Shown here piece by piece: positions 1 through 20,217 of a stretch of 20,217 nucleotides of DNA; within the stretch, counting starts at the first letter, position 1; each line of letters starts with the position of its first letter. Origin of the DNA: Candidatus Diapherotrites archaeon CG10_big_fil_rev_8_21_14_0_10_31_34. Its GTDB lineage: Archaea > Iainarchaeota > Iainarchaeia > Iainarchaeales > 1-14-0-10-31-34. The position numbers and the translations under genes were made by a program. The notes under the pieces were generated by a model. That model had not been told where the DNA came from. It saw only the letters and a list, made by a program, of their open reading frames with translations, and did no database searches. The stretch is taken from NCBI GenBank assembly GCA_002763225.1, contig PFAI01000037.1, forward strand, positions 2,531 through 22,747, in the 5' to 3' direction.

Positions 1-578
1 CTTAAAAATTCTTTTCCCATTTTATTTGAAACAATTGAAATAAATCTTGTAAGAACTGCACCCCAGATTAGATCTATTTCTCTTCTTGCATTAGCTGATT
101 CAGCTAAAGCAAAATCAACTTTAATTAATTTTGAAAAAGAATCATCAATATCTTTTTTTGCCATTGCAGAAAACAATGCTCTTTTGATTTCAATTTTCGG
201 ATTTCCTTTTTTAATATAATCCAATGCTTCTACCCCAATGCTTTCTCCTTCTCTGTCAGCATCAGTTGCAATGATTACTTCAGAGAATTCTTTTGCTTTT
301 TTTTCCAGCAAAGCAGTAATGTTTTTTTCTGAAGGCAAGTATTCCACTTTAACTTTAGTCAGTTGTCTTAAGTCTGTGCCGGTCCAGTAATTATATTTTT
401 TTGGGAAATCCACGTCCTGAATATGCCCTCTTAAAGGAATTACAAAAGCTTTTTCTCCGTTGAAATCAAATTCAAACAACTGTGCATTTCTTTCTGAAAG
501 AGTTTTTATTTTTCCTTTTCCCAAAATTTCTGCAATTCTTTTTCCTGCAATAGATTTCTCTGATACAATAAGTTTCAA
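1..578 (-). CDS. topA: DNA topoisomerase I (type IA), N-terminal TOPRIM part; runs off the window's left edge
   Basis: Not in the ORF track. Manual translation from TTG at 578 gives MKLIVSEKSIAGKRIAEILG...PLRGHIQDVDFP...VIIATDADREGESIG...IKRALFSA...ANARREIDLIWGAVLTRF, containing the TOPRIM E-K, GH and DxDREGE motifs of type IA topoisomerases. GGTG SD-like sequence at 584-587 on the - strand. Confidence 0.95.
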   Translation of the reverse strand, partial: MKLIVSEKSIAGKRIAEILGKGKIKTLSERNAQLFEFDFNGEKAFVIPLRGHIQDVDFPKKYNYWTGTDLRQLTKVKVEYLPSEKNITALLEKKAKEFSEVIIATDADREGESIGVEALDYIKKGNPKIEIKRALFSAMAKKDIDDSFSKLIKVDFALAESANARREIDLIWGAVLTRFISIVSNKMGKEFL

Positions 579-624
579 TTAAGCACCTTTCATTCTTTTA
601 AACAAAAAAGAATTTAAATGGACA

Positions 625-1104
625 TCAAAGTTTTTTCTGCAATGACTGGGTAGGCAGAGCACTTGTTTTTTTCAGTTCACTTAAAACTAACTGGGTTTTA
701 ATATCTGAAATTCCGTCAATCAAGCCCAAATCATTGATAAATCTTTCAGCTAACTCAAGAGAAGGAACAACAACTTTTGCAATTAAATTGTATTCTCCTA
801 AAACCTGATATAATTCTAAAATATAATCAAATGACTGAAGTTTTTTTACTAAATCTTTGTGTTTGCTCATATCAGTTCTCATCTGGACAAAAATAGGGTT
901 TTCATAGCCTAAAACCTTGTAATTCAAATTAGCAGAAACAGAAGAAATCACTCCTTTTCTGATTAAAGATTCAACTCTTTTTTTTATTGCAACATCAGTT
1001 AATTTTGTTTCTTTTGCAATAGAGCTAAAAGAAGCTCTTCCGTCTTCCAGTAATTTTTGAATGACCTTGTGATCAACTTTATCCAAACTAACAACACTAG
1101 ACAT
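625..1104 (-). CDS. Lrp/AsnC family transcriptional regulator
   Basis: N-terminal HTH (LDKVDHKVIQKLLEDGRASFSSIAKETKLTDVAIKKRVESLIRKGVI) and a C-terminal RAM-like domain (LYQVLGEYNLIAKV); 159 aa. Confidence 0.93.
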   Translation of the reverse strand: MSSVVSLDKVDHKVIQKLLEDGRASFSSIAKETKLTDVAIKKRVESLIRKGVISSVSANLNYKVLGYENPIFVQMRTDMSKHKDLVKKLQSFDYILELYQVLGEYNLIAKVVVPSLELAERFINDLGLIDGISDIKTQLVLSELKKTSALPTQSLQKKL

Positions 1105-1126
1105 ACTTAGTAAAGTAAAACAAAAG

Positions 1127-1136
1127 CATATAAAAA
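1127..1136 (-). promoter_or_regulatory. Putative TATA box of the Lrp gene (likely leaderless)
   Basis: TTTTTATATG on the - strand, about 24 nt before ATG 1104. Confidence 0.55.
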
Positions 1137-1150
1137 GTTAATTTATCTAA

Positions 1151-1166
1151 CAAAAACCTGTTTTTG
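1151..1166. promoter_or_regulatory. Inverted repeat, candidate operator
   Basis: Perfect CAAAAAC-CT-GTTTTTG between the two divergent TATA boxes (1127-1136 on -, TTTAAAA 1177-1183 on +). Confidence 0.35.
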
Positions 1167-1205
1167 GCGTTTCTGCTTTAAAACATTTTATTTCTGATAG
1201 TGTTT

Positions 1206-2765
1206 ATGGGTTCATTAATCAAACCATTAGTGCAAAAAATTGCTTTTGAATGCGAGGAAGCAGGAGCAACAAAATGGGATATTGCAAAAATAGTTAAAGA
1301 ATTAAATGAAATTGAAACCCAAAGCACAAGAAAACTAAAAGAACAAGCAATTGAAATGCTTAAAAAATTAAATCCAAATGCAGCAGAAACTTATTCTTCT
1401 TTTGACCAAATGATTGTTTTTACATCCAAACAAGAACTTGAGGAATTTGACAGAGGAAACATAACCAAAAGTTTATTGAAAGAAACAAAAATCAAAAGAG
1501 GTTTAGCAGAAAAAATTTCCGGAGAAGTAGAAGAAAAAATAAAGGATTTAAAAATTTCAAATATTACTACTTCTTTAATCAGGGAAATGGTTTGCGTTAA
1601 ATTAGTTGAATTAGGTTTTGAAGATATACATAACCAATACGCCAGAGTCGGATTGCCTGTATTTGAAATAGAAAAAATTCCTGAAATAGAAAAAGAAGTG
1701 TTAAAAGAATTTAATTTAATTTCAAAAATCCCTTTTAAAGCAAAAGAACTGCATTGCAGTTCAACAATCAATATTCCTTTTATCGAAGATTTTTCATCTA
1801 AAGGGTTTTCATGGAACATTGAATTAAAAGAAAAAGAAGGGCCAGGGGAAACAATAATAATTGATTTATTAAAAGAAGTAAAAGAAAAACAAAAAGAGTT
1901 TTCTTCTTCTGTCTGCATCAATTACCTGAATTTTTGTTTGAGCAAAGCAATAGAAAAAAAAAGCAAAAACAAAATCAAAGAATTAATTGAATTCTTTTTT
2001 AAGGCAAGTGAATTAACACAAAAGTTTTGCGTCAGCATTGCCTTGTTTACCCCGCAGGAATCAAATTTCAAAGCAAACAAAAAAAACATCTGGTTTTTTG
2101 CAAATGAATTCATTAAAGCATTCAACGAAAAAAAACAAAAAAATTTTGAATTAGTTGTTTGCCTGGAAAACAAGTTCCAGTTAAAATTACTGGAAGACAA
2201 TGCATTGAAAACAAAAATTTATTTTTTAAATTTAAATAACAATAATCTGAAAGCACAGGAAAAAGGATTATATGTTAAAGGGCAGGGAGTATCAGGTTTA
2301 TCTGAAATTAACTTTGAAAAACTTTTCTTTAAAAGCCAGGGAGATGTAAAAAAATTAATGGATTCAATTGAAGAATCTGTTTTGGTAGTAAACGAATTGT
2401 TTTTAATCAAAGAAAATGAGTTAAAAGAAAAAATAAATTACTCTGATTTAAAGAAATGCATTTCATTGTATGGAGTAATGCAGGGAGCATTAATTTTTTC
2501 TAATCAAAATAAAGCTGAAGCAAAAACCATTGCAAGAAGAGTAAGAGAAAAAGTAAGAAAACTGGCAGGAAATGCAATTGTTTTAAGAAGCTTTAATTCA
2601 GTTCAGGGAAAAGAAAAATTCAGAAAATTTAATGAAGAAAAACTGGGTTTAAAAGAAAAAGAAACTGAATTAAAGACTACAAGTTATTTTAATGCAAAAA
2701 CAAGAAAAGAATTAGAAGAAGCAATAGAAAAAAACTTTGAAGGAATTTTATTTAATCCAGACTAG
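1206..2765 (+). CDS. Tandem ATP-cone protein with a degenerate NrdD (class III ribonucleotide reductase)-like body; probably catalytically inactive
   Basis: IVFTSKQELEEFDRGNITKSLLKET...AEKISGEVEEKIK...TTSLIREMVCVKLVELG...YARVGLPVFE resembles the archaeal NrdD ATP cone, preceded by a second cone-like helical unit. No C-terminal CxxC/CxxC or glycyl-radical RxxGY. ATG 1206 is preferred over GTG 1200 because of the TATA spacing. Confidence 0.7.
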   Translation: MGSLIKPLVQKIAFECEEAGATKWDIAKIVKELNEIETQSTRKLKEQAIEMLKKLNPNAAETYSSFDQMIVFTSKQELEEFDRGNITKSLLKETKIKRGLAEKISGEVEEKIKDLKISNITTSLIREMVCVKLVELGFEDIHNQYARVGLPVFEIEKIPEIEKEVLKEFNLISKIPFKAKELHCSSTINIPFIEDFSSKGFSWNIELKEKEGPGETIIIDLLKEVKEKQKEFSSSVCINYLNFCLSKAIEKKSKNKIKELIEFFFKASELTQKFCVSIALFTPQESNFKANKKNIWFFANEFIKAFNEKKQKNFELVVCLENKFQLKLLEDNALKTKIYFLNLNNNNLKAQEKGLYVKGQGVSGLSEINFEKLFFKSQGDVKKLMDSIEESVLVVNELFLIKENELKEKINYSDLKKCISLYGVMQGALIFSNQNKAEAKTIARRVREKVRKLAGNAIVLRSFNSVQGKEKFRKFNEEKLGLKEKETELKTTSYFNAKTRKELEEAIEKNFEGILFNPD

Positions 2766-3487
2766 TATTCTTTGTCAAACAAAACCAAACCAAATTTTTT
2801 CATATACAGCCTTGTTTTAACTATTTCAATAAAAGGAACAACAAAAAACAATGAAATCAGCAAAGAAACATAGTTTCCGGTCAGATAAATGAAATCAAAC
2901 AAAAATTCAATTAAAGGTAAAACAAGCAAAAAAACGACTGACATTAAAATGACTTTAAAGACAGTTGAAGGATTTTTAGCTAAAAATTCAATGCTGTTTT
3001 GAATGCTGTGAAATATTTTTCCTTCATCTATTACAATGCTTTGAGGAACAAACAAAAGCAAAACTGAAGCAATGAGCAAAATAAAGTTTACTGCAAGTAA
3101 GGGAAAAGAAAGAAAGACAAGCAAAGAAGAAAAAAAGAAAAAAACCAGAAAATATAATACAAAAAATATTGCTAAAGCAAAACCAAATTTATGCAGTTTT
3201 TCTTTTAAATAATAATTCATTCTGACATTATTTAATTTGTTTCTTACATTAAAAATCAAAAAAGACAAAAACAAAGAATAGAAAACCAGAAAAACAATTA
3301 TTGAAAGCAGTTGAACTGCCAATACAATTGGATCAACTGAAAAAATATTGTATTCCAGAAAAATGCTTCCAGAGCCAATAAAAATGTTTTCAAATAAAGC
3401 TATAAAAGAAAAAATCAATAAAACGCCGAAAAGCAGGTTTAATTTAAAATTTTCCAGATAGTCTTTGAATGCAAGCCGTAAAACCAC
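2762..3487 (-). CDS. Polytopic membrane protein (about 6 TM), function unknown
   Basis: 241-aa ORF with repeated long hydrophobic segments; GTG start; stop codon overlaps that of the convergent gene. Confidence 0.8.
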   Translation of the reverse strand: MVLRLAFKDYLENFKLNLLFGVLLIFSFIALFENIFIGSGSIFLEYNIFSVDPIVLAVQLLSIIVFLVFYSLFLSFLIFNVRNKLNNVRMNYYLKEKLHKFGFALAIFFVLYFLVFFFFSSLLVFLSFPLLAVNFILLIASVLLLFVPQSIVIDEGKIFHSIQNSIEFLAKNPSTVFKVILMSVVFLLVLPLIEFLFDFIYLTGNYVSLLISLFFVVPFIEIVKTRLYMKKFGLVLFDKEY

Positions 3488-3589
3488 TTAAAACCCTAGA
3501 AAGAACTGATAAAAACAGTTTAAATTCTTAACGAGAAAAAAAAAGAACAAGAGAAAGAAATAAATAACACAAAAGACAAATATAATTGA

Positions 3590-5170
3590 ATGAATAAAAA
3601 AACCAATATTTTGTTAATATTAATTTTATTTTTATTGCTTTTAAATTCAGTTAATGCGCTTCACTTTAATTTAAACTGGATTGCCCCTTCAACTGAACCA
3701 TATGTGCTGGAAGAAGGAATGGATTTGAATGTTCAAGCACAAATTGAATGCATTAAAGACGGAGCAGACCCAAAAGGAAGCAAATGCCAGGACGTAAATG
3801 CAACACTTTACTACTGTTTATTTAACGGAGATGTGTGCGGAAGCCCTTATGAATTAATCAGCCAGACAGGAAACTTGCATTTAGTTGACCCCGCTGCAAA
3901 AGCAAAAATTGTTTTAAGAGAAGTTGTTCCGGGAGGAATTAGTTCAAATATTGGGTGGGTAATTACATGGCCTGATGCAATTCCAGGACAAAGATACAAT
4001 ATAATTGCTGCTATTGACTCAAATAATATGCCGGATAAAAACATGGATGCAAATTTATGGGTTGCTTTAATTGAGACAAACAGTTTAGCTGGAGACAACA
4101 CCGCCCCTTATGTTGATGGAGTGGATGATACAAAAACTGAATTAATAATAAACCTTCTTGACCCGCCAAAAATAACTTGGTGCAAGTTTGCAGACAACAA
4201 AAGTTTTATTGACTGGGTTGCATGCGACGACAAACAAGCAGGTACAGTTGCTTGTGATTTTGGAGATTTAATAGAAGGGAATTACACTTATTATTATGCC
4301 TGCCAAGAAAACATAACATGGACCATGAATGAAAAACACAGTGTTGATTTTGAAATTAATTTCACAGAGGGAATGACAGTAACAATCTCAAAACCAACAG
4401 ACGGAAAAGAATTTGTTATTGGAGATAATATTGATTTTAGATCGCTTTTTGTTGATAATGGTTTTCCTTATACAGTTGAATGGGCTTCTAACCTTGACAC
4501 AGACTGGAAAAGTACACAAGAAAACTTTTTTTCAAATGAATTAAGCATTGGAAACCATGAAATAACTTTAACTAGTTTTTTTGAATACCGAAGTGGAGAA
4601 GATGCTCCAATTCAAATAATAGAAAAAACAGATTCAGTCAATATTACAGTTATTCCAATCCCTGCAGATGTATTTAATATAATTTCATTTGAAGTAAATA
4701 ATTCAACAAATCCGGGAAAAAAAATTACAACAGAAGATGAAATTGAAATTAAAGTGAAAATCAAAAACGAAACAGATAATGCTGAATGCTCTCAGTCAAA
4801 ACTAACAATAATTAATGCAGAAACAGGAAAAACAGTTTATTATTTAGAAGATCCTTTTATGGACGAGTGCGTTGCCACTCTGGTTCCTGCAAAGGGAATA
4901 CTAGAAAAAACTTATTCAGTGAATTTAAATTCAGAAGGAATTACTAAAGACAATTACAAAATAAAATTTGACGTAATGGAATGGAAAAAAGAACAAAACA
5001 AAGAAAACAATCATGCATCAACAATAATCAGCGTATTTGATCCGGTAAGAGAAATGACTGCAACAGAACTGTCTGTTTTGATTATCCCTGCAATACTGCT
5101 TGCAGTATTAATAATTTTGAAAAAAAAAGAAATCAAAGAATTTATAGACAAAAAGAAAACAAAAAAATAA
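3590..5170 (+). CDS. Secreted, C-terminally anchored surface protein with probable Ig-like (PKD/CARDB-like) domains
   Basis: Sec signal MNKKTNILLILILFLLLLNSVNA; acidic, beta-rich body with 10 Cys; C-terminal TM LSVLIIPAILLAVLIIL followed by a basic tail. Domain names are inferred by eye. Confidence 0.75.
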   Translation: MNKKTNILLILILFLLLLNSVNALHFNLNWIAPSTEPYVLEEGMDLNVQAQIECIKDGADPKGSKCQDVNATLYYCLFNGDVCGSPYELISQTGNLHLVDPAAKAKIVLREVVPGGISSNIGWVITWPDAIPGQRYNIIAAIDSNNMPDKNMDANLWVALIETNSLAGDNTAPYVDGVDDTKTELIINLLDPPKITWCKFADNKSFIDWVACDDKQAGTVACDFGDLIEGNYTYYYACQENITWTMNEKHSVDFEINFTEGMTVTISKPTDGKEFVIGDNIDFRSLFVDNGFPYTVEWASNLDTDWKSTQENFFSNELSIGNHEITLTSFFEYRSGEDAPIQIIEKTDSVNITVIPIPADVFNIISFEVNNSTNPGKKITTEDEIEIKVKIKNETDNAECSQSKLTIINAETGKTVYYLEDPFMDECVATLVPAKGILEKTYSVNLNSEGITKDNYKIKFDVMEWKKEQNKENNHASTIISVFDPVREMTATELSVLIIPAILLAVLIILKKKEIKEFIDKKKTKK

Positions 5171-5193
5171 TTAAAGAACTGCTGTTTGATTTC

Positions 5194-5210
5194 TGAATAA
5201 ACCTTATTCA
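5194..5210. terminator. Hairpin between convergent genes, possible terminator
   Basis: TGAATAA-ACC-TTATTCA (7-bp AT-rich stem) followed by ATTTCTTTT. Confidence 0.3.
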
Positions 5211-5227
5211 ATTTCTTTTGGTTTAAA

Positions 5228-5797
5228 CTAAACCGGCTTTGGATTTCTTTTTTCTTTTAATGAATCTTCTGAAACTTTTTTCATTACTTTGTTTGAAATC
5301 CATCCGGCTAAACCAGAAAAAACAAATACAAGAAAGGCATCTGCCCTTAAAGTATTCCAAAAGCATACAGTGTAAACCTGAAGGTCTCCGACAGGCAGGA
5401 CTGCTGATTGACAGGCAAAGCCTAAAGAAACATCTAAAATCAGGTTAGGGTTTCCTTGGGCAACCCCTAAAGCAACAATATTGCCGTAATAAACAATTAA
5501 CTGAACAAAAAACGCCAGAAAAGAAAATACGACAAAAAGCAAAGGAAAATAAATTGTTGAAGCTGAATTTGATTCAAAAAATTCATTTGCCCAGTCAACC
5601 AAAAAATAAATAAAGAAAAAACCAATAAAAGGCATTAAAAAAAAAGTGTAATCAAGCATGCTTGGATTTAAAGTAAAACCCCATTCATGCAAAGCAATTT
5701 CAGGGCTAATAAAATTAGTTAAAGCAGGCAAAAAAAATAAAATAAAGTAAGTTAAAGCAAACAAAAAAATTAATTTAATTGAATCTCTTGAATTCAT
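5228..5797 (-). CDS. Membrane protein (about 4 TM), function unknown
   Basis: 189-aa ORF with four hydrophobic segments and a loop containing two Cys. Confidence 0.8.
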   Translation of the reverse strand: MNSRDSIKLIFLFALTYFILFFLPALTNFISPEIALHEWGFTLNPSMLDYTFFLMPFIGFFFIYFLVDWANEFFESNSASTIYFPLLFVVFSFLAFFVQLIVYYGNIVALGVAQGNPNLILDVSLGFACQSAVLPVGDLQVYTVCFWNTLRADAFLVFVFSGLAGWISNKVMKKVSEDSLKEKRNPKPV

Positions 5798-5828
5798 AAA
5801 AACACTCTATATTTTGATTAAACTTTTT

Positions 5829-5878
5829 CAGTGCGAGTTTATCTCGCACATTTTGTTAAACCTTTTCTTAAAAGGTTT
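5829..5878. repeat. Double-hairpin extragenic element, copy A
   Basis: CA-GTGCGAG-TTTAT-CTCGCAC (stem-loop 5831-5849), linker ATTTTGTT, then AAACCTTTT-CTT-AAAAGGTTT (5858-5878). Same architecture as 6991-7041. Confidence 0.75.
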
Positions 5879-5935
5879 TGTTTCACAATTAATTTAAAAC
5901 AATTGCTTTCCAGAGTTCTTTAACAAAGTGATGAC

Positions 5936-6901
5936 ATGAATGAAGATGGTTTGCCTTGGGTAGAAAAATACAGGCCAAAAAAACTAAATGAAGTTGTAGG
6001 CCAAGGAGAAATAACTAAAAGGCTTGAAAGTTATGTTCAAAAAAAGTCTCTGCCTAATTTATTGTTTTCCGGTCCGGCAGGAATCGGAAAAACAAGTTCT
6101 GCTGTTTCTCTGGCAAACGAATTATATGACAAAGGATTTGAAAGAAATTTTTTAGAGCTAAACGCAAGCGATGAAAGAGGAATAGATGTAGTAAGAAAAA
6201 CAATCAAAGATTTTGCCAGAACAATGGCTTTTGACACAGACTTTAAAATAATTTTTTTAGATGAATCAGATGCATTAACTGCTGACGCACAACAGGCTTT
6301 AAGGAGAACAATGGAAAAATTCACTAAAACCTGCAGGTTTGTTTTAAGCTGTAATTATTCTTCAAGGCTGATTGAACCACTGCAAAGCAGATGTGTTATT
6401 TTCAGATTTAAGCCATTAAATTCAAAAGACATCGAAAACAGGTTAATAGAAATAGCAAAAATTGAAGGACTGGAATTAGAAAAAGATTCATTAAAAGCAA
6501 TAACTTATGTTGCTCAAGGAGATTTAAGAAAAGCAATTAATGTATTGCAGGCAAGCTCTGCAGTTGACTCAAAAATAAAATCCAATACAATTTTTACTGT
6601 GAGTTCCAAAGCAAAACCAGAAGAAATAAAAGAATTAATTAAACTGTCTTTAGCAAAAAAGTTTTTGGAAGCAAGAGAAAAACTTGATGTATTGCTTTAT
6701 GAATATGGAATGAGCGGAGAAGATTTAGTATTACAGTTATACAGGGAATTAATTGACATGCCTGAAGAAGAATTAAGTGGTAAAACAAAAATTGAATTGC
6801 TTGACAAAATAGGCGAAACAAATTTCAGAATAGTTGAAGGAGCAAACGAAAGAATCCAATTAGAAGCATTAATTGCTCAGTTCATGAAATACACTAAATA
6901 A
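5936..6901 (+). CDS. rfcS: Replication factor C small subunit
   Basis: RFC boxes: PWVEKYRP, Walker A GPAGIGKT, LELNASDERGIDVVR, Walker B IIFLDESD, AQQALRRTME, SRC arginine finger, GDLRKAIN. No intein. Confidence 0.98.
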   Translation: MNEDGLPWVEKYRPKKLNEVVGQGEITKRLESYVQKKSLPNLLFSGPAGIGKTSSAVSLANELYDKGFERNFLELNASDERGIDVVRKTIKDFARTMAFDTDFKIIFLDESDALTADAQQALRRTMEKFTKTCRFVLSCNYSSRLIEPLQSRCVIFRFKPLNSKDIENRLIEIAKIEGLELEKDSLKAITYVAQGDLRKAINVLQASSAVDSKIKSNTIFTVSSKAKPEEIKELIKLSLAKKFLEAREKLDVLLYEYGMSGEDLVLQLYRELIDMPEEELSGKTKIELLDKIGETNFRIVEGANERIQLEALIAQFMKYTK

Positions 6902-7063
6902 TTAAAACAGCTGGGCTGAAAGCCCTGCACCGGCACTCGCGGACGGAACCACGAAAGCTCAGTTCATGAAATACACTAAATAAATTTAATCAGTACGGCT
7001 TTACGCCGTACGTTTTGGCAACTTGCCTTTTGGAAAAGGCAGTTTATGAAATATACTAAATAA
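6875..7063 (+). repeat. Three direct copies of the rfcS 3' end separated by 55- and 56-nt structured spacers
   Basis: GCTCAGTTCATGAAATACACTAAATAA at 6875-6901 (the gene end) and identically at 6957-6983; CAGTTTATGAAATATACTAAATAA at 7040-7063 (22/24 match). Confidence 0.95.
6991..7041. repeat. Double-hairpin extragenic element, copy B
   Basis: CA-GTACGGC-TTTAC-GCCGTAC (6993-7011), linker GTTTTGGCAACT, then TGCCTTT-TGGA-AAAGGCA (7024-7041). Confidence 0.75.
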
Positions 7064-7112
7064 AACCAAAACCAAAAAAATAAATAACACTAGTTCTATT
7101 ATATTCAGTAGT

Positions 7113-7445
7113 ATGAGTTTACCGGCAGCATTAATGAGCATACTTGTTCCTGGAACAGGGCAGGTTTACCACAGAAAATATGTTGAAGGCGCAATAATAT
7201 TTTTTTTGTGGGGGGTGTGGATTATTTTAACAACTTATTTCATTAAACTTGAATTAGTTTTTGTTTTAGTTGGCTGGCTGTTTTTTGTTGCATTCAGTTC
7301 AATTGATGCAATACTGTTTGAAAGCAAAAAAGTAAGAGAAGAAGACATCCAAATAAAAGAATTTGAAGAAATGGAAGAATCCACAGAAAAAAGAAAAAAA
7401 TTCAAGGAAATAGATGACAAAGTCAGAGAAGCATTAAATGACTAA
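7113..7445 (+). CDS. Small membrane protein with a PGxGQxY motif and a charged C-terminal tail
   Basis: AALMSILVPGTGQVY followed by two hydrophobic helices and an E/K-rich tail; 110 aa. Confidence 0.75.
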   Translation: MSLPAALMSILVPGTGQVYHRKYVEGAIIFFLWGVWIILTTYFIKLELVFVLVGWLFFVAFSSIDAILFESKKVREEDIQIKEFEEMEESTEKRKKFKEIDDKVREALND

Positions 7446-8671
7446 AAATAATCAGAAATTTTCTTTTGATTTAACGAGTCGAGCAGTTTGCTTTCTCTTT
7501 TAAATAAATTTATGGGTGTTTCAAGCTTTCTTCCAATGTAAGTTAATGCCAAGTCTAAATCAAAAAATCTTAATGGTTTCTTTTTTAGAGCATTTCTGAC
7601 AGTCTCACGAATAAGCCAAACTCCTAAACTTAAAGAATATTCTTGACCAATTTCCCTGAAAACAATTACTTTTGACTGCCTTCTTTTTTCAAACAAAAAT
7701 TCAGTTACAGCTAAACGCGAGGCATAATATGCTCCTGAAACATCTGAAGCATAATTTTTTCTTCCTTTAAAGGATTCAAAATCGGCCATAATTTTTGTTT
7801 CTTTTCCCTGCACCCAAACCGAATCAGCTTTCCATGCTTCAAGCTGTTCAAAAGACCAAGAGCCAGGCAAAAGCAAAACAAAAAAATGATTATCCAGATA
7901 ATTTGCCTGAAATAACTGAATAAAATCTGTTTCCTTAAAATACTTTATTTTTTCAATTAATTTTTTTGAAATAGTGTCATCAACTGCAGTAATGCTCCAT
8001 CTGGTTGGAACTAACTTTCTTTTCTTTTTTAATCCAAGCAGGCCGGCAGACAAAATTTTTTGAAGAGAATTAACTGAAACATTTGAGTCATATAATTCTT
8101 CTAATCCTTTAGTTGAAAGCAAATCAGTGTCAGAAGTAATATAATCAACTTTTTTTGGAATCTTTGGGTTTTCGTTTAAAGAAAACTTTTTTAATTCAGC
8201 TTTAGGGCCAGAAGGAACAGAAAGAAAATCAAAAGAAATCTTGTCAGACAAAATTTTGTTTAATTCAACTGAAACATTTAAAGGAGAAACAGCCATAACA
8301 GATTCCTGAATTTCAGATAATTCTCTTGAAGGATTTAAAGCAGAAAAAACATCAGTTTTTTTTCCTGACTGAATTAATGATTCACGCATTTCAATTATTT
8401 TCTCTGAAGAAAAACCAAACCATTTTTCTGGTTCATCGAAAAACTCTATTTCCTGAGAAAAAAAAGGAGAAGACAAAGGAGCAATAGAAACATTTGGATA
8501 ATTATTCCAAGAAACAAATAAACCAGGGGGAGAACTTCCTTCAAAAGAATTGTTTTTTATTTCAGAAAAAATTTTTGATTTCCGTTTATGACTGTCTAAA
8601 ATTTTGCAGGAAGTTAAACCGCATAAAAGACGGCCTTTGCATGAAATGCATTCAATTCCATTTACTTTCAT
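7442..8671 (-). CDS. nreA: Nre family archaeal DNA repair protein (PCNA-interacting)
   Basis: True start is M70 of the track ORF (MKVNGIECISCKGRLLCGLTSC, a Cys cluster). Conserved GSSPPGLFV, RKLVPTRWSITAVD, GAYYASRLAV and LGVWLIRE; C-terminal PIP box QKKISDYF; 409 aa. Confidence 0.93.
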   Translation of the reverse strand: MKVNGIECISCKGRLLCGLTSCKILDSHKRKSKIFSEIKNNSFEGSSPPGLFVSWNNYPNVSIAPLSSPFFSQEIEFFDEPEKWFGFSSEKIIEMRESLIQSGKKTDVFSALNPSRELSEIQESVMAVSPLNVSVELNKILSDKISFDFLSVPSGPKAELKKFSLNENPKIPKKVDYITSDTDLLSTKGLEELYDSNVSVNSLQKILSAGLLGLKKKRKLVPTRWSITAVDDTISKKLIEKIKYFKETDFIQLFQANYLDNHFFVLLLPGSWSFEQLEAWKADSVWVQGKETKIMADFESFKGRKNYASDVSGAYYASRLAVTEFLFEKRRQSKVIVFREIGQEYSLSLGVWLIRETVRNALKKKPLRFFDLDLALTYIGRKLETPINLFKRESKLLDSLNQKKISDYF

Positions 8672-8694
8672 AGTAAAGAAGAGACAAATAAGGG

Positions 8695-8702
8695 TTATAA
8701 AA
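8695..8702. promoter_or_regulatory. Bidirectional TATA box shared by nreA and thiN
   Basis: Palindromic TTATAA centred in a 52-bp divergent intergenic region, about 26-27 nt from both ATGs. Confidence 0.6.
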
Positions 8703-8723
8703 AGTTTGAATGAACTTCTTGTT

Positions 8724-9362
8724 ATGAGTAAAAGAGCAGCATTAATCTGCAATGGAAGCATTAACACAAAATTCTTGTATTCATTTATTTCAGAAAACGA
8801 TTTTATTATTGCAGTGGACGGCGGAGCAAACAAACTGGCAAAAACAAAATTTACGCCAAATCTGATTATAGGAGACATGGATTCAATTTCAAAGAATTCA
8901 TTAAAAAAATTCAGGAAAATAAAACAAATAAAGTTTCCGGTAGAAAAAAATGAAATTGATTTAGAGTTAGCAATAGATTACTGTATTAAAAAAAAATTCA
9001 AAGAAATAATTATTCTTGGAGCAATCGGAACAAGAGCAGACATGACTTTAACAAATGTTTTTTTGCTTGCACAAATTCCAAAAAAAATCAAGACAAAAAT
9101 CATTCACGAAAACCAGGAAATTTATTTGATTCCCAAAAAAAAGTTTTTAATTCAGGGAATACCAGGAGAAAAAATTTCTTTGTTTCCAATTAAAGGAAAT
9201 GTAAAAGGATTGAATTTAAAAGGATTCAAATATGAACTAAAAAACCATGAATTAAAGTTTGGATTAGGAATTGGTTTAAGCAATGAATTTAAAAACAAAA
9301 AAGCTTGGATTACGACAAAAGACGGATTATTGCTGTGCGTTCACTTTAGGAAATGGTTCTGA
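8724..9362 (+). CDS. thiN: Thiamine pyrophosphokinase
   Basis: True start is M41 of the track ORF (MSKRAALICNG). TPK motifs IAVDGGAN, LIIGDMDS, EKNEIDLELA, GAIGTRAD, GFKYEL and GLSNE; 212 aa. Confidence 0.93.
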   Translation: MSKRAALICNGSINTKFLYSFISENDFIIAVDGGANKLAKTKFTPNLIIGDMDSISKNSLKKFRKIKQIKFPVEKNEIDLELAIDYCIKKKFKEIIILGAIGTRADMTLTNVFLLAQIPKKIKTKIIHENQEIYLIPKKKFLIQGIPGEKISLFPIKGNVKGLNLKGFKYELKNHELKFGLGIGLSNEFKNKKAWITTKDGLLLCVHFRKWF

Positions 9363-9403
9363 ATTTAAATCCTCTATTCCTGTTTTTATCAGGAGGGCAT
9401 CTG

Positions 9404-10432
9404 ATGGAGAAAAAAATTGTTTTATTTATTGCTTTAATTTTAGTTTTATTTTTGTTTGGCTGTACTGAACAGAAACAAAATGAAACAGGAAAAAAAGAAT
9501 TAACTATTTATACTTATGATTCAATGATATCAGAATATGGTTTAATGCCAAAAATTATTCCAAAATTTGAAGAACAATGCAACTGCAAAGTTAATTTGAT
9601 TTCAAAAGGAGACTCAGGACAGGTTTTAACTACACTTGTACTGGAAAAAGAAAACCCTAAAGCAGATGTGGTAATTGGAATAGATAATAGTTTGATTCAC
9701 AACGCAATAGAAAATAATGTACTGGAAAAATTTACTCCAAAAAACATTGATAAAATAAAAAAAGGAATTGAATTCAATGAAAAAGGTTTTTTGACTCCGT
9801 TTGATTTTGGGTTTATCGCTTTTGTTTTTGATTCACAAAAAGTTGAAATAGAATTAAACAATTTTAATTCATTGCTTGATTCAAGCCTTAGAAAAAAAAT
9901 TGTAATTGAAAATCCCAGAACTTCTTCACCTGGGCTGGCCTTATTACTTTGGACAATAAAAGTTTACGGAGATCCAGGATACAAGGATTACTGGAAAAAA
10001 TTAAAGCCAAATATTCTGGTTGTAACTGACGGCTGGGATGAAGCAGCAGGATTATTCAAAGCAGGAGAAGCACCAATTTATTTGAGTTATGCGACTTCTC
10101 CTCCGTATTACGCTGAATTTGAAGAAATAAATTATTTTTTGGCAGCAGAATTTGAAGAAGGCCATTATATTCAAATTGAAGGAATAGGAATAGTTAAAGG
10201 CACAAAAAACAGGGAGTTAGCAGAACAATTCATTGAATTTATGTTAACAGAAGAAGCCCAAAAAGAAATTCCTTTCACCCAGTTTATGTTTCCGGTAAAT
10301 GAAAAAGTTGAGTTACCAAAAGCATTTGACTATGCATTAATTCCTTCAAAAAACCTGGAAGTAGACCCAAAATTAGTTGAAGAAAAACAAGAGGAATGGA
10401 TTTCAGAATGGGAAAAAATAATGTCTTCATAG
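9404..10432 (+). CDS. thiB: Thiamine ABC transporter substrate-binding lipoprotein
   Basis: Start after AGGAGG (9391-9396); lipobox LFGC; motifs LTIYTYDS, ADVVIGID, PRTSSPG, LSYATSP, GHYIQIEG and QFMFPV. Confidence 0.92.
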   Translation: MEKKIVLFIALILVLFLFGCTEQKQNETGKKELTIYTYDSMISEYGLMPKIIPKFEEQCNCKVNLISKGDSGQVLTTLVLEKENPKADVVIGIDNSLIHNAIENNVLEKFTPKNIDKIKKGIEFNEKGFLTPFDFGFIAFVFDSQKVEIELNNFNSLLDSSLRKKIVIENPRTSSPGLALLLWTIKVYGDPGYKDYWKKLKPNILVVTDGWDEAAGLFKAGEAPIYLSYATSPPYYAEFEEINYFLAAEFEEGHYIQIEGIGIVKGTKNRELAEQFIEFMLTEEAQKEIPFTQFMFPVNEKVELPKAFDYALIPSKNLEVDPKLVEEKQEEWISEWEKIMSS

Positions 10433-10434
10433 CA

Positions 10435-11994
10435 ATGAAAATTCTTTTTCTTGGATTCTTTTTTATTTTCTTTTTTTTTCCTTTAATTACAGTTATTTTA
10501 AAAGTGCTTGAATCAGATTTCAGTTCTTTTCTCAGTGTTTTGATTTCAAACCAAAAATTAATCTGGAATTCTTTTTTTCAGGCAGGAGTTTCAACTTTTT
10601 TTTGTTTATTAATCGGGATTCCAGCAGCATTTATTGTTGCCAGAAGGAATTTTAAAGGAAAAAAATTTATTAAAGCATTAAGCTTGATTCCGTTTGTTTT
10701 TCCTTCAATTTTAATAGTAATTTCTTTTGTAATTGTTTTTGGAAACAATGGCTGGATAAATCATTTCTTAAAAAATGTTTTTGGATTAAAAGAACACATC
10801 CAATTTTTGTATGGATTTAGCGGAATAATTTTGGCTCACACGTTTTATAATTTTCCTTTGGTTATGCGGTTTGTTTCAGATGCATGGGAAAAACTTGATA
10901 TAACAATGAAAGAATCAGCTAAAAGCCTGGGCGCAGATAAATTCCAGGTATTCTGGAATGTGACTTTAAGGCAGTTAATGCCGTCAATTATTGCTTCTGC
11001 TTCACTTGTATTTATTTTTTGTTTCATGAGTTTTGCAATAGTAATAACTTTAGGAGGCATTCAGTTTTCAACTTTAGAAACAGAAATTTACAGGCAGATA
11101 ACAAGAAACATTAATTTTTCTTTAGGAGCATTTCTTGCTTTATTCCAGTTCATTGTTTTAGGGTTAATCGGATTAATTTATTTTTATTTTTCAAAAAAAT
11201 TTCAGATTAAAGAAAAAGCTGTTTTAGAACAGCCAAAAAAAATTAATTTTTTTGAAAAAGCATTTCTTTTAATTTTGGTTTGCTTTATTTTGCTTCCAAT
11301 AATTGCCTTAATTGTTTTTTCTTTTTTTAATCAAGGAACTGGAGAAATTTCTTTTAAGGCATTTGAAAAAATCTTTTTTTCCGGAAACACTAATTTGCTT
11401 GGAACCACTGCATTAAGTTCAATTGGATTCAGCTTAATTATTGCTTTAATTGCTTCAGTTATTGCCAGCTTAATGGGATTAATTGCTTCATTAAAGCAGA
11501 CAAAAATTTCTTTGATTAATGTTTTTGTTGCTTCATCTTTAGCTGTATCAGTTATAACTCTTGCTTTTGGTTATTTGATTGGATTAAAATCAGGAAATTT
11601 ATTGATTATTGCTTTAGGTCATTCAATTCTTGCTTTTCCTTTTTCGTTCAGAGTAATAAATAATGCTTTAAATAAAATTGATGAAGAAAGTCTGGATTCA
11701 GCCAAAACTTTAGGGGCAAATGAATTAGAAGTCTTCAAAGAAGTGCAGTTTCCAAGAATAAAAAATGCTTTAATGGTTTCATTATCTTTTTGTTTTGCTG
11801 TTTCTTTAGGAGAGTTAGGATTTATTTTGGTTTTATATGACGGAATATACGCTACAATGCCAGTGTATATTTACAGGTTATTAGGAACGTTTGATTTGGT
11901 TGCTGCGTCAGCAATGGGATTAATTTTAATTTTAATTTCTTTTATTGCTTTTTATGCAATAGAAATTTATTCAAAAAATGAACAGGTGTTTTAA
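10435..11994 (+). CDS. thiP: Thiamine ABC transporter permease (two fused TM modules)
   Basis: Start MKILF. GIILAHTFYNFP and two EAA loops (ESAKSLGA, DSAKTLGA); located between thiB and the ATPase. Confidence 0.88.
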   Translation: MKILFLGFFFIFFFFPLITVILKVLESDFSSFLSVLISNQKLIWNSFFQAGVSTFFCLLIGIPAAFIVARRNFKGKKFIKALSLIPFVFPSILIVISFVIVFGNNGWINHFLKNVFGLKEHIQFLYGFSGIILAHTFYNFPLVMRFVSDAWEKLDITMKESAKSLGADKFQVFWNVTLRQLMPSIIASASLVFIFCFMSFAIVITLGGIQFSTLETEIYRQITRNINFSLGAFLALFQFIVLGLIGLIYFYFSKKFQIKEKAVLEQPKKINFFEKAFLLILVCFILLPIIALIVFSFFNQGTGEISFKAFEKIFFSGNTNLLGTTALSSIGFSLIIALIASVIASLMGLIASLKQTKISLINVFVASSLAVSVITLAFGYLIGLKSGNLLIIALGHSILAFPFSFRVINNALNKIDEESLDSAKTLGANELEVFKEVQFPRIKNALMVSLSFCFAVSLGELGFILVLYDGIYATMPVYIYRLLGTFDLVAASAMGLILILISFIAFYAIEIYSKNEQVF

Positions 11995-12827
11995 TGAAAG
12001 TCAAAATAGAAAAAATAGAAAAAAGTTTTCCTGAACTCAAAATAGATTTTTCCCTGGAAGTTGAATCAGGAAGCTTTACTTCAATTGTAGGACCATCAGG
12101 ATGCGGAAAAACAACTTTACTGAAATTGATTTCAGGCTTGCTTGAAACAGAAAAAGGAAAAATTTTTTTCGGAGAAAAAGAAGTAACTAAAATTCCTCCT
12201 GAAAAAAGAAATACTGGCTTGGTGTTTCAAAATGACACATTGTTTTCTCATTTAAATGTATTTGATAACATTGGTTTTGGATTAAAAATGAGAAAAAAAT
12301 CAAAAAAAGAAATTGAAAAAAAGGTTTTAAATGCACTTGAATTAGTTCATTTACAAGGATTTGAAAACCGGGAAGTAAACAATTTAAGCGGGGGAGAAAA
12401 AAGAAGAACAGCAATTGCCAGAGCAATTTCATTTGAACCTGATTTGCTTTTGTTGGATGAACCATTAAATGGCTTGGATGCAAAACTAAAAGAAAAAATG
12501 AAATTGTTTTTAAAAGAGTTAAGCGAGAAAACCAGTTTGACTGTTTTAATGGTCACTCACGATATTGATGAAGCATTTTTTTTAAGCGATAAAATTGTTG
12601 TAATGAATAATGGAAGAGTTGAACAAGAAGGAAAGCCTGAAGAAATTTTTTTGAATCCAATAAATGCTTTTGTAAAAAACTTTGTTTCAGATTATGTTTT
12701 GATTGAAGGAAAACCCAGAATTGTGAATGGAAAAAAAATGATTGAAGGAAAATTTTTGCTTCCGGCAAAAGGCAAAGGAAAAGCTTTAATCAATTTCAAG
12801 AAAACAAACTACAAGTTTTTGGATTAG
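11994..12827 (+). CDS. thiQ: ABC transporter ATP-binding protein of the thiamine uptake system
   Basis: Walker A GPSGCGKT, Q-loop VFQ, signature LSGGE, Walker B LLLLDEP, H-loop VTHD. TAATG coupling to thiP. The symbol is assigned from operon context. Confidence 0.85.
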   Translation: MKVKIEKIEKSFPELKIDFSLEVESGSFTSIVGPSGCGKTTLLKLISGLLETEKGKIFFGEKEVTKIPPEKRNTGLVFQNDTLFSHLNVFDNIGFGLKMRKKSKKEIEKKVLNALELVHLQGFENREVNNLSGGEKRRTAIARAISFEPDLLLLDEPLNGLDAKLKEKMKLFLKELSEKTSLTVLMVTHDIDEAFFLSDKIVVMNNGRVEQEGKPEEIFLNPINAFVKNFVSDYVLIEGKPRIVNGKKMIEGKFLLPAKGKGKALINFKKTNYKFLD

Positions 12828-13235
12828 TTAAGTTCCAAGTTTCTCAAAACCAACTTTTCCAAACTTCTTTTCCAGCAGCTCAATCCAGTTTCTTAAAATA
12901 AAAAAGTTTTCTTTTAAATCGTGTCTAATGTTTTTCACTTTTCCTTTTCCTAAAACTTTCTCTAATTCTAAAGATTCAATAAAAATAAAATTATACGCGG
13001 ATTTCATTTCTCTTATTGAAAAATTAATTTCTTTAACCTCTGATAAAGAAGGCACTCTTTTAGTTTCGTAAAAGTCACTAAATTTAAGTATGAGTTTATT
13101 ATAAATCTTAAATGTTTTTTTAGCGTTTAAGGAAAACCCGCTTTTAATCATTAAATTTGTTTCAAGTTTTTTTTTCTTAGTTTTCTTCTTTCTTTGCTGA
13201 TTAATTTGAAATCTTCTTTTCTTTGGGGAAGGCAT
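12828..13235 (-). CDS. Hypothetical basic protein
   Basis: 135-aa ORF filling the gap between thiQ and thrS, with a TATA-like element about 25 nt upstream; Lys/Arg-rich N-terminus MPSPKKRR. Confidence 0.65.
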   Translation of the reverse strand: MPSPKKRRFQINQQRKKKTKKKKLETNLMIKSGFSLNAKKTFKIYNKLILKFSDFYETKRVPSLSEVKEINFSIREMKSAYNFIFIESLELEKVLGKGKVKNIRHDLKENFFILRNWIELLEKKFGKVGFEKLGT

Positions 13236-13256
13236 ACTTAATTAAGTTTCTTAAAC

Positions 13257-13264
13257 ATTTAAAA
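13257..13264. promoter_or_regulatory. Bidirectional TATA box shared by the orphan gene and thrS
   Basis: Palindromic TTTAAA (13258-13263) near the centre of a 52-bp divergent intergenic region. Confidence 0.55.
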
Positions 13265-13287
13265 AAACACGCTTTAGTATATATTTC

Positions 13288-15195
13288 ATGGCTGACATTG
13301 AATTGACTTTGCCTGACAATTCCAAACTAAAAGTGAAAAAAGGAATTAAAGGAATTGAAGCAGCAAAAAAAATCGGAAGCAAATTAGCTAAAGATGCATT
13401 AGCAATAAAAGTAAACGGAGAATTAAAGACATTAGATTATAAAATAGAAAAAAATTCTGGTTTTAGTGTTATTACAAGAAATTCAAAAGACGGATTAGAA
13501 GTATTAAGGCATTCCTGTTCTCATGTAATGGCTGAAGCAGTAAAAGAATTATGGCCTTCAGTCAAATTAGGAATAGGGCCTGCAATAGAAGACGGATTTT
13601 ATTATGATTTCTTTAAAAAAGAGCCTTTCTTAAACGAAGACCTGGAAAAAATAGAAGAAAAAATGAAGGAAATAATAAAAGAAGACAAGGAATTCAAGAA
13701 AAAAGAAAAAAGAAAAGAAGAAGCAGAAACCTTTTTCTCAAAAAAAGGAGAAAAATTCAAAGTAGAATTAATTAAAGAATTAACTGAAAGAATTTCTTTT
13801 TATGAGTCAGGAAAATTCATTGATTTATGCAAAGGACCTCATGTAAAAAAAACAGGAGAAATAAAGGCATTCAAATTATTAAGCACTGGCGGAGCATACT
13901 GGAAAGGAAACGAAAAAAACGAAATGCTTCAAAGAATTTATGGAACAGCATTTTTTTCACAAAAAGACTTAGATGAATTTTTAAAGAAAAAAGAAGAAGC
14001 AGAAAAAAGGGACCACAGAAAAATCGGAAAACAATTAGACTTGTTTTCAATTAATGAAGTTGTTGGAAGCGGATTTATTTTATGGCACCCAAAAGGAACT
14101 GCTTTAAGAAACCAAATAATGAAATTTGATGAACAAGAGCATTTGAAAAGAGATTACGAGTTCGTAACTACTCCACATATATTCAAAGGAGACACATGGG
14201 ATATTTCAGGGCATTCAGGGTATTACAGAGACAACATGTATTTTTTGAAAATAGATGAACAAGAATATGGAGTAAAACCAATGAATTGTCCTGCACACAT
14301 AATGATTTACAAAAGCAACCAGCATTCTTACAGAGAACTGCCAATAAAATACTTTGAATTTGGAACAGTTTACAGATATGAAAAGTCTGGTGTATTAGGA
14401 GGATTGTTCAGAGTAAGAGGCTTTACACAAGATGATGCGCATATTTTCTGCACTCCAGAGCAATTAGAAAACGAAATAAAAAAAGTAATTGAATTTTGTT
14501 TGCATATATACAAAGTTTTTGGTTTTGAAGAGGTTTCAGTAAAACTTTCAACCAAACCAGACAAAGCAATTGGAACAGAAGAACAATGGGAAAAAGCAAC
14601 CAATGCATTAAGAAAATCATTAGATGAAACAGGATTAAAATACGAAGTTGATGAAGGAGAAGGAGTATTTTATGGTCCAAAAATTGATTTCAAAGTAAAA
14701 GATTCAATTAAAAGAGAATGGCAGTTAAGCACTATTCAAGTGGATTTTAATTTGCCGGAAAGATTTGATGCAGTTTATGTAGGGGATGACTCAAAAAAGC
14801 ACAGAACAATAATGATTCACAGAGCAATATTTGGGTCATTAGAAAGATTTATTGGAATCTTAATAGAACATTTTGAAGGAAAATTTCCTTTATGGCTGGC
14901 TCCGGTTCAGTTCAAAGTATTAAATGTCGGAGAAAAATTTGAAGATTACGCAAAAAAAATCAATGAAAAATTAAAGGAAAATGGTTTTAGAGCAGAATTA
15001 GATTTAAGAGCAGAAACTGTTTCATACAAAATAAGAGAAGGGCAAATGCAGAAAATTCCTTATCTTATTGTTGTAGGAGAAAGAGAAAAAGAAAACAATT
15101 CAGTAACAGTAAGAGACAGAGAAGGAAAACAAAAAACAAGTTCATTAGAAGAATTCATTGAACAGGCAAAAAAAGAAGTACAGGAAAAAAAGTAA
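13288..15195 (+). CDS. thrS: Threonine--tRNA ligase, bacterial-type (TGS + editing domain + class II core + anticodon domain)
   Basis: RHSCSH, GPAIEDGFYYDF, DLCKGPHV, QRIYGTAF, RDHRKIG, KPMNCP, GLFRVRGFTQDDAHIF, FYGPKID, HRAIFGSLERF and WLAPVQ. Confidence 0.98.
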   Translation: MADIELTLPDNSKLKVKKGIKGIEAAKKIGSKLAKDALAIKVNGELKTLDYKIEKNSGFSVITRNSKDGLEVLRHSCSHVMAEAVKELWPSVKLGIGPAIEDGFYYDFFKKEPFLNEDLEKIEEKMKEIIKEDKEFKKKEKRKEEAETFFSKKGEKFKVELIKELTERISFYESGKFIDLCKGPHVKKTGEIKAFKLLSTGGAYWKGNEKNEMLQRIYGTAFFSQKDLDEFLKKKEEAEKRDHRKIGKQLDLFSINEVVGSGFILWHPKGTALRNQIMKFDEQEHLKRDYEFVTTPHIFKGDTWDISGHSGYYRDNMYFLKIDEQEYGVKPMNCPAHIMIYKSNQHSYRELPIKYFEFGTVYRYEKSGVLGGLFRVRGFTQDDAHIFCTPEQLENEIKKVIEFCLHIYKVFGFEEVSVKLSTKPDKAIGTEEQWEKATNALRKSLDETGLKYEVDEGEGVFYGPKIDFKVKDSIKREWQLSTIQVDFNLPERFDAVYVGDDSKKHRTIMIHRAIFGSLERFIGILIEHFEGKFPLWLAPVQFKVLNVGEKFEDYAKKINEKLKENGFRAELDLRAETVSYKIREGQMQKIPYLIVVGEREKENNSVTVRDREGKQKTSSLEEFIEQAKKEVQEKK

Positions 15196-15420
15196 AGAAA
15201 AGGAAAAAAGTTATAATAAAATAAAACAAATTAAAACAAAAACTAATTAAAAAAAAGAAATCACAAAAAAACAAAAAAAACACGAAAAAAACTTAAAACA
15301 AAAAAAACTGATTCAAAAAAAAAGAAAACACAAAAAAACACACAAAAATAGCAAAAAAGAAAATAAACAAAAAAAACTAAAATAAAAAAAACTCAAAAAA
15401 AACTGATTCAAAAAAATTAA
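15196..15420 (+). repeat. A-rich low-complexity intergenic tract with a 21-nt direct repeat
   Basis: 15241-15420 contains 132 A and 7 G in 180 nt (hand count). AAAAAAACTGATTCAAAAAAA occurs at 15301-15321 and 15396-15416. Confidence 0.85.
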
Positions 15421-15479
15421 ATTTGTTTTTTTCTTTAGATAAATTTAAATAAACTAAAGGGGTTGTGTTATAGGAGAAT

Positions 15480-17747
15480 ATGGCTGACTACTTAAAGGAT
15501 TTAGTTAAAAAAGCTAAACGAATTAAAACAGAAGAAGAAGCAGTTAAACCTAAACCAAAAGAAATTACAGTGGATACAGAAGAACTGAGAAAAAAACTTA
15601 TTTTAGAGAAAAGACAAAAAGAAAAACTAAGAAAACAGTCATTAGAAGATGAATTAAGACAAAAAGTTCCTCCAAAAAAAGAAATAGAAGAAGAAACTGA
15701 AAACCCGGAAGAAAAAGAAAAAAGAGATGTTTCAAAAGTAGAAAAAGAATTAGAGTCACTGGAAAAAAAAGAAATTGATTCTTATGGAGAAGTAAAAATA
15801 TACAAGGTTTCGGGAAAAAGTCTGCCTTATTATGTTATTCCAGTAACAAAACCGACTTTAGGGGAAAGAACTGTTATTAACACAATCAAAGAAGCCGCAA
15901 CAAGATTGATTTCAATTGCACCTTACAGAATAAGGGACCCTGAACAAAGAAGAACTGTTTACAAGCAAAGAATAATTGAAATACTTCAGGCTTCAACTGA
16001 ACTAAATATTCCTGAAAGAAGATTTAATTTTTATGCTGAATCAGTTGTAAGAGAAATGGTTGGATATGGATTAATTGATCCATTAATCAGAGACGACAAA
16101 CTAGAAGAAATAATGGTTATTGGGCCAAAAAAACCTGTTTATGTTTTTCACAGACAATACGAAATGATGATGACAAACATAGAGTTTTTTGGCGACAACG
16201 AAATAGAAGACTTAATTAACAAAATTGGAAGAGAAGTCGGAAGAAGAGTTGATATTTCTACTCCATTACTGGATGCAAGATTAGCTGATGGTTCAAGAGT
16301 AAATGCCACTATTCCTCCTGCATCAATTTCTGGTTCAAGTTTAACAATCAGAAAATTCAGGGCAGACCCTTACTCAATAGTTGACTTAATAAATTATGGT
16401 TCATTTGACACTAAAAGTGCTGCATTTCTATGGTTATGTGTTGAAGGTTTAGGAGTAAAGCCGGCAAACATTTTGATTACAGGAGGAACAGGATCAGGAA
16501 AAACAACTACACTAAATGTTCTGGCTTCATTTATTCCTGAAAGAGAAAGAATTGTAACAATAGAAGACACAGCAGAATTACATTTACCTTTAGAACACAT
16601 AATTAGTTTGGAGTCAAGACCTCCAGGATTAGAAGGAACAGGAGAAATAACAATAGATATTTTAACAAAAAATTCTTTGAGAATGCGTCCAGACAGAGTA
16701 ATAGTAGGAGAAGTAAGACATGACGAAGCATTCACACTTTTTACAGCTATGAACACAGGGCATGATGGTATGGTAGTAGGAAAAACTTTAATCCAGTTAA
16801 GTGAAGGAAACAAAATTAAGATTGAAGAAATTGCAAAAAAAGCGTTTAATGGAAGAACTACAAAAAAAGAAAAAGACTATGAAACAATTGAACTGAAAGA
16901 AAAAATTATGGTACCTTCTTTCAATAAAAATACATTAAAAATTGAAGAAAAAAAAATAACTCATGTTTTTAAGAGGAAAAAAAAGCAAAAAATAATGAAA
17001 ATTAAGTTGTTGAATGGAAAAGAACTTCATTTAACAAAAGACCATCCTATTTACAGGATTGAAAATGGAATAAAAGAAATTAATTCTGAACAGGCAAGAA
17101 AAGAGGATTGTATTTTAGTTAAGCCAGAAACAAACCATAATTATTTAAGTAATTTAATTCAAGGGCAAACAACAAACCAAATTCAGATTTTAGTTGAATC
17201 AGATTTAAGGTTTGAAAAAATAGTTTCAGTTGAAGAAGAAGAATTTGGTGGATGGATGTATGATTTGACTGTAGAAGACAATCACAACTACATTGCAAAT
17301 GGAGTGATTATTTCAAATTGTTTGGGTACAATTCACGCTAACTCTCCGCAAGAAACCCTTGTAAGGGTTACCAGTCCTCCGATGAATGTTCCTGAAGTAA
17401 TGCTTTCAGGATTAGATTTAATTGTAGTTGAACACAGAATTCATGACAAAAAGAAAGGAACCATCAGAAGAATAACTGAAATTGCAGAAGTAACAGGAGT
17501 ATTAGAAAACAAAACATCTACACAGACATTATTTGAAAGAGATGCTTTAAGGGATAAATTAACCAGAAGCAATGCTGAAAGCAGTTATGTTAAAAATTTA
17601 ATGAAGTTCACTGGATATAATGCAAAACAAATAGAAAAAGAATTAACTGACAGAGAAAATTTTTTGAAAAAATTAATTGACAAAAAAATTCATAATATGG
17701 ATGAAGTGGCTGAAGCAATGAGAGATTTTTTGAATAGAAGAACGTGA
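15480..17747 (+). CDS. Type IV/Tad pilus assembly ATPase (CpaF/TadA/VirB11, KlbA-like) precursor containing an intein
   Basis: LDARLADGSRVNA, LTIRKF, Walker A GGTGSGKT, Asp box TIEDTAEL, LRMRPDRVIVGEVR, and His box AMNTGHDG|CLGTIHAN split by an insertion. TATA at 15444-15451; AGGAGA at 15472-15477. Confidence 0.95.
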   Translation: MADYLKDLVKKAKRIKTEEEAVKPKPKEITVDTEELRKKLILEKRQKEKLRKQSLEDELRQKVPPKKEIEEETENPEEKEKRDVSKVEKELESLEKKEIDSYGEVKIYKVSGKSLPYYVIPVTKPTLGERTVINTIKEAATRLISIAPYRIRDPEQRRTVYKQRIIEILQASTELNIPERRFNFYAESVVREMVGYGLIDPLIRDDKLEEIMVIGPKKPVYVFHRQYEMMMTNIEFFGDNEIEDLINKIGREVGRRVDISTPLLDARLADGSRVNATIPPASISGSSLTIRKFRADPYSIVDLINYGSFDTKSAAFLWLCVEGLGVKPANILITGGTGSGKTTTLNVLASFIPERERIVTIEDTAELHLPLEHIISLESRPPGLEGTGEITIDILTKNSLRMRPDRVIVGEVRHDEAFTLFTAMNTGHDGMVVGKTLIQLSEGNKIKIEEIAKKAFNGRTTKKEKDYETIELKEKIMVPSFNKNTLKIEEKKITHVFKRKKKQKIMKIKLLNGKELHLTKDHPIYRIENGIKEINSEQARKEDCILVKPETNHNYLSNLIQGQTTNQIQILVESDLRFEKIVSVEEEEFGGWMYDLTVEDNHNYIANGVIISNCLGTIHANSPQETLVRVTSPPMNVPEVMLSGLDLIVVEHRIHDKKKGTIRRITEIAEVTGVLENKTSTQTLFERDALRDKLTRSNAESSYVKNLMKFTGYNAKQIEKELTDRENFLKKLIDKKIHNMDEVAEAMRDFLNRRT
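16770..17318 (+). mobile_element. Mini-intein (183 aa, no homing endonuclease), KlbA-type
   Basis: Inserted between TGHDG and CLGT. Block B LTKDHPIY, block F WMYDLTVEDNHNYIA, block G NGVIISN, Cys+1; first residue Met. Confidence 0.93.
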
Positions 17748-17751
17748 TTAA

Positions 17752-18909
17752 ATGGCAGAAAAAATTGAAAAGCTAAGAAAAATAATTGAAGAAAAAAAAG
17801 AGAAAAAAGACAATAAAAAACATTCAGTGGACATGGAAGAAGTAGAAAAAATTGTTGACAGAATGAAGAGAAGGTATTCAGATGAAGGCATGGAAATGGA
17901 AGAAGTCGGAGGAAGACTAAAAGAATTAAGAGGAATTATTGCAGAAGGAAAACAAAAAGAAATAGAAGTCCAGACAGTAGAAGACTTAAAAGTATTTAAT
18001 TCTCCAATGGTAAGAAGTTTAGGAAAATTTTATTTAGCTTTAAAAGGAATAACCAAACCGATTGAAAGCATGATTAGCAGATTACCTCAGGTAAAACAAC
18101 TGAGTTTTTATCTGTATAGCGCAAACATGAGTATTTCAGCAAAACAATTTTTAGCAATACTTACTTCAGTTGCATTAATTGTTTTTGTTATTTCAGCTGT
18201 ACTGCTTACAACAATAGTTTTCATGTTTTTTTCTGATGCATCAATAATAAGCAAAAGCTTGTTGGTTTTAATGGTTAGTTTAATGTTTACTTTTATGACA
18301 ATTATTATTGGTTTTTTGATTCCACGAAGAAAAGCAATGGCCAGAGGAGACGAAGTATCAAAAGAACTCCCTTTTGCATTAAGGCACATGGCAACAGAAT
18401 TAAAATCAGGTTTAGGTTTATACAGAACAATCCAGACAATTGCTTTAGCTGATTACGGGGCATTAAGCGAAGAATTCTCCAGAACAATAAATGAAATAGA
18501 AGAAGGAACAGATACAAAACTGGCTTTAAGGCATTTAGCATTAAGAACTCAGTCAAAAGCTTTAAGAAATTCATTAATTCACGTAATAAGAGCTTTAAGA
18601 ACAGGAGGAAACTTATCAATTATAATGAATGATATTGCAGACGACGTATCTTTTTCTTTAAGAATGAAAATAAAAGATTTTGCCCAGAAAATGAATTTTT
18701 TTGCAACAATATTTATTTATTTTGCAATTGTTATTCCAGTGTTTATGTCAATTTTAGGAGGCATAAGAATTACTCCAATTCAGTCAGGAAGCGTATTTGA
18801 ATCACTTCCATTAGATATTCCAATGCTGGCAGTATTCTTTTTGATTTTTATGCCAATGCTTTTAATTTACTTAATAGTATTTATTTCAATGAGCCAGCCA
18901 AAGGTGTAA
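17752..18909 (+). CDS. Type II secretion system F family pilus platform protein (TadB-like)
   Basis: ELPFALRHMATELKSGLGL, YGALSEEF and LRTGGNL plus TM segments; directly downstream of the ATPase. Confidence 0.9.
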   Translation: MAEKIEKLRKIIEEKKEKKDNKKHSVDMEEVEKIVDRMKRRYSDEGMEMEEVGGRLKELRGIIAEGKQKEIEVQTVEDLKVFNSPMVRSLGKFYLALKGITKPIESMISRLPQVKQLSFYLYSANMSISAKQFLAILTSVALIVFVISAVLLTTIVFMFFSDASIISKSLLVLMVSLMFTFMTIIIGFLIPRRKAMARGDEVSKELPFALRHMATELKSGLGLYRTIQTIALADYGALSEEFSRTINEIEEGTDTKLALRHLALRTQSKALRNSLIHVIRALRTGGNLSIIMNDIADDVSFSLRMKIKDFAQKMNFFATIFIYFAIVIPVFMSILGGIRITPIQSGSVFESLPLDIPMLAVFFLIFMPMLLIYLIVFISMSQPKV

Positions 18910-18913
18910 TGTT

Positions 18914-19933
18914 ATGTCAAGAGTTAGATTATATCAAAAAATTGGTTTTTTGAAGAACTCAAAATTCCTGAAAAAATACGAAAAATATTTGTCTGAAATA
19001 AACCTTAAAGTAGATCCATTGCTTTGGATGACTTTGAGTTTATTAATTGCATTAATTATTGGGTTACTGACTTTCTTTGTATTGAGTTTTTTGTCTCCGG
19101 TAACTGACCCTGCTTTAGTTGCAATAGGAGACCAAAACCCGCCTTTAAGCGAATCAATGATAATAATGGTTTTCATTTTATTTTTTGTTACACTGGATTT
19201 AATGCTTGGATATCCATACATTAAAGGAATCGGAAGAATAAACAAAATAGAAGAAGAACTGCCTGAAGCATTAAAACAAATGGCAGACATTTTAAAAGCA
19301 GGCGGAACATATGAATATGCTTTAAGAGAAATAAGCCACGCAGACTTCGGGCCATTAACAACAGAACTAGAAAATGTTTTAAGGAAACTGGAAGAAGGAG
19401 AAAACTTTGAAGATTCTCTTTCAACTTTATCTTATAACATTGATTCAAGATTAGTTAAAAGAAGTGTAACAATAATAATCGATTCAGTTAAAGCAGGAGC
19501 AGGCTTAGCTGATATCTTAGACGAAATTGCAGAAGACATCAGAGACACAAACAGGCTTAACCACGAAAGAAGAAGCCAGACATTAATGCAGGTATTATTT
19601 ATGGTTACTGCAGGAGCATTAGTCACTCCATTTATTTTTGGTTTGATTTCAACTATAGTTGATTTCTTAATTGGAAGTTCATCTAAACTGGCAACCCTTC
19701 CAACTGAAATCAGATTAGAAGCAACCCAGTCAAAATATATTTTATTGTATTTGCTTCAAATTTATGTTTTCATTGAAATCACTACATCAAGTGTAATGAT
19801 TTCTTTGATGAGAGAAGGAAAGAAAAACAAAAGTATTATATACTTACCAATCCTTTTATTTATCGGTTATGTTGTTTACTTCCTGTCAGGAATTATTTCA
19901 AGATCTCTAATCGCAGGAATTGGAGGAGTATAA
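18914..19933 (+). CDS. Type II secretion system F family pilus platform protein (TadC-like)
   Basis: IEEELPEALKQMADILKAG, FGPLTTEL and GAGLADILDEIAEDIR plus TM segments. Confidence 0.9.
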   Translation: MSRVRLYQKIGFLKNSKFLKKYEKYLSEINLKVDPLLWMTLSLLIALIIGLLTFFVLSFLSPVTDPALVAIGDQNPPLSESMIIMVFILFFVTLDLMLGYPYIKGIGRINKIEEELPEALKQMADILKAGGTYEYALREISHADFGPLTTELENVLRKLEEGENFEDSLSTLSYNIDSRLVKRSVTIIIDSVKAGAGLADILDEIAEDIRDTNRLNHERRSQTLMQVLFMVTAGALVTPFIFGLISTIVDFLIGSSSKLATLPTEIRLEATQSKYILLYLLQIYVFIEITTSSVMISLMREGKKNKSIIYLPILLFIGYVVYFLSGIISRSLIAGIGGV

Positions 19934-19935
19934 AA

Positions 19936-20076
19936 ATGGATAAAAAAGCACAAACATCAATTGAAACACTCTTAATTATTGCAGCAGCAGTAGTCATTGC
20001 AGTAGTTGTAGGAGCATTCTTAAAAGGACTTGTAACAGGCCCAATAGCACACAAAACAGGAGAATTAGCAAACTAA
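19936..20076 (+). CDS. Small type IV pilin (class III signal peptide), 46 aa
   Basis: Not in the ORF track. MDKKA|QTSIETLLIIAAAVVIAVVVGAFLKGLVTGPIAHKTGELAN*; Q+1 and E+5; GGAGG at 19922-19926. Confidence 0.88.
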   Translation: MDKKAQTSIETLLIIAAAVVIAVVVGAFLKGLVTGPIAHKTGELAN

Positions 20077-20080
20077 AAAG

Positions 20081-20094
20081 AAAATATTTATAAA
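20081..20094 (+). promoter_or_regulatory. Putative BRE/TATA promoter for the second pilin
   Basis: A-rich run followed by TTTATAAA (20087-20094), upstream of GGAGGG (20141-20146) and ATG 20155. Confidence 0.5.
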
Positions 20095-20154
20095 CAAAAG
20101 TAGAGTTATTAAATAAAGAAATAAATTTTTTTAAAAAAAAGGAGGGAAAAAAGA

Positions 20155-20217
20155 ATGGACAACAAAGCACAAGGAGCATTAGAATACCTGTTGTTAATCG
20201 GAGGAGCAGTGTTAATC
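20155..20217 (+). CDS. Type IV pilin (class III signal peptide), 5' partial; runs off the right edge
   Basis: MDNKA|QGALEYLLLIGGAVLI...; Q+1 and E+5; strong SD GGAGGG. Confidence 0.88.
   Translation, partial: MDNKAQGALEYLLLIGGAVLI

Follow-up and report, generated by a model that had tools for sequence, protein, structure and literature searches.

Two members of a dispersed double-hairpin repeat very probably inserted in succession at the rfcS stop of an Iainarchaeota genome

INTRODUCTION

Prophages (at tRNA genes and icd) and casposons (at tRNA genes and aEF-2) insert near a conserved 3ʹ end and leave a spare copy of that end downstream, with silent differences between the two copies. The repeat family described here is alike in all three respects, whereas it has no linked integrase or Cas1, its targets have no common sequence, and gene starts and mid-gene sites are used too. 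MITEs are non-autonomous, short, and present in many copies, as this family is, but its unit is polar and has no terminal inverted repeats, and its duplication is long and variable. In the way it works, the element is like REP/BIME sequences and mitochondrial hairpin elements, yet by the tests that we ran it belongs to none of the REP, MITE, casposon, or integrative element classes.

Bacterial REP, BIME, and REPIN sequences, which have RAYT partners, are short palindromes found between genes; they carry a conserved motif at the base of the hairpin, form inverted doublets and mosaic clusters, and are amplified in particular lineages (PMC8266576, PMC3337134). The rfcS family resembles them in these features, with only A and G invariant at its hairpin foot, and differs in being archaeal, in having no GTAG and a second hairpin at a fixed 8 nt, and in its long variable target duplications and the lack of any RAYT found. 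The double-hairpin elements of Allomyces mitochondria, the GC clusters of yeast, and the tRNA-flanking palindromes of Neurospora are likewise very small, GC-rich hairpin modules that are polymorphic for presence and absence, merge and shuffle, associate with tRNA genes, and have no known mobilizer (PMC4478555, PMC2800124); this is a likeness by description, not by sequence. The same sources give flanking repeats of 2–3 nt for GC clusters and none for the Allomyces elements (PMC4478555, PMC2800124), against 14–47 nt in the rfcS family, which moreover preserves gene termini and resides on an archaeal chromosome. Restriction-modification insertions with long target duplication also have long variable direct repeats (one, of 46 bp, overlaps a gene 3ʹ end) and no transposase, but those inserts carry nuclease genes and measure kilobases (PMC2853133), while the element here is about 30–60 nt, non-coding, and one dispersed family. 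The spread of REP-like repeats and of mitochondrial hairpin repeats has no settled explanation in two accounts of them (PMC8266576, PMC4478555), and archaeal tRNA intron gain is called open in a 2026 Asgard preprint (10.64898/2026.10.13.758758).

Here, we analyzed a stretch of 20,217 nt from Candidatus Diapherotrites archaeon CG10_big_fil_rev_8_21_14_0_10_31_34 (hereafter the window; C28:2531–22747 of genome G000, whose assembly of 1.04 Mb is 81% complete) and compared it with related genomes, including the five others of the genus (G001–G005). The genomes compared are 81–96% complete.

RESULTS AND DISCUSSION

The end of rfcS is triplicated around two double-hairpin cassettes

A preliminary description of this DNA had reported that the end of rfcS, with its stop, recurs twice downstream around two structured spacers, and the triplication was reproduced in every detail (Table 1). 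When the region 6860–7080 was shuffled 500 times, the longest repeat at a spacing of 25–150 nt was 11 nt, compared with the 27 nt observed. Among 935 gene ends scanned in G000, rfcS was the sole exact 27-nt gene-end copy with a spacer, and the single higher-scoring match was a tandem copy without one. Both mismatches in repeat copy 3 fall at synonymous positions. rfcS is 80–86% identical to its orthologues in the genus, and the 110-aa gene downstream is a syntenic anchor in all nine family genomes.

Table 1. Features of the rfcS region, numbered from the first letter of the window
Feature	Position	Strand	Basis
Third repeat-family member in the window, upstream of rfcS	5829..5878	+	Covariance-model match
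rfcS, replication factor C small subunit, intact host gene	5936..6901	+	ORF, 321 aa; Pfam Rep_fac_C and AAA
Repeat copy 1, working rfcS end, 8 codons and stop	6875..6901	+	Repeat comparison
AT-rich lead of cassette 1; varies between copies and species	6902..6907	+	Sequence comparison
Cassette 1 core: CA, hairpin 1, 8-nt linker, hairpin 2	6908..6954	+	Covariance-model match, folds
Repeat copy 2, 27/27 identical to copy 1	6957..6983	+	Period 82
AT-rich lead of cassette 2; alignable to G005 and G001 leads	6984..6990	+	Alignment
Cassette 2: CA, hairpin 1, T-rich linker, T/A-tract hairpin 2	6991..7044	+	Covariance-model match
Repeat copy 3, oldest spare rfcS end	7040..7063	+	24 nt, 22/24, period 80
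110-aa membrane-protein gene downstream of rfcS	7113..7445	+	ORF; DUF5683 match weak, under cut-off

Unitigs from three sequencing runs spanned the array with no differences and no gaps (X2, 6304–7500; X4, 6410–7168; X8, 6119–7093), so the earlier concern about an assembly artefact fell away; X2 may be the source run, and all three are from groundwater of the same year. The unitig of a fourth run begins inside repeat copy 1. No excised, empty, or cassette-skipping form was present among the 12 joints listed for the four runs, from contigs, which drop rare variants.

Both hairpin pairs fold as proposed earlier. In cassette 1, hairpin 1 occupies 6910–6928 with one T-T mismatch and hairpin 2 occupies 6937–6954 (6-bp stem, 6-nt loop, one mismatch); in cassette 2, hairpin 1 (6993–7011) is perfect and hairpin 2 (7024–7041) can be extended to 7044. 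As plus-strand RNA, only spacer 2 folds clearly better than shuffles (z = −2.45, and −1.18 for spacer 1). Other parts of the preliminary description needed revision. Spacer 1 is GC-rich as stated (58%), but spacer 2 is not strongly so (43%, compared with 30% for the window). The layout given for spacer 2 holds for its hairpins and not for its border, since hairpin 2 extends about 5 nt into the third gene-end copy, the first 5 nt of which overlap the end of the covariance-model match. The AT-rich lead, which had been taken as part of the element, is not conserved and looks like diverged post-stop sequence or junction filler.

A scan of 6700–7300 against Rfam gave nothing significant (best E 2.7, far under gathering scores), and a terminator scan gave one match, on the minus strand only and within chance. 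The third family member in the window lies between a divergent 189-aa gene and rfcS, with no flanking duplication that exceeds chance, and the 170 nt that precede rfcS in G001, G002, and G005 showed no counterpart.

The spacers belong to a dispersed repeat family

Each spacer matches near-identical copies elsewhere in G000 far better than it matches the other. Positions 6907–6932 of cassette 1 are identical to C16:27920–27945 (26/26), and cassette 2 matches C47:19986 in hairpin 1 (20/20) and C55:3831 in hairpin 2 (27/28). Cassette 1 scores 51 bits with the covariance model, of whose training alignment this copy is itself a part. These distant copies bear directly on the idea that the array is a decayed local tandem triplication, which the preliminary description had kept as its own counter-reading, or an assembly artefact. 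The two spacers do align slightly better than shuffles (5 of 500 were as good), and true tandem expansions of modules occur elsewhere (L083); the near-identical distant copies, the related but different alleles of four species, and the unchanged unitigs of three runs refute this reading and leave it a negligible chance.

The family unit is polar: [C/T]A, a hairpin with a 7-bp stem and a 5-nt loop, an 8-nt linker, and a second hairpin. A hairpin scan of G000 returned 44 hairpin-1 sites, 38 of them outside called ORFs. With the fetched loci included, a second hairpin was called at 108 of 158 hairpin-1 sites, and of these 108 units, 66 have an 8-nt linker and 22 a 7-nt one. In 50 aligned units, invariance is limited to A and G at the foot of the hairpin and to the C that closes it; the invariant G pairs within the stem, and the tetranucleotide GTAG is not present. 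Twelve of the 13 stem pairs change on both sides, a covariation that is inflated because the rows were chosen for pairing. The two ends of a unit are different hairpins and form no terminal inverted repeats; back-to-back doublets, arrays, and mosaic clusters of modules occur in G000 and its relatives, the doublets being symmetric and the rfcS cassettes single units.

A strict pattern was found in all six genus genomes, in none of the three other family genomes, and in 3 of 142 others. The covariance model gave from 13 to at least 41 matches in each of the six genus genomes; elsewhere in the order, 24 of the 144 further genomes had 1–8 matches. The weaker model matches that were read have the same layout: some border tRNAs, others sit within tRNA introns, and one separates copies of a gene end. 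Judged by these matches outside the genus, the repeat family is order-wide and amplified in the genus, and a genus-only range, which the strict pattern had given, is overturned. An exact-pattern scan of a collection of genomes from 185,579 species yielded 44 matches, mostly in archaeal MAGs and several in Ca. Iainarchaeum, the others being scattered single bacterial matches. No element match was found in viral contigs in three scans, and no RNA data set was listed as containing the stretch.

Cassettes are present, absent, or different at orthologous sites

Cassettes were found at 4 of the 32 rfcS ends examined, all four in the genus; the ends examined outside it were all empty. A comparison of related loci for alleles with zero, one, or two cassettes, which the preliminary description had outlined, recovered all three: the end is empty in two genus genomes (G003 and G004), holds one cassette in three, and holds two in G000. 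The empty and singly filled alleles indicate that the cassettes are insertions. In G005, the single cassette is the same as cassette 2 except for the loop of hairpin 2, with a 24-nt duplication; in G001, it is a composite that has the hairpin-2 junction in common with cassette 2; and in G002, it is of a different type, with an exact 43-nt duplication. Cassette 1 is present at this site in G000 only. That cassette 2 is common to species and cassette 1 is not supports addition at the gene-proximal side, in agreement with the polarity suggested earlier. The rfcS trees are poorly resolved, and cassette 2 may go back to one ancestral insertion or to three parallel ones, both of which fit.

Other sites behave similarly. 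The end of the polyprenyl-synthase gene is filled with a cassette in three of six genus genomes and that of rtcB in one of nine family genomes, and at many orthologous sites the cassette type differs between species. A back-to-back doublet forms an anticodon-loop intron of tRNA-Gly in G004 (L090, C70), and the G000 gene (C25:19800) has no intron. Gene-end duplications with such cassettes were thus not confined to rfcS, as had been anticipated, and occur for example at the polyprenyl-synthase, rtcB, and tRNA ends. With the empty and single alleles and the spacer copies elsewhere, it is very probable that the two rfcS spacers are copies of a polar and non-autonomous double-hairpin repeat that is dispersed in Iainarchaeota, and that they entered at the rfcS stop in succession, each leaving a long direct repeat of the gene end, much as the preliminary description had pictured. 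It had also called the locus a mini-array, and we see no dedicated array but rather a side effect of repeated insertion at a site that tolerates it; in contrast to a CRISPR-like array, its spacers are genomic repeats and its repeat is not fixed across sites.

Several further arrangements involve the same modules. In L095 (G004 C89), a cassette separates the 3ʹ end of one tRNA from the shortened 3ʹ end of another. In G000 (C31:24241–24725, L161), a tRNA-Glu 3ʹ end is present in triplicate with element modules between the copies, and a 16-nt piece of the 5ʹ half of the same tRNA is duplicated around an intron module. In G005 (C3, L184/L103), a cassette duplicates the start of nrdB, with a strong Shine-Dalgarno sequence on the CAG side of the cassette; these class I ribonucleotide reductase genes have no DNA-level match in the other eight family genomes.

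The element has one fixed end and a long, variable target duplication

Target duplications range from 14 to 47 nt and occur at gene ends, gene starts, and tRNAs and in frame inside genes: 27 and 24 nt at rfcS in G000, about 40 nt at rtcB, 22–23 nt at tRNA ends, and 47 and 18 nt within genes. The repeated sequence differs at every site, and the target genes are unrelated and have no common target sequence. A flanking repeat above the null maximum was found at only 6 of 58 hairpin-1 sites in G000, and two of these six repeat element modules.

After hairpin 2, tRNA 3ʹ-end signatures lie within −3 to +3 nt in 15 of 17 cases and tRNA 5ʹ-end signatures within 0–1 nt in four of six, and no tRNA-end signature was found on the CAG side among the 108 units. 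Hairpin 2 is the fixed end of the element; by eye, it also adjoins start codons and provides stop codons. Among the terminus duplications that were examined (rfcS in four genomes, polyprenyl synthase, the starts or ends of aIF-1A and nrdB, rtcB, and several tRNA ends), the working copy is on the CAG side and a cut-short spare adjoins hairpin 2. The in-frame inserts inside genes (L191, L223), with exact duplications of 47 and 18 nt, both have no hairpin 1, which indicates that the CAG end is the variable end; as such inserts need no replacement end, the duplication is made on insertion.

Differences between gene ends and spare copies are mostly silent

Across five coding pairs, 8 of 9 differences between gene and spare were synonymous, where 3.98 were expected (P = 0.007, post hoc, with junction-proximal bases excluded). 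Two further pairs, outside this test, give a mixed picture: the rtcB pair has two silent changes and a Gly-to-Trp change in the spare that is absent from all relatives, and the coding part of the G045 pair differs in the stop codon only. At rfcS, the G001 pair has an Arg/Lys difference, and the two G002 copies are identical. All three rfcS end copies of G000 carry a Thr codon found in no other genus genome. The polyprenyl-synthase spare has an Ile codon, as in all five other genus genomes, followed by ancestral intergenic sequence. Between G000 and G005, cassette 2 differs in one loop only, yet 23 of 73 four-fold sites of rfcS differ. The G000-specific Thr codon in all copies and the nearly unchanged cassette 2 point to conversion, cycling, or recent transfer.

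Such data could also arise from replacement-end integration or homing. Here a cassette would move from strain to strain joined to a functional gene end, either on a minicircle or within a conversion tract, and would displace the resident end to the downstream side; LAGLIDADG endonucleases might make the cut. The silent bias, the polyprenyl-synthase spare with its genus-wide codon and ancestral flank, and the G000-specific Thr codon in the spare rfcS end all favor this reading. So do the presence of LAGLIDADG_3 in all nine genomes, with some ORFs reaching tRNA 5ʹ ends, and the crossing of yeast GC clusters between species by recombination in conserved flanks, for which help from intron endonucleases has been proposed (PMC4478555). 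It can create neither the first duplication at a new site nor the exact duplications inside genes; the Gly-to-Trp change in the rtcB spare, the Arg/Lys difference in G001, and the identity of copies 1 and 2 in G000 and of both copies in G002 also count against it. We hold it to be rather unlikely.

LAGLIDADG proteins were looked at more widely. LAGLIDADG_3 has 3–28 matches per genome in the nine genomes, and in several family genomes, free-standing ORFs of 275–377 aa stop at the 5ʹ end of a tRNA gene or within one (G000 C42, C47, and C9; L281, L128, L254, L275, and L286). However, G006–G008, with 6–17 LAGLIDADG matches, have one element-model match each, which likewise weighs against homing; as these proteins are plentiful where the element is rare too, they are a lead only.

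No enzyme class searched tracks the element

The preliminary description had named Y1/RAYT transposases, reverse transcriptases, and tyrosine recombinases as possible partners of the element, and none of them, nor any other class searched, tracks it. Y1_Tnp (PF01797) has no match in G000 and four matches in one of the five other genus genomes (G004), which are IS200-like with flanking hairpins different from those of the element. The RAYT model (NF047646, REP_Tyr_transpos) has no match above cut-off in nine genomes. RVT_1 was found in one of six genus genomes, as two ORFs, located on 2-kb contigs, whose products resemble group II intron proteins (family assignment by eye). Profile searches of this kind can miss diverged HUH or RT proteins; a motif scan of 1085 G000 ORFs, crude for serine recombinases, found no convincing HUH, RT, or serine recombinase either. 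Cas1 (PF01867) was not found in G000 (81% complete), the sole genome searched for it, the IS110 DEDD transposase (PF02371) in none of nine genomes, and GIY-YIG in none of the five searched. Tyrosine recombinases occur in all six genus genomes, mostly away from elements: XerA-like loci have zero or one distant module, and island integrases are at tRNAs. The nine ORFs with modules on both sides are housekeeping genes, a Fic protein, or spurious frames, and the 14 proteins scanned from genes beside low-copy matches in other families have no mobility domain. TnpB (PF07282) is found in three of three other family genomes and in none of the six in the genus, and a scheme of RNA-guided self-avoidance, with the spare copy as a TnpB guide, was dropped for this last reason.

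These searches bear on two further explanations. In one, the element is REP/REPIN-like and is mobilized by a Y1 transposase of the HUH type, which may have diverged beyond detection, have been lost, or be provided by a visiting element. The IS200/IS605 type of chemistry is not known to leave a target duplication. The Y1 and RAYT results above, like the tetranucleotide of the element, which is not GTAG, also do not agree with such a transposase. Only the IS200-type subclass has been seen in Archaea (10.1101/279083). On the other hand, the AG conserved at the base of the 7-bp hairpin, the back-to-back doublets, and the mosaic clusters would fit it, recalling the REPs preceded by GTAG and the REPINs (PMC8266576, PMC3337134), and REPs can outlast the loss of the transposase gene (10.1101/279083). 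We regard this explanation as decidedly unlikely.

The other is SINE-like retroposition, in which RNAs from pre-tRNA leaders and introns would be reverse-transcribed at a nick by target priming. Its footprint agrees with what is seen (a fixed 3ʹ end, shortened 5ʹ ends, and variable duplications), copies lie in leaders and introns of tRNAs, which would be set free by processing, and for the GC clusters of yeast and the hairpins of Allomyces a spread through RNA has been proposed (PMC4478555, PMC2800124). But hairpin 2 meets tRNAs at either of their ends, which makes half of these copies antisense, no Rfam family fits, and the only RVT_1 matches are the two intron-like ORFs of a single genus genome; we give retroposition a slim chance.

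Copy-in by strand realignment as the preferred reading

One fixed end, one variable end, a duplication of 14–47 nt, a 5-nt junction overlap, and no dedicated enzyme are best read as copy-in. Quite possibly, though we stop short of calling it probable, the element moves by microhomology-guided copy-in through strand realignment, carried out by host repair or replication proteins or an unrecognized nickase, followed by loss and regain. A free 3ʹ end would arise at the target and anneal over a few nucleotides to a single-stranded donor, at the hairpin-2 end of the latter, a step for which junctions were read by eye and not quantified. Copying would then run toward the CAG end for a variable distance, matching the hairpin-2-only, full, and composite units observed, and the strand would rejoin 14–47 nt back, matching the variable duplication. 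Selection would retain events that keep a whole terminus on the CAG side, a gene-boundary stop, or an intact frame. Finally, the turnover evident between species may proceed by loss of cassettes between repeats, regain, and swapping through gene conversion, which would keep copies lineage-matched and biased to silent differences.

Copy-in is favored by the zero, one, and two cassette alleles of rfcS, the polymorphism at polyprenyl synthase and rtcB, the variable duplication length, the in-frame inserts inside genes, hairpin 2 as the fixed end, the 8-nt linker in 66 of 108 units, the different cassette types at orthologous sites, and the conservation of cassette 2. Against it stand the many copies (most of them) with no detectable duplication, the lack of an excised or empty joint among those listed, and the silent bias, which is unexpected under a one-off duplication followed by decay. 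In addition, the conserved AG at the hairpin foot and the fixed 8-nt linker suggest a specific recognizing protein and not generic repair.

The rfcS repeat is a real and apparently undescribed non-autonomous element; a literature search, which fell short of most subscription papers and supplements, found no description of the family or of gene-end-duplicating hairpins in DPANN. Alleles with zero, one, and two cassettes are documented here for a DPANN mobile element some 50 bases long, and its footprint of a long variable duplication, one fixed end, and preserved termini fits no transposase class found in these genomes. The essential replication gene rfcS survives both insertions because its last codons are copied as the element inserts. 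The element also accounts for the spare gene ends and broken assemblies beside tRNAs in these MAGs, and the family ties the spread of hairpin repeats and the arrival of tRNA introns to dated, comparable sites. It is conceivable, if on the unlikely side, that it stands for a separate category of minimal mobile DNA among archaea with small genomes, one that needs no gene of its own, copies in with hairpin 2 first and a 14–47-nt duplication, cycles at conserved gene termini by exchanging working ends, and seeds new tRNA introns. If so, it would offer a traceable DNA route for archaeal tRNA intron gain.

Other repeats and inserts near the locus and in related genomes

The IS200-like Y1 family of G004 (L035–L037) has its own terminal hairpins and at least three copies, one of them in a shortened tRNA-linked integrase. 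In G000, C33:3241–3520 holds an unrelated tandem array of 57–58-nt repeats, and in G003 an 18-nt unit is repeated about five times directly before the rfcS start (L008). Around rfcS itself, an archaeal Nre DNA-repair gene (7442–8878, minus strand) converges on the rfcS operon, and the rfcS/Nre neighborhood was found again in several other families. In 4 of 41 genomes (G004 C15, G006 C1, G015 C6, and G016 C1), rfcS ORFs of 776–1010 aa have split matches, which suggests inteins in RfcS. Farther along the window, about 280 nt after thrS (15196–15480) consist of extremely A-rich, low-complexity intergenic repeats, followed by a gene for a VirB11/CpaF-like ATPase of 755 aa (15480–17747) with two TadB/C-like genes downstream; read by eye, the ATPase has an apparent intein-like insert after its AMNTGH motif.
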